In this document: positions 1 to 64,000 of the stretch, in pieces
How the letters are laid out: each line of letters starts with the position of its first letter
Numbering within the stretch: position 1 is the first letter of the stretch
Assembly: GCF_018977255.1 (NCBI RefSeq)
Contig: NW_024704742.1
Coordinates: 5,334,001 to 5,398,000, forward strand
DNA: 64,000 nucleotides
Direction of reading: 5' to 3'
Origin: Callorhinchus milii
Taxonomy: Eukaryota
Position numbers and translations under genes: made by a program
Notes under the pieces: generated by a model
Database searches by the model: none
Told to the model about the DNA's origin: nothing
The model's input: the letters and a program-made list of their open reading frames with translations, nothing else

Positions 1-1354
1 AGACAACCCTGTCTCTCTCCTCTCGTGTTCTGGACCTGTCTTTTGCTGTAGAGATTACTTGAGGAATCTTCTTGACTGTTCTTTGTTTGTTTGTGTGTGT
101 GGGAGAGGGTGCGGGGGGGCTATTATTAATATTATTATAATAATAAGGACACAATTAAACTGCATTTAACGGTCTTGAATAAGAACCCTATCGGGGCCCA
201 ATTCTGCATGGTTTCATGCTTGTGTCTTGCAGCAACAGCAATGACTTGCAGTTGTCCAGTGGCCTTCATGCACAGTAAACGTCTCGTAGCACTTTGCCGT
301 AGCGAGAGCGGAGGGCGAGCAGGGGCGGGTGGTGGGGGTGGGGGAGAAGGGTGAGGTGACCGTAGGCACGGTCGAAGAGGTAGGTTTGAAGGCGGGGTGT
401 GAAGTCGTATGGAGAGGGAACGAGAAGAGAGAGAGAGAGAGGCGTTGAGGGAAGGAGTTGCAGAGGTTTGGAGCGTAGAGATGGAAAGCCTGAGTTAGCT
501 GAGCGGAGTAGAGAGGAGTGGGGTTTGTGGAGCTGAGATTACATGGACTCTCTTCGTTAGAACCCACGTCGCCAGCAACATAAAGCGGCCGCCTGGATTG
601 GACTTGCTTTCCAATTTCATTTAATTTGCATAGATTCAGTTGTTCCATCAAGCCATTCCCTCCCCGGTTGAGGTATGGGTTTGGATGCTGAATCCCAGCA
701 CTTTGGGATGTCCTCCTGACGTGAAAGGTGTTACACAAATGTATTTGTTATGTTTTTGGATCCACTTAACACTCCACACCCACGACTACATTGCATCACG
801 CTGGTTTAATGCTGTTTATACTCCTTAACTGCATTCCTCTCATTCCCGAGGATGTAATTAAGAACCGTGACTACAGATTATCAGCCAATTTTGGGTAGTA
901 GTATTATTATTCAGTCTCATTCAGTTGATGAAAGTTCGTTGCCCAGTTCACTGAAATAATCATATAGCTACGGGGACCGTAAAGATTGACACCTGGCAGC
1001 GTCGAATGCTCTCAGAACTCACGCTCTCTCTTTCTCTCTCGCTCTCTGAGCGCCAGTAAGCAAAAGGCCTGAGATCGAGTGGCTGGCCAGGCTATTGCGG
1101 TCAACCCCGTCAGCCTGCACCTCTTGGGGACTGTTAGGGGAGAGAGCGATGCCTGTTTGTGTCGGGGTCGATGAGGTTGCCCCCCCCCCCCCCCACCCCC
1201 CCCCCGAACTTGGGTTAATAAATTCTCGGGTTAATCTTGATTCTTGAACCAAGAGTGTACGTGTGCGTTAGTATCTGCAGGAATACTTCAGAAAGACATG
1301 CAGGAGAAATGTTACTAAAAGGTGCAGCGCTGTGTAGCTTTGCGCGTTACAGCG

Positions 1355-1725
1355 CTTGCATTTAGTACAGCGCCTGATCATGCCATCGAGACGTCTCAAA
1401 GCTTTTCGCAGGATATACTGCAGAGTGGCGTGGCTGTCTGTATTTTGTAGGTCAACTTGGCAGCCAATTTGCACACCCAGCAATGGCCGTAAACTGCCAT
1501 GGAGTGAACGACTTAATTTTATTTGGTGGATTGTTGGCCGGGACACCAGGAAGAATTGATTCTCTTTGCGTCTGGTGCCTTGGGATCCTTAACGTTCCAC
1601 CCGCACAGGCGCACGGGACCTCGGTTTAAAGTCTCATCCCGAAAGGACGGCACCTGAAAGCCCTGGGATGCCATCTTACACTTGTGTGGGTTCAAAGCCA
1701 CGACTTGGGGCTTGCAAACTGATGA
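1355..1725 (-). mobile_element. Older Deu-domain SINE (AmnSINE1/SacSINE1-like)
   Basis: The - strand reads gtgccgtcctttcgggatgagactttaaaccgaggtcccg...gttaaggatcccaaggcac...ctggtgtcccggccaa, matching my recollection of the Deu domain. Confidence 0.75.
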
Positions 1726-2059
1726 CTGGAGCGAGCGAGCGAGCGTGCGAGGGTCTGAGATCTGGACACGCACGAATTTAACAAAGTCCGGTCCGTTCTT
1801 TGCAACCGATAACTAAAAACCCCGTTGCGGTCCTTGTCTGCGCACTTCTGTTGTTGCAACACGCTGTCTGTCTGTTGTGTGTTTTGGAGCTGACTTCTCG
1901 TGGCTCATGACCTTGTGCCTTCGTGTGGCTGAGAGGCCAAACTGATCTGCTGCCAGAGAACTGTCAATCGTGGTTGGTATCAGGAGGCAGAGGGTGAGAA
2001 GGAATCAGATCGAATTGTTCCTCTGTCCCTCCCCACTTGCTGCCGTGAAGATGGAATCG

Positions 2060-2430
2060 TAGAATCTTACGGCACAGAAGGAGGTCGTTCAAATGCAAGG
2101 ATTATTATTATTATTATTATTATTATTCGGCCCATCATGTCTGTGGCTCTTTGAAAGCGCTGTCTAATTAGTCCCACTCCCTCGCTCTTTCCACATAACC
2201 TTGCAAATTTTTCCTTTTCACCTATACATCCGATTCCCTCTTGAAAGTTATTCTTGAATCTAGTGCATTCCAGATCGTAACAACTCACTGCATAAAAACA
2301 TTCTCCTCCATCTCCCCTCTGGCTCTTTTGTCAATTATCTTAAATCCGTGTCCTCTGGTTATTGACCCGTCTGCCAGGAGAAGCAGTTTCTTCTTATTTC
2401 CTCTTATCGATACCCTCCATAATTTTGAAG
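2060..2430 (-). mobile_element. CR1 LINE 3' end containing an antisense SINE-tail insert
   Basis: TRGHGFKI peptide and a gatgggccgaa...ccttctgtgccgtaagattcta tail. Confidence 0.85.
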
Positions 2431-4646
2431 ACCTTGGGTGGCCGTCAGGAGCTGCCTTCAACGACACGTCTGAGATTGGCGACTTGCCATGTAGGTGGCA
2501 ATACGCACCCTATTGTCCAGTTACTACGCAATCTGCTATCGTTGGCAGAATGGAAGGCATTGGCAGCTGCTGGTTACGTTATTGTTTTTCCTGCTTCGAA
2601 GTGTCGAAACCTTACCCTTCAGAACAATTCTCGTGGACTTGACCTTTAAGGCTGAAGCCACAAAATTCTTCAACTCCGTCTTCATTTGGAAACCGGTTTT
2701 CCGCGATCCTTAACAAAGCTTTTCACGTCAGAAGGTTTTTCGGGATAAACCCTGGAAGGGTTTTTAAACCCTCTGGCCCCTTCGTTTCCGAGATGATTCG
2801 CTGTGGGGTGGGACCAGTTGGTGTTTAGTGTGATCCTCGGGCTCATTAAATAAAAGATTTCTGGAGCTCAGTCATGCACGAGGTACCTTGAAAGTTGCTG
2901 TGTCTCATTTCTGTCCTGACTTGTCAGTGTGAGTGCTTGCTTCTAATGACTAGCTTAGAAGGCTCCTTGTAGAGACGCAGGTTGGCATAACAATATAATC
3001 AGTTGTTAGCTGGTGAACTGGGTTACAATATCGAAAGCACTTGTAAATAAAGAAACGTCTGTTTTGCTTTTCTTCCAGACGTACGCACTTATATAAAAAA
3101 AAAAGAAGCGCTTCTGTAAAGCAAGTCGTCATACAGCGTGTGTTCGTGTCATTTAAATTCCCTCGTAAGCACAGCAGTGAGTAAAGTCATTCAGTTCAGC
3201 ATCATCAGGGTTATTATGGCCAGTTGGCTAACATAAAGTGGACACCAGTAGAGCGGTGGGTCACAAATCAAAAGTGTGGAAAGCGGTAATAATTGTGGGT
3301 GGCCTTTTTCGGTGTGGGTTTTGTTTCCTGCGAGGGAGAATTGGTTGAGCTTTTGAAAACGCAAATTCTCTGTTGTAATTCCTGGGCGAAGAAGTTGGCG
3401 GCTCAGCAAACGGTTGTCCCACTTACATTTCTTCACCGGCCTTGCGCCCAACAGTTTTCATCTGACATCGTCGTTCCTTTTTCTGTCGTGCATTCAATAG
3501 GGGCGCAACCGTATTGTTCTCGGGCCGGATTGTGTATCTAGCAATTTCTTGAAGTTTATATGTGCGGGTATGTGTGCACACCTGGTGTGTATGCGTGTGT
3601 GTGTGTGTGTTGCCATGGAAAGAGTGAAAAGCTAAACAGAAGCCTCTGTACTATTGAACCAGCTGTAGTGCTCCATAATCCCTTTCCCACTTGTACGTGT
3701 GGAGTGAGAGGAACGGAATGGAGGTGTGTGGAAATCCTAACCCTCGGATGTACCTGGATAATAATAATAATAATAATAATACTTGCATTTGATGCAGCGC
3801 CTTATCACATCTTCAAGACGGAAGCGCAGTAAGCAGACTACCTGCAGGTTTTGTCAATGGTGACGTCCGTAAAGCTGGGTCCGCGGCATTGGATTTCGGG
3901 TTTGCTGGAATCAGTTGCTGGATAATAAGACAACTGCGTGCATGTGTCAGTCTGGCTCGGTAAAGAAAACACTACATCAGTGAGCGAGTAGTAAGGTTAT
4001 GAGGAACTGGCCCCCTAGGGAGACAGTGGAAGCAGACAATGTCATTTGTTTCAAGATCAAATTAGATAGGTTTCTGCTGGAAAATAATAGCTCAGGATAC
4101 AGTATGTGGTTTGGGACACGACCCGTCAAGTGATGGCCAGGATGCTGGAAAGTGAATTAAGATGGACTTTGGTCTAAATTCTTATGAAAAACGTCATGGT
4201 ATCTATCCTGAAATTGCCCTTTACAATCCTAAACCTTTGGCCTCTTGCTCTATTATTCTGGTGCGTCCTAAAGTATTGTTCTGGATTTACTTTTTCAATC
4301 CTATTTACAATGTCGAACACCTCCATAAAATCCCCTCTGAATCTCCTCAGAGAGCTCCAGGTTGTCTAATCTTGCTATTGAGCAAAATCCCCAAACCAAC
4401 TGAGTGACTGCATTGAACTTCAAGCATTTCACGTGGGAATACTGAGAGACATTGAGAAATATATGCAATGGGGCCACTGAAATAGAATGAGATACTTGTC
4501 GCAACTGGGACAAAAAAGGGAAATGTGTCAGCATGACTACCTTGGGAGGAGGGCTCTTCAGTTGAAAGACCGTGGAGAAACGAGAAGCTGGGCATCTAAT
4601 ACGTGACCCTGGGTTTGTGCAGGCTCATGAATTCTTAACCATCAAT

Positions 4647-4960
4647 GCTCAGTGGTTAAAGCGCTCGCCTCACAAGCGAGAGACCTGGGTTCGATTCCCG
4701 TCAGGTCAGGGCGAAACCTTGGGCAAGTTTCCTTACTCCACACAGAGCCTGATAATAATCCCTCAAAAAAAAAACGATAATAAATTGGTCACTTCAATCC
4801 ACGACTGTTTGTGGGACACCGCTGTGCGCAATTGGCTGCAGGGTTTCGCCCACAAATATACAGTCTATACACTTTACAGTGTACGCTGCGAAGCGCTTTG
4901 AGACGTCTAGAAGACGTGAAAAGCGCTACATCAAATACAAGGATTATTATTATATTATTC
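4647..4960 (+). mobile_element. tRNA-derived SINE (Ala-like head, Deu-type 3' half, L2-like tail, (ATT)n), short-middle subtype
   Basis: Box A (ctcagtgg) and box B (ggttcgattcc); tgtttgtgggac..gctgtgcgcaattggctgc core; tail aaatacaaggattattatt. Confidence 0.9.
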
Positions 4961-6647
4961 TGATTATTATCGTGTGCTGTAGCTCGCGTGTGTGCTAGAT
5001 TCTGGAACGAGAGAGGGCTGCACAAGCTGGAGGAGGCTTGGCTCTCATTGCTGGCTAAAAATAGGTGAATGGAACGACTGATTTCCGAACCGGAGCATCA
5101 AATCAAGACAAGCAGTGGGCACGTCCAACTCATTCAATGCAGAGCGTGTGCAATGCTGACAAGCCTGGAAGTAGACTCTGAAGGGTATGAGTATTGTAAG
5201 ACGGGAAATGTCCTGCCACCGTCCTATATGTGTGCCTGTTTTGTGTGTCCATTTAATTGAGCCATGTCCATTCTGAGAACCATACAGAGCACAATCAAGT
5301 GCTGGGGATAAAATGTGATACAGAACGTGAAACAAATGACCTGAAACCACATTGGCAATAGTTCCAGATGTACCAAACTGTGCATAATCTTTCATCTGAC
5401 CACACATAACTATTTGCCTACAAAACCCACATCGTTACACGTTAGAGTAAATCCTGTGAAGTGCTTAGAAACGTTCTCCCGACATGAAAGGCGCTGTGTC
5501 GAATGCAAGGATTATTATTAGTTTTTTTATTACAATTTGAGATGCGCAGTTATCAGAGGAAGACATGCTACGGATGATATTCAGGAATGTAGTGAAACTA
5601 GAGATCAGAATTGTTATTTTTCCCACAGGACACTGGTGATGTAGAACTCCTAACAAGCAATAAATGTTGGAACAGCACCTTCAAAAAACAGTAATCCTTG
5701 CATTCAGTGTAGCTCCTTATCACGTCATCAGAATATCTGAAAATGTGTCACAGGACTTCACTGTAAAGTGTAGTGACTTTGCCTTTGTAGGTGAACGTAT
5801 CTCCTTGTGTACAGTATTGGACGATATAAGGGTAAGTCCAGAGAGATGTGTTGCCTTTGGAGGGAAAAGAGGCCAGATTTGAATAGTGTAGAAGTATGGG
5901 TGGATGAATATTCTGTAATTTATGTTTTGGGGACTGAGACATGCCTTTGTGGAGGGTTGCCCAGGAGGTAAAGGCACTTGATAGATTAGGATTTGGTTGG
6001 AAGGATGGGAATTGATTGGCCTAATACTCTTTCCTTATCTGCGCTTTTGCATCTTGTTCTGTAAGAGTGATCTGAGATGTACACACTGTACAACAGGTTT
6101 GTCAGCACGAGTTAGAGATATACTGCACATCAGGATTGTCAGCATTGCTAAATTGATGAAGTCCTTTGCAAGTCTCACAAACTGGATCCCAGTAGGAATC
6201 AACCATATCTTTGTGAGTTGAATGAAAGTTGAATAGCTCTCTCTGTCTTTTGCTTCCTCCCTTTCTTCCTTCTTTTGCATATTGGTTTACGTTGATTGCA
6301 TTTGTGACCTCAATTGCATTGGAACTGCTTGTGGTTCAGCGAAGAGGGAAGGCACACTAGCCAGGCAAGGTGAGATTGGGCAGGAAATCTCTCTGCCGCA
6401 AGATAAATGCACAGGCACCGGAAACAATATGGATGGGAGACAGGGTCTAATCCTGCTTTTGAAACAAAAACGGTCTACGTTTGCTTTGGATCACGAAAGC
6501 AGCAATGCTGTGAATGTGGGAACGAGCACAGTAAATGGTTGACATTCCAATCGCATACGCGGTGGAGTACTAATGCCGGTCACTCATGCTGCTGACATGG
6601 GTATCAGTGCAATGTCTGGGGGTGTTTTTTGCTGTCAGGCAGCAGTT

Positions 6648-7000
6648 AATAATAAACCTTGCATTTGATGTAGCGCCTTATCGCGTCTTCGAGACGTCTC
6701 AAAACTTTTCACAGAATTATACAGTCAATTCAGTTGGCAGTATACGAAACGGGGGAGCCAATTGCGCACAGCAGCGTCCCCACAAACAGTCGTGAATTTA
6801 ATGACGGGATTACTATTATTATTTCTTAGAAGGGATTATTATTACCCCCGGAAAGTGATCCGCCCATCACCTAACAATTGGGTCCCTTCTTACCGATAGC
6901 TAAACAGAGGCTTGCCGGCGTAAGAAAACTTCCCTAAGGTTTTGCCCCCCCCCGCCCGGGAATCGAACCCGGCTCCTCTGGCTTGAGAGGCGAGTGATCC
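6648..7000 (-). mobile_element. tRNA-derived SINE, long-middle subtype
   Basis: Reverse complement of the same head, core and tail. Confidence 0.88.
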
Positions 7001-8915
7001 AACCAAGATGCTGGCGAGTCAGGTTAGAACAGCAACGGTATTGGAACTGAGGGGAGAGGAGAGGTAAAGAAGTGGGATTCTTCAACGAACTGGGCCCTGC
7101 TGTGAAGGCGACCATGTCAGATCAGCTGAGGACAGGTTCGGGCTCGGCCCCGATGTGCCCACGTTGAGCAGCCTCAAGGGAAATTCACCCTCGAGGCTGG
7201 CAAGGGCGCCGAGAAGGAAAAGTGGCGTCAAACGGGTTTGGGAGAGGATCGAGGATCAGCAGCGATGATCAACGCCACAAGTAATGATGCGTGCAAGCCA
7301 GAAAAGAGCCAGACTTCCTACAGACGAGGGAGTAGTCTTGTCCTGATCGCCGGTCGAGATGGTTTCGGGCTTTAGCGGATGTCCTGCGAGAGGCACCAAG
7401 AGATCGGAGAGCAGCCGATCAAAGTAAATGGCAAGAGATTCGGTTTGGGTGAAGAAGGCCCATTCGGCCGGTTTGAACTCGTTCTTCGAGAACGCTCCCT
7501 CTGCTGTCTTCGCGTCACAACGGCGAGCTGTTTCTTAAATGAAACAAGGGCGGTGGGAATGTACCGAAGCAGTGACTACAGCAGGCAGACTATATATTTT
7601 GAGTGAAATGACCACCCTGCAGTCCCAGGCTCATGATTCAGCTCATGATTCACTCTCCTCGCCCTCTCATTCATTCCATTGCTCTCAACAAATATCCACG
7701 GCTGTTTGTGGGAGGCTGCCGGGCGCCATTGGCTGCCATGTTTCGTCCACGAAGAATACAGTCCCTTCACTTTACAGTGTATTCCGTGAAGCGCTTTGAG
7801 ACGTCTCAACGATGTGATAGTGTGCTATATCTAATGCAACGATTTTTTATATATATATATATATATATATTATTCACGTGCAAACAGAACATAATCCAAA
7901 GTCTGGAATGATATGTTACAGAAATTCCCATCTCTTCTGCTCTTTGAATACTAATTTGAAGTTGCACATATTTGTGTACAGCTGCTATTTCCCCCTTGGC
8001 TTCTGTTCCCCAGCTTATCTCATCCAAACATCTGCTCAGAGGAGCGAAGGTTTTGTGCTTCATTGTATGCTCACTTTGTAACGTGCATTTGGTTTAAAGT
8101 TTGGAGGGAAAAATAGTGGGCACAAACAAGTGTGTTGAATTTGTGCTAATGGCTCTTCTTCGTTCACAATTAGATATTCAGTATTTCAAGCAGTTCCAGT
8201 GAAATGCCGAGTTGGTGCTATTCTGTTTGATCCGAGTCCTGCTGGTGGCTGATTGAGGTGTTACCAGCTGCGCTAGTTACAAAACAGGTCAGAAATGCTT
8301 TGCCGAATGCCTGAGTGTACTCCAGAAAGAACACTTGCCTGTGGAGTAGAAATGCTGCATTCCTTAGCTAAGCTCTGTGGCCTTTGAATGCCGGTGCGGT
8401 TACACACACTGTGTGGAGGAGGCAACCTGCTAAATGTCGACCCTTGTGCATCAAGCTACTTCTTCGTGTAACGATGGTCACAGCTGCTCTGTCGAATCTA
8501 TAGCCCATTCTAGGCTGTGACCGTACTCCCCATTTGGTAGCCGCAAGGAAGCTACAACTCGAGTGAAGGGCAAATTACGAATCCAGTGTCGAGTTGCAAG
8601 TCTTCGATAAACAGAAACTCGGGAGGTGGTAGAGGACGATTTGAGCGTCTAATTTGGGTTCGAGAGGAACAAAATACGGATCTAGCGATTAAATTACCAA
8701 CGATCGTAACTGTCTTCAGTGATACCTTGTCTCCTCTGCGTGTAAAACACTCAGAGCCTACAGGCTGGTGCATTATTCATTGGTTCACTTTCCTTTGCTG
8801 TAGCTCTGCTTCTTCTCTTGTTCCTTTCTCCCATCCGTTCACTGTGGTCCCTTCCCGATGCTGCCACCTGCTTTATCGTGTTCACGTAGGGGAATCGAGG
8901 GCAGAGGTGTAGGAG

Positions 8916-9227
8916 ATAATAATAATAATAATAATCCTTGCATTCGTCGGGAGGACGTCCCAAAGCGCTTCACAGAACACACTGTAAAGTGAATTGACTG
9001 TATGTTTGTGGGCGAACGCGGCAGCCAATTGCGCACAGCAATGTCCCACAAACAGTCGTAGATTGAAAATGACCAATTTATTATTGTTTTTTTGGTTTTG
9101 GAGGGATTATTATTAGGCTCTGTGTGGAGTAAGGAAACTTGCCCAAGGTTTCGCCCTCTGCCTGGAATTGAACTCAGGTATCTCGCTTGCAAAGCGAGTG
9201 CTCTAACCACTGAGCTACAGGACTCCA
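8916..9227 (-). mobile_element. tRNA-derived SINE with complete head, short-middle subtype
   Basis: Starts GGAGTCCTGTAGCTCAGTGGTTAGAGC on the - strand; ends in (ATT)n. Confidence 0.92.
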
Positions 9228-11309
9228 CCTGTCCTTTGGTGGCACTTTGGTGGCCATGAGTTGAGGCTCCTCGGTCTTTGATAAAGTCCTTGGTTTTTAT
9301 TTGGTGCCCGATAGGCTCCTGGCCAGATGGCTGTTTTCAATTATGTTGGGTTAGGAATGGAAAGTTCTCGTTTTTGCAATATTTGTCAAGCTGAGCACAT
9401 TTGTTTATGTTTCCAAATAAGGCACAGCAAGCAGCCGAAGAGATATTGATCACGATATCTTAAGGACTGGCTTCAAGTTCAGCCATGTTGCTTGCTATCT
9501 CACCCCTCTCTCCGTCTGTCTCTCTCTGCGTTGCAATATTATCTTTTTCTAAGTAATCGATCTGGTCTTTGATCCTCTAAATTTTCCTACAATGTCTTTC
9601 CAAAGCCCAGATACACACCCCATCCTACATGTTCTTTTGCCTTGCTGCCTCCTTAAATCATCATGTGCTTTTTCTAAGTTAATCCATTCCAGACCTAAAA
9701 ATCCTAAAACCTGCGGAACTCTTTCTCTTCCTCCAACAAGCTACAGGCTTTTAAAGCCAAGCTTAGGGTCACCTTATTGCTTAGTTTCTCTCTCTTACAC
9801 ACATCAGTTGAGTTTCTCAGTTTAAAGAGAGAGGCAATGGTTCACGAGTCTTCCAAGATTCCTCATTTTTTTTTGTTAACAATTCTGCAGAATGTTTAAT
9901 AGGGAAGATTAATGATTGAGCAAGAAATGAACCTTTTCTCCACCCCCTGTTGTCCCGAGATGGGAAACCAGTGGTGTTAGTTTTTAAAACCTATCAATGT
10001 TCATCTTAATATTAAAAGGATGCGTGTCTTAGTGGCATGTGCTAACAGAGTAGATTAAAGGTACTTGAAAAGGGAAGGGAGTTTTTCTCAGTGTCTCAGT
10101 CAACAATTCCCTCCAAATAAAATTGGTCAATCACCCAATTGCTGTTTGTGGGGCATCCTGGTGCCCAAATTGACTGCCGTGTTCCCCCACAAGCTCACCC
10201 GCGGTCGCAGAATCCTACGGTGTATCCTGTGAAGCGCATTGAGACGTATGAAGTGGCGACGAGGTTTGGTGAAGACAAAAAGGGCGAAAGAGACCGAAGT
10301 ATGAGAGTGGAGCTGAGAGGCAGCTTGGGGGCATCGTGCCATTTACAGTACAGTATATGTGTATGAAATGAACCAGAAAAGCCTCTGATGTGGGTGCCAG
10401 AACGTAATGGAAGCCTTTATGTTGATGAATACTCTTGTGTGTTTCAGCCTCCACCGGAAAAATTAGCTGAGAATTCCAAATGATATCCTGTACAATAGAG
10501 GATTGTTCCTCCCAACAGAGACTCTGTTGAATGGCTCCGAACACTGTGTCGCAGGGGTGGGGGGGTTGGGGGGGGGGGAAAACATGCAGGCGGGCAGTTA
10601 GATTAAACTACAGCTTTTCTCTTGCATGAGAGTGCCCCGAATCTTTTCCCAGCGGCAAATGGAGCGGTTCGGAACATTTTTTAAAAAGTTTCTTGTAAGA
10701 CTTTCTGACTGCAATGAATTCTGCGCTCTGCTCATTATTATTCAGTAGCTTTACACTGGAGAGCAGCAAGGAATGAATTGTTATAAGAATAATAATAATA
10801 ATAATGATACAGGGTGGGCGACATTTTGGTAGAACTTTGACGCATAGGGGAAATGCATTCACCTTTGTTAAGTGTGTTGTCTCGTGGCTGCAGAGAGCAG
10901 TGCACTGGAATTGGAGATGTCCACACATGGCCAGAAGTCCAGTATAAGACACTAGAACAAACACTAGGATACGGGTTTGGACTTGTTAAAGGCAATTGCA
11001 GGACACACACCAACCAGAAAGTATTTCTTTACTCAGAAGGTAATTAATGATTGCAATAGGTTTCCAGGAAGAGTGGTTGTGCCAGGACACAACTGATTAC
11101 AAATACCTCTCGATATTTTTATGAGAGGACGATGGAAGGATGAGATCAGATGGGCTGAAAGACCTTCTTTGTCTGAACCAATCTTATGAGCACCTTCTCA
11201 TACAGTCAGACAGTAAGAAGTGATCTTCGTTGCCTTGTGTTCTGTGTTACTGTTGATTTTGGAGTCCTGTAGCTCAACGGTTAGAGCACGCGCCTCGCAA
11301 GCGAGAGAC

Positions 11310-12128
11310 AAGGAAGTTACGAGGAAAGGCTGCGTAAACTTGGATGTATTCCCTTGAGTTTAGAAGGTTGAAGGGTGATTTGATTAAGGTATTTAAGATG
11401 ATAAAGGGATTTGATAGAGTAGATACAGAGAAACTATTTCTTCTGGTGGGAGAATTCCAAATCAAGGGGGGCAGAGTCTGAAAATTAGAACCAGGCCATT
11501 GAAGAGTGAAATCAGGAAGCATTTTTTCACTCAAAGGCTGGTAGAAATCTGGAATTCTCTCCCCCAAAAAGCCATGGATGCTGGATCCATCCACACCTTC
11601 AAGAGTGAGGTTGATCTCTCAGCCCCGAGGCTCTGGAACTCCATCCCCCAGTGCCTTCGCCTTCGCTTCCTCCCTTTCCTCCTTCAAGGCCGGTGGTCTC
11701 AAGACCTTTCTCTTTGACCGTGCCTTCAGCTCCCCTCTCGACTCTCTACCCCCTCCTCGCTCCCTCCCTTCCCTCCCCTCACCCTGACCATTCCCCCCTC
11801 CTCGCTCCCTCCCTTCCCTCCCCTCACCCTGACCATTTCCCTCCTCCTCGCTCCCTCCCTTCCCTCCCCTCACCCTGACCGTTTCCCCCCAATGCTCGGG
11901 TCATGACCCAACTGTACAGCGCCTTGGGACGTCCTCCCGACGTGAAAGGCGCTCTATAAATGGAATCTTGTTGTTGTTGTGATAGATTTTTAGTAGGTCA
12001 GAGTATTAACGGCTTTGGGGAGAAAGCAGGAAATTGAAATTAGTTGAGGTACAGATCAGCCATGATCTAATTAAATGACAGAACAGGCTCGAGGGGCTGA
12101 ATGGCCTCCCCCTGTTCCTATGTTCCTA
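11310..12128 (+). mobile_element. CR1 LINE 3' part (ORF2 C-terminus and tail), interrupted by an L2 at 11616-11979
   Basis: RRLKGDLIKVFKMIKGFDRV and EIRKHFFTQRLVEIWNSLPQKA peptides; ggctgaatggcct...tgttcctatgttcct tail. Confidence 0.92.
11616..11979 (+). mobile_element. Young 5'-truncated L2 LINE nested in CR1, TSD TGAT
   Basis: SAPRLWNSIP peptide, C/T-rich 3'UTR, stem-loop and (TTG)n tail; near-identical to 19920-20373. Confidence 0.92.
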
Positions 12129-12653
12129 ATTGCCTTCAACTGGGCACTGCATGTGAAATTGTCCAAATGAAGTAAAAAATGCATAGAATAAGTAATCTGA
12201 ATGGTAATTCAGGGCTGAGCATTTGACTTCACACGTGCTTGCTTGGGTATTTTTCAGCTCATCCATTATTTTTCCATCTTGCATTTATATAGCGGCCTTC
12301 ACACAGGTTAGTTTGAATTCACTAAAAGCCACGAATTATCCAGGGCAGAGGTGGGTTTAGGCCCTTTTACACAGAGACTGCTATCAGAGTGCTGAAGGCT
12401 TCAGCGCTGTCATTTTATCGGGTGTTAATGGCGTTGGCCCTTTCAACTACCAAGTTATCAGCGGAAAGCTTCAATATGTCTGATCTGAGCGCCAGCTTCA
12501 TCTATTACAAAGCAAAGCAATTTACACATTTATCAGGATTCAGCTGCAGTAGTCCCAGAGCTTGTCAATACGGAAGCCAGTCGAAGAACGTCCCACTGTT
12601 AACGACAAAACACAGTGTTGCAGAGCTACACTTGCCTTGGAGTAAAATAATGA

Positions 12654-12684
<31 letters not shown>

Positions 12685-12889
12685 AAGCATTGCTACGCAG
12701 CGTTGCTTTATGTGCCAATCTTATAAGGTGAAGAATGATCTGCTCTCTTATATCCTAACTGCCCTCCCCGCCACCCCCTCCCAGCAGTGTTATAGGGAGG
12801 ACAACAGCAGAGCGGGTTTCCTAAACTCCACACGTGGGGAACAGTCTCATCAGCTTTTAATCAAACGGTTTGTGCGCAGAGGATTCTGT

Positions 12890-13250
12890 ATGTTCCTGTG
12901 TCTCGCTGTCTCTTTCTCTTCTCTCTCTCTCTCTGTGTTGTGTGTCTGACCGTCTCTCTCTCTCTCTCTCTGTCTGTTTCTCTTGCTACCTCTTTCTCCT
13001 CTCTTGCTGTGTGTCGGTCTATTTGTGCGTGTGTTTGTGTGTGAGACGCCACTGAGCGCGAAGGGCGCTGTATAAATGCAAGTTGTTGTCGTCGGGTGTG
13101 TCTCTCTCTCTCTCGCTTTGTCTGTCTGTCTGCCTGTGTGTGTGTGTGTGTGTGTGTCTCTGACTGTCTGTGTGTCTATGTGTCTCCGAGTGTCTGTGTG
13201 CGTGTGTGCGTGTGCGTGTGTGTCTCTCTCTCTCTCCCTCTCACACGCTG
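12890..13250. repeat. Compound (CT)n/(GT)n microsatellite
   Basis: Visible dinucleotide runs. Confidence 0.95.
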
Positions 13251-14346
13251 CTTGAGTTTCTGTCTGTTACCCTCTGTTTTTGTTGGGTTAGCCAGGCAGA
13301 AACTCGTCAGCTCCTTATTCAAACCAGACTGAGAGTTCCAGGTATATACGCCACCTACAAACAGAATTGATTTGTGTCTGGAATCGAATGTGCACTCTCT
13401 TCCCTGGAGGGACACATTCTGCTTACCTAATTCTGGAGAGTATGGGGTGCAGGATGATGAGAGCCAAGGCACTGGGACCCCACCTTATAATAGAGCGATG
13501 AGGTTTCTATGGACAATAGGCTTCTTTCCTATCTTCTTTCTAAGATCATTCTGCTAACGTATTACCATTTCGCTGTTCAGCCGTGTCAAAGCTTTAAATC
13601 CCACCTTTGTTTGCTACACCTTTACTAATTAATCTCATTTTGTGAAGCGCTCAGATATTCTTTGTGGGAAAGGTGCTATGTAAATAGAAGCTGTTGTCAC
13701 TCGCTCTTCGTTTTCCAGCGACAGTATCAGGCGTGAAGCAGCTTCTGATAGCACTGAGTACGAGCTGACAGGAGGCAGATGTGCTGAGGCACAGAGATAC
13801 CGGATATGCTGAATACACTCGTGCTTTGTAGGAAGAGTTTCATTTGGCGTTGCCCTGTTATATGACTGCCCCCTGGGCAGAATGACTGGCTGCTTTGATT
13901 CTGGTGTTTGAGTAGATATTGTTCCGACTCTTACTGCTGGAACACAATATCCACATTTCCGTCGAGCTCCCTCTGTCCCTCTGATCTTCCTCTCATTATC
14001 TAAAGCAAAGTTTCTAACTGTGCCAGTTCTTTAAGACGGATACAAATTCACATTGGTCATTCAACCCACGACTGTTTTTGGGACGCTGCCGTGCGCAACT
14101 GGCTGCTGGGTTTTGCCCACGGTCAATCCACTTTACGGTATATCCTGCGAAGAGGTGCGGGTTCACTCTCGGGCTTTTCCCGGTTGACAATTGAAGGCTA
14201 AGACGGAGCTGCTCTTGTCCTGATTTTGAACAAGAAGCAATTAGAAAACCGGAAGTGTCAGCTTAAGGGAGGTCCAGCCTTTTGGGCGTCGAGGGCTGGA
14301 TACCACATTTGAGAACTGTCGGTCGTTCGCCTAAACCATATTTTTG

Positions 14347-14712
14347 TTTTTCTGTTCCAGAAACATAAATAATAATAAATAATCGTCGCACTTGATACAG
14401 CGCCTCATCACGTCTTCGAGACGTCTCAAAGCGCTCCACAGAATATACTGTAAAGTGAATTGACTGTGTATTTTTGTGGGCGAAACGCGGCGGCCAATTG
14501 CGCACAGCAGCGTCCCCACAAACAGTCGGGGGATTGAAGTGACCAATTTTTTTGTTGCTGAAGGAATCATTTCCCACAGAAAAGCGATCAGCCAATCGAC
14601 TAACAACCAGGTTCCTACTTACCGCTAGGTAAACAGAGGCGTGTGGAATAACGAAACTTGCCCAACTTTTCGCCCTGCTGGGAATCGAACCCAGGTCTTT
14701 CGCTTTCCGAGA
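14347..14712 (-). mobile_element. tRNA-derived SINE
   Basis: Same family consensus; box B present. Confidence 0.9.
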
Positions 14713-15774
14713 AACCTAGGCACCGAAAGACGCCAATCAATAATGGAATCGTTCCGCGGTAAATGAGGGGAAAGGGACTTAAAACCACTCTTGAAGAAGA
14801 GAGGGAAGCGGAGGGGAGAAAACCGAAAGGAGAGAAAAAAAAACCCAAGATATAATCAGGCTCCACCGCACAATATTTTCTGGCAGATAACTTGGGGTTA
14901 TTTTTTTTAACGTGGAAAATTGCCACATGTCACTTTGTGGTTGGCTGGGAAGTCGTCCAAACTATTGTTAAGCTGTCAGAATTTATCCAAGTTGCTGCAG
15001 AGAGAGAGAGAGAGAGAGAGAGAGGGGAAAAGAGCCCTGGGATCCTTCTGACAGTGGATTGGAAATCCTGTTGCTGGAATGAGGACAAATTATAAAGTTT
15101 CCAAGTAGTTGCGAGGAAGGGAAGGGGAGCTTGGTTTGTGGAAACAGTGAGATTTCTGTGCTACATTGCTTGATTTCCCCCTTGTGATTTCCTTGCTTTC
15201 TAGGGAAATCAGCCATGCGTTCATATGTTCTTGATCCTAACAGCTGTTGATTAATTGTGCCGTGCGGTCTAATGGGCGGTATTTCTTCATGAGGTTTGCG
15301 CAATCTGATTTGCACAAGTGGGAACAAGTCTTTTGGCCGTTGTCAGGAAGGCACACCAAGTCACTGGAACTCGAATTCGGAGTTGGAACGGTTTTGTAAG
15401 GAATCCCATTTTTGTTCAAAATAAAAAAAAGCACGGGTTACACCCCAATCCGATGACTAACTGCACCATAAGGAGACTACGGGGGCTAAGGATCAGAACG
15501 CGCAGTCCAGTTTTGGAACGCAATCTGTGCTAAATTGGATGTAGTCTTCTTGGCTGTTTCTTCCTCCCTGCTGCTCCTCAGAATGCCAAATATGTTTTGC
15601 CTGTCCAGAATTGGCCTTGTTTTCTGCTGCAACATCTGTGGAAACGGTCGTTGGTTTCTCCTGCTGGAGACTGGAAGGGGAATGGATGAAAACAAAGTCT
15701 CAATTGGCGTGCTAAGCATCCTATTTATTTTATTTACTTTATGCTGCTGTATTTCTGGTACTGCACGCGTTATT

Positions 15775-15975
15775 ATTCATAATAATAATAATCCTTGCAC
15801 TTGATATAGCGCCTTATCACGTCTTCGAGACGTCTCAAAGCGCTTCACAGAATATACTGTAAAGTGGATTGACTGTATATTTTGTGGGCGAAACCCGGCA
15901 GCCAATTGCACACAGCAGCGTCCCACAAACAGTCGTGGATTGAAGTGACCGAGGTATTATTGTTTTCTTTTTGAA
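15775..15975 (-). mobile_element. 5'-truncated SINE
   Basis: Core and tail only. Confidence 0.88.
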
Positions 15976-16695
15976 GGAGTTCTTCGTCTTCAACTATTAT
16001 TATTGTATTAGAGTGCCATGGGCAAACTAACTTGTATCTGTCCTGAATTTGCCCTCTGCAGCTCTAAACCCATCAATTTACTAGTTCATAATAGGATGAC
16101 GCCCAGCTTTAATCACAGCTGCAAAATTGTCGTGTCGAAAAAAGACTTGTTTCTGATCGATATTGGCAGAGCAAACAAAATAATCTGTACCGTTTCCATT
16201 GTCAGGTCTCTACCCTTCCCTGAACTGCAGGGATCCGTGGACAGTGATTGGGAGCACAGGTTCTTTACTGCGCTTCTCTGATCCAACTCTTGAAATTTGT
16301 ACATGTGCCACTGTACTATCGATGTTGCACGAAATTGGCCGCATATGTGTTTCCTTGGAAACGTTGCATCGACGTCTTGAGTTGGAGAGTGTGTTTCTGT
16401 AGCTGTGACAAACTAGGTGAGGCCATGTTATCCCCGTCGCTTCTCAGCCGGCTCTCAAAATACTTTGCGATGGCAGGATTACGCAGTGTCCTATTTTCGG
16501 AGTTGATTTTTTAAAAAAAAAAAACGTTGGGTGGGAGGAAACAGGCACCGAGGGGAGGTGAATGGTTTGGAACGGGACGATGCGAAAAGTGTGACTTGAT
16601 TATTTGGAGCGTGTTTTTTTTTTGGATCGGAAGTAAGAGGATCATTTCTATTCTAATATACGTGAGCAGATTCTCTGCACACGTCTATTATAAAG

Positions 16696-16732
<37 letters not shown>

Positions 16733-17774
16733 TGGAGGGGGTTAAGCCGGATGCATCAAGGGCAGCCATTTTGTCCGATTTAAGAGGTGTCCGAGTTTAA
16801 ACCAAATACCTTCCTCCTTCCCATTGCCGTTCCCATTGGACAGGAAGGGGATCCATTAACCGCGGCGCTGAGGTGATTGGCAGGTGGGAGCCGCTTGGGA
16901 TTGGATGGACACCACCGTGTCAGTCAATTCCCTCCCTTCCCCGTTCCTCCGCCCCCACCCACCCCCTCCACTAATTGACAGCCCAACTCCAGGGGTTTGT
17001 GAACGCCTGGAGTCCGCTGTCAATCGCAATTTGACCTCTTCCATCTACGTCCCAGAGCCCCTTCGTGGCTGAAGGCTCGGAGGCACAGAACGCCCGAGTG
17101 AGTGCATCCGGTGCTGCATTTTGCCTGAAGTGAACGGACGTTCATGCGAATTAACAAGTATATTTCCAACATTATTTACAACAGCTGATTCGGGGCCAGG
17201 CGCTTTTGGTGCGATTTACCAGACATCCAGGGGTTAGCCAGCGTCCAGCAAAATATATATGTTTTTGGGGTGTAACAAAGAGAGGGCAGCAAGCTCATTT
17301 AGCATGATAGGTTTTCAGATTTGAGTCGGGTGTGCGGAGCTCCCAACCGGGCTAGAGGGAGAAATGAGATAAATGGCCTTATTGCCGTTGTCACTGGCCC
17401 ACATCGGAGCCTGTGATGGAGGCTCAGGAAGTCACAGTGCTGGGACACGGTTGCAGGTGTTCAAGCCAGTTCCAGCACGGAACTCCCACCCGAAGAGGAC
17501 CCGGGGGCCAAATCAGCACTTTCCCAGTTGTGGGGAAGAAATAGCACTGCTCTTTAGCAGGCGGAAATCAGCCCCCCCGTAAAATTAAGATAGTCACTTC
17601 GATGTATCTCGTCCCCAGCGAGGACTTTACCACATCGTAGCTGGTGTGATGAGAGCTTCGCTTGACAGAGGGTCACGTGCGAGGCTTAATTTACAAACTG
17701 TTGTCGTCTTGAGAATTCCCTGCACTTAGCGTTGTCAGTTTTTGTTAGTGTGCGCATGGGTATTTGTTAATATT

Positions 17775-18102
17775 GATAATAATAATAATCCTTGCATTGG
17801 ATAGAGCGCCTCATCACATCTTACAGACGTCTCAAAGCGCTTCACAGAATATACCGTAAAGCGAATTGTGGGCGAAAGGCGGCAGTCAATTGCGCACAGC
17901 GGTGTCCACATAAACCGTCGTGGATTGAGCGACCACATTTTTTATTTTTATATATTTTTTTGAAGGGATTATTACCCCGAAAAAGTGATCCGCCAATCGA
18001 CTAAACAGCTGGCTTCCTACGTACTGCTAGGTAAACAGAGGCGTGCGGAGTAAGGAAACTTCCCTAACTTTTTGCCCTGCCCAGGAACCCAACCCAGGTC
18101 TC
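17775..18102 (-). mobile_element. tRNA-derived SINE
   Basis: Same family. Confidence 0.88.
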
Positions 18103-18619
18103 CAATACGTTACAGGCCTCCAATTACCTCTGTATGGAAAGGTGATTGCACTAATTTCTGATGATGGAGTGGGGAGGGGTTTGGAGTGGAGGAGGGAGAG
18201 AGAAAGGAATCACTAAGTGTATGGTGTGCGTCAGGAGCGCAGGGCTATGAGATTAGCTGTCACAAGGGCTGTCTCTCTTTCAGTTTGAAGGCAAAGTCAC
18301 TTTATAGCTCAGAGATTCTGCGGAAGATTAATATTTCGCACTTAACCCTCCCAGTTACATTGCTTGTTAAGCACAACCCTTTTTAAGCACAACCCTTCCC
18401 CCTGCTCACTTCCTAATGGTAAAAAGACGCCAAGGTTTAAAGGTGACATAGTAGTTCTTTGTTGGAGTCCACTGGTAGTGGACGGCACTGGGTTTTGCCC
18501 CCAAGTACCTAGTACTGAACTGGGTGCCTTAAAATAGAACATTGTGAACATGGAGTGGCCATCTTGTCTTTTATGGGGGGAAAGAAATACAATATTTCAC
18601 TATTTCCTTCACTGTCCTT

Positions 18620-18865
18620 CAGCCTGGCTGAGTTATTAAGGCTCTTGCCTCAAAAGCTTGTGGGTTCAAGCCCCACGTTAGGTTTTGAACTCACATAGTT
18701 TATGCTGACACTCCAATGCAGTGCTGGGGGGGGTGTGTTTCATTGTCGGAGGTGCCGTGCTTCAGGTTAGACGTTAAACCCAGGTCCCGTCTGCCTGTTC
18801 AGGTGGACGTTAAAGATCCCGTGGCACTGTTCGAAGAGCAAAGGGAATTTCACCTGGTGTCCCAG
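18620..18865 (+). mobile_element. Older Deu-domain SINE, 5' part; related fragments near 33120-33260 (+), 39255-39460 (-), 44960-45200 (+), 57790-58030 (-) and 59510-59650 (-)
   Basis: gtgggttcaagcccca...gctgacactccaatgcagtgctg...tcaggtggacgttaaagatcccgtggcact. Confidence 0.78.
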
Positions 18866-19919
18866 AGGAGGGACGTTAGAGGAAGGGAAAGCCAAAAGTA
18901 TACGTGATCGTATTTGGTAATGTTTATGTCACCGAGTACCAAAGCCAACCAAACAAACCTGTGGTGAGAAGCTCTTGCATTTCCATATCTATACATCATT
19001 TGCAGGGAAATTCTGTCAGCCTGACTCGGTTGGTAGCACTTGTGCCTTTAAGTCAGAAGGTTGTGGGTATAAATATAACGCAGCCACTAACAGATTTCAA
19101 GGGAAACTTTTGCGTTGTACAGTTCATGTAATTCTATGTAAACCTGTTAAGAAATACTGCACGTTAGACCTGGCCGGGGGGGGGGGGGGTTAGATATTTG
19201 TTGTACTATCCTGTATTTTGTATAAATGTAACTAAAGCAAGTTAAGAAAATGTAATCTGAAGCTGCATGAAATAATTTTACAGACTGATGCACCTTACAG
19301 ATTAATACGCTGGGGTTATTTGTTTAGTTGCCCCCTGACTCAGAGGACGAGACATTGAATTATAAATCAGTAAACAAGAGCGTCACAATAAAGCCTGAGT
19401 AAAGTGTGGCTTTGAGGTCCGTTGCCTTATGTTTGGTGTCCCCCACCCTACCAATAGGCTATTGGGATAGACCGCTGCAAATGGGCACGAATGAGAAAAG
19501 TTGCTGTACAGTGTTCTGGTTTGTGCCAAATTACGGTGACCCGATTCCTTCCCTTTCACGGCACTCTTTTGTCCCATCACTGCGTCGTCGACCATCTGCT
19601 AATTCTGCTCTGCAGAAATTGGTGTTGGTTCTCCTCCGACTTTCATTAAGAGATCAATAGCAGATGTAATTAAAATGAAATCTGAGACGTTAAACTTCTT
19701 CATAGAAACCGCAGTGCCATCATCTGACCAAAAGCGTCTTTTTTTTTTAAAAAAATAGCACGCCAGATGCTTTTCGGTTTATAATTACAAAGCCTTTCAC
19801 ATAATGTACCCACATTTTTTTTTTTTAGCGTGACCTCGTTTGATCAAGATTTCCAGGGAAGTCAGGACTAATAACTTATGGTTATCCGTATTACTTCAAT
19901 AACAAAGGTGACTTAAGAC

Positions 19920-20373
19920 ACAACAACAACAACAAGATTCCATTTATTGAGCGCCTTTCACGTCGGGAGGACGTCCCAAAACGCTGGACAGTTGGGTCAG
20001 GACCCGAGCATTGGGGGGAAATGGTCAGAGTGAGGGGAGGGAAGGGAGGGAGCGAGGAGGGGGTAGAGAGTCGAGGGGGAGCTGAAGGCTCGGTCAAAGA
20101 GAAAGGTTTTGAGACCGGCCTTGAAGGAGGAAAGGGAGGAAGCGGCGAAGGCACTGGGGGATAGAGTTCCAGAGCTGAGAGGCTGAAGGCCCGACCACCG
20201 ATGGTAGGGCGGTTGGGGCGGGGGATGTGGAGCAGACCGGAGCCAGAGGAACGGAGGGTACGGGCAGGTAGGTAGGGGGATAGTAGGTCGGAGAGGTAGG
20301 AGGGAGCGAGGCCGTGGATAGCCTTGTAGGTGAGGATGAGGATCTTGAATTCGAGTCTCTGTCTGTTCCGCAC
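19920..20373 (-). mobile_element. Young L2 LINE 3' end
   Basis: FKILILTYKAIHGLAPSYLSDLL...RTLRSS...GGRAFS is the L2 ORF2 C-terminus; (TTG)n tail. Confidence 0.94.
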
Positions 20374-21800
20374 TGCTCCTTAAGGCCTTATTTCAGTGGC
20401 CCTGAATTTGTGGTGAAGGTTTGTTTGGATACGGCATTGATCCTTTTGCTAGCAGTGCTTTTAAATAGTCTCTGAAAGCGCTGCCTTTAAAAACTGGCGA
20501 GTTCTTAACCATCAGCTGTTGTACAGTAACGAACAGGTATTATACATTAAAAGGGATTTTTTTTGGGGGGGAGTCAACCAGGTGTCGGTTGACCTCCTGC
20601 GCGTAGAAATCCCAGAGATAGATTGTTGGAATGGACTCCGCACCCTCTCCCTGGAGGAACGCATCCTGTTTACCTAATTCTGGAAATTATTAGATAAGAG
20701 CCAAGCCTTGGGAACCCGAGAGTGTTTGTCGGGGGTGACTGCTGGATTGGAGCCAGCAAAAACCGCACAGCTTGCCATCGATATGACTGTCTGGCAAGCT
20801 TTCCCGCTGCGTGTCGTTCATGATTCACGCGCGAGGGAGAAGGGAATAGGGAGGGGGATTAGGATGGGCGGGTTAGGATGGTTTGGAGGCACTGGTGATG
20901 TCTGTTCGGATACTGTCCTGTGTGTGTAACAAAACACTTCCCGAGAGCCACGCTTGCAACGAGAAGCTTACGTTGACCGGGGTCTGTTTTAGTCCAGGTT
21001 CAAATTGCAACCCTTGCGCTGTACGCTGTTGCTGAGTACAAGGTACACAGTTACTCCGGAGCACTGCAGCCGCAGCAACCTGTAGTACGACTGTCCTCTT
21101 TAGCTGTGGTCAGGGATCGCAGTTTGTATCTTCTTCGTGAGACAATCTTGCTTTTTTTTAAAAAAAAATAGACAAAAAAATGTGCAACCTACCAGCAATT
21201 AGGTCAATGTATTAATTTCCCTGCGGTTGGGTTTGAACGTACCCGGAGCCTGATTGGAAGTGACCTACAGTCGCTTTCAGCTGGTATATCCCATTACAGT
21301 CTGGGTGATGAGAAGCGTCGGGTTACGGACTCTCCCAGTTCACTAAGTGTCTTTCGAGCCTAGGTAGGGAGTAATTGATCCTTAACCCCTTTTTGAGAAG
21401 AAGTATCGATTGTCGCTGACCCTATAAAACGCACGGTGTACTGTATATTTGTCATTCAGATGGAAGGAGGGTTCTCCGTCACTCCTCTGCTGGGCGGGAA
21501 GAAGTAATGGAACTTCAGTTGACCTCGGACGCCACTTAAGACGGACAGAACGGCTGGCCCCGATGTGTCCGGCTTAACCGGCTTCCACTGTACCCCTACT
21601 TCCGAAGCCATCTGGGACAGTGCACCATTGCTCAGTCTCACAACACTTAACTGTTTTCTGATCTCATGTCTCGGTCTGCTCTTGAGGAGATGTCTCTCCC
21701 GAGGTCTCCCATTTCCTCTGCCAGATTGAGGAGTCAATCGCTATCAAGCTGTGAAAATTCCGTTCCTTGTTTTAAACACCTCAGTCAGGTTACCTGTAGT

Positions 21801-22100
21801 GGAGTTCTGCAGCGTAGTGGTCGGAGCACTCGTCTCGCAAGCGAGAGGACCCGGGTTCGATTCCCGGGCAGGGCGAAACCTTGGACAACCCGGTTATTAG
21901 TCGATTGACGGGTTACTTTCCTGGGGCAATAATACAAAAAAAAGCAGTTACTCAATCCACGACTGCTGTGCGCAATTGGCTGCTACGTTTCGGCCACAAA
22001 ATATACATTCAATTCACTTCACAGTATATTCTGTGAAGCGCTTTGAGACGTCTCGATGACGTGATAAGGCGCTATATCAAATGCAAAGATTATTATTATT
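21801..22100 (+). mobile_element. tRNA-derived SINE with internal deletions
   Basis: ggagttctgcagcgtagtgg...ggttcgattccc head; (ATT)n tail. Confidence 0.9.
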
Positions 22101-22829
22101 ACCTACTGTGTAATCTCTTCTACACTAGGGATGGCCCAGTTTCTCATTAGAGGTAAATCCCTTCATCCCAAATATTACTCTAGTGAACCATGACTGAACA
22201 CTTGAATCCTTCGTAAGAGCAGAATATTCTGGGGAAAAAAAAGTCTGAGCCATGCTATAAACTTTTAATGTGCTTTTATATTCTAATCCACTTAATTGTA
22301 GCTGTTATCTCTCATGTGGAACTTTATCAAAGGGCTTCTGAAAATCCATATAAACCATTTTTAATCAATCCTCCTTCATTACCTCAGTTATAGATCAAAG
22401 AACTCCATTTGCTTAGTCAGTGAGATCTATGTTTTACAAACCCATTCTGACATTCCCTGATCAGTTCATATTTATCTATAACCATAGTTACTTACTCTGT
22501 ACCTTCCGATGAATTCTAGTAATTTTCACCTGCGAAGCACACAGCCAAACAATTACAGTACATCCTGTGAAGCGCTTTGAGACATCTCGATGACGTGATA
22601 AGGCGCTATATCAAAGGCAAGGATTCTTAACAGATGTTAAATACGGTGGTTTACGAGTTACTGTACAATGCCGCTCAGCTACAAAGCTCTTGTCTGGGTC
22701 CAATATCTCAGAGACGGTGTTGTAACGAAAAAAAATGTTTTCCAGGTTGGTGGGTCATTGCTGAGTGGGTTGGTGGGTCTTGTGTCCCACTGGCGGGTGG
22801 GTCGGTAACCCCGAGGACGCCGATTTAAA

Positions 22830-23100
22830 ATAGTTATTGAAGGAAGCAGAGGGGAGGTGAGGTGAAATTTTTTTCACACAGCGAGTTGTTCGGATCTGGA
22901 ATGCATTGCCTGGAAGGGTGGTGGAAGCCGCTTCGATTATAACTTTTAGGAGAGAAGTAGATAATTATTTGGGGAGGTCAAGTTTGCAGGGCTATAGGGA
23001 GAGAACGGGGGAGTGGGATTGAATTGGATAGCTCTTTTCAAAGAGCCAGCGCAGACACGATGGGCCGAATGGCCTCCTTCTGTGCTATGTAGTTGTCTGA
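22830..23100 (+). mobile_element. CR1 LINE 3' end
   Basis: FFTQRVVRIWNALP peptide; gatgggccgaatggcctccttctgtgct tail. Confidence 0.88.
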
Positions 23101-24752
23101 ATCTCGAAGAGTAAAGTTCAGAGAGTGAGAGAGAGAGACTTGCATTTTATAAAGACTATAATCCCAAAATGTCTCACAGTAATTCACACTAATTACTGTC
23201 AAATGTAGTGATTGCCGTTCGGGCAACAGCCAATTTCTGCACAGCAAAGGCCCCATGAACAGCCACGAGGTTAACTTGCGATTGAACCGGAGGATTCAAT
23301 CCTTGTCGCTCGCTCACGAGTGCCTACGGTTCTACACCTCGGAGCGCAGTAAATAAAGCTTTGCTGACTGGATTGATCTGCCGGGGAACTGGGTGCAGAG
23401 CAGATACAAAGAGGCGATGGCACAGCGAGACGCTGCAGGACACAGAAGGAGCTCGCGGGTCATACGTCAGCTGAAAGAAGCGCGTGCTTCTAATATAAAT
23501 AATTTAGCACGCGTCGTATTTTATGCTGTGAAGTTGTGTAGCTTTATTCGGCAAACTGCAAAGATGCTCTGGATTTGATGGGCTGTAGACAATTGCTGTA
23601 TTTTAAAGCAAGGGGAACTCTCATAGCCTTGATTTAATGATGACGACTTGTATTCACATAGCACCCTTCACGTGGGAAAGCGTCCCAGAGCGCTTTACAG
23701 TGGCGGGGTCTGATCCCGAGCCAGGGGGAGAGGAAGTTGGGAGGTGACCATAAGCACGATCAAAAGAGAAGGTCTTTTATTGCGGGATTTGAAAGTGAGG
23801 AGGGAAGGGATTGAGGAAGACGGTTCCAGAGCTTTGGGGCGTAGTGGCCAAAAACACGCATTTAAGCACACAAAAAATTATAGGTTCCTCTTTGAATTCA
23901 CTGCTAACAAAAATCGCACAGCCTCCAGCCTCTCCAATGTGGTGAGGTGTGGGAAACTGTGGGCCTGGAACTGAATGCTGAGCTGAACAGGAAGGAGGTA
24001 TTGCTTGTCATATGGTTCCCCACATAGTATATGTGGGGAGGGGAGGTGGGAGGAATCTGATTGCTGGGCTTAATGTGAGAGGTGATTTCAAGCCTCATTG
24101 AAACCTATTGCGAGACCCGGCAGTGAATCGGTCATTGTGCTCAGCGGAGAGAAGAGAATAAATCTGCCGATTGCTGGCGATCTGAAATAACACCAGAACG
24201 CTAGAGATGGCCGGCAAGTTGCTCAGCACGTGAAAGAGGAAGCTAGTCCGGCTGACGTTGGCTCAGGTGGAGCCCTTCAATCAGAGCTGAAGGCTCACGC
24301 TTGAAACGTTAACAACCACAACACCACCACCAACAACAACGCAAATTACATTTGTGGACAACAACCACAGCTTGTGTTTATATAGCGTCTTTCATGTGGG
24401 GTAGTGCCCCACAGCGCTTCACAGTAGCGAAGCCTGACAACGAGCCAAGGGGAGAGGGAGAGGGAAGGGATAGAGCCTTTCATGCCGAGAGGATGTCCCA
24501 AGGTGTTGGATAGTCCAGGATTTACACCCAAGCTGGGGGTTGGGATCTGGAGGGTTGGGAAGGGTATAGGGATAGGAGGGTGACCGAAGGCGAGGTCGAA
24601 GGGGAAGGGTGTTGAGTCGGACCTTGAAGGGAGGGGGCGAGGCGAAGGGGCTATTGGATGGAGATCCGAAGGGTGGGCTAGAAAGTCTGAAGGCCTGAGC
24701 GCCGATGGTGGTCTTTAACCTGCGATTAAGTTGAACCTTAATCCTGCACGTG

Positions 24753-25075
24753 GAGACTTGTAGCGTATAGGTTAGAGCACTCTCCTCGCAAGCGAGAGGA
24801 CCTGGATTCGATTCCCAGGCAGGGTGAAATGTCAAGAAAATTTCCTTACTCCACATGCCTCTAGCAGTGGGTTACGAACACTGTAATAATCCCTTCAAAA
24901 AGAATAATAATAATAATAATAAATTGGTCACTCAATCCACAACTGCTTGCAGGACGCTGCCGTGTTTTTCCCACAAAACATCCAGTCAATTCACTTTACA
25001 GTGAAGCATTTTGAGACGTCCCGAAGACGTGATAAGGCGCTGTATCAAATGCAAAAGGTTATTATTATTATTATA
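24753..25075 (+). mobile_element. tRNA-derived SINE
   Basis: Head, core and tail present; head-to-head with an L2 3' fragment. Confidence 0.88.
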
Positions 25076-25682
25076 ACCTGTAATCTATCTCTCTTGTCTG
25101 CTGATTGACCTGCTGTGTGCTTGTTAGTTGTAGTTGGGCACATCATTCTTCTTAATAATAAAATAAATTGGCCTTTCTCATTCTCTCCTGAAGACACTTG
25201 CTCATACTCGAGTTTGGATTTCGCTGGAACATCATCCAAATCTCTTTGGATCATCATTCAGTGGTTCATGTTCAGTTTGGAATTGTAGCACTTGGGGTGC
25301 AAGACTTTTGAGATGCATGACCTTTATCGTGGTTTAAAATTTTAAGAACAATCAACGAGATTGTCTCCAAGTCCTTATCTGTGTAGATTAACTTACTGAG
25401 CCAACAGTCTCATACCGGTATCATATAGAGCAGATGGTGTCCACGTGTCAGGTTCAAGAGTGGGAATGGACCACGGTAGAGTGGCACTTGCCCAAACTAA
25501 TACTTATCAGCTGCTCAATTGTGATAAACCGTGTGATGCATTGGAATACCATCGTGGATGTGTTTTACGCCTGGGATTGAGAAAGCTGCCTCATCCCGTG
25601 TTGCTGGTTCCCCAGCTGCCCTTCAGAGCATGATTGTGATCCAATTGAACCAACCGTTGTCCATATTATTTGTGTTTTCCAG

Positions 25683-25733
25683 TTGCTGGGAATCGCCTTT
25701 CTAGGCGTGGGACTCTGGGCGTGGAGTGAAAAG
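25683..25733 (+). CDS. TSPAN5: Tetraspanin-5 (TspanC8) coding exon 2, 51 nt: LLGIAFLGVGLWAWSEK
   Basis: ttttccag| acceptor and |gtaaat donor; the TM1-end peptide matches TSPAN5/17 GLWAWxEK; phase 0/0. Confidence 0.93.
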
Positions 25734-25764
25734 GTAAATCAAATGGAATCCTGTGACTCTACAT

Positions 25765-26070
25765 GTACGTGTGTAGTTTTCTGTGTGGGTGCGTGTATAG
25801 TTTGGGTATCGATTTGTTGCATGTATTGTGCGTGTGTGTGTAGGTTTTTTTGTATGATTTTTGTGCGTGTGTGTATTAGATAGGTTTTTTGTATGTTGTG
25901 TGTGTGTAATTTTCTGCACGTGTACGCTCTGGGTGACTGTGTGTGTGTCGTTTGTATGAGCAGTTTTCAAAGTCTGCGTATAGTGTGTGTGTATGTATGT
26001 GCAGTTTTTTTTCATACGTTTGTATAGTGTGTACGTGCAGTTATTTATGTGCGTATCAGTGTATTATTTT
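25765..26070. repeat. Degenerate GT/T-rich low-complexity tract just after TSPAN5 exon 2
   Basis: Visible (GT)n-derived sequence. Confidence 0.9.
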
Positions 26071-27996
26071 TGTGAGGGTGGGTATCATATAAATTCCGCA
26101 CCACTCAGCTAGTACTGAATTACAGTGAATAATAGCTTCGAATCATTATCCCGGCTTGTGGAGGAGCCAGATCCCCATTGATTGAGGGGAGACGAGCAGT
26201 GACTAAGCTCCTGGCCTCACGTTGTCTGTCGACTTCCCGACTTGAGCTCTCGGGTTTCTCCGGTTGCACAAGGAACCAAATACGATGAAAGATCTTGTTC
26301 GGATCTTTCACATCACACTCCTCCCTCCCTCCCTTTCGCACCCTCTCCTTTCAGTATAAGACACATAGTGAGTGAAACACGGATCAGTAACGACTTCAAT
26401 AATTCCGATTTCAAGTCATTTAATGCATTGTTTGGGACTTGATTATCCAGAGAACATTTAACACTGCTTCTTAAGAGACAGCAGCAGGGGAAAGGGCTAT
26501 CGAAGGGACGGGTCAGTGGGAGACCGCCTGGCGCAAAGTGATCTCGGTTGTTGTGAAATGTGTGGGAAGAGTGGAGGCAGAACCCTTATTGTTTCACTGT
26601 GGCCACATTACGTCAGGCTTCAAGTCGTTATTGCCATTAAATACCAGCTGCTATTTATTTAGACTGATGTGTGAAAGTGCTTTGCTCAGTCAGATTCGTT
26701 AACTTCTGCTTAGCAGCCAAATGCAAATAAAAATATAATAAATATCTCAATTTTCCCAACCTGAACTTTCGGGTTTCTACAATTATTACAAGGACCCAAG
26801 TAGGATTAAGGATCTTAATGCTGTCCTTCTAAACTCCGGGACAGAAACTCTTTAACTGTCATAATCAAGGATTGAAGTCTCTAACCCCATTATAATCCAG
26901 GACTGACAGTCCAACCCTCGCATAATTGAGGACTCAGGTCTCTGCCCCTCTCTGTGGCACAGACATAATGTGCCGAATGACCTCCTTTGCGTAGAAAATG
27001 CCCTCAAGTCTCAATTAATCCGAGCCCAGCAGTCTGCCCCTCATGCAACGTGCACTACAGGCACAATGAAAAGAACAAGCCGATCGAGGCTTAACACTTG
27101 TGGGTGTTCGCTGAATTCTCAGCCGTCCTTGTAACGAAAAGGATCCTTTTGCAGTAACTCCTTTTCAAAACGGAACAGAATTCTCGTTCCTTGGCGGTCT
27201 TGACTGCAGCTCGTGCCTTGGCAGGCAATTTAAAAAATAACAGCAGTAGCTGTAAATAATAATAATAATAATAATCCTTGCATTTGATATAGCGCTTTTC
27301 ACGTCGAGAGGACGTCCCAAAGCGCTTCACAGAAGCCACTGTAAAGTGAATTGACTGCATATTTGTGGGCGGATTTCTGTCACGAAAGGGCCTAACATAA
27401 AACCGCTGCTTCTTTAAATGTGGAAAACAGAATGCTAGGGTACTCTGTGCATTGCCGAACTCCGGCAGTCAGTGGCGGTGGCCGGGGTTACGAACAGAGG
27501 AATGCTGAGTTTGATAAGGGCAGAATGTGCCTCTCCCAAGTTGCTGCTGCAAACGTCACTAGTGCAAATGGTGCTCACTTTTACACCGTTAGTGCGAGTG
27601 CATATTTTATTTAAAATACCGAGGTCCCTCCTGTCTGCAGGTCTATTTAATGGCACCCTTCACATATCACTGAGATAAGCCCAATGCAGCAGTGGAAACA
27701 CTCGCTTGCCCTTTACCTCTCAAGTAATTTTCACTCACATAAGACACGAGAGTGAGAAAATCCTCTTTGACAATGGGCGGTTTCCGGGGGGGGTGGAGGT
27801 TGTTTTTTGCCCAGTGGCAAGAGGAATTTCTTTTAATCGAAGCTCATGTTCTTTTACTCAAATTTCGTATCACGAAGCGTGGGGCACTTTGCCACGTGTC
27901 CTTATGATAACTTATTTCGGGTGAAAGAGCAGTTTACCTCCTGCCTCGCTGTTGGAGATCGGAAACACAAACCCAGCAATATTCAGTACTAAATTT

Positions 27997-28330
27997 GCAG
28001 TCCTGTAGCGTATTTGTTAGAGCGCTCGCCTCGCAAGCAAGAGGACCCGGGTTCGATTGCCGGGGCAGGGCGAAAAACCTTAGACAAGTTTCCTTGCTCC
28101 ACACGTTTCAGTTTACCCAGCAGGAAGTAGGAACCCGATGGGTCTGTCATTTGGGGGATCTCTTAACGGGGATAATAATCCATTAACAATTGGTCACTCA
28201 ATCCACGATTACTTATGGGACATTGCTGCGCGCAATTGGCTTCAGTTCACTTTACAGTACATTGTGTGAAGCGCTTTGAGACGTCTCAATGACCGTGATA
28301 AGGGGCTACATCAAATGCAAGGATTATTAT
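27997..28330 (+). mobile_element. tRNA-derived SINE with probable target-site duplication (TSD) TAAATT (27990-27995 / 28331-28336)
   Basis: Complete head-to-tail copy; the hexamer is repeated on both sides. Confidence 0.9.
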
Positions 28331-28676
28331 TAAATTCACTCTCTTCGCAAGCCTGTGTCCCTTTCAACTTACTATGAGCTTGCGTCTTGGAAAGAACAGC
28401 ACTGCTGGTTGCCTTGGTCGCGGCCAGGAGTGGTGGCAGAGCTGAGGAATTCTTTTTGTTGCCACTTCACCTCATCCGTCATAAGGGTGACTGTTCCGAG
28501 AGTTCTCCCTAAGCTCCATCTCTTTGAGGAGATTACTTTTTCGTGTCTTTTTAATCCACCTTCAGAAAGGCTAAGGCCATTTTTTTTTTTTTTTTTTTGA
28601 AGATGCATCTTTTACGTTGACGGAACTCGACGTGTTGGCAAAGCCAATCTGTTATCTGTGACCTGGTGCGCGCGCC

Positions 28677-28710
<34 letters not shown>

Positions 28711-29641
28711 TGCACACACACGCACACGCACCTTTCAACAAGCATCACTGTATGGTGATCAGGAGTGGGTATAATGAATCCCCTCCCCTCCCCCCTCTCC
28801 TTAAATCAAGAGGCATTGGAAACGCGTCGAGTGCTCTCTGACAGAGATCACCAGATCAAACCTAGGACTCTCCTGGTCCGAGCAGCTCAGTTCCTGCAGT
28901 GCAGTTACCGATTGAGCCAAAAGAGAGCTGAAAGCGTTCATTCGGACTGTGCCTGGTGCTGCGCTGTCTGGCGTGGTACTGAGCTCCTCAGCAGAAAGAC
29001 TGGTTTGCCCTGAGTTAGCTGATCTCAATGGGGGCTATGTCCACTTTGCCGTCTGGCTGTGTCGCTGCTGTGCGTGGCGGGGGCCCTTGTGGACTATCAT
29101 AGGAACGAGAGTTGGACATTCAGCCCCTCGAGCCTGTTGCGCCGTTCTATAAGATCACTCGCCCTTTGCCCTGTATCCCTTAACATGGGGCAGATCTTCA
29201 GTGTCTGCCAATACTGTACCGTAAATCGCGAGTTGCTGCAATCGAAGCACGTTCTCAGAAGCACTCTGAAAGGCAAGTTGGAAGCATTGAAACCCTCTCT
29301 AGGAATGTGATGCAGACGGAACCCCCCCCCCACACCCCCCACCCCCCCCCCCACCAGTATTCTGTTATTTTCGTGCCTTTTACGTAAAAAACTGTCCTCA
29401 GAATCCGTAACTCAACAGAAAATTCGAACAATAATAATCCTTGCATTTGATATAGCGCCTTATCGTGTCTTCGAGATGCCTCGAAGGGGCCTCCGCAGGA
29501 CACAGGGTACTGTAAACTCTACGTAACTCCCTCAGGGGTGGATTTGCGGATTTCCGTTGGGAGAAAGAACTGATCATTTCGGGGATGTCACTGGAATTTT
29601 TTCTTCACAGGAGATTTTTGTGTGTGTTTCTTTTTCAAAAG

Positions 29642-29788
29642 GGAGTGTTGTCCAATATCTCGTCCATTACGGATCTGGGTGGGTTTGATCCGGTCTGGCT
29701 ATTTCTGGTGGTCGGATGCGTAATGTTCATCCTGGGATTTGCAGGGTGCATCGGGGCTCTGCGAGAGAACACGTTCCTGCTGAAGTTT
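29642..29788 (+). CDS. TSPAN5: TSPAN5 exon 3, 147 nt: [49 protein letters not shown]
   Basis: tttttcaaaag| acceptor and |gtaagt donor; tetraspanin GCIGALREN signature. Confidence 0.96.
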
Positions 29789-29824
29789 GTAAGTACTCAG
29801 TGTTCGTTTCCCCCCCCCACGGTC

Positions 29825-30420
29825 CAACAACAACAACTTGCGTTTAGAAGGGTCTCGGAGCGCTTTACAGTGGCGGAATCTGACCCAGAGCCACGGGGGA
29901 GAGGGATGGGTGGGGGGGGGGGTGGGTAGGGTTGGGGGAAGGTGACCGTAAGCACCATCAAAAAGGAAAGTCTTTAGGTGGCATTAGAAAGTGGGGGGGA
30001 GAGGGGAAGGCGGAGAGATTGGCGGAGAGAGTTCCTAAGTAGCTGAAAGCACGGCCGCCGATGGTGGAGGGGACGAGGGATGGACAGGAGGCCGGAGCCA
30101 GCCATGCGGAGGCAGCAGGTGGTGGAGTGAGGGACAAATCAGACTTGGTGGGGTCTACAAGCCTTGGCTCTCACCAGCCGGTCCTAACACTCTCCGGGAT
30201 TAGATAAACAGTGGGGATACTTCCAGGGAGGCAGATAATGTCTGTATCTGGTTTGGCGGTGATGGGTTTCCGTATGTTCCGGNAAAAAACAGTCCTGGTC
30301 GGGGAGCAGGTGTGGGGTAGGAAGGAAAGCTGGGGATCGAACCTGATGCCCAAGTTGCGCACTTGTTTGGAGAGTCTGAGGGAGAGCCTGGGAGGGTGTT
30401 GAGGAGTTCAGATCCGCAGG
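29825..30420 (-). mobile_element. L2 LINE fragments; other L2 3' pieces near 280-500 (-), 24330-24715 (-), 39795-40225 (+), 41800-42075 (+) and 47640-47990 (+)
   Basis: VRNLGIRFDPQLSFLPH, PILTQLHWLP and RAFSHCAPNLRNPLP peptides; (CAA)n tails. Confidence 0.82.
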
Positions 30421-30489
30421 AGAGAAACTGAAAGCCAGATTAACAGCCATGTTCTCACACAGAAGCTGCTTATATTATGCTGTACCTGA

Positions 30490-30978
30490 CTACTCACAAG
30501 GCAAAGGAGATTCACAAGGATGATCCCAGAACTGAGAGGTTATACCTATCAGGAAAGGCTGAACATATTTGGACTCTTCTCTTAAAAAGAGGAGGGTAAG
30601 GGGTGACCTGATAGAGGTCTTTAAAATGATGAAAGGTTTTAATAGGGTAGACATATGGAAGATGTTTCCACTTGTGGGGGAGACCAAAACCAGGGGCCAT
30701 CAATACAAAATAGTCACAAATAGGGAAGTTAAAAGAATTTTTTTCATACGTAAAGTGGTGGGAATGTGGAAAATGCTACCGCAAGAAGTTGTTGAGGCAA
30801 ATAGCACAGATGTATTTAAGGGAAAGCAAGAGAGGTACATGAGGGAGAAAGGAATAGAAGATTAGGCTTGAAGGTTTAGTTGAGGAAGGGCAGGAGGAGG
30901 CTCATGTGGAGCATAAACACCGGCATAGACCAGTTGGGCCGAATGGCCTGTTTCTGTGCTGTATATTCTAATGTATTC
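30490..30978 (+). mobile_element. CR1 LINE 3' end
   Basis: KRRVRGDLIEVFKMMKGF...TRGHQYKI; tail ggccgaatggcctgtttctgtgctgtatattct. Confidence 0.92.
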
Positions 30979-31334
30979 TGGTGTATTACAGGCAGTGTTT
31001 CCATCGCCAAAAAGATTTTCATTGGGTGTGGCACTACAGCAAAAAAAACTGTCGTGCGATCAATAATTTAGAGGTTTCTCGAGGCACTAATTTCTGTGTT
31101 TATTTTGGTTTCCATTTTTAGTGGATGAATTATTTAGTGTACCATGTTCTTTAGCTGTGCGTTTACGGCAGGGTGATCTAATTGGTGGTCCAGCCCGGTG
31201 GGGGGAAGGATTTTATCCTTCCCGCAAACACAGTTACTCTGTCTGTCCAGAGTCCTGGCTGGTCTGATCCGGAGGGAAAAATAGCAGTGTAAGGCATTGG
31301 TTATCAGCAAAACCTGTCAATCACTTTCAAAGTG

Positions 31335-31674
31335 ATACAGGAGAGATACAGAGAGAGAGAGACGCAAACAGAGACACAGAGAGAAACACAGAGAGACAGA
31401 GTGAGAGAGATACGGACACACACACACACACACACACAGACAGAGAGGAAGATACAGAGACACACGCAGAGAGATGCAGAGACGAGAAAGCGAGAGAACC
31501 AGAGACACCGTGATGGAGAGAGAGATACAGAAAGAGAGAGACACAGAGACACCCAGAGAGAGAGAGAGAGAGAGATACACAGACCACATAGAAGAGAGGT
31601 TTAGAGACATACACGCAGACAGAGGGAGAGACACACAGAGACACACAGACAAAGTGCGTGTGCCAGATACGGAG

Positions 31675-31707
<33 letters not shown>

Positions 31708-31762
31708 GAGAGCGAGCAAAGACAGAGACACGCACAGACAGATAGAGAGAGACACACACATA
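31335..31762. repeat. Compound (GA)n/(CA)n microsatellite
   Basis: Visible dinucleotide runs. Confidence 0.96.
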
Positions 31763-32307
31763 CATCCGGACAGATACCTTGTCGCTGGCTACGTTATTAT
31801 TTTAAAACTTGTATGAATTTTCACGCCGCCCGTGTAAAGTTTGCATCGTACCTAAAAAATACAGCGAAACAAAGTCACGCGGTTCCACAATTTGCAACAA
31901 AGGATATCGATATGATTCTTGAGGGCTACGTTTCCGGGAGCGAAACAAAAACATATCGATTACGTGGCCCGAAGATGTTTCTCAAATCCCTCAGTAGCCA
32001 AAAGGTTGGACCAACCTGGTTTACGGGATTATTTATCTGTGGCTATAAGTGTTGTCAGAGGAAGACATTGAAGTGAGGTAGGAAATGGCTTTGGCTGTAA
32101 GCGGTGGGGCTGAGGGTGGGGGGTGGTGGGGGGGAAGGGGACGGTGGGGTGGGTATTGATCAGTGTGCGGAGAAGCAAGTTAATGGCCGGCTTGCTATTA
32201 AGTGGAAATGATGCGACGTTGCTCCCAGCAATGAGAGCGGCACTTAGCTCCCAACTCTGTTCACTCCGAGGAGAGCAGCAAATCAGAGCACGCACCACAA
32301 CCTCCTC

Positions 32308-32625
32308 TCATAAGAACATAAGAACATAAGAATTAGGAGCAGGAGTAGGCCATTCAGCCCCTCGAGCCTGTGCCCCGCCATTCGATAAGATCGTGGCTGA
32401 TCTTCTGACCTAACTCTGATTACCTGCCCTGTTCCCATATCCCCTAATCCCTCTGTTTTTTTAAAAATCTATCAGTCTCAGCCTTGAAGATGTTCAAGGA
32501 CTGAGCGTCTACAGCCTTCTGGGGGAGTGGATTCCATAAACTCACTGCCCTCTGAGTGAAGAAATGTTTCCTCGACTCTGTTCTAAAAGGCTGACCCTTA
32601 ATTTTAAGACTGTGACCCCTTTCCA
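32308..32625 (-). mobile_element. CR1 LINE 3' end with (TTCTTATG)n tail
   Basis: RGHSLKIKGQPFRTESRKHFFTQRAVSLWN; cataagaacataagaacataagaa octamer repeats. Confidence 0.92.
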
Positions 32626-34174
32626 TCATCGATCGTCAACCACTGGCTGGTGTTCGGCCGGGTGAATGTTGGTAAAGAGGCGATTTGGTAACCAGCTCTT
32701 TCAAGAATAGTCGTTTAAATTATAGGTGGTCACAGACCCATCAGGTCAGCGCTGGCTTTTTCTAATCCCCCGCTCTTGCTCACTCCTTCCTTTATACTCA
32801 TCTGCTTCCAGCATCTCTCTGTTCCCCTTTTTAAATAATTCACGGACTCTGCTTCAGCAATGGTTTACGGCAGAGAATTCTAATCAACAACGACAAATTG
32901 CATTTATACAGCGCCTTTCACGTCGGGAGGACGTCCCAGGGCTCCGTGCAACAACCCTTTTTTTTCCCTAACCTTCACTTTAAATCCTTTTGTGATCCTC
33001 GTAAATCTGTACCCTCTTGTTAACTGACTCGCCGACCAACCTTTATTGATTTATTGCTATTTACCTGATTGCGACCCTCCCAACACCGCACGGCAGTTAG
33101 GGTTCACTCTGGACTGTACGACTTCAAAGCCGGTCTACCTGTTCAGGTGGACGTTAAAGATGGCACTGCTTTAACCGGGGAGTTACTCCCGGTGTCCTGG
33201 CCGTTAATCCTTCAGATTAAAAATTGGTCACTCACTTTGTGGCTGTTTGTGGGTCTCTGCTGGATTTGGAGGGGATTGAATGCGCTTCACACGATTAAGG
33301 TGTGTTTTTTTTATTCTATCCACATGGAACCCCTTTATAGGTTGTGAATACGATTCGAGTTCCGAAGAGGGAACCTCAACCGACCTTAGTTTAACCTCAT
33401 ATTTAGTTAATAGTAAAAGCAAAACAACGCAATTTTGTGTGCCTTTACCTTCGAAAACCACAGGTGGGTTAACGTCACCATGAGTTTAAAAAAAAAAGTT
33501 TACGTGAAATGTTCCCACTTCGGCAGACGTGACAGCCTGATACTTTGTGGACAGTGTGGTTGTGGCTTTCGCAGGTTCATACTGTATCTCACTTTGTGGA
33601 CAGATGGTTTGGAGAAGTCCCTGGCCTTTGCCTGGCTCTAAACCCGAAGTTGAATGAAAATGAAACTGCTTTTTGGGGAACATCGGAACGGGAAAGGCTC
33701 TTTCAGCCCTGAAGTTTTTTTTTTGAAAAAAACTGTCGCCACTCACATTCCTCCACCAAAGCCTGTGCCAAACATTTATCTAATGCTCCTTAATAATAAA
33801 AATAATAATAATAACAATAATAATCCTTGCATTGGGTCTACTTCACAGAATATACTGTGTATTTTGTGGGAGAAACAATCGATAAAAGTTCATTCAGGCT
33901 TATAAAGGGCACATTTAGGAGAGAAACAAAGGACTGACGTTCCCACCTTGTTTCAGCGCGTTAGACCATTTAGTCTTAACCTCGGAGATTGCACGGAATA
34001 GTGTGGCAAATTGTAAAATTCAGTCTTAATTTGGAAACTAGCTTTCTCCAGTTTTTAACCACAACAGCAACTTGCATTTATATCGCGCCTTTACCCGATA
34101 TAAATGCATCGCGGAGCATTTGACGGTGGCTGAGCTCGCCTCTTAAAAAAGAATCAGTAATCTCTGGTATCAGC

Positions 34175-34245
34175 AGTAATAGTAGTTAGTAGTAATAATA
34201 GTTGCTATTAATAGTAATAGTAGTTAGTCATAGTAATAGAAGTAA
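34175..34245. repeat. Degenerate (AGTAAT)n-like tandem repeat
   Basis: agtaatagtagttagt units. Confidence 0.8.
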
Positions 34246-35988
34246 CTTCTAATTAAGATCCCTCGACATCTCTCAGCTATTAATACAATTAATAGTAATC
34301 CTTACATTTGATATAGAGCCTTATCACGTGGCTGAGACACCGCAAAACACTTCACGGAGTTTACTGTAAAGTGAATTGATTGTATATTTTGTGGGAGAAA
34401 CAATCGATAAAAGAGTTCATGAACTTTGGGAGAGGGATGATTTCACTCTCTGGTGTTTTCTGGTGTGACTGACCTTCAGCTCTGGTGCTTATTCAGGACT
34501 GTTTGCGTCTCTGTTACTGGTGGTCAGCAGACTGCTCATTGTGGCCTTCAGACCGAAGCATTTTCACTATCATTTGGGCTAACAGTACTATTTTGTTTAA
34601 AAAAAAACTCTTTGTGCACAGAGCGAACTTTGTGCACTGTGGAGGCCACAGGTCCTGTTATAAGGCAGCTCTGAAATCCATCTGTCACTAATTCCATAAA
34701 CATTGCCCTTAGAGCTGAATTGCGGAGTTTTCAAGGCTCCGTTTGACTGTGCCAACTCCGGTTGTTCATTTAACCTCCGCTTCGATTTGTTCCATTGAAG
34801 GGAAACTCACTCTACAGCTCTTCCAATGGTTCAGGTGGTAAAGCCAATACCCAACAACAACAACAACAAAATACATTTGTATGTTCCTGCGTCTTGTCCA
34901 GCTAGGACCATCTTAACCATTAGGAAGAGTCCCTGTTCCTAGTGACAGATTACTGCTTCAAGTGCTGCTGACCAGCCCGGCTGTGCGATCACCACTGGTG
35001 CTCGAGACCTGCCTGACTCAGAAACTGGGCTCCCAAGACCGCCCACTGAGAGGGTTGACTCGCTTCCGAAATTGCATTGCATGTCAACCTGGAGCTAGTT
35101 CAGCTCCAAGGAGACCCTGCTTGTCTTTCCTCCTCTCCTCTCTTCCTGCCCCACCCACCACCCCACCCCATCTCCAAGGAGATGATCACCAGTTGATCAA
35201 GTTAGATGTTAATGGCACATTTCATTTGGGTGATTCAATTCTCAATAGGTTTGTCCTTCCTTCCTGCTCGAATAAGTTAATAATTTTCTTCCCTGAAGGG
35301 ATCATTTTTTTTCGTCCTGCAAAGCAGGCAATCTCTTCACTTTGATGTAAATCCTGTAGAGCCCTCTGCGATGTCCTCCCGATGTGAAAGGCACCGTACC
35401 AAATATAAGCATTATCATGGGATGATTATTCTCCTGGCAACACCAGCTCTCTACACATTCCAGCGTTCGCACCCAGCCCATTAGTACAGTTGTGGCTGAT
35501 CCTTTAACCAAATGGAGCAGAGAAGATGAGTCTCCGGCATGTGGGGAATACTGCTCAACCCAGAACAAAATGATGATGGGAGGGTCGCTCTTAGCCTCTG
35601 GAGGCAGAGATTTGGACCTGTAGGTGGTGAGGGTAAGTGGGGCTAGTTGTGGGCAAGTGAACATCGGCAGATGACACTCTTGGTTGTTAGAGGGTGATCC
35701 TGAAGCATGGGATGAAAAGCCAGCTCACTGCATATATTATGTTGCACCCCCTCGATGTGTGGGACGCTGCTGTGCGCAATTGGCTGCCGTGTTTCGCCCA
35801 CAAAATACAGTCAAACCACTTTACAGTAATATTCTGTAGAGCTTTGAGACTTCTTGACAATGTGATGAAGCGCTATATTGTATTATAATAAAGATTATTA
35901 TTATTATTAGGATCTACAAGGTAACCCGTGGATACGGAAGGTTATAGGGACGCTGGTCTTATCATCCTTCCTTACTCTTCCCTTGTAG

Positions 35989-36159
35989 TTCTCTGTGTTC
36001 CTCGGAGTGATCTTCTTCCTGGAGCTGACTGCTGGCATCCTGGCGTTTGTCTTCAAGGACTGGATCAGGGATCAGCTTAACTTTTTTATCAACAACAACA
36101 TCAGAGCGTACAGGGACGACATCGACCTGCAGAACCTCATCGACTTCACACAGGAATAC
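35989..36159 (+). CDS. TSPAN5: TSPAN5 exon 4, 171 nt: FSVFLGVIFFLELTAGILAFVFKDWIRDQLNFFINNNIRAYRDDIDLQNLIDFTQEY
   Basis: ccttgtag| acceptor and |gtaggt donor; TM3 and the TspanC8 YRDDIDLQNLID motif. Confidence 0.96.
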
Positions 36160-36794
36160 GTAGGTACCCTCGCTCCCGAGAGAGAGAGAGAGAGAGAGAG
36201 AGGGAGTAAACCCGAGAGCCGGGTTGGCCGGGGTAAAAGAGAGGCTGGCCACACATTTGGCGTTCAAAACCTGTTACTTTTGTTATGTTTGCATTCTGAG
36301 CGTAGCCCACCCAAGGCAAGTCAACAGCAGAACTAAACCGAAGTGAATTAAAACAGCCGTTAAGAACGTGCATGAAAGAGCAACATAAACGGGCAAACAA
36401 AAGGCAGTGGCAGCAGAGTGGAGTTCACTTAGCGGAAATCGGGAGTGTAAAAGGCGGATCGACTCTCCTTTGTCGTTCATTTCCATCCGACGTTTTTATT
36501 TATTTCATTTAAAAAAAGAAATAGCTAAGACTGTATTTACAGATTAACAAGGAAACAGGCTATTCTGTCCAACCAGTCTGGGCTGGTGTTTATACTCCAC
36601 GTGAGTCTCCACCTGCTCCTTATTCCCTCTCATACTCTTCTATTCCCCTCTCCCTCATGAGTAAATCTAGCGCACAGTTTGGATTTCCCAAGGCTGGACA
36701 CTTTGGGCGGTGGATTACTATTGTAGTGTCGTTGTGCGGGTGGATCGATTTCATTTGACCGACTGCCTGACCTGCGCCTCCTCGTGTTTTACAG

Positions 36795-36920
36795 TGGAAA
36801 TGCTGCGGTGCCCACGGTGCTGACGATTGGAACTTGAATATTTACTTCAATTGTACAGACGGTAACACCAGCCGAGAACGATGTGGGGTGCCCTTCTCCT
36901 GCTGTACCAAGGACCCCTCA
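36795..36920 (+). CDS. TSPAN5: TSPAN5 exon 5, 126 nt: WKCCGAHGADDWNLNIYFNCTDGNTSRERCGVPFSCCTKDPS
   Basis: ttttacag| acceptor and |gtaagc donor; CCG and PxSCC motifs of the large extracellular loop; read by hand, not in the ORF track. Confidence 0.96.
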
Positions 36921-38261
36921 GTAAGCAGACAGCGACACCCACCAGCTTAATCCAATGCCCTCATCGAGACCCTCAATGGAGATGACACAATTTCTGTTTA
37001 TAGGATATGTGGGGGTGGGGTTGGTCGTGGGTGGGGTGGGGTGGGGTGGTGTCAGGCTTGCCTGTGTTGCCCCAAAACAGCCATATATCCTGTCACGCCT
37101 AATTCACGCATGATTGGCAACTTGGACCAGTCTACAAACCCACCTGTTGAACTCAGCACTGAGCAGACGCGCGTTAAGACCTAGACTTCGGTGAGAATTT
37201 TCCAGTGGTTGAGTTATTCGGAAAAGGGGAAGCAGAGGCTGGCACTCAGAACCCAGCCTTACAGCCACTTCACCTGGAGGTCAGACATCATCAGGCACAC
37301 GCACACTACATCATTCCAACCTGTCACGTTAGCTTAATCAGTTATCAAGTGCGTTGTTGGAAGGAATGCTCAGAACGACAGTCCCCTTTGCAGCAAGTTA
37401 TTCGGAAGTATTCCTTTACAAGAAAGCAGTAGCTATCCATGAGCATTCAGGTCACATGTGTCAGAATTTCAGGTTTTTTGCCCCTGAATAATTTGCTGAA
37501 ATCTTAATAGTTTAGCTTCTTAAGGCTTCATACTTTACCGTAATCACAGCTTATTTTGCCCACAAAATACACAGTTAATTCACTTTAGTATATCCCGTGA
37601 TGTGCTTCGAGACGTCTCAACGACGTGATAAGGCTTTATATCGATTGCAAGATTACTGTTAGGTGATATATTTATTGAAGTGCACATTCATGGAAGTTTT
37701 ATCAGTACTGTACTCATGGGAATTATCTGGAGTAGAGAACGTGCGATACGTCAGTCATACCCCACAGTGTGGTTAGAAAGAGTTTTGTAATTGTGGAGGC
37801 TGATATTGGCTGGCTGTTTCTGTTCATGCTCCAGTACAATGTGAGGTGCAATGAGGGATTAGGGTACAAGGAGAGAACGAACTAAAAAGGGACGTAGCAT
37901 CAATTACAAAACACAATGCTAACATTCCAGTATTATTATATAGTAAACGTCTGCTCAGGGAGGAGGTTAAACTCTGAAGGGACCCGAAGGGTATTGAAGA
38001 GAGCAAATAGAAGCCAGTCAACATATGTTTGGATTACTTTCTGGAGAATTTTTTAACAGAAAGAACACAAGCCGTGTGCTGTCCAAAATACATTGCAAGA
38101 GTTACTGAACGTTAGCATTAGCAAGGCTAAGGGTAAGGTCCTGGGTAGGCTCAAGAGATTGGGAAACCATAGCTTCAGGATTGAGAAGGGTTACTTTAGA
38201 ATAGATGCCAGAAAGTAATTTTTTTTTACACATTTAAGAAACAGCCTGATGTTGTGTTTAT

Positions 38262-38627
38262 AATAATAGTTCTTGCATTTGATATAGCTCCGTATCACAT
38301 CTTCGAGACGTCCCAGAGCACTTCACAGAATATATTGTAAAGTGAATTGACTGTATATTTTGCGGACGAAACCAGCAGCCAATTACGCACAGCAGCGTCC
38401 CACAAACAGTCGTGGATTGATTTTGAAAAACAGTATTTTTTTGAAGGGCTTATTACCCCCGGAAAAGCAATCCGCCAATTGATTAACAGTTGGGTTCCTA
38501 CTTACTGCTAGGTAAACAGAGGCGTGTGGAGTAAGGAACTTGCCTAATGTTTTATCCTACCCAGGAATTGAACCCAGGTCCCCTCGCTTGCGAGGCAAGT
38601 GCTCTAACCACTACGCTACAGGACTCC
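38262..38627 (-). mobile_element. Full-length tRNA-derived SINE nested in a CR1 remnant
   Basis: GGAGTCCTGTAGCGTAGTGGTTAGAGC start on the - strand; CR1-like sequence on both sides. Confidence 0.92.
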
Positions 38628-38716
38628 ATGGGAGGGCGGCAGTCCTGGAAAGATGGGATCAAATGGGCCAAAGGGCCTTCTTCATCTGAATCTCTCTTGT
38701 GATCTTATCTTTGCAG

Positions 38717-38764
38717 GAGGACGTCATTAATACCCAATGTGGCTACGATGTGAGACTCAAAGAG
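38717..38764 (+). CDS. TSPAN5: TSPAN5 exon 6, 48 nt: EDVINTQCGYDVRLKE
   Basis: ctttgcag| acceptor and |gtgagt donor; TspanC8 NTQCGY motif. Confidence 0.94.
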
Positions 38765-39655
38765 GTGAGTGAATGGGAACTGATATGAAGAGTGGGACAG
38801 GTCCTTCACATTGTGTGATGTGCGTCAGTGAGTTGTTAACCTCCCCGTTTTCACTCTGTGTTCTGGCTGTGTTTACCGCACAGATCCTTTCAACCCGTCT
38901 CTTCAGTGTGACAGTATCAGTTCCAGACGCACATTGCGGCTACAGATTAACTGCTAACACAGTGTTACTGGTCAGACCCAACTGAGGGCAATCAGCCTCC
39001 ATTCCTGGAATGTGTTGCGTACCGTGAAAGCCAGTGGAGTCACATAAGAGCTTGGGAATCTTAGAGCTTGCTCATAGTCCAAAACAAGAAGTGCCTCTGA
39101 TATCATGAAAGGTGCTGGAGCTGTGGAAAATTCACTGCTTATGTTACAAGGTGGGGTGGGGGGGGGGGGTCAGAAAAGGAGGAGGAAGGAGTGAGAAGAG
39201 GAGCAATGTCACACAAACAGCCATGGAGTGAATGATCAATTATTATCTGGGGGTTTGTCAGGCAGGACACCAGGAGAAACTTTCTTCTCTTTTCACATAG
39301 AGCCATGTCATCATTAACATCTGCCTGAACAAGCAGATGGGGCCTTGGTTTAACGCGTTATCTGAAGGACATCACCTCCAACAGTCCAGCACGTCCCCAG
39401 CACTGCACTGGAGGGTTAGCTTAGATTTATATGAGTTCCAAGTCTGACATGGGACTGGAAGTCAGAGGCCAAAGGGGAACCAACTGATCCGGATTGAGAG
39501 TGTTTCCCAGTGTAACCAGTTTACTGACGCTGATGAAAGAACCTGGTAAAATACATCCAGTGAGTCATCTTTGGCTGAACCCTCTGTACTGTGTGCTTGC
39601 TTACTCATCAGCACATTACTAAGGCCTTCGGGTGACACGTATATCTATTGTGCAG

Positions 39656-39772
39656 ATCCTTGAGCAACAGAACTACATCAACACAAAAGGATGCGTTGGG
39701 CAGTTTGAGAAATGGCTCCAGGATCACCTAACAGTGGTTGCAGGAATATTTATTGGGATCGCACTGTTACAG
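39656..39772 (+). CDS. TSPAN5: TSPAN5 exon 7, 117 nt: ILEQQNYINTKGCVGQFEKWLQDHLTVVAGIFIGIALLQ
   Basis: tgtgcag| acceptor and |gtgagt donor; KGC motif and TM4. Confidence 0.95.
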
Positions 39773-40639
39773 GTGAGTGGTACTGATCCATTTCTAAACC
39801 TGCCCCTTCCCATCACTCCCATCCTCACTCAGCTCCACTGGCTCCCCATGCCTCAGTCGAACAAATTCAGAATTCTTATCCTCAATTGCAAACATACATG
39901 ACCTCACCCCACCCTTATCTCTGTGACCTCCCGTAACCCTATCCCGGCCTCTGCTCAGCGGACGCTTCCCTACCTGTCTGCTCCTCGCTACCATTGGCGG
40001 GTGAGCCTTCAGCCATTCTGCCCTTGTTCTCTGCATCTCCTGCCCAGAGCCCTTCCACCTTGCCCCCATCCCAACCTTATTTCCCACCTATCTCACCATG
40101 CTTTCAGACACCTTTCTCTCCTCCCCACCGCCCACCGCCTCACCATCAAACTCCAGTTCCCAGTCAGCTGTGTGTAGTGTTTTGAAGTGCCGACATGAAA
40201 GGCTCTCGACATATAAATTGTTGTATTTTCACACCGTGGAGCATTTTTATGTAGCATTCATATACTGCAACTCCCACAGCAGCCCTGCCTCTGGAGTAAT
40301 CAACCAGAGGCAAGTCCTTCACACAAGGTAGTGTTTCGGAGAACTTCCAAAGCAGCAGCATCCAGAACGGCAGAACAAATACAGTAACGTTCACATAAAT
40401 CTGATCTATAAGTCATATAATCTGCCCAAGTCCCATTCAAGAGTTTATATTCTCTGCAAGTTTGACGTAACTCGTATTAAATGTATGGTCCTGATTGATA
40501 CAACTTAGCTGAGGTTTACTGTACACCATGAGTCTCCAAGAGATTTATCATTTTCGCTAGAGATGTGAAATTCACCCAGAGATTAATCCTGATATTGTGA
40601 ACCGACATTGCGGTCAGGTTTAAACAGAATACAAAGAAG

Positions 40640-41752
40640 CCACATTTCTCTGGGGACTGGGTGGTACAGTGAGAAGAATGCCTTTTCTTCTCCGGGTAAA
40701 GAAAGAAAAAACGTTCTGGTGTCCAGCCTGAATTGAACTCTAAACCTTATGTCCTCTTGTTCTATTGTCATTCCTCTAACGCTGTGCATCCTAGAGTATG
40801 GGTTTACTTATTCAATCCCATTTAAAATGTTGTACGCCTCTATGAGGTCCCTTCTGAGTCATCTTCTCTCAAGACTGAAGAGTTGTTGTGCATAGCTCAT
40901 TCCTCTAACAGTGGACATTATCCTCATTGCTCACCTCTGCCCTTGAAGTGCTCCAGGATACTACCCCACATGATGGGCGCTATATAAATGCGAGTTGTTG
41001 TTTTTGTATGTTGCGGTGACCAGACTTTGCAGTATCCAGGGTGTGGTCTGACCAGAGCATGGAACAGCCTGAGTATGACGTCTGTGGATCTAAACTCAAC
41101 TGAGTTAACAGTACAGCCCAGCATCCTGTTTGCCTTGGTTATTGCTGCCTCAAACTCTTTTCACAGCGTGAGCAATGAGTCATCTAACACCCCTAGATCA
41201 CGTTCTGCTTCCCCCAGGCTAGTTCTCTCCCATCCATCAAGTACTTTTGTTTCTTATTCTTACATCCAGTATGTAGAATCTTGCATTGATCAGTACTAAA
41301 CTTGATTTGCCAGTTATCGGCCCATGTGCATTCCCTGTCAAGCTCTTTTTGTAGGACCTTTGCTGCCCCCCCCCTCTGATTCCACAGTTTCCCCCCAATT
41401 TGGTGTCAAGTTTAAGTGCTCCATTGTGTCTGCGAATCCAAGTCATCACGTTTTGTGAGAAACAGGAGGGGCTCTGCTTCCTTCCCTTCAGCCCGTACTG
41501 AATCCATGTCCATGCCTTATCCTTGATACTCAGTGACCACAGTTTGTGGAGGAGTCTTTCATGTGATACTTGATTGAACGCCTTTTGGGAGTCCAAATAT
41601 TCTGCAATCACATGGCAATTTGGACCGTTACTTCGTCCTATGAGATTGGTCAGACAAGACCTACGCTTTCTGAATCTGTGTTGACTGCCATTTATTAGAT
41701 TATTCTTATGTAGGTAATCTTCCACTTGCTTTCTGATGATTGACTCCATAAC
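40640..41752 (-). mobile_element. Decayed CR1 LINE ORF2 (reverse transcriptase region) in TSPAN5 intron 7
   Basis: MESIIR...SQHRFRKRRSCLTNL...YLDSQKAFNQVSHERLLHKL and LFHALVRPH peptides, with frameshifts. Confidence 0.92.
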
Positions 41753-42123
41753 CTTTCCTTTTTTTTTTCTCGCATTTATTGAAGTCTTACATCCTTATGC
41801 AAGACCAGCTCTTGTCCCTCGGCTCCAACATCAATGACCGTGCTTTCAGCCACTGTGCCCCAAACCTCCGGAACCCACTGCCTCGATCCCTCTGTCTTGC
41901 CCCCTCTTTGCCGGTCTTCAGATCACACCTGAAGACTTTCCTCCGACCAACCGTCTGTCCGTGCCTACGGTCACCTCCCCTTTCTCCCTGCCTCGGCACC
42001 AAACTATACCATTGTCCAGTCCTCCGAGATGTTCCATCGCCTGATGAGTTTTGTATAAACGCGTGTTGTTGTTTCAATGTTAAAGACAGTTTCAGTGATG
42101 TTTGGCTTGCTCATCTCTTTCAG

Positions 42124-42189
42124 ATATTTGGGATCTGCCTGGCTCAGAACTTGGTCAGCGATATTGAAGCTGTCCGGGCGAGCTGGTAG
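42124..42189 (+). CDS. TSPAN5: TSPAN5 terminal coding exon 8: IFGICLAQNLVSDIEAVRASW*
   Basis: ctctttcag| acceptor; TAG at 42187-42189; the DIEAVRASW C-terminus matches TSPAN5. Confidence 0.95.
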   Translation: MFGICLAQNLVSDIEAVRASW

Positions 42190-43110
42190 CAACCATCACT
42201 GCCAAGCCAATCAGTCGAAATGCACCAAGTTACTGCACAGAGGAACGCGTAGCAGCCCTCTGGACTTCACTCTCGCATGGAGTAGTAAAACGTTCTGGGA
42301 TAAGAGTGGCCAGAGAACCCTGTGATGCTTTGAGAAATGGACGTTTCCCCAGTGTGACTGTTAGCAAATGCATGGGATTGCTTCTGTAGTCAACAAAAAA
42401 CTTACAGAGGAGACCCGAATGCAGCGGCAAAGTTGAAGTGACAGCTTCGCTTACAGATATCCCACCGTGTTATACAGGAGCTTTTAAACAGTTTGATAGC
42501 ACACACGAGATGGTTAAAAACGCTGCCGTAAACCAGAAGGTCCTGTATTCGGAAGCTCAGATGGGTAATGCCTCTGATCCCTTAAGTCTCTTTTGATGCT
42601 CAGTGGGAACTTCAACTCTGGAAAATAATGGGAGGGGAAATCATTATATCTTTTGAGTATACTATTTGGATCCACAATCTTTGTTTTACCTTCTCTCTCC
42701 CCCCACCACCTCCCCCACATTAAATATTTCGCCACGGTTTTACAACTGACATAAAAAATAGATGATCTTTAGTTAAAAGCCAGTTTGGTGAATTTAACTT
42801 CAATGGGGCAGCGGGTGTGGGGATGTAATCTAATGTTGTTTCTGTGCAGTTCTTTGCCAAATGTATATACAGATTTTAATTTTGAGGTAAATAGCAGTGT
42901 TCCTTAAAAATAATGCCTTTCTCTGGCTGTACCTGTACCCTTTTGTTTTTCTTTAAGGTTACATTTACGTTTACTTTTTTTTAAAAAAAAATACGCAGGG
43001 GTGACTCCCCTTCGCGTGAGAAAATGAAAATTCAGAGACGTTTCTGTCTTATCATCGGAAAAGGAGTTAGTATCTTAAGTTACTTTCTTTTTAGTTTTTT
43101 TTTTTGACAC

Positions 43111-43700
43111 ATACCTAAGAGTATCCAAACCAAGCTGAGAATTCCATGCATCCCACCTACTCATGGAAATCCCAGAGATTAGAGAGTGCGCATTCCAGTC
43201 CAGCAATCGCCCTGGAGGGACACATCCTGCTCACCTAATTCTGGAGAGTATTGGGCGCAGGTTGGCAAGAGTCGAAGGTAAGGGAACCCCAGAGTGTGCT
43301 TTGGGGTAACTGCTGGAGTCTAATCTTCTAAAACTGCATAGCTTGCCATTGATATTGTTGGCTGGCAAGCTTTCCCACTGCTTGTCCAGCTAAAGCCACC
43401 CTACCGGTTAGGGCTTTGGCTCGCAGGGTTAACAGGAGCCGAGCGGGATGACTCCCTGTCCCCAATCACTGGTCTGTCCTTCCAGGTCCTGCCGATGAGA
43501 TAGGCTGGCTGTGCTGTCATCAGCAGTGTCCTGGAAACCGAGGACCAGCCTGGCTCAGGAAACTGGACTCCCGAAACCGCCACCGAGGGCTGGCTCGATT
43601 CCGATATTCCATTGCCAAGCATGGCACCCAGGTCAGCTCCAGGGAAGCCCTGCTTACCCCCCTCCTCCCAGGAGGACATAGAAGCCCACAAGCACAATGT
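43111..43700 (+). mobile_element. Unclassified interspersed repeat; other copies near 13315-13482, 20595-20815 and 60020-60490
   Basis: Shared block ccctggagggacacatcctgct(c/t)acctaattctggagagtat...gccaaggc...ggaaccccagag in four places. Confidence 0.8.
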
Positions 43701-43836
43701 AAATGATTGAAGAAACCATAGATGATTTAAAATGACTTTTTAAGGCATCCTGCATAACACACAAGCTGCAGTTTATGTCACATTACACAATATTTAAGCA
43801 CCAGAAGCATTAGGATACAGTATTCCATAGAAATGC

Positions 43837-43842
43837 AATAAA
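43837..43842 (+). promoter_or_regulatory. Candidate TSPAN5 polyadenylation signal AATAAA
   Basis: AATAAA about 1.65 kb after the stop, followed about 30 nt later by a GT/T-rich tract (ttgtttggttt). Confidence 0.45.
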
Positions 43843-45419
43843 TTGACTATTTAACAACTCCTATCACGCCTCCTTGTTTGGTTTCCTCAGCTTCTGGCTC
43901 CTCTGAGAGAGCAATTCCTGCTCGCGGGTCGAAAGCAAAGTCAAAAGGATAGTGGGGCAAGATGGGAAGAAATCTTTTTCACACTGAGATGCTTCGCACC
44001 TTTCCAGTGTCGGGATTATTGCTTTGCCTCACGTAGCTCTTTAGCTCTACACAAACCACTTTCTACTCCAGGCGTCAATGTGATTGGAATGAATTTGTTC
44101 AAATCCCTTGGCTCCACATTGCACGGAAATAGTCGAGTTCTTGGGTGAAGCATAGCAGGAAGATCTCCAATCTTGACTGGAGATAGAGAAACGCACAGAG
44201 GGTGTGGAAGGGAGTCAATAAATATTTCGCCCACGAATATACAGTCAATTCACTTTACAGCATATTCTGTGAAGCCCTTTGAGACATCGAGAAGACGTGA
44301 AAAGCGCTCTGTTAAATGCAAAGAGTATTATAACATTTTATATTGAGTTAACAACTTGTGCAGAATTTACAGGACGAGTAAATATGCGATTGAGGTACGT
44401 TTTACTGGCAACCTACATTTTTTCCCTTTGTAAAAACTAAACATGGAAGAAATTGGGTAAAACCATCCGGACAGAGGAAATTACAGAAGCACCGAATCGT
44501 GTAAAGAAACCGTTGTAAATGGTCACAGAGTCGTTGAAATCCAATACAATGCTTGTTACAGTATGAATTCCCTCGATAAACGTGCGTTTGCCTGGTCAGC
44601 ACAACCTGAATTGTTCACTGCTTGTTAATTCTACTCGCAAATTGGAGTCCCGTATTGGGTATGTGGTGCTCAGTCCTTACTCTCGATCTTAACTTCTTTT
44701 ACGCGACTCTCACGTTCCTCACTCAAGGGCTCACAGCGCCTTTAAGTAGCTGAGGACTAGCTCCCTCAATTGGACATCCATGAAAATTACACCTGTGGAA
44801 TTACTCCCATGTTAAAATAAAGACTGATGGATCTTATCGACAGATTCACAAGCATTCACCTGCATTTTGCCTTTACTTTCATCAAACTCCAGTGACTGGA
44901 AACTTTAAGCCAGTTTAGATCATTTTAATGTCCATTCCCATTTTATAGCCTGAGCACGAGAGCCAGGCTTTTGTCTGGTGTTAGATTGGCTCGCTTGGGT
45001 CAAAAGGTTCCCGAGTTCCAAGTCCCACTTGACCTGATTGTCCAGTCTGAAGCTCCAGTGCAATACTATGAGAAGGAAGTTTCTCCTGGTCAACAATCTC
45101 TAGATTAATTGATCATTCACTTCCTGGCTGTTTGCGGGCCCTTGCCGGGGTACAAGACTACTGCATTTGCCTACAAAAACAGTCACGCCATCACTGCGCT
45201 TGATAGTGATCACTGTAAAGCCCTTTTGATAATACACTAAACAATAAAGTTCTTTCTTGATGGTTCATGTGTGGTTTGGCTTCTTCAGCTGTTGCTAATG
45301 GTTGTTTTTGTTGAGGACTGAAGGATGTATAGCAATCTAATTGCTGTCTACGGAATAACCGCAATAACTTCTTCTTGGTGACAAATGTCCTAAAATAGAG
45401 ACATTTATGAGAATAACAA

Positions 45420-46200
45420 CATTCCTCAAAAGACGCAATCTTGACCCCTCCAACCTCACAAATTACCATCCCATTTCCAACCTGCCCTTCCTTGCCAAAG
45501 CTCTAGAACAAATTGTCGCTAACCAGCTTAGCACTCACCTCTCGCTCCACGAGCCCCAGCATTCTGGTTTCTGCATTGCCCATTGCACAGCAGTCACAAA
45601 CCTGCCGATAGCTGGTCAAGGTCACAAACTACATCCTTTCTCGCTGTGACCAGGGCTCCCTCTGCCTCCTCATCCTCCTGGATCTCTCCTCCGTGTTCGA
45701 CACAGTTGACCAAGCCATCCTCCTCCACTGCCTCTTCTCCCTCATCCACCTCAGTGGGACTGCACTAGCCTGGCTCGAATCCTACCTAACAAACCACCTT
45801 CACTTTATCTCCTCAAACGGTTTCTTCTCCCGTCTCTGCCTTGTTGTGCACTTGTTGTGTACCCCAGGTCTCCATCCTTGGCCACCTCCTCCTTCTTCAT
45901 CTATATGCTCCCTCTTGGGGATGTCATCCGTAGACAAGAGGGTAAACTTCCTCTTGTATGCAGATGAAACATAAATCTACCTCTCCTTCTCCAGCTGCGG
46001 CTCCAAGGTCTAAATGAGTGAAAACTTCCTACAATTCAATGTTGACCAGACGGAAACTGTACTTATTGGCTCCCGTCAATGTCTTTTATCCTGCGGCTTT
46101 GACCTCCAACTTCTCCGGCTTATCCCTCACTTACCGAACCAGTGCGCAACCCAGGCGTCAGGTTCGACCCACTGCTATCCTTCCTTCCCCTCCACCTGAA
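45420..46200 (+). mobile_element. Decayed L2 LINE ORF2 (reverse transcriptase) between the two genes
   Basis: LDPSNLTNYHPISNLPFLAKALEQIVANQL, FDTVDQAILL, LYADET and MSENFLQFNVDQTE peptides. Confidence 0.92.
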
Positions 46201-46910
46201 GACCTTCCTATTCAAGACCTACGGTCACCTCCCCCTACCCTGGTTCGACGTCGTGCTCTGCCAGTCAAGTGCTCTGCGACGCTACCCCAAGTGAGGGACG
46301 CAAGTTGTTATAACGATGGGCCGAATGGCCTCTTTTTGTGCTGTATGATTCTATGATAATTTGAGTGCTGAAAGCTGCTCGAGAAACTTCCTGCAACTGA
46401 AAATAGCTCTTAAGCATTAATATAAGCATTATATAATTGTATCTAATTCTGGTCTCCACATTATAATAGAGGAAGGAATTATAGCAGCGATGGAAAGAGT
46501 ACAGCATAGGTTTACGCAGATAATACCAGGATTGGCAGGTTACTGCGATCAGGATAGACTAGATAGCATTTTTTGCTAGAAGAGGGGATCTAATAGAAGT
46601 GTTAAAATCATGAAAGGGTTTGATATCATGAAAGACTTCAGCACTCTTTATTTTCTCGGGAGCCCACAATGGTGGAAGTATTCAATCTATGTGAATCTTC
46701 TCACGCAGTTGAACATACTCAAATGAACGAAGGTGGAAGCGAAGGCCACAAATCTACCGAAAGCTGTGTTAGAAAGTAGCAGTTGCAAGAAAATGAGATG
46801 GTGGAATGCACCTACTACACCTACAGACTTGTAAACAAATTTCAGTTACTCCATTTTCAATCCTACACACTAAGAAAATCAACACATTAGACACCACTGG
46901 GAACTTACGG

Positions 46911-46921
46911 TTTAATTTATT
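46911..46921 (-). promoter_or_regulatory. Candidate RAP1GDS1 poly(A) signals (overlapping AATAAA/ATTAAA); another AATAAA lies at 47263-47268
   Basis: + strand tttaatttatt reads AATAAATTAAA on the - strand, about 520 nt after the stop. Confidence 0.45.
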
Positions 46922-47435
46922 AATTCTAGGTACCATGATATTACATCATTAACAGCCAACATTTGGGAAAGGTTCATGATGCACGCTATTTTGGTTTTTT
47001 TTTGGCTCTTGGAAGCATTAAGAATGGAGCATGAAGCAAGCTTCAATAGTTGAATCTAAAGGAAAATTTCAGGTTTTAAACTGCAGCGTCCTCAGTCTCT
47101 CGCGTTTATCACTGCATGGAATAGGAGTGCGGTGTCTGTGTAAGATGGGTGCAATTCTCCTAGAAACAGTCACATTGTTATTTTACTACGACATGCAAGT
47201 TCTACCACATTGTTTCTGGCAACAAGGGACATTGAAGAGGATGTGGAATGACAACTGGTAATTTTATTTGAGTCACAGCTCGCAGTTGAAATGACTTGGT
47301 CCCAGTTTCTGCCAGACTGGGCCCATCTATGCATGCACAGGGAGTGAGGAGGAAGAATGCCGCACGAGCAGCTCACAGCAGACAAAGGTGACCCGTTGAC
47401 GAGATACTGAAGGACAGGTAAACTGGGAACAAATC

Positions 47436-47563
47436 TCAGCTTTCAACAGTCAGTCTCTGCTCGGTCACGGATGCCTGCTGGGCGACAAGTTTGTTCTCGT
47501 GACTGCGGAGCTTGGACACCACCTCTTTGAATGGCATACTCTGTGCTTCCTTCTTGAGTAGTT
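47436..47563 (-). CDS. RAP1GDS1: RAP1GDS1 terminal coding exon (~15): ELLKKEAQSMPFKEVVSKLRSHENKLVAQQASVTEQRLTVES*
   Basis: ccctttcag| acceptor; TGA at 47438-47436; the TEQRLTVES C-terminus matches SmgGDS. Confidence 0.95.
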
Positions 47564-48248
47564 CTGAAAGGGTAAGAAAGAGACATTCAGCGATTTGCCT
47601 TGCAAATATATTCCCGCACCAGGCTCCGCGACCCTATCGCCCCTACCCTCGCCCCGGCTCCACTGGTGCCCCATCACTCAAGAGGATACAGTTCAAGATC
47701 CTGGTCCTCACCTTCAAAGTCCGACACGGCCTTGCTCCTGTCCGCTCTGTTAGCTCAGCAGCCTCAGGCCTGTCCACTCTGTTAGCTCAGCAGCCTCAGG
47801 CCTGCTTCACGTCTCCCACCTTGCTGGCCCCATCATTGGGGATGGGCCTTCAGCCTCTCTGCCTCCACCCTCTGAAACTCCATCCCACGGTCCCTCTGCC
47901 TCTCCCCTCCCTTGCCTCCTTCGAGATCAGTCTCAAGACCCTCCTCTTTGATCGTGCATTCGGTCACCCTCCTTCCCCTATCCTCTCCTCTGCAGTAAAC
48001 GCCCAGCATCTGGAAGTTTTTGTAATAATATTAGCTAATGCTCCACAAAGTCTATGAATTTCAAAACTTACTATTGCAAAAAAATTGGTACTATCAGATC
48101 AAGAACTCTCTATGACAATAGAACAGTTTGGCAGCCGTGGGATTAGGAATAAATTCCAGAAGCATTTTACTTACTCGTCAGATATCAACCAATCAACCAT
48201 GTTTGGCTCACTTTGTTACACTGATAACTCACAATGTGCAATGCTCAC

Positions 48249-48377
48249 CTGACCCCATGATGGTGCAAACCATGATCATTGAGTTGTACTTAATTTCTGG
48301 TGCACTGACATCATCAGAAACCAATTTGTGTAGAACTTGCACAAGTTTGGCATTCTCTAGATCCTGTTCTGCAGTAC
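48249..48377 (-). CDS. RAP1GDS1: RAP1GDS1 penultimate exon (~14), 129 nt: GTAEQDLENAKLVQVLHKLVSDDVSAPEIKYNSMIMVCTIMGS
   Basis: gttgttcccatcag| acceptor and |gtgagc donor; SAPEIKYNSM motif. Confidence 0.95.
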
Positions 48378-48387
48378 CTGATGGGAA

Positions 48388-48454
48388 CAACAACAACTTT
48401 ACATTTGTATGGCGCCTTTTACAACAGGAGGAAATCGAAAGGGACACTTATCCC
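48388..48454 (-). mobile_element. L2/SINE-type 3' tail (...aaaaggcgccatacaaatgtaaa(gtt)n) joined to the duplicate and ending 10 nt before the exon acceptor
   Basis: Resembles the ...aaaggcgctctataaatggaatc(ttg)n ends of the L2 copies at 11979 and 19920. Confidence 0.75.
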
Positions 48455-48961
48455 TTTTGGCTCTTGGAAGCATTAAGAATGGAGCATGAAGCAAGCTTCA
48501 ATATTTGAATCTAAAGGAAAATTTCAGGTTTTAAACTGCAGCGTCCTCAGTCTCTCGCGTTTATCACTGCATGGAATAGGGAGTGCGGTGTCTGTGTAAG
48601 ATGGGTGCAATTCTCCTAGAAACAGTCACATTGTTATTTTACTACGACATGCAAGTTCTACCACATTGTTTCTGGCAACAAGGGACATTGAAGAGGATGT
48701 GGAATGACAAATGGTAATTTTATTTGAGACACAGCTCGCAGTTGAAATGACTTGGTCCCAGTTTCTGCCAGACTGGGCCCATCTATGCATGCACAGGGAG
48801 TGAGGAGGAAGAATGCCGCACGAGCAGCTCACAGCAGACAAAGGTGACCCGTTGACGAGATACTGAAGGACAGGTAAACTGGGAACAAATCTCAGCTTTC
48901 AACAGTCAGTCTCTGCTCGGTCACGGATGCCTGCTGGGCGACAAGTTTGTGCTCGTGACTG
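48455..48961 (-). pseudogene. Intragenic duplicate of the RAP1GDS1 last-exon 3' end and 3'UTR (source 47000-47505), inserted in the intron before the penultimate exon
   Basis: Direct comparison shows 4 substitutions and one 1-bp insertion over ~506 bp; same orientation as the source. Confidence 0.96.
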
Positions 48962-49088
48962 GGAAGGGAATGTAAAGTAAAATATTCCAAAATTAAGTGC
49001 TAAGTATTAAGAAACGTTATGGAACGAACACCAATGCTAGTTATTTAAATGCCGTCTACCTTTCATGCTACAAAATATGCTTTTAAGC

Positions 49089-49356
49089 ATTTGTTTAGCA
49101 ACTTTACTAACCAATTAGTCACCAAGATGATAGAACCAAATGATTTTTTTTTCCCCCTGCTACCTTCAAAAGAAATCCTCACATGATTTGAACTCCTTCT
49201 TTGGTAAAATGGTTTTTCCCCCTGCCACTTTGCCCCTACAGAAGCAGTCCAAATCATGTGAGAATTTTTTTTTGAAGGTAGCAGGGGGAAAAAAAAATCA
49301 TTTGGTTCTATCATCTTGGTGATCGTAATTGGTTATAGTAAACTTGCTAAATAAAT
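49089..49356. repeat. Long inverted repeat (foldback, MITE-like), ~110-bp arms and ~40-bp spacer
   Basis: tcaccaagatgatagaaccaaatgatttttttttccccctgctaccttcaaaa (from 49119) has its exact reverse complement ending at 49322; the outer and inner arms pair imperfectly. Confidence 0.93.
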
Positions 49357-50576
49357 ATATTGGCTGATGTGTGTTGGCCAATAATATACCAGACCAGACA
49401 TTCTTTGTGCAGTTGCATTTTTACATTCCAAAATTCTTTGGCTTCTGTTTATTTGCTCTATACAAAGTCATTGAGGTTTTTTTCTGATTCCTTCCACCAA
49501 TATAATAGTGAAAGCTGGGAGAAATCCCCTGAACATCAGAGGTTATTGTTTCCAAAACGAACAAAACTATCTTACCCAGCATATGTGCATCAAGTGCATA
49601 ATCACATATGTCAGTGAGTGTTTTCGCTATTTGGAGCAATATAATACATTTATATTGTGCCTTTCACATCAAGAAGATGACTCAAAGCACCCGCGGTTCT
49701 TTGATAAGATGACAGCAACAAGAGATCTGGCAGGGGCCATGTGCAAAAGCAAGTTAACCCATAACGGGTTTTCATTATGGTCTGCCGAGAAATGTCATTA
49801 GCATAATCATAATTTAATGCACTACAAATCTAATGCTGCATGGTCTTTCCATCACAGTAATTGTATTGTTTTGATCCATGAGCTAAGCACTTGAGCAGCT
49901 GAAAAGCCAATGTCCACTAATTAATTACAGGCTGAGGTTGGGGAGCCTCAGAGAATCCAGATAACCCTGTTCATTATTACAGACAATTCAACCATTGCTG
50001 CTATTTTTGATCGTTAGTTCAACTGACTGCACTTCTGCTCAATTTTCTAGGCAACCTGGAACTGTGCTTTTTTGATAAGTTGACAATCGAAGACTTAGTG
50101 TTGAGGGAAGTCAGACTTGGGAGTATTTCTTTGCAGCAAATTTGACATACACTAACTACTTTGGGAAATCACAGAACAATAACAAGTCTTATAAATGTCA
50201 ATCACGCAGAAGGATCCATGGAACGATGAAACAGGGCACCGACATCTGCTATGTATTTATACAATAATTATTTATGCATTTTTGCAGCGCTGGCTTGAGC
50301 ACTAGCACCAGGAACATTTCTCCGCCTTCATACACTTCTACTGCTGTCAGTATGCTCGAGCGATTTTTGTTGCATCCCAAATTCAAGCATGGATTCAAAA
50401 ATGTATTCACGGTTAAAGAAATCAGTGTATTTATTAACTGTTCTAAAATAAACTCTCTCAACACACCAAGATTATTGTGTCCCGTTTGATGCTGATATCG
50501 TACCTACAATCTGCAGGACAAAGTTAACCAAACCTCGGTTTTGGTTAAATTCATATTGTGCATACACTCCACTTAC

Positions 50577-50703
50577 CGAGTTCCAGCGCAGCTATCAGTC
50601 CCAGAGCAACGAGAGCTTCATTCTGCATTATAACATGTTCACTCGTTGCCATAGTGACCAGATGTTTTACACCACCACTTTGAACAATGGTCTTAACGAC
50701 GTC
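50577..50703 (-). CDS. RAP1GDS1: RAP1GDS1 ~exon 13, 127 nt: DVVKTIVQSGGVKHLVTMATSEHVIMQNEALVALGLIAALEL
   Basis: ttgtcag| acceptor and |gtaagt donor; phase 0/1. Confidence 0.96.
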
Positions 50704-52049
50704 CTGACAAAGTGGGGGCAAGAAACAAACAGTTAGTGTACAGAAGGGGCGGGCGGGGGGGGGGGGGGGGGGGGGCAGCAAGATAATTCATAAATTGATC
50801 TGTAAAAGCAAATTCAGGTACTCGAATGTGTCCCGGCCCATCCATCTGGAGTTCTGCTCAAACAATGAAAGCACCTTCTTTAATTGCAATCCCGATTTAC
50901 AGAATTAAACCTGGAATCAGCCTCGACACATTCACGTATCGGTAGGATTCACTTTTTATGATTCCCACATTTTAGACCCACTGTTAGCTCAATAAACTGT
51001 ACCGTATTAGACAACTGCATTTCATGAATCGAAAACGGTTCCCAAGATATTCTCAAATTATAAATTACTGCCAATTTAATTATGTCACATTATCATAATT
51101 GCGTGAGCAACATTTTTTCACCTGCACAATATCACCTGGCTTGCCAAACCAATTTCAAGGTACAGTCATCCTATAAACACTACAGAAAACATGTTGTACT
51201 CTGTTCAATGGTGCAAAATTGCATTTGCATTTATCTGCAGCATGATGCAAATTGCTGATACAGACATGTTGAGGATAAAAACTACCCACCTTCACATATC
51301 CTGTCACTGTGCCTCCACAGCACACTCAAACTACAACAAGAGCACTGAAAATGTTTTAAACCCAGCTTGAAAAGCTGTCTGAAGGTCACCATTTCACGGT
51401 AATTAAGCTGATCCCCACTCTCCTCAGCCACTCTGCACCCCCTCAGGCTTCACATCAGCTGTGATGGTTTTAGATGTCATCCTGACGTGACAGGTGCTAT
51501 ATACGTGTAAATGGTTGCTGTTGTTGATCCACTGTTTCATGCTACATAAGGAAACCCTGTTACTGGGTACAGGACTGCGTTATAAGCAAGTATGAAAAAA
51601 TGGCCAACTTCCAAATTACGTTGTCAGTTTGTTGCTACTTCCTTCATTGAAGTGACATCAGTGGCTTTTCCTGCACATAGTACGGAAGTTACGTCAACAG
51701 CGACCAGACAACCTGGATTTTGGACACTTTATTGAAGGAAGACAGCTAGTCAAGGCTGGAAACTCAGTGTCCACATTACACCACGCTGTAAGTAACTCAA
51801 TGGGGAGGCATTCGAACAGGATTGCCTTGTACCTGGGTACTAACTACCGTGGCTGTAGAGAAAATGTCCCTTAGTACCAGATATGTACCAGATGGAGAAA
51901 GTTAAGAAATATTCCATGCGCACAATTAATGGTGTTCCTAAACAGTCACCGGCTTTCCTGCAGGTTCATTTTGTGCCGAGAAGCCGTTTAATGTCAGACA
52001 AGAATTCCTAAATTTAGTGCTCACGCACGCCACGTTCCTGGACACACAC

Positions 52050-52189
52050 CTTCGATTTACTGTGCCTGATAAGTGCTGATAGCAGCCGGTTTGATTCACC
52101 CATTACACCTGCATGATCCTTCGCATCACACCACTCCACCAGACGCTCCACTAGCTTTATGTTCTTTCCTAGCTTTTCAGCAGCTTCAG
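52050..52189 (-). CDS. RAP1GDS1: RAP1GDS1 ~exon 12, 140 nt: AEAAEKLGKNIKLVERLVEWCDAKDHAGVMGESNRLLSALIRHSKSK
   Basis: ctgccgcaag| acceptor and |gtgtgt donor; phase 1/0. Confidence 0.95.
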
Positions 52190-53003
52190 CTTGCGGCAGA
52201 AAGAGAAAAGAAAATATCAACAATCAGCACGCTGAATACAAACACAAAAGTGTTTCTTCTAAAGCCAGGCTCAGCATTTGAATTTGTGCATTTAGAAGAA
52301 TCTCTCCTGTTTATATTGGTCAGTAGCTCAACCCGATCATAACTTGGATTCCATTACGTATCTGCTCATACTCATATTGGGGACGTGCACATTTTAGCCA
52401 TGTGTTCCTGTGTCGCACAGAATAATTTGATTTGGTAAGGGAAGAGAAATGGCTAATGTGAAAAAGAGAAAGATAAGCCATGCGATAGGAATTTGGGTGA
52501 TTAATATGTATTGATGTTGGATAATAGAATGAATCCAGCCTTCTTCTGACGGCATCAAAACAGGTGACTACCATCTGGTCATTTATACAATTTAATAGTC
52601 CAGTTTATGTTGTGTTCCTGTGTTGACATCGGACTCTTCCATTGATTTCCAATGGCCTCCAGACTGTACAAATGGGACATCCGAAGAGACACAACTTTTT
52701 CTTTGAGATGGTCACTTAAATGATTTCACATTTTGCTCCAAGATCTGAAGTCAGCCAAGCACACTCACCAGATGATCATCTCCCCACTTAAATGGAAATA
52801 GCTCATCAATTCTACACAACGTTAGAACAAAGTACTTGCTGAATGAAAAATCTTGGATCCAACCAATAAACGTCTCACACTCTGCCGATGCATGATACAA
52901 AGCGCTGGCACATCAAGTAGCTTTTCAAAACAAATATTTAAAATACTTCTTCCTTTCAAAAAATGATTGGACAAGCAATGTACATTTTATTCAATTGTGA
53001 TAC

Positions 53004-53129
53004 CTTGTGCGTCAATTAACATGCGTAATGTTCCAAGCAGTTTGAACTGGACGGGTGGCATCTCAGACTTGAGGAATTTCAGCACTTCATCTGCCACTCC
53101 TGCTGATAGCATCTTAGCCTTGTTTAAGA
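53004..53129 (-). CDS. RAP1GDS1: RAP1GDS1 ~exon 11, 126 nt: VLNKAKMLSAGVADEVLKFLKSEMPPVQFKLLGTLRMLIDAQ
   Basis: gccccag| acceptor and |gtatca donor; read by hand. Confidence 0.95.
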
Positions 53130-54040
53130 CTGGGGCGGAAAAAAAACAATATAATTGCATGGAATTTTCCTGTTTTACTCCACTGAATAAAACATAATAA
53201 CAATACTATATATTATAGAGCAGCTTTCAGATTTGGGAGAGCATCTTAAAGTGCTTTGCAAGATATACTGTAAAGTGTATGGGTCTAATCTTTCGTTATA
53301 AGCAAGCGGGAAAAGATGGCCAACTTCCCCATCGTAAGGTTGCTGCTGCTGTTGCTTTCTTCGTGGAATAACTTCAGTGACACTTCCTACACGCAGCACA
53401 GCACGTATGTGCAGTGTGCAAGAAGCGACGTCAGCAGCAACTTGACTGTACTTTTTCTTTTACGGCAACAGTTGCAGCCAATTTGCGCACAACTAGCCAG
53501 GCAAGGCACCCGGTACTTCACTTACGTTGCCATTCTTCATGTGTGAGCCCAGACCTTAATTGCCAGCAAACTATTTGACTGAAGGGGCACCACAACAAAC
53601 CTACCCTGATCTTGTTCAACGCCCATAAATACACTTTCCGATACTGGTTGGTAGTACTTTGACCAATCAGCCTTTAGAGGTACACCTTTACTTTTCTTGC
53701 AAATATGTTACTGACTTTCCCCATACCACTGCTCTCCATGGCTTCTCTTGTTTAAAAAGTACCAGATTTATGAAAACATACAACTTTATTATATTTGCAA
53801 GCTAAGATGCAACAATATTGAGGGCAAATTAAAAACAATTACAGCCACATATTAAGCCTATAAAAAGGCTGCTTCAAATTGTTATTTAAGGTTCAGTCAG
53901 CGCATCTCTTTCTGAGGAGATAAGGGAGCTCTAGGATTTTAAGGGAGCTACTGAACGTTATGCGAACATTTTTAGCAATAAAGAATTAATTGAGTACAGT
54001 GGTCTTCATGCATTTCTCTTTAACAACTGGAAAAGCTTAC

Positions 54041-54175
54041 CAGGAATAGCCAAGTTGCGGAGAGCACTAAGGGCCGCGTGTTGTACTGTCACATTCCCAT
54101 CTTCTACGTGCCGATCCAACAGATCCAAGAGTTTCTGCACAATTCCCGTTTCCACCATGTGGATACAGTTTCCAT
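54041..54175 (-). CDS. RAP1GDS1: RAP1GDS1 ~exon 10, 135 nt: DGNCIHMVETGIVQKLLDLLDRHVEDGNVTVQHAALSALRNLAIP
   Basis: ttttgtag| acceptor and |gtaagc donor; QHAALSALRNLAIP motif. Confidence 0.96.
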
Positions 54176-55305
54176 CTACAAAAAATAAAAAGTTTTGAGG
54201 ATTTGAATGCGAGGTTGAGGATTTTGAATTTGATCCACGAGCTGTAGAGTTCTGGATGGTCTGCAGCATGTGTAAGAGGGAGCTGGTCTGGTGAACAAGT
54301 TGTTGGAATAATCTAGTTGGAAAAATGCAGTGTCCTCTCAGCACTGCATCATACAAAGCAATCGGTCCCAACAAACAATTTGCTCATTTTTATAAATTAA
54401 TAAATAATAAAATTCAGTAAAGTGGACCATATCCCAAAAGGCCTGGACACTGCATCTTACAGTATTACCATTGGCTGAACAATATTGCTTTCAGTTTCCA
54501 ACAACTAACACTGGAACAATCAGTGGGTTCTAAGAAAAACACAGAGCTTCATTGAATAAATCCAATGTCCAGAATGGCACTGAATCATACAGACCAGGGA
54601 AATGATCTGGTCATTTGATCCCTGGTCCATGATCAAATAATTCATTGAAGCTAAAGAATAAATGGGACACTAAATTTGGCCTCAGCAGTTGCTGGGGTTG
54701 GGGGATCATGTCAATGGGCTGGAAAATGGGCATATTGAGATGTGGAGTAAAGGTCGTCAGATTCATTTGTGCTGGCTCTTTGGTTGAATAGCTCATCAAC
54801 AGTCACTATCACAAGAAAAACTCAGATACAAGTGTAGCCATTGCATCAGTGCATTCACAAGAATTGGGGAGAAGACTTTTTTTAGGATGGGGGAGAAGAA
54901 ATGATATGGAATGCCTTATCTGCACACACTTGCATGGCCATTAACTGCTGTGTTGAGGTGTAGGAGGGGGAGAAGGGAGAATAGGGAAAGAGAGGAAGAT
55001 GTCTTGCTGTGATTTCTTAAATCATTCCAGCAATTCCTCAAGCAGACCTGTAAAGAGCATTCCTTATGAAAGTAAAATGAAAGCTTTACTTCTAGATCTT
55101 CACAGTGGTGGTCAACAAAATCGATGGATAAATCAATGGCAACGATTTCTTGATGGCATAAATTAAGAAATATTCAACTGAGCAACACTTATCTTGTTGG
55201 TCCAACTAAAGGGGCTTGTGAAAATGTCAGCTATTGAAAAAAAACTAAATACAGAAAGGACTTAAAACATTCACATCTTGAAATGCAAATCAAAGGGAAA
55301 CTCAC

Positions 55306-55437
55306 CATTTCGTGCAAAATTTGCTATGGCCAGAGCTCCAGCGAGTTGCAGCTGATGATTATTTGAAGGAAGCCACGACAGAACCTTTTGAAAAACACTG
55401 CCTTTACCCTTGTCAAACAGCTTCTGCATGGATTCAT
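55306..55437 (-). CDS. RAP1GDS1: RAP1GDS1 ~exon 9, 132 nt: DESMQKLFDKGKGSVFQKVLSWLPSNNHQLQLAGALAIANFARN
   Basis: tgtag| acceptor and |gtgagt donor; conserved SmgGDS AIANFARND motif. Confidence 0.96.
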
Positions 55438-55927
55438 CTACATCACAGAACAAATAGACAAGAAAACACAAAATTATTTCCACAAATAACAAGTAAACCA
55501 GTTCTTGGCTGAGACACTTTGGTGTGATGTTACCCTTGTAAAATTACAACTAATGTCTGAATCTCTGCCATGTTTGAGTGGCTTTATAAGCAATGAAAAA
55601 TAGATTCTAAATAGAGTGAAATGGCAGTTGAAGAAATAGTTGTGAAAATATCATGTGGAATTATAAAAGAGTGAAAGATTGAGAACAAATATTTTAAATA
55701 TAGTAATTATAGAGAGAATGAGATTGGCACTTAATATTCATTTTCAAGGTTCATGTAATATCATGTATTTTCATTTTTGAATGAGATTTCTCACCAATCC
55801 ATCCCTTTAATTTGTTCCAAAATCGAAAGCATTATGGCCGATTAATACCAGAATAGGAGAAATACCAAGATTTGCAAAACGAGCAGTGAGCCGCTTTAAT
55901 AAAGGCTAAAAACCAAGAAATAAACAC

Positions 55928-56235
55928 AATAATAATAATCCTTGCATTTGTATAGCGCTTTTCATGTCTTCTAGATGTTTCAAAGCGCTTCACAGAATAG
56001 ACTGTAAAGTGAATTGACTGTATATTTGTGGGTGAAATGCGGCAGTCAATTGCGCACAGCAATGTCCCACAAACAGTTGTACATTGAAATGACCAATTTA
56101 TTATTGGGTTTTTTTCTTGGGGGATTATTATCAGGCGTGTGGAGTAAGGAAACTTGCCCAAGGTCTCACCTTACCGGGAATCGAACCCAGGTCTCTCGCT
56201 TGCAAAGCGAGTCCTCTAACACTGAGCTCCAGGAC
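55928..56235 (-). mobile_element. tRNA-derived SINE, short-middle subtype
   Basis: Same family; shares the internal deletion with the 4647 and 8916 copies. Confidence 0.92.
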
Positions 56236-56689
56236 AAAGACCCAAGTAAAAATTCAAACGGATAGAATGTCTCACACCTACTAGTTACAAAGTCACAAAG
56301 CAGTAATTATATTAGCAAATAATTAATTCACTTTTTAGAACAAAACTATTTCCTGGCCAACAACTCTCCGATAGAATTAGTCATTTAGTTCATGGCAGTT
56401 TGTGGGACTTTGGTGTACTCAAATTAGCTGACAAGTTGGCCGAAAAAACAGTCACTATACCAAATGTAAGGAGGATTATTATTATTATGATTATTATTAT
56501 TACCGTTACCATGATCACTTATGAAAAAAAGTTTTGTTAGGGTTTGGATTGAATTGCAGAAATTGGATCTAATTGCAGAAATGAAAAATTGCAGAAATGG
56601 AAATCCCTATAGAAAATCACTGTAGGAACATCTTTCAAAAGCAGAACTTGTGATTTAACACCAACAACTTATTCTTATACAGCGCCTTA

Positions 56690-57250
56690 TCAGTATGCGG
56701 GCAGCAGAGATCTGAATGAGCTGGGTTTTTTGAATAGTGCAGCTGGGGAGACTGGCAAGGGGTGCGTTTGAGTAATCCAGGCGGGAGGTGATAAACGTGT
56801 GCACAAGGGTTTCGGCTGCACTTGGGATAAGGTACGGTCGGAGACGCAATGTGGCGGAGGTGGAGGAAGGCGGTCCTGGTCAGAGACCGGATGTGGGGGA
56901 GGAAGGACAGCTGGGTGCTGAACCGGACGTTGAGGGAGAGCCCAGGGAGGTTGAGGAGTTTAGATCCCCAGGAGTGAAGATGCTGACGGGAGCCAAGGAG
57001 TATGGATGGCTTCAGTCTCGTCTACATTCAACTGCAGGAAGTTTGCACTCATCCAGGCCTTGATGTCGGCCAGACAAGCTGATACATCGGTGGGCACTGG
57101 AGTCGATACTGGAGGACGCAAAGTAGATTTATGTGTCATCTGCATACATGTGGAAGTTTACCCCATGTCTGCGTGTCATCGCCCAGAGGATGCTTGTAGA
57201 TGAAGAAAGGAAGAGGGCCAAGGATAGAGCCCTGGTGTACCCTGCAGGTG
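56690..57250 (-). mobile_element. Decayed L2 LINE ORF2
   Basis: CLADIKAWMSANFLQLNVDETE and AAETLVHTFITSRLDYSN peptides. Confidence 0.9.
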
Positions 57251-58314
57251 ACCGGGTTAAATTTGAACCCATCAAATACAACACATTAGTGGCACTTGTG
57301 GATCATCACTTACCAGTAAATCAACTCCAACATTTACAGATGTAGATATTTTAATATCAGAAAGCATCTACGTTAAAAGTTAAAAACGACTACTTGTCTA
57401 TGGAAACTGAATTATTGATATAAATCACAATTCTAAAACAATACTTTTCAAAAACATTACCTCTGCTTTTCAAGTTATTCTTCCTCTATTGCTTTTGTTA
57501 CTATTTCTTTTCTCCATTTTACAATGTATTCCTTTATCTGGTTCTTCCACCCATTGTAAAGTTTTTCCCCTTCCTAGACTTAAAAACTTCCACTTTTCTT
57601 TTTTGCTGCTGGTTCTCAGGTCCCTCTTTTTGGGACATGGGGACAAATTTACCACATAGTGAACACAGTTTTACAGCAACATTTTGCAGCCAATGTAAAG
57701 CTCCAAAATAGGATATTCATAGGAAAACATAACAAGTGTGATCAGGTCAATTTTTGACGCAAGTTCCATATCAATAAGAAGGAAATAGACGCTTATGTTT
57801 TACACAGCATCTATTCACATTGTCCAATCACGTTGAAGAGCTTCACAGGATTTGCTGTTGAGTGGTGTGGGTGAACAAAACTGTTAATTTGCACACAGCG
57901 ATGTCCCACAAACAGGGATTGTTGGCCAGGACAAGGGTGAAAACTATGTTCTCTTTTTTGGAATATGCCATAGGATCTTTAACATCCATTTGAACAGGCT
58001 GATGGGACCTCGGGTTAATGTGTCAACCTAAATAGGAAACATGAACTCCAAAATGAAGCCTGCCACCTGCTCCCTTGACTATATTCCTACTTCCCAGCTC
58101 CACCTCTTTGCCACCCTACTAATAGATATTGAGAACCAAGTGCTATCAAATACAAGGATTATTATTACCATTAGCACAATGATAAACTCTCCAAAATACA
58201 ACATTTCAGTTTATCTGACATTTTACTCAGAGATCTTGAATCTGGTATCTAAATAAACAAGTGAGCAACACAAATATTGTAAGCTATTACAATAGCCTGC
58301 TGAATGAAACTTAC

Positions 58315-58458
58315 CTCCCAAAAGCAACAAGACCATGAGATCAGAGGCTGTTTTAAGCTCTGCAACATCATCTTCTTTATCGCTGTCTACAGTCTCTTGG
58401 ACGAGCTCTAGAAGACAGTCTACTAATCCTGCATCAACCAGCTGTAGCTTTATAACAT
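58315..58458 (-). CDS. RAP1GDS1: RAP1GDS1 ~exon 8, 144 nt: DVIKLQLVDAGLVDCLLELVQETVDSDKEDDVAELKTASDLMVLLLLG
   Basis: ttttag| acceptor and |gtaagt donor. Confidence 0.95.
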
Positions 58459-61079
58459 CTAAAACATACAACAGGGACAATCCATTAGCCCATGACTGAA
58501 AAGTATTTATTTGAAATTGTGTCTAACAATACACAGAATCACTCATAGATGATTAAAGCAATTATGAGCACTTTAAAGATAACTTTTCAATAATCCAGCA
58601 GAACAGGAACAGCAGAGAAGGGAAAACTGATCGTCTAGCTTTAAAATGTAGCCATAGCTACAAACCCAATTCAGCAACTGGTTTTGGCAAAGTGAGCAAC
58701 ACAAATCCCCTACCTTTCACCTTCGCCCCTCCAAAAAAAACACATTCAAAATAAAAAATAATTCACTTACTAAGGTTGAGGAGGGCATTGCCAACAACTG
58801 CCAAAGCAGTCTCATCAACAATGGATGATGTAAATCCCTGGAGAAACAATAAGCCTATCGGTACCTGCAAGAGAGGAAAATAAATGGCTGAATGTCGAGG
58901 GGACAGAATGGATTCAAGTTAAAACAGCTATTAAGAAGATGTGAGGGGAAATCAAATTTGTTTCAATCAAAGAACTTTCCTGAAACTAGAAGCAGTTATC
59001 ACCCAAAACCATTTCCACTTCACTAGTGTTTTCATTTTCAGATATGTGCCTTTTAAGACTCTGCCAATGGAAGAAATACTCCCAACAGTAATAAGATGGT
59101 TGACATAGCAAGTCTATGTTTTGAACAGAAAGGCTTGGTGGAGTCTCATAAGGCATGTAATGAAAGTAAATATAGTGAAACAGAAGCAATTTTCTGTGAT
59201 TATTACTCTAGGTTTCAGTGACAAGTCATTTGACTGAGATGAAGTTCAAAAACTCATATCTTCTTGCTTGCCATTTTAACTTTAATCTCACCATCTGTCT
59301 CAATTTACAAAAAATGTCCACAAAGGTTTATTCAGCCACTTATTTTCCAGGTGATCTGACACACGACGTTTCTGTCAACCGATGGCAAGTACCACAGAGC
59401 GACTTTTGGAACAATCTGGTGACAGTAAAGGCATCACCGAACCAACTCTCGTAAGTGGAAAACCTTCCAAATGCAATCCATGCCTCTTACATAGCTTGTA
59501 TCTTCCAATAATAATGACCAATTTTATTTGGGGGATTTGTTAGCCAGGACACTGGGAGAAACTTCCTTCTCTTGTCGAATAGTGCCTTGGGATCTTTAAT
59601 GTCCACCCAAACTGACAGACGGAACCTCGGTTTAACATCTCATCCGAAGCCCCAAGGAAAATGAGCGCGAGATTAGGAATGGTACAAGAAAATATGTGCG
59701 TGAGTGTGAAGGGAAGGAAACAAATTATTATGAAAAGTAAGAGCAAGAGAGTGTACAGGATGATTGAAAAATGAGCACATATGATGTGACAATGTAGGGA
59801 AGAGGAAAGGGAGTAAGCGATTTCTCCTCACCATTCCCTGTCCTGGATCATTAATTCTAAATATTATTTCTCATTTGGTTTGCTTTAGTACCATCCACAA
59901 TCTTGAAACAAATGCTTGGAAACAATGTCCTTATGAAAGCTTTATATATAATATATTATAAATATATATTTGTTTTGGTGGTGGGGGCTGGTTATCTGAT
60001 GCATGTAGAAACCCATCACCATGCTTAAGAGTATCCAAATCGAACAGAGTTCCACGAATCCCACCTACACATGGAAATTCCTATATATTCGATTGTGCAC
60101 CTTCCGTGGAGGGATGCATCCTGCTTACCTAATTCCAGAGAGTATTAGATCCAGCCTGGCAGGGGCCAAGGCTTTTGGACCCCAGAATGTGCATTAGAAA
60201 TTAACCAGCTAAAATTGCAAAATTCCCACTGTCTGTCAAACCTTCCTGCTAGGACCACCCTTCCTACCTGTTAGGACTTTGGTTTGCCAGGTAAACAGAT
60301 GCTGAGTGGGAAGAATCCCTACGCCCAATGACTGGTCTGTTCCTTCAGGTCCCACCACGACAAGTTGGCTGTGCTGCCATCAGTAGTCTACTGAAGGACT
60401 GTGAACTCACCTGGTTAGAATCCTGACTACAGATTATCACAGCGGATTAACTTGATTCAGACATTCCATTGTCACTTTGGAGCAAATTCAGCTCCAAATA
60501 GACACCACCTTCTGGTGCCTTATTCATGATGTTACACATTTCCCTCTGAATCCATGATTTGCTAACTAAATTTACTGTGACTGCTCCGTGATTTTAGATA
60601 AATAATTTGTAAGTGACAAATCTTACAATAAGAATCATCAATTGGAATTGATGCCTCATTATATCTTCTAATCAATACATTCAATGTCCCACTGAGGGTC
60701 CCAGTGGTCAAGATGCTGACAGGGCATGAAATTCCCACCTGAGTCTGTCAGCAGCACATTATTATGTGCAAACAGAAGCAGCACGATTCTATTAGGAATG
60801 CCTGGAACTGATACACCAGTCTGTTCCCCACAATGCCATTTATATAGACCAAGCTATATAAAAATAGACCCAGGTCTGAGGCACTCAGCTCAACCCATTT
60901 CCAGGCAGAAAAGTTCCCATTTATGATTACACTCAGTTTTTTTATTAAGCCAATTTTCTTATCTAGGTGTATTCAAAAGGTGTATATTCCTTTCCCTGGC
61001 TATTATCTATTAATATGAAGCCTTTTCAGAATAGTAAATCGCCTATGAAACAACAACTTGCACTTGTATACCAGCTTTC

Positions 61080-61645
61080 ACATCAAGAGATCGCCTCACT
61101 CTCCCTCTACCTTCAACTCTATGACCACTGCTGTTCTGACGCATTAGACAAGTCCTGGTTAAACTTCCTTCAGTTGAATGTCAACAGGACCAAGGCTCTC
61201 CTGTTAGTTCTCGTCAGCACCTTCTCACATTGCATCAATCTGCTCATTCTACCTCATAGAGCCAGTGTGAAACCTTGGTCTCGGTTTAATATGTCTTTTC
61301 GACCCCCAACCATGTTTCACATTTGGACTTGCACAGCCTTTCCTCATCCATGGAACATTGCCTGCTTCTGCTACTACCCCTTTCCTCACTCATGCTTTCA
61401 TCACTTTCAGACGTAACTATTCCAAATCCTTGCATGTTGGATGCCCCAGCTCTGCTCTACACAAGCTGCAGACTATCCAATATTCTGCAGTCCATGTCCT
61501 TTCCGGCAATAGGATTTGCAAGCCATTGTCACCCTCTTCAACTCCCAAGCCCCGGCTCGAGTGTCCAGCCAGCAGTGTCAAACTCTTTGAGACGTCTTTC
61601 TGATGTGAAAGGTGATTATATTAATGTAAACAGTATTGTTATTGT
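61080..61645 (+). mobile_element. Decayed L2 LINE fragment ending ~30 nt from a RAP1GDS1 donor site
   Basis: NFLQLNVNRTKALL, HAFITFRRNYS and LHKLQTIQYSA peptides; tail gtgaaaggtgattatattaatgtaa. Confidence 0.82.
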
Positions 61646-61674
61646 AAAGTGAGTTACACACAAGTATTACTCAC

Positions 61675-61800
61675 CATGTTCTGCTAACGGAGCCAATACT
61701 TCAAAAATCATTTCTTTCTTCTCATGTTCAGTTTGTTTTTTGAATAGTTTTACAAGCTCATCTGCAACCTTAGTTGATGCAAACTGCTCTTTGCTAGACT
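61675..61800 (-). CDS. RAP1GDS1: RAP1GDS1 ~exon 7, 126 nt: ESSKEQFASTKVADELVKLFKKQTEHEKKEMIFEVLAPLAEH
   Basis: atatag| acceptor and |gtgagt donor; in frame with neighbouring exons. Confidence 0.95.
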
Positions 61801-62458
61801 CTATATTAAAAAAGTTATAGAAAAGATAATGAGAAAATAGAATATTTACAAAGGCAAAGACTTCCAAGTTTAAACTGAACCATTTCTGGACAGCAAACAT
61901 GATAATACTGGCAAAATGCATTCCCAATTATATAGTTTACTCACTCACAATATTTCTTTTGTAATCTTAGGCTTTACCTACTTAAGTTTTTAAAGCTTTG
62001 CCTTCTGTTGAATATTCAATTTAAATGTGACTATTTTTGAAAAACTACAAAATGAGTGGATTAAATTCACAACTGAATGCTAAAATCCACCCCGCCTTGA
62101 AATATATTTTTCAACTCACTAATAAAAGCAATTTGCCTCATAATCACACTGTATGTTTAGGCTCTCCTGCAAGAGCAAAAATAACAAGCCATTATAAAAG
62201 CATAACTGGCTGTAAGTAAAACAATATCAATGTACACTTAAAAGCCAAAGGAAAACCTAAGGGGAACACCTCCTACATAATACTCCACCTCCTCTTTTTG
62301 CAATTCTTCAGTTGTTCTAAATTGGACTTTTTTCAGGGCACATTATAAAAGGATAGATTTTGGTAGGATATAGCCATCAACAGAGGCCAAACAGTGGCAG
62401 TGTTCTGCAAAGAGCAGTAACAAACCTACTGTGTCTTCAAAAGATATCCCCAGCTTAC

Positions 62459-62587
62459 CTATCTCTGCTAGGTTACCAAAGGCAACCAAACACATTTCTG
62501 TCAGTGCTGTGTGCTGGGAATGTACACCCAATAGTTGCACCAAAGTGGGAATAACACCCATATTTATCAGCTGAGTCTGCAGGCCAT
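62459..62587 (-). CDS. RAP1GDS1: RAP1GDS1 (SmgGDS) exon, ~exon 6, 129 nt: DGLQTQLINMGVIPTLVQLLGVHSQHTALTEMCLVAFGNLAEI
   Basis: ttttacag| acceptor and |gtaagc donor on the - strand; ARM-repeat peptide recognisable as SmgGDS. Confidence 0.95.
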
Positions 62588-63197
62588 CTGTAAAACATTG
62601 GGGAAATTAACAATTTAGAATATCTTAAAGGTCTAACGCATTCTTCAAGAACAAGATGCATCCCTTAAATGATACACAATCAGACAGTAAGAAAAGAAAC
62701 AAGGCTGCAAACAGTATCGCCTGAAAGCAATGCATTGAAAGAAGAGACCACTGTTGAAGGAATGGTTAAAGATATGATGACTCTGAACATTAAAATCATG
62801 GTGAATCTGATAAGTTCAAAGGTACTGTTACATGAGAAAACAGGGGTTATGTGCAGAAGTAAATATACGTATATAGCTGAAAGAGAGGACAGTCTGCATA
62901 GTGGTAGTGCAAGGACATTTATTCAGCCTATGGGGATACCCATCAAACTTGCAAACATCAAATGTAAGTTTCCCTCATGTCTTCTAGGTTATCTTTTGGG
63001 ATGACTGACACCACTTCAAAGAATGTCATTTTTAAATATGCAGGCTACACAGGATCCAATGACTTTTGCCCCCCAAAAAGTGCAACATAACAGAATTTTC
63101 AAAACCTCTATGACCACTTCAAGCTCTGCAACAATTGGTGTATAGCAACTTCTGCAGTTTTCACTGATTGTTTCTTGGATTAAATAATCACTTATCT

Positions 63198-63556
63198 ATA
63201 ATAATAATCCTTGCATTTGATTATAGGACCTTATCACATCTTCGAGACATCTCAAAGCGCTTCAGAATATGCTGTAAAGTCTATTGACTGCATATTTTGT
63301 GGGCGAAACGCAGCAGCCAATTATACACAGTAGTGTCTCACAACAGTCGTGGATTGAGTGACCAAAATGTTTTTTTTTTAAAAAGGTATTATCATCCCCG
63401 GAAAAGCGATCCGCCAATCGACTAAAACCGGGTTCCTACTTACTGCTGGGGTGTGTGGAGTAAGGAAACATGTTCAACATTTCGCTCTGCCGGGAATCTA
63501 AACCCAGGTCTCTCGCTTGCGAGGTGAGCGCTCTAACCACTGAGCTACAGGACTTC
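63198..63556 (-). mobile_element. Near full-length tRNA-derived SINE
   Basis: Same family. Confidence 0.92.
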
Positions 63557-64000
63557 ACAATCTCGTCAGAATTCTGCTGATAGAAGATATATGTCCCAAG
63601 GATCTCAAAGCCAATCCTCCATTTTATTCAGACTCCAATGCTAAAGACTCCAGCGCCTTGGAACGTCCTCTCGACGTGAAAGGCGCTATACAAATGTAAT
63701 CTTGTTGTTGTAAAACACAGTCCACCAAAGCTCCCAAATTTTAGGTTTTTTTTTTGCTAATTGCTGCCTGTGCTAGTGGATGTTGAATTCCTGCAAGCAC
63801 TCACACTCATTTACCACTTGTGCTAAATATTCCTGCCAGGATTTAACAGCACTTAAACTGTGGCAGCTTCACTGAAATTTGTACATGTTAAGAAAATCGG
63901 AAACTAATTTCGATGCGGAAATAAAATAATTTCGAAAAATTGCAGGTTTCGTACATTTTTTATCATCTGTAAACCTATAACTATAATTAATATATTGTCT

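What the first reader, a model, noticed from the sequence alone, without database searches (positions are those of the whole stretch)
48382..48965. RAP1GDS1 carries a chimeric, TSD-flanked copy of its own 3' end inside its own splice acceptor
Seen in sequence: on the - (gene) strand the insert reads [copy of last-exon end + 3'UTR; source 47505->47000; 5 differences in ~506 bp] + [67-bp L2/SINE-like tail ending in (GTT)n]. TGGGAA flanks it at 48382-48387 and 48960-48965. Removing the insert and one TGGGAA restores a textbook acceptor, ttttactttacattcccttcccatcag|GTACTG. The copy's 3' end falls in an A9 run of the source. Inference: this looks like target-primed reverse transcription that began on a LINE/SINE RNA tail and switched template to the host's own transcript (as in U6-L1 chimeras), landing about 1 kb from the source. 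Caveats: the copy spans no exon junction, so an RNA intermediate is unproven. The tail is also more diverged from the young L2 tails than the copy is from its source, which allows a DNA-templated repair insertion or later gene conversion.
Basis: partly seen in the sequence, partly recalled or inferred. Interest (0 to 1): 0.9.

Follow-up and report, generated by a model that had tools for sequence, protein, structure and literature searches.

The report
Gene's own 3' end copied into its intron
A vertebrate RAP1GDS1 gene carries, four bases in front of one of its exons, a real 572-base insertion made of a copy of the gene's own 3' end fused to the tail of a jumping element, most likely created in one retrotransposon-type insertion event that borrowed a local template.

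Summary
On the gene (-) strand the locus reads TTCCCA | 505-nt copy of last-exon end plus 3'UTR (5 differences from its source 1.46 kb downstream) | 67-nt retroelement tail ending in (GTT)n | TTCCCA | tcag | penultimate RAP1GDS1 exon. It is not an assembly artefact. Contigs of three other public runs from two studies cross its junctions. The best reading is a single target-primed, L2-type insertion of a 5'-truncated tail. Its 5' side was extended on a local RAP1GDS1 template before it was joined by microhomology. Whether that template was the gene's own transcript (my slight preference, about 0.4) or nearby DNA (about 0.3) cannot be told, because no exon junction is spanned. The tail is an old, CpG-decayed, stem-less version of this genome's tails, so an active element's RNA is unlikely as its source. 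The U6-L1 analogy is also loose, because the copy ends 103 nt before the transcript's end and the source lies in cis. The insertion also creates a cryptic, out-of-frame acceptor. I rate it a new variant of a known kind, of moderate interest.

The parts
48960..48965 (-). Upstream copy of the 6-nt flanking repeat (TTCCCA on the gene strand). Its last CA is also present in the source, so it doubles as junction microhomology.
48455..48959 (-). 505-nt sense copy of the last 66 nt of the coding sequence, the stop codon and 3'UTR of RAP1GDS1. It differs from the source by 4 transversions and one extra C, and 14 of 14 CpGs are kept.
48388..48454 (-). 67-nt 5'-truncated retroelement 3' tail ending in (GTT)n. 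It is 72% like the window's tail consensus, 4 of 5 CpGs are lost and there is no stem-loop.
48382..48387 (-). Downstream copy of the flanking repeat (TTCCCA). Its TT can also be read as part of (GTT)n.
48378..48381 (-). tcag, the remaining last four intron bases of the acceptor of the penultimate exon.
48249..48377 (-). Penultimate coding exon of RAP1GDS1 (129 nt, intron phase 1 at its start). It matches PDB 5xgc residues 420-461.
47436..47563 (-). Coding part of the last exon up to the stop codon. It matches 5xgc residues 464-503.
47000..47503 (-). Source of the copy, lying wholly inside the last exon. It starts 60 nt after the exon's first base and ends after 4 A's of the A9 run at 47003-46995.
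46916..46921 (-). AATAAA downstream of the A9 run, the likely poly(A) signal of the gene. It is not part of the copy.
   Evidence: sequence. In one search, record 24 of X5 carries 103 letters beyond the part that fits the copy; that these are the rest of the 3'UTR is inferred.
48958..48985 (-). Cryptic acceptor made by the insertion: the old pyrimidine tract now runs into ...CCCTTCCCAG|TCACGAG. If used in intron phase 1, it reads Val plus TSTNLSPSRHP and then a stop.
   Evidence: Use of the site is not shown.
50577..50703 (-). The exon upstream of the intron that holds the insert (127 nt, ends G|GTAAGT). It matches 5xgc residues 378-418. The intron is 48378-50576.

Best explanation
This was one retrotransposon-type insertion event. 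A LINE endonuclease, or an equivalent staggered break, opened the pyrimidine tract 4-10 nt upstream of the penultimate exon. The freed 3' end of the window's + strand primed on the (GUU)n end of an RNA carrying an old L2-like tail, and 67 nt were reverse transcribed. The polymerase then left that template and continued on the sense RNA of RAP1GDS1 itself, at the A-run of the 3'UTR, copying about 505-510 nt back into the last exon. That RNA was at hand because the gene is transcribed through the very site. The new strand then annealed to the other side of the break through CA (5 of 7 bases match) and was sealed, which left the short flanking repeat. Shown: the anatomy, the reality of the insert in several samples, the decayed state of the tail and the microhomologies. 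Inferred: the endonuclease, the order of the steps, and above all that the second template was RNA. The odds of RNA against local DNA are only about 4 to 3.
For: (1) The anatomy fits target-primed reverse transcription. The element's 3' end with its microsatellite abuts the target, the tail is in sense and 5'-truncated, and a 6-nt repeat flanks the whole insert. Zebrafish L2-clade inserts give TSDs of about 5 bp, 5' microhomology of 1-2 bp or extra nucleotides in nearly all cases, and microhomology at about 80% of 3' junctions (passages read in PMC4245944, PMC4760211 and PMC2666801). (2) The tail belongs to the genome's (GTT)n tail family. Six other tails in the window align with it, and its last 32-36 nt are 89-91% like one of them. 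(3) No near-identical donor for the tail exists in the 64-kb window. The tail therefore came from elsewhere, as an RNA would, whereas the host part came from 1.4 kb away. (4) The host part lies wholly inside one exon (47000-47503 within 46897-47563). My arithmetic gives a local DNA segment of that length roughly a 1-in-10 chance of doing so; a spliced transcript must. (5) The host part is in sense relative to the tail, as an RNA template requires. (6) The 5' junction shows CA plus 3 of the next 5 bases shared. By my arithmetic the chance of this is about 0.006. (7) Template switching of a LINE RT to a nearby RNA is an accepted route to chimeric inserts (introduction passage of bioRxiv 10.1101/2025.02.02.635956).
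Against: No exon junction is spanned, so RNA is unproven. The copy ends inside the transcript, 103 letters before the end of the contig that carries the source letters, whereas end-to-end jumping, as recalled for R2 and for U6-L1, lands on RNA 3' ends. The tail has lost the stem-loop that stringent L2-type enzymes are said to need (-8.6 against -20.9 kcal/mol; the requirement itself is recalled, not tested). The 5 differences in 505 nt are far more than RT error rates that I recall, and all 4 substitutions are transversions, which neither RT error nor germline decay explains well. No RNA-level evidence could be obtained for transcripts at the site.
Confidence: 0.4

Rival explanations
1. The event is the same target-primed insertion of the 67-nt tail, but the 505 nt were copied from local DNA, not RNA. 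Either the cDNA 3' end annealed at the A-run of the sense strand, or the upstream target 3' end (...CTTCCCA) annealed at ...CTCCGCA (47509-47503) on + strand DNA laid bare by resection of the broken target. It was then extended to the A-run, released, and re-annealed on the tail cDNA. On this reading it is an extreme case of the flank-templated 5' extra nucleotides of L2-clade inserts, or an interrupted long target-site duplication.
For: The source lies 0.9-1.4 kb from the break on the same strand, within ordinary resection distance (recalled). For zebrafish L2 elements, about 40-50% of inserts carry 5' extra nucleotides, and a large share of these are templated by flanking genomic DNA. One of 25 wild-type inserts had a 1228-bp target duplication (passages read in PMC4245944, PMC4760211 and PMC2666801). 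The better microhomology is at the 5' junction (5 of 7), which suits priming from the target end. Error-prone repair synthesis could account for 5 changes in 505 nt with no CpG change.
Against: The reported extra nucleotides are 'several' bases, not 500. The copy is confined to one exon, which DNA templating does not predict (about a 1-in-10 chance by my arithmetic). Strand invasion on 2-4 nt of homology needs single-stranded DNA, which is assumed here.
Confidence: 0.3
2. No reverse transcriptase acted at the site. A double-strand break in the acceptor was repaired by synthesis-dependent or microhomology-mediated patching that copied two DNA templates in turn. One was an old L2-like tail somewhere in the genome and the other was the nearby 3'UTR (filler DNA, or a templated sequence insertion).
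For: The tail is an old decayed copy, as random genomic DNA would be. Because TT and CA of the flanking repeat can be microhomology, the real stagger may be as small as 2 nt, so an endonuclease-type TSD is not compelled. Templated insertions at breaks are on record (title and abstract start of PMC5110952 in the listing; abstract passage of PMC11702581).
Against: The patch would have to end, by chance, exactly in the terminal microsatellite of a retroelement, in the orientation and at the junction that target priming predicts. I estimate this at no more than 1 in 1000, given that such tails are a small share of the genome. The estimate is an inference.
Confidence: 0.1
3. There were two steps. 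First, an L2-type insertion of the tail produced a 1388-bp target-site duplication (47000-48387). Later, an 878-bp deletion removed the duplicated exon and intron from the upstream copy.
For: It explains the copy/tail junction as an ordinary 5' junction at a second-strand break in the A-run. A 1228-bp duplication was seen in 1 of 25 zebrafish L2 inserts (PMC2666801).
Against: The deletion would have to start exactly 6 nt into the duplication, a chance of about 6 in 1388. The intermediate allele would also carry a duplicated exon and a premature last exon.
Confidence: 0.05
4. There were two unrelated events. An old TSD-flanked insertion of the tail decayed in place, and a recent insertion of the 3'UTR copy landed exactly at its 5' edge.
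For: It would explain why the tail looks old while the copy looks young.
Against: The second break would have to hit the old junction to the base, about 1 in 1600 intron positions. The two 6-mers are still identical although the tail is 28% off its consensus. The copy has no flanking repeat of its own.
Confidence: 0.03
5. The insert is an assembly artefact that misjoined the 3'UTR into the intron.
For: Near-identical repeats 1.4 kb apart are a classic cause of misassembly.
Against: One search shows that contigs from X1 and X3 (study P1) cross both outer junctions, and a contig from X5 (study P2) crosses the 5' junction. These runs differ from the window at nearby polymorphic sites (49117-49289), so they are other haplotypes. 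Copy-specific letters at 48711 and 48729 occur beside the source letters in X3.
Confidence: 0.01

Closest known systems
U6/L1 and mRNA/L1 chimeric insertions (template switch or RNA ligation during LINE-1 TPRT)
   Same: There are two parts in the same orientation, with the element's 3' part next to the priming site and the host-derived part on the 5' side. One flanking repeat encloses the whole (passages of bioRxiv 10.1101/2025.02.02.635956).
   Different: The element here is a (GTT)n-tailed L2-like tail, not a poly(A) L1. The host part is a 3'-truncated internal piece of an mRNA joined at an A-run, not a complete small RNA joined at its 3' end. The source is 1.4 kb away in the same gene, not in trans. 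RNA origin is not shown. That preprint happens to describe human RAP1GDS1/L1PA2 chimeras, but those carry 5' exons spliced to an intronic L1, which is a different mechanism and a different species.
5' extra nucleotides and long target-site duplications of zebrafish L2-clade LINEs (ZfL2-1, ZfL2-2)
   Same: The extra sequence sits between the upstream target copy and a 5'-truncated element and derives from flanking genomic sequence. The TSD is about 5 bp, there is 1-2 bp of junction microhomology, and kb-scale target duplications occur occasionally.
   Different: The reported extras are several nucleotides. Here the patch is 505 nt from a place 0.9-1.4 kb away, and it is not contiguous with the target. 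The primary paper on the extras (Gene 2012) and Genome Res 2007 were not available to me.
Templated sequence insertion polymorphisms (TSIPs) and filler DNA at repaired breaks
   Same: A stretch templated from elsewhere in the genome is inserted at a break, with microhomology at the junctions (title and abstract start seen in the listing).
   Different: Those are described as coming from distant regions. Here the patch is fused to a retroelement's terminal microsatellite and flanked by a short repeat, which together look like class 1 (LINE-mediated) but without poly(A).
LTR-retrotransposon-mediated chimeric retrocopies by microsimilarity-dependent template switching
   Same: A partial, 3'-truncated copy of an mRNA is joined to retroelement sequence at short shared stretches. 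This route is known in non-mammals, including zebrafish and chicken (passages of PMC5131818).
   Different: Those copies are flanked by LTR element sequence on both sides and integrated by integrase. Here a non-LTR tail lies on one side only.

Membership tests
Non-LTR (L2/CR1-like) insertion by target-primed reverse transcription | The element's 3' end, with its terminal repeat, sits directly at one target junction, in sense, and the element is 5'-truncated. | tested here: met
   the last 60 nt of the tail align with six other (GTT)n tails of the window
Non-LTR (L2/CR1-like) insertion by target-primed reverse transcription | A short target-site duplication flanks the whole insert. | tested here: met
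   TTCCCA stands on both sides. Up to 2 nt at each end may be microhomology, so the stagger is 2-6 nt.
Non-LTR (L2/CR1-like) insertion by target-primed reverse transcription | The tail carries the conserved stem-loop that the partner LINE's enzyme recognises (a requirement recalled for stringent L2-type LINEs). | tested here: not met
   -8.6 kcal/mol (z +0.25) against -20.9 (z -3.2) for an intact tail; 4 of 5 CpGs are lost.
Non-LTR (L2/CR1-like) insertion by target-primed reverse transcription | A partner LINE with the same tail and an intact RT exists in the genome. | not testable with these tools
   no genome is held. One search found only RT fragments, at 41240-41794 and 45612-45971, with no link to a (GTT)n tail. 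The L2 clade label itself is not tested.
U6/L1-type template-switch chimera | The 5' part is RNA-derived (spliced, or a complete RNA joined at its 3' end). | tested here: inconclusive
   the copy lies within one exon. It ends inside the 3'UTR at an A-run, not at the transcript's end.
U6/L1-type template-switch chimera | Both parts share one orientation inside a single flanking repeat. | tested here: met
Processed pseudogene (classical retrocopy) | A poly(A) tail stands at the transcript's true 3' end. | tested here: not met
   the copy keeps 4 A's of a genomic A9 run. The AATAAA at 46916-46921 is not included.
Processed pseudogene (classical retrocopy) | Introns are lost. | not testable with these tools
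   The copy starts 60 nt after the exon's first base.
Flank-templated 5' extra nucleotides of L2-clade inserts | The extra sequence lies between the upstream target copy and the truncated element and is derived from nearby genomic sequence. | tested here: met
   definition
Flank-templated 5' extra nucleotides of L2-clade inserts | The length is several nucleotides. | tested here: not met
   505 nt
Tandem or segmental DNA duplication | The duplicated block is contiguous, with the copy abutting or replacing neighbouring sequence and no foreign sequence or flanking repeat. | tested here: not met
   only 505 of the 1456 nt are repeated. A foreign 67-nt tail and a 6-nt flanking repeat are present.

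The most novel reading that the evidence does not exclude
A LINE enzyme working at a nick inside a transcribed intron can switch from its own template to the transcript of the very gene it is inserting into. This would write a cis retrocopy of downstream exon or UTR sequence upstream of its source. In genomes whose LINEs do not make poly(A) retrocopies, it would be a distinct route to local exon and terminal-exon duplication. Here it also built a new acceptor with an alternative stop and a UTR copy.
Probability: 0.3. Interest if true: 0.75.

Novelty: new variant of a known kind. Interest (0 to 1): 0.5.

Why it matters
The case bears on how non-L1 (L2-like) LINEs, which are thought to copy only RNAs that carry their own tail, can still duplicate host sequence. 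If the template was the local transcript, it points to capture of nascent host RNA in cis. If the template was local DNA, it extends the known few-base 'extra nucleotides' of L2 inserts to half a kilobase. Either way, the event put 572 nt between an exon's AG and its pyrimidine tract and branch site. It also created a competing out-of-frame acceptor in a conserved gene, and yet every sample that could be examined carries it. That makes the locus a natural test of how much damage a 3' splice site can take.

Tried and rejected
(1) Whole-genome search for the tail and for other chimeras was not possible: no genome is held.

(2) Earlier scan notes gave nothing by place, by sequence or by words.

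(3) Rfam gave no credible family in 46500-50000. The best hit had E 1.4 and lay far below gathering score, and there was no LINE 3' element hit on the tail.

(4) RNA evidence was not obtained. No RNA holder is listed, where the kinds are guesses. In one search, X5 has no cover on 48210-48331, which includes most of the penultimate exon. The tool says contigs that look like human DNA are dropped, so this gap says nothing about use of the normal or the cryptic acceptor.

(5) Empty-site allele: none of the 15 joints listed skips the insert, but 44 more joints were not shown. Absence of an empty allele is therefore not established.

(6) Organism B (X16) gave only 2 laid contigs. One lies on a SINE and the other on 48455-48780 with source letters. 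It gives no information on the insertion site.

(7) The joint '48961 goes back to 47600' in X1 and X3 is the source locus. The contig runs from the last intron into the last exon, whose letters also fit the start of the copy. It is not a rearrangement.

(8) I tried to find TSD lengths of other (GTT)n elements in the window. Their 5' ends could not be fixed, so I dropped this.

(9) The idea that the copy plus tail is a repeat family is rejected weakly. Contig depth over the copy is about 1.3-2 times that of the flanks, but the tool warns that depth is not copy number.

(10) Gene conversion keeping an old copy young is rejected, because the last 49 nt and first 8 nt of the copy are identical to the source and the edges show no decay.

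(11) A splice-made chimeric RNA is rejected, because there is no GT at the A-run junction in the source.

Literature searches turned up no report of a LINE-tail chimera whose host part comes from the same gene in cis. Those five word searches are the whole basis for 'not found in print'.

Full report
**What is there.** Everything below is read on the gene (-) strand.
- The locus reads: upstream intron ...TTTTACTTTACATTCCC-TTCCCA (48965-48960), then the copy, then the tail, then TTCCCA (48387-48382), then tcag, then the exon at 48377-48249.
- The copy (48959-48455) is a 505-nt duplicate of 47503-47000. It covers the last 66 coding nt, the stop codon and 3'UTR.
- The tail (48454-48388) is 67 nt and ends in GTTGTTGTTG.
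- The copy differs from the source by four substitutions and one extra C.
- The copy stops after four A's of a genomic A9 run.
- Taking out the insert and one TTCCCA restores a strong acceptor. The pyrimidine share of the tract is 0.81 then, against 0.59 now.
- The three exons at 50577-50703, 48249-48377 and 47436-47563 match human RAP1GDS1 structures at residues 378-418, 420-461 and 464-503 of 5xgc. The insert therefore lies in the 2.2-kb intron before the penultimate coding exon, four bases from the exon.
- A self-comparison of the window found 3 hits of at least 80 bp and 93% identity. This one (511 columns, 98.8%) is the only one that is not SINE-internal.

**It is real.** No genome is held for this window, so I used public runs.
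- In two runs of one study (X1, X3), exact contigs (47933-48484 and 48051-48484, no differences) run from the downstream intron through the exon, the repeat and the whole tail into the first 30 letters of the copy. Thirty letters is one short of the tool's 31-letter rule for the tail/copy junction. However, those 30 letters occur only in this 3'UTR.
- Contigs starting at 48921 cross the 5' junction into the upstream intron in X1, X3 and X5. X5 belongs to a second study.
- These runs differ from the window at several sites in 49117-49289, so they are other haplotypes.
- X3 shows both the copy letters and the source letters at 48711 and 48729.
- None of the 15 listed joints skips the insert, but 44 joints were not shown.
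- The 'goes back 1362' joint is simply the source locus.
- A contig from a second organism label (X16) covers 48455-48780. It has the source letters at all 4 differences it covers, plus one change of its own. This suggests the changes arose on the copy. It says nothing about the insertion site.

**The tail.**
- Six other elements in the window end in related tails. The best-kept ones fold into a strong stem-loop just before ...ATACAAATG.AA..(GTT)n (-20.9 kcal/mol, z -3.2).
- The insert's tail aligns with them over its last 60 nt but matches only 42 of 58 consensus positions (72%).
- Four of its five CpGs have lost the C by C>T. Six of 10 CpG positions changed, against 10 of 48 other positions (Fisher p 0.02).
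- It no longer forms the stem-loop (-8.6 kcal/mol, z +0.25).
- It therefore looks like an old, methylation-decayed copy.
- It cannot have decayed in place while the attached copy stayed 99% identical. Gene conversion would leave diverged edges, yet the copy's first 8 and last 49 nt are identical to the source.
- No near-identical donor of the tail lies in the window.
- The tail was therefore already old when it was copied, and it came from outside these 64 kb.

**Junctions.**
- At the 5' junction, target and source share CA, and 5 of the last 7 bases (CTTCCCA against CTCCGCA). By my arithmetic the chance of this is about 0.006.
- At the 3' junction, TT can belong either to (GTT)n or to the repeat. 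The real stagger is therefore 2-6 nt.
- These features match what is reported for zebrafish L2-clade elements (passages read in PMC4245944, PMC4760211 and PMC2666801):
  - TSDs of about 5 bp;
  - 5' junctions with 1-2 bp of microhomology or with extra nucleotides, many of them templated by flanking DNA;
  - microhomology at about 80% of 3' junctions;
  - one 1228-bp target duplication among 25 inserts.

**Mechanism.** A single target-primed event explains all parts.
- The steps would be priming on the (GUU)n end of an RNA carrying the old tail, 67 nt of synthesis, a switch to a RAP1GDS1 sense-strand template at the A-run, about 505-510 nt of synthesis, and annealing to the upstream target end.
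- The source is 0.9-1.4 kb away on the same strand. A template taken at random in trans would land there with odds near one in a million for a gigabase genome (inference). The second template was therefore local.
- Two local templates give the same product. One is the gene's own transcript, made through the very site. The other is nearby DNA, for instance + strand laid bare by resection and primed from the target end at the 5-of-7 match.
- For RNA: the copy lies wholly inside one exon, which has roughly a 1-in-10 chance for a local DNA piece. Its orientation is sense. The tail itself came from elsewhere.
- For DNA: flank-templated extras and kb-scale duplications are documented for L2 elements. 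The copy also ends inside the transcript. In X5, a 598-letter contig with source letters carries 103 letters beyond the A-run, and an AATAAA stands at 46921-46916.
- I put RNA at about 0.4 and DNA at about 0.3.
- Repair without any reverse transcriptase gets about 0.1. It needs the patch to end, by luck, exactly in a retroelement's terminal repeat.
- A long duplication followed by an 878-bp deletion gets about 0.05. Two separate events get about 0.03, and an artefact about 0.01.

**Oddities.**
- All four substitutions are transversions (A>C, A>T, G>T, C>A). The chance is 0.012 at a 2:1 transition bias.
- All 14 CpGs are kept.
- This looks more like copying errors than germline decay. However, 5 in 505 is far above the RT error rates I recall.

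**Consequences (inferred).**
- The old pyrimidine tract and branch site now sit 578 nt further from the exon and run into a new CAG (…CCCTTCCCAG|TCACGAG).
- If this site is used from the phase-1 donor at 50577, it gives Val-TSTNLSPSRHP-stop. It is followed by a UTR copy with an AATAAA at 48724.
- The true acceptor now depends on GTTGTTGTTGTTCCCATCAG.
- No RNA contig informative on either site was returned.

**Comparison.**
- The insert works like LINE template-switch chimeras (U6/L1 and mRNA/L1) and like the 5' extras of L2 inserts.
- It meets the structural tests for a target-primed insert.
- It fails the stem-loop test, the poly(A) test for a classical retrocopy, and the 'several nucleotides' test for 5' extras.
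- Five word searches turned up no report of a LINE-tail chimera whose host part comes from the same gene in cis.
- I class it as a new variant of a known kind. It is a real and mechanistically instructive single case, and the RNA step is unproven.

Noticed in passing
window 49119-49175 and 49266-49322: A 57-nt inverted repeat pair is 98% complementary, with 90 nt between the arms, and an inner 33-nt pair lies inside it. It looks like a small foldback (MITE-like) element about 150 nt upstream of the insert. The public runs differ here by small indels and T>C changes.
   Followed up: partly
window 47640-48030: A very high-copy SINE sits in the last intron. Summed contig depth reaches 484,292 against about 13 for unique flanks. 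It contains a tandem 32-nt duplication at 47737-47800, and its body is related to the elements at 11480-12000 and 19900-20420.
   Followed up: partly
window 46964-46969: The word TTCCCA, identical to the flanking repeat of the insert, also stands in the source 3'UTR, 31 nt beyond the point where the copy ends. The chance is about 2% for a 100-nt span. No model needs it.
   Followed up: no
window 48455-48959 against 47000-47503: All 4 substitutions between copy and source are transversions, and none of the 14 CpGs changed. The one indel is an extra C in a CC run.
   Followed up: partly
window 29516-29926 (+): An open frame has a tetraspanin match (Pfam PF00335, E 2.4e-07, just under the cut-off). 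It is probably an exon of a neighbouring tetraspanin gene downstream of RAP1GDS1. I recall TSPAN5 beside RAP1GDS1 in human, but did not test this.
   Followed up: no
window 41240-41794 (-) and 45612-45971 (+): There are two reverse-transcriptase fragments (Pfam RVT_1, E 7.7e-10 and 0.005). They are LINE remnants just downstream of the gene. Neither could be tied to a (GTT)n tail.
   Followed up: no
window 11480-12000 (+) and 19900-20420 (-): Two SINE copies are about 91% alike and share the intact stem-loop tail. The first has an internal triplication of a CT-rich block of about 45 nt.
   Followed up: no
X16 record 10 (lies on window 48455-48780): The contig from the second organism label leaves both copy and source at 48780, with 23 unlike letters. 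The cause is unknown; it could be a chimeric contig, an adapter or a real difference.
   Followed up: no
literature, bioRxiv 10.1101/2025.02.02.635956: By coincidence, human RAP1GDS1 is reported there as the host of an intronic L1PA2 that retrotransposes as a spliced RAP1GDS1-exon/L1 chimera. This is a different mechanism, a different end of the gene and a different species.
   Followed up: partly
window 30283: A single N is the only ambiguous base in the window.
   Followed up: no

What the first reader, a model, noticed from the sequence alone, without database searches (positions are those of the whole stretch)
48382..48965. RAP1GDS1 carries a chimeric, TSD-flanked copy of its own 3' end inside its own splice acceptor
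Seen in sequence: on the - (gene) strand the insert reads [copy of last-exon end + 3'UTR; source 47505->47000; 5 differences in ~506 bp] + [67-bp L2/SINE-like tail ending in (GTT)n]. TGGGAA flanks it at 48382-48387 and 48960-48965. Removing the insert and one TGGGAA restores a textbook acceptor, ttttactttacattcccttcccatcag|GTACTG. The copy's 3' end falls in an A9 run of the source. Inference: this looks like target-primed reverse transcription that began on a LINE/SINE RNA tail and switched template to the host's own transcript (as in U6-L1 chimeras), landing about 1 kb from the source. Caveats: the copy spans no exon junction, so an RNA intermediate is unproven. The tail is also more diverged from the young L2 tails than the copy is from its source, which allows a DNA-templated repair insertion or later gene conversion.
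Basis: partly seen in the sequence, partly recalled or inferred. Interest (0 to 1): 0.9.

Follow-up and report, generated by a model that had tools for sequence, protein, structure and literature searches.

The report
Gene's own 3' end copied beside SINE tail
An intron of the elephant-shark-like RAP1GDS1 gene really does hold a 0.58-kb insert, made of a copy of the gene's own 3' end joined to an old retrotransposon tail, right at a splice site; splicing still works, and the two halves look so different in age that a single retrotransposition event is not the safest reading.

Summary
On the - strand, 48961->48455 copies 47505->47000 (last-exon end plus 3'UTR) with 5 differences in 507 columns. 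It is followed by a 67-nt tail ending in (GTT)4. The composite is flanked by ttccca (4-6 bp counts as TSD) and ends 10 nt before the exon that starts at 48377. It is not an assembly artefact. Contigs of two other samples carry the 5' junction, and one also carries the tail/exon junction. An RNA contig shows normal splicing across the intron.

The tail belongs to the genome's (GTT)n L2-2_CM/SINE tail family but is badly decayed. It has lost 4 of 5 CpGs and the family hairpin, and it has no close source in the assembly. The copy has lost 0 of 14 CpGs.

My best reading (0.45) is two steps: an ancient 5'-truncated tail insertion, then a recent locally templated insertion of sequence lying 1.46 kb downstream, at the tail's 5' edge.

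The orthologous intron in related chimaeras would decide. Interest is moderate.

The parts
48960..48965 (-). Upstream copy of the short duplication (ttccca). Its last two letters (ca) also match the source, giving 5' microhomology.
48455..48959 (-). Copy of the last 66 coding nt (HEHKLVAQQASVTEQRLTVES*) plus 3'UTR of the same gene, up to the 4th A of an internal A9 run. There are 5 differences from the source.
48388..48454 (-). 67-nt 5'-truncated tail of the (GTT)n L2-2_CM/SINE tail family. It is decayed: the hairpin is lost and 4 of 5 CpGs are lost. The (GTT)4 run spans 48397-48386.
48382..48387 (-). Downstream copy of the duplication (ttccca). Its TT is ambiguous with the (GTT)n run, so the TSD is 4-6 bp.
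48250..48377 (-). Penultimate coding exon of RAP1GDS1. Its acceptor AG lies at 48379-48378. An RNA contig shows it is still spliced to the upstream exon.
47000..47505 (-). Source of the copy: the end of the last coding exon (stop at 47441-47439) plus 3'UTR up to an internal A9 run. The mRNA runs on past this point.
   Evidence: X5 loose end at 48455 reads source sequence beyond the A-run
50577..50703 (-). True upstream exon (DVVKTIVQSGG...ALEL). Its donor is joined to 48377 in RNA.
49089..49356 (.). Context, not proven to be part of the event: a single-locus palindrome of about 268 bp, 128 bp upstream of the insert.

Best explanation
This is a two-step origin that mimics a one-step chimera.

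Step 1 (ancient, inferred). An ordinary 5'-truncated copy of the (GTT)n L2-2_CM-type tail (67 nt) was inserted by target-primed reverse transcription into the polypyrimidine tract of this acceptor, with a 4-6 bp target duplication. It then decayed in place.

Step 2 (recent, inferred). A break or stalled fork at the 5' edge of that tail was repaired by copying nearby sequence of the same gene, 1,456 bp downstream and in the same orientation. Synthesis entered the donor at a 2-nt microhomology (CA), ran 506 nt, and left the template in an A9 homopolymer before rejoining. The template may have been the neighbouring DNA or the gene's own transcript.

What is shown: the structure; its presence in three samples (all three for the 5' junction, two for the tail/exon joint); normal splicing; and the difference in decay between the two halves. 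What is inferred: the order of events and the repair mechanism.
For: 1. Age discordance.
- Intact family tails fold into a long hairpin, with energies of -16.9 to -22.3 kcal/mol against shuffle means of -13.6 to -15.5. This tail folds at -8.9, worse than its shuffle mean of -12.6.
- The tail is the least like the family consensus of the 30 tails compared, tied with one other (50 of 67 positions).
- It has lost 4 of 5 family CpGs. The copy has kept 14 of 14 CpGs. Fisher's p = 0.0013.

2. No source for the tail.
- The best other matches in the assembly are 83-95% identical over parts of the tail (40 scored of 173 candidates).
- A 40-nt pattern search allowing up to 3 mismatches finds only the tail itself.
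- No subfamily shares its two diagnostic changes (0 of 11 further loci).

3. The SINE family that was active recently uses a different tail. Its copies are 98-99% alike (40 scored of 837 candidates). As read, it carries the same hairpin but an (ATT)n end, not (GTT)n.

4. The donor lies 1.46 kb away in cis and in the same orientation. The copy alone has no duplication of its own and no poly(A), and it ends inside the mRNA. This is what local templated repair gives. It is not expected for a randomly chosen cellular RNA.

5. All 4 substitutions between copy and source are transversions, and the fifth difference is a +C in a C-run. That would suit error-prone synthesis. Under ordinary mutation the chance is about 0.012-0.06.

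6. In the 326 nt covered by organism B's contigs, all 4 copy/source differences are source-type in B, so they are derived in the copy.

7. A unique 268-bp palindrome with a DNA fold energy of -105.8 kcal/mol lies 128 bp upstream. It is a plausible break-prone site.
Against: The second insertion must have landed exactly between the upstream ttccca and the first base of the old tail. That is roughly 1 chance in about 1,600 for a random point in this intron. A single TSD-flanked insertion explains this placement without any coincidence.

Microhomology is weak: 2 nt at entry and 0-1 nt at exit.

No allele or species with the tail but without the copy was seen. All three samples that could be read carry the copy's 5' junction.

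Templated repair insertions of about 500 nt are unusual compared with the short filler DNA usually reported; this statement is recalled, not checked in any paper.

In 40 other 3-kb loci holding tails, the only local repeat of 80 bp or more at 90% identity or better was a pair of copies of a high-copy element. The window's other two repeat pairs are SINE or tandem-repeat copies. Local non-TE duplication is therefore not common here.
Confidence: 0.45

Rival explanations
1. This was one ancient chimeric TPRT event, essentially the first reader's model. An L2-2_CM-type RT started on a then-intact (GTT)n tail RNA and switched template after 67 nt. The new template was the RAP1GDS1 transcript, or the nearby DNA, at the A9 run. 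The RT copied 506 nt and joined upstream by CA microhomology. Since then, gene conversion with the parental 3' end 1.46 kb away has kept the copy about 99% identical to it, while the tail, which has no partner, decayed.
For: The duplication flanks the composite exactly; the chance at this offset is 3.3e-4 for 6 nt and 4.5e-3 for 4 nt.

The order (5' host sequence, then 3' LINE tail, in the same orientation) is that of known template-switch chimeras (passages of PMC13174262; PMC5499810).

The TT overlap at the 3' junction, the CA overlap at the 5' junction and the short TSD fit what is reported for L2 (ZfL2-2): about 80% of copies have 3' microhomology, about 50% have 5' microhomology, and TSDs are short (PMC2666801 passages).

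Short 5'-truncated tails of 50-70 nt are common in this genome, so this is a natural place for the RT to stop or switch.

The tail's decay matches the old average divergence reported for these SINE families, 12.6-22.4% (PMC5499810 passages).

Close direct repeats are good substrates for gene conversion (general knowledge, not tested here).
Against: It needs unobserved concerted evolution over a very long time. Yet identity runs right up to both edges: the last 49 nt and the first 10 nt are identical, and there is no homology beyond the edges. Conversion should be weakest at the edges.

The differences are 4 transversions and an indel, not the transition-rich spectrum of ordinary decay.

The second template being the very gene that was hit requires a strong local-RNA or local-DNA effect, which is not documented in the passages I read.

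The switch lands at an internal A-run rather than at an RNA 3' end.
Confidence: 0.3
2. This was one recent chimeric TPRT event that used an already decayed tail as its first template. For example, an old SINE fragment embedded in some transcript served first, and the RT then switched to RAP1GDS1 RNA.
For: It explains the exact TSD, the perfect state of the duplication, the youth of the copy and the decayed look of the tail all at once. An L2-type machinery was active recently: a SINE family has copies 98-99% alike. The differences could be RT errors.
Against: The source locus of the tail should still be about 99% identical, but none exists in the 991-Mb assembly.

The tail lacks the hairpin that intact family members keep. 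Stringent L2-type RTs need that hairpin, according to review passages on stringent 3'-end recognition (PMC3747384) and the search-listing abstract on the UnaL2 hairpin (PMC1636434).

The recently active family ends in (ATT)n, not (GTT)n.

The coincidence of the gene hitting itself remains.
Confidence: 0.1
3. The insert came from a complex DNA rearrangement unrelated to the apparent TSD. One possibility is a tandem duplication of the 1,455-bp unit (tail to A-run) followed by deletion of its first 949 bp. Another is a multi-jump replication error that also produced the nearby palindrome.
For: The spacing of the repeats (1,455-1,456 bp) equals one unit running from the start of the tail to the A-run. 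A unique palindrome lies 128 bp away.
Against: It needs two breakpoints to coincide, and it leaves the ttccca duplication and the clean polypyrimidine tract abutting the insert to chance.
Confidence: 0.1
4. The structure is an assembly artefact or a collapsed haplotype.
For: The two copies are 99% alike, and contigs of short-read graphs collapse them. The X1 contig 48455-48950 is a mosaic of copy-type and source-type letters.
Against: Contigs of run X1, which differs from the window at several sites, cover 48200-48484 and 48921-50750. Run X5 covers 48921-49204, including the copy-specific C at 48951. A public protein model for this species also contains the copy-specific peptide HEHKL... next to the normal HENKL....
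Confidence: 0.02

Closest known systems
L1 template-switch chimeras (U6/L1, small-RNA/L1, mRNA/L1)
   Same: The order is 5' cellular sequence, then 3' LINE end, in one orientation and flanked by one TSD. Template switching during TPRT is the usual explanation (PMC13174262 passages; Buzdin 2002 as cited in PMC5499810).
   Different: Here the LINE part is a (GTT)n L2-type tail, not L1 with poly(A). The partner is the target gene's own 3' end, joined at an internal A-run rather than at an RNA 3' end or a splice site. The two halves do not look contemporaneous, whereas contemporaneous arrival is the criterion used in PMC13174262.
CmiSINE / SacSINE1-CM / L2-2_CM common 3' tail of Callorhinchus milii
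   Same: The 67 nt share the conserved box (..AAAGGCGCCATACAAATGTAA..) and the (GTT)n end with many genomic copies. The paper reports that these SINEs share the tail of L2-2_CM (PMC5499810 passages).
   Different: I could not compare with the Repbase consensus itself, because no such library is held. The assignment rests on genomic copies and on the paper's description. This copy is only a 5'-truncated, decayed tail.
snoRNA-RTE chimeras of platypus and SINE birth by module exchange
   Same: A host RNA piece is fused to a stringent-type LINE tail (mentioned in PMC5499810).
   Different: Those chimeras became mobile families. This sequence exists only at the source and at this one copy.
Locally templated insertions at breaks (filler DNA, MMBIR/FoSTeS, 'templated sequence insertions')
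   Same: The donor is in cis within 1.5 kb. There is microhomology at entry, no poly(A), and no TSD for the copied piece itself.
   Different: The length (507 bp) and the exact abutment to an older TSD-flanked tail differ. These mechanisms are recalled from general knowledge. My search for 'templated sequence insertion' listed no paper holding that phrase among the 10 shown.
ZfL2-2 (zebrafish L2) insertion junctions
   Same: 3' microhomology with the terminal repeat, 5' microhomology, a short TSD and frequent 5' truncation (PMC2666801 passages).
   Different: Those data concern ordinary L2 copies. I found no chimeras with host mRNA in the passages I read.

Membership tests
(GTT)n L2-2_CM-type tail family | Terminal (GTT)n repeat | tested here: met
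   (GTT)4 at 48397-48386.
(GTT)n L2-2_CM-type tail family | Conserved box upstream of the repeat, shared with many genomic copies | tested here: met
   40 scored matches of 173 candidates at 83-95% identity. The box is identical in most of the 30 tails aligned.
(GTT)n L2-2_CM-type tail family | Hairpin with outer and inner stem, as in intact copies | tested here: not met
   Fold energy is -8.9 kcal/mol against -16.9 to -22.3 for three intact window copies, and both stems are broken. This fits decay of a former member, not non-membership.
One-step TPRT template-switch chimera | One target-site duplication around the whole composite | tested here: met
   ttccca lies on both sides, 4-6 bp. Chance is 3.3e-4 to 4.5e-3.
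One-step TPRT template-switch chimera | Both parts arrived at the same time | tested here: not met
   The tail lost 4 of 5 CpGs and its hairpin, while the copy lost 0 of 14 CpGs. This could be rescued only by gene conversion, which was not tested.
One-step TPRT template-switch chimera | RNA origin of the host part (exon junction, poly(A) or RNA 3' end) | tested here: inconclusive
   The copy starts 58 nt inside the last exon, so it spans no junction. It has no poly(A). It ends at an internal A9 run while the mRNA runs on.
One-step TPRT template-switch chimera | An identifiable source element for the LINE part | tested here: not met
   No match within 3 mismatches over 40 nt other than the tail itself. 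The best other matches are 83-95% identical over parts of the tail.
Processed retrocopy | Spliced structure and a poly(A) tail at the mRNA's 3' end | tested here: not met
   There is no poly(A). The 3' end lies about 80-110 nt before the likely AATAAA (46921-46916, read).
Locally templated repair insertion | Donor close by in cis, and junction microhomology | tested here: met
   The donor is 1,456 bp away in the same orientation. Microhomology is CA at entry and 0-1 nt at exit.
Locally templated repair insertion | A pre-insertion allele that has the tail but not the copy | not testable with these tools
   No genome of a related species is held. Organism B's contigs cover only the 3'UTR.

The most novel reading that the evidence does not exclude
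An L2-type reverse transcriptase, priming at this acceptor on an intact (GTT)n tail RNA, switched template onto the target gene's own nascent transcript or its unwound DNA 1.5 kb away. The intronic copy has since been held at about 99% identity to the parental last exon and 3'UTR by intragenic gene conversion, over the long time in which the unpartnered tail lost its CpGs and its hairpin. That would be a natural record of local-template capture during TPRT by a stringent-type LINE. It would also be an unusually long-lived case of concerted evolution between a gene's 3' end and an intronic fragment.
Probability: 0.3. Interest if true: 0.7.

Novelty: new member of a known kind. Interest (0 to 1): 0.4.

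Why it matters
This is a clean, verifiable natural case for asking whether the host part of a LINE chimera can come from the locus being hit. Alternatively, it shows that break repair can paste 0.5 kb of a gene's own 3' end next to an old retroposon and so imitate a retro-chimera. Catalogues of chimeras that rely on TSDs alone would misfile such cases. The contrast in decay between the two halves is a simple test that could be applied more widely.

It also shows that a 0.58-kb insert ending 10 nt from an exon can leave splicing intact.

Finally, the insert has misled at least one public gene model. That model carries the copy's peptide in place of a true, conserved exon.

Tried and rejected
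- PDB search with 47443-47571 gave no hit. My coordinates included intron and were out of frame, so this says nothing.
- The earlier-findings look-ups by place, by relatives and by words returned nothing.
- Rfam found no family in 46000-51000.
- No RNA holder was listed as such by the run search. X5 proved to contain spliced RNA only when it was laid.
- No joint from 50577 to the new AG at the start of the copy (cccag|TCACGAG) was reported in X5. Contigs drop rare forms, so this is not evidence of absence.
- Organism B's two small contigs cover only 48455-48780 in source-type form, so they say nothing about the insert.
- The X1 contig 48455-48950 mixes copy-type letters (48504, 48581) with source-type letters (48711, 48729). 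I could not tell bubble-popping from a real conversion tract or polymorphism.
- I tested whether the upstream flank is SINE body split by the copy. It is single-copy, so this idea was rejected.
- I tested for an older, larger duplication. There is no homology beyond either edge, so this was rejected.
- I tested for a tail subfamily with this tail's two diagnostic changes. None was found among 11 further loci.
- I looked for TSDs of two younger SINE copies in the window. Their 5' ends were not clear and I gave this up.
- I checked 40 tail loci of 3 kb each for local duplications next to the tails. The only pair of 80 bp or more was two copies of a young high-copy element.
I dropped it.
- The literature search for 'templated sequence insertion' listed no paper holding the phrase among the 10 shown.

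Full report
**What is there.** Read on the - strand, the intron between the exon ending at 50577 and the exon starting at 48377 holds, in order:
- unique intron sequence ending in a pyrimidine-rich stretch and ttccca (48965-48960);
- a copy of the gene's own last-exon end and 3'UTR (to 48455);
- 67 nt ending in (GTT)4 (48454-48388);
- ttccca again (48387-48382);
- tcag and the exon.

The repeat finder reports the two direct repeats at a spacing of 1,455-1,456 bp. A local alignment gives 47505->47000 against 48961->48455 with 5 differences in 507 columns. The first two aligned letters (ca) belong equally to the flank. The last TT of (GTT)4 belongs equally to the duplication, so the TSD is 4-6 bp. 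The source run is A9, and the copy stops after its fourth A. An identical 6-mer at this offset occurs at 21 of 63,416 window positions, and a 4-mer at 288 of 63,418. The 507 bp has only these two copies in the 991-Mb assembly.

**The gene.** Exon 48377-48250 matches solved Rap1 GTPase-GDP dissociation stimulator 1 at E 3.5e-15. It is 100% identical to a UniRef protein labelled Callorhinchus milii (P0001). tblastn with shark and salamander orthologues places the exons on the - strand at 62597...52023, 50706-50575, 48378-48250 and 47567-47439.

The public model P0001 is wrong at this point. Instead of the conserved exon DVVKTIVQSGG...ALEL at 50703-50577, it carries 'DIIKLAVAGGKKNHLVLSSCHEHKLVAQQASVTEQRLTVERS'. 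That string is stitched from one arm of a nearby palindrome and from the copy. This is an annotation error. It does show that the copy-specific codon (H for N) was present in the sequence that model was built on.

**Not an artefact, and splicing survives.**
- Run X1 differs from the window at 7 sites and 4 gaps in the 1,830 window bases its contig covers. One of its contigs covers 48200-48484 without a difference, spanning exon, duplication, tail and 30 letters of the copy. That is one letter short of the tool's 31-letter rule, as expected where a k-mer graph meets a two-copy repeat.
- Another X1 contig runs from 48921 to beyond 50750. It bridges the 5' junction and holds the copy-specific C at 48951.
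- Run X5 has a low-depth contig at 48921-49204 that does the same.
- A depth-102 X5 contig joins 50577 to 48377 with GT..AG ends and continues into the last exon. The canonical acceptor is therefore used despite the insert ending 10 nt upstream of the exon.
- X5's 3'UTR contig is source-type at all four sites it covers and runs on past the A9 run, so the copy's 3' end is internal to the mRNA.
- No joint to the new AG created at the start of the copy (cccag|TCACGAG) was reported. Using it would give 13 novel residues and then a stop.
- Two small contigs of a second, coded organism B cover only the 3'UTR. They are source-type at all four copy/source differences they span, so those changes are derived in the copy.

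**The tail.** It belongs to a very large family.
- The own-genome search scored 40 matches of 173 candidates at 83-95% identity over parts of the 67 nt.
- The window itself holds several (GTT)n tails.
- Passages of PMC5499810 report that the CmiSINEs and SacSINE1-CM of C. milii share their tail with the LINE L2-2_CM. They report more than 500,000 copies in all and mean divergences of 12.6-22.4%.
- Intact copies fold into a long two-part hairpin, at -16.9 to -22.3 kcal/mol. This tail folds at -8.9, worse than its own shuffles.
- It matches the consensus of 29 other tails at only 50 of 67 positions, the lowest value, tied with one other.
- Against intact copies it has lost 4 of 5 CpGs.
- Nothing in the assembly matches its first 40 nt within 3 mismatches except itself.
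- Its two diagnostic changes define no subfamily (0 of 11 further loci).
- The flank upstream of the insert is single-copy, so the tail is a truncated piece and not a SINE split by the copy.

**The copy.** By contrast, the copy keeps all 14 CpGs of the source. Fisher's test for 4 of 5 lost against 0 of 14 lost gives p = 0.0013. Identity runs to both edges and nothing is alike beyond them. The four substitutions are all transversions, and the fifth change is +C in a C-run.

A SINE family with copies 98-99% alike (40 scored of 837 candidates) shows that an L2-type machinery was active recently. As read, though not folded, its tail has the same hairpin but ends in (ATT)n.

**Weighing the readings.** Each reading needs one unlikely thing.

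A single chimeric TPRT event explains the exact flanking duplication and the host-then-tail order. That order is typical of template-switch chimeras (PMC13174262 passages), and the junction details fit what is reported for an L2 element (PMC2666801 passages). It does not explain why the second template was the very gene that was hit. It also does not explain why the halves differ so much in decay. For the decay it needs either long-term gene conversion of the copy by its source, or a decayed tail RNA whose source locus is missing.

A two-step origin makes the nearby cis donor, the age contrast, the missing poly(A), the missing RNA marks and perhaps the odd mutation spectrum all natural. In that origin an old truncated tail was inserted first, and a later local templated insertion followed. 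It needs the second event to land exactly at the old tail's 5' edge, about 1 chance in 1,600 for this intron.

A unique palindrome of about 268 bp (DNA fold -105.8 kcal/mol) lies 128 bp upstream. It makes a break-prone intron plausible but does not explain the exact position.

I put the readings at:

| Reading | Probability |
|---|---|
| Two-step origin | 0.45 |
| Ancient chimera with gene conversion | 0.30 |
| Recent chimera with a decayed tail template | 0.10 |
| Another complex rearrangement | 0.10 |
| Artefact | 0.02 |

**What is known and what is new.** LINE chimeras with cellular RNAs are well catalogued for mammalian L1 (PMC13174262, passages). Fusions of host RNAs with stringent-type LINE tails are known from the platypus (cited in PMC5499810). 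Locally templated insertions are a known class of repair product; that statement is recalled, and my one search for the phrase found nothing. Whichever reading is right, this is a new instance of a known kind, with an unusual twist: the gene's own 3' end sits in its own acceptor.

Its value is as a test case. The orthologous intron in related chimaeras would settle it. The contrast in decay between the two halves is a cheap check for any claimed chimera.

**Limits.**
- All reads were graph contigs, not raw reads.
- No related genome was available.
- The supplements of PMC5499810 (tail alignments) and PMC2666801 (junction tables) were not opened and may bear on the tail assignment and on TSD lengths.

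Noticed in passing
window 49089-49356: A near-perfect palindrome of about 268 bp. Its arms are about 125 nt; the outer 57 nt are 98% complementary, and the DNA fold energy is -105.8 kcal/mol. It is found only at this locus in the assembly, so it is not a MITE family. No Rfam match. Runs X1 and X5 show several differences and small indels here.
   Followed up: partly
window 48898-49316 and 50577-50703; protein P0001: The public UniRef model for this gene skips the conserved exon at 50703-50577. In its place it carries a 42-residue stretch stitched from the palindrome arm and the intronic copy (..AGGKKNHLVLSSCHEHKLVAQQASVTEQRLTVERS..). This is a likely annotation error caused by the insert.
   Followed up: yes
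L049:1498-1821 (also twice in L030: 845-1031 and 2398-2584): A very young high-copy element, with copies 98-99% alike (40 scored of 837 candidates). Read in reverse, its tail has the same hairpin as the (GTT)n family but ends in (ATT)n. This suggests a recently active L2-type SINE/LINE pair. Many (ATT)n/(AAT)n arrays in the window (for example 2101-2127, 12654-12683, 56475-56502) may be its tails; I did not check them.
   Followed up: partly
window 48959-48965: The insert creates a new AG behind the old polypyrimidine tract (cccag|TCACGAG). If used, it would add VTSTNLSPSRHP after a junction codon and then stop, removing the last 85 residues. No such joint was reported in the one RNA run laid.
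   Followed up: partly
window 48711 and 48729: Two of the five copy/source differences lie 18 bp apart. They read source-type in run X1's contig, while the other two sites that contig covers read copy-type. This could be a polymorphism, a conversion tract, or bubble-popping in the contig graph.
   Followed up: no
window 47737-47804 and 47855-47961: The last intron holds a 32-bp tandem duplication (2.1 copies, 97% matches) and a stretch 75% similar to the head of a SINE found at 11619-11980.
   Followed up: no
window 11749-11890: A 46-bp unit repeated 3.1 times lies inside a SINE-like element that has a partner copy at 19923-20186 (91% identical).
   Followed up: no
window 30283: There is a single N in the window.
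   Followed up: no
literature (PMC13174262, passage seen): By coincidence, human RAP1GDS1 is reported there as the host of an intronic L1 that gave two mRNA/L1 chimeras by cis-splicing. This is unrelated in mechanism to the present case, as far as the passage shows.
   Followed up: no
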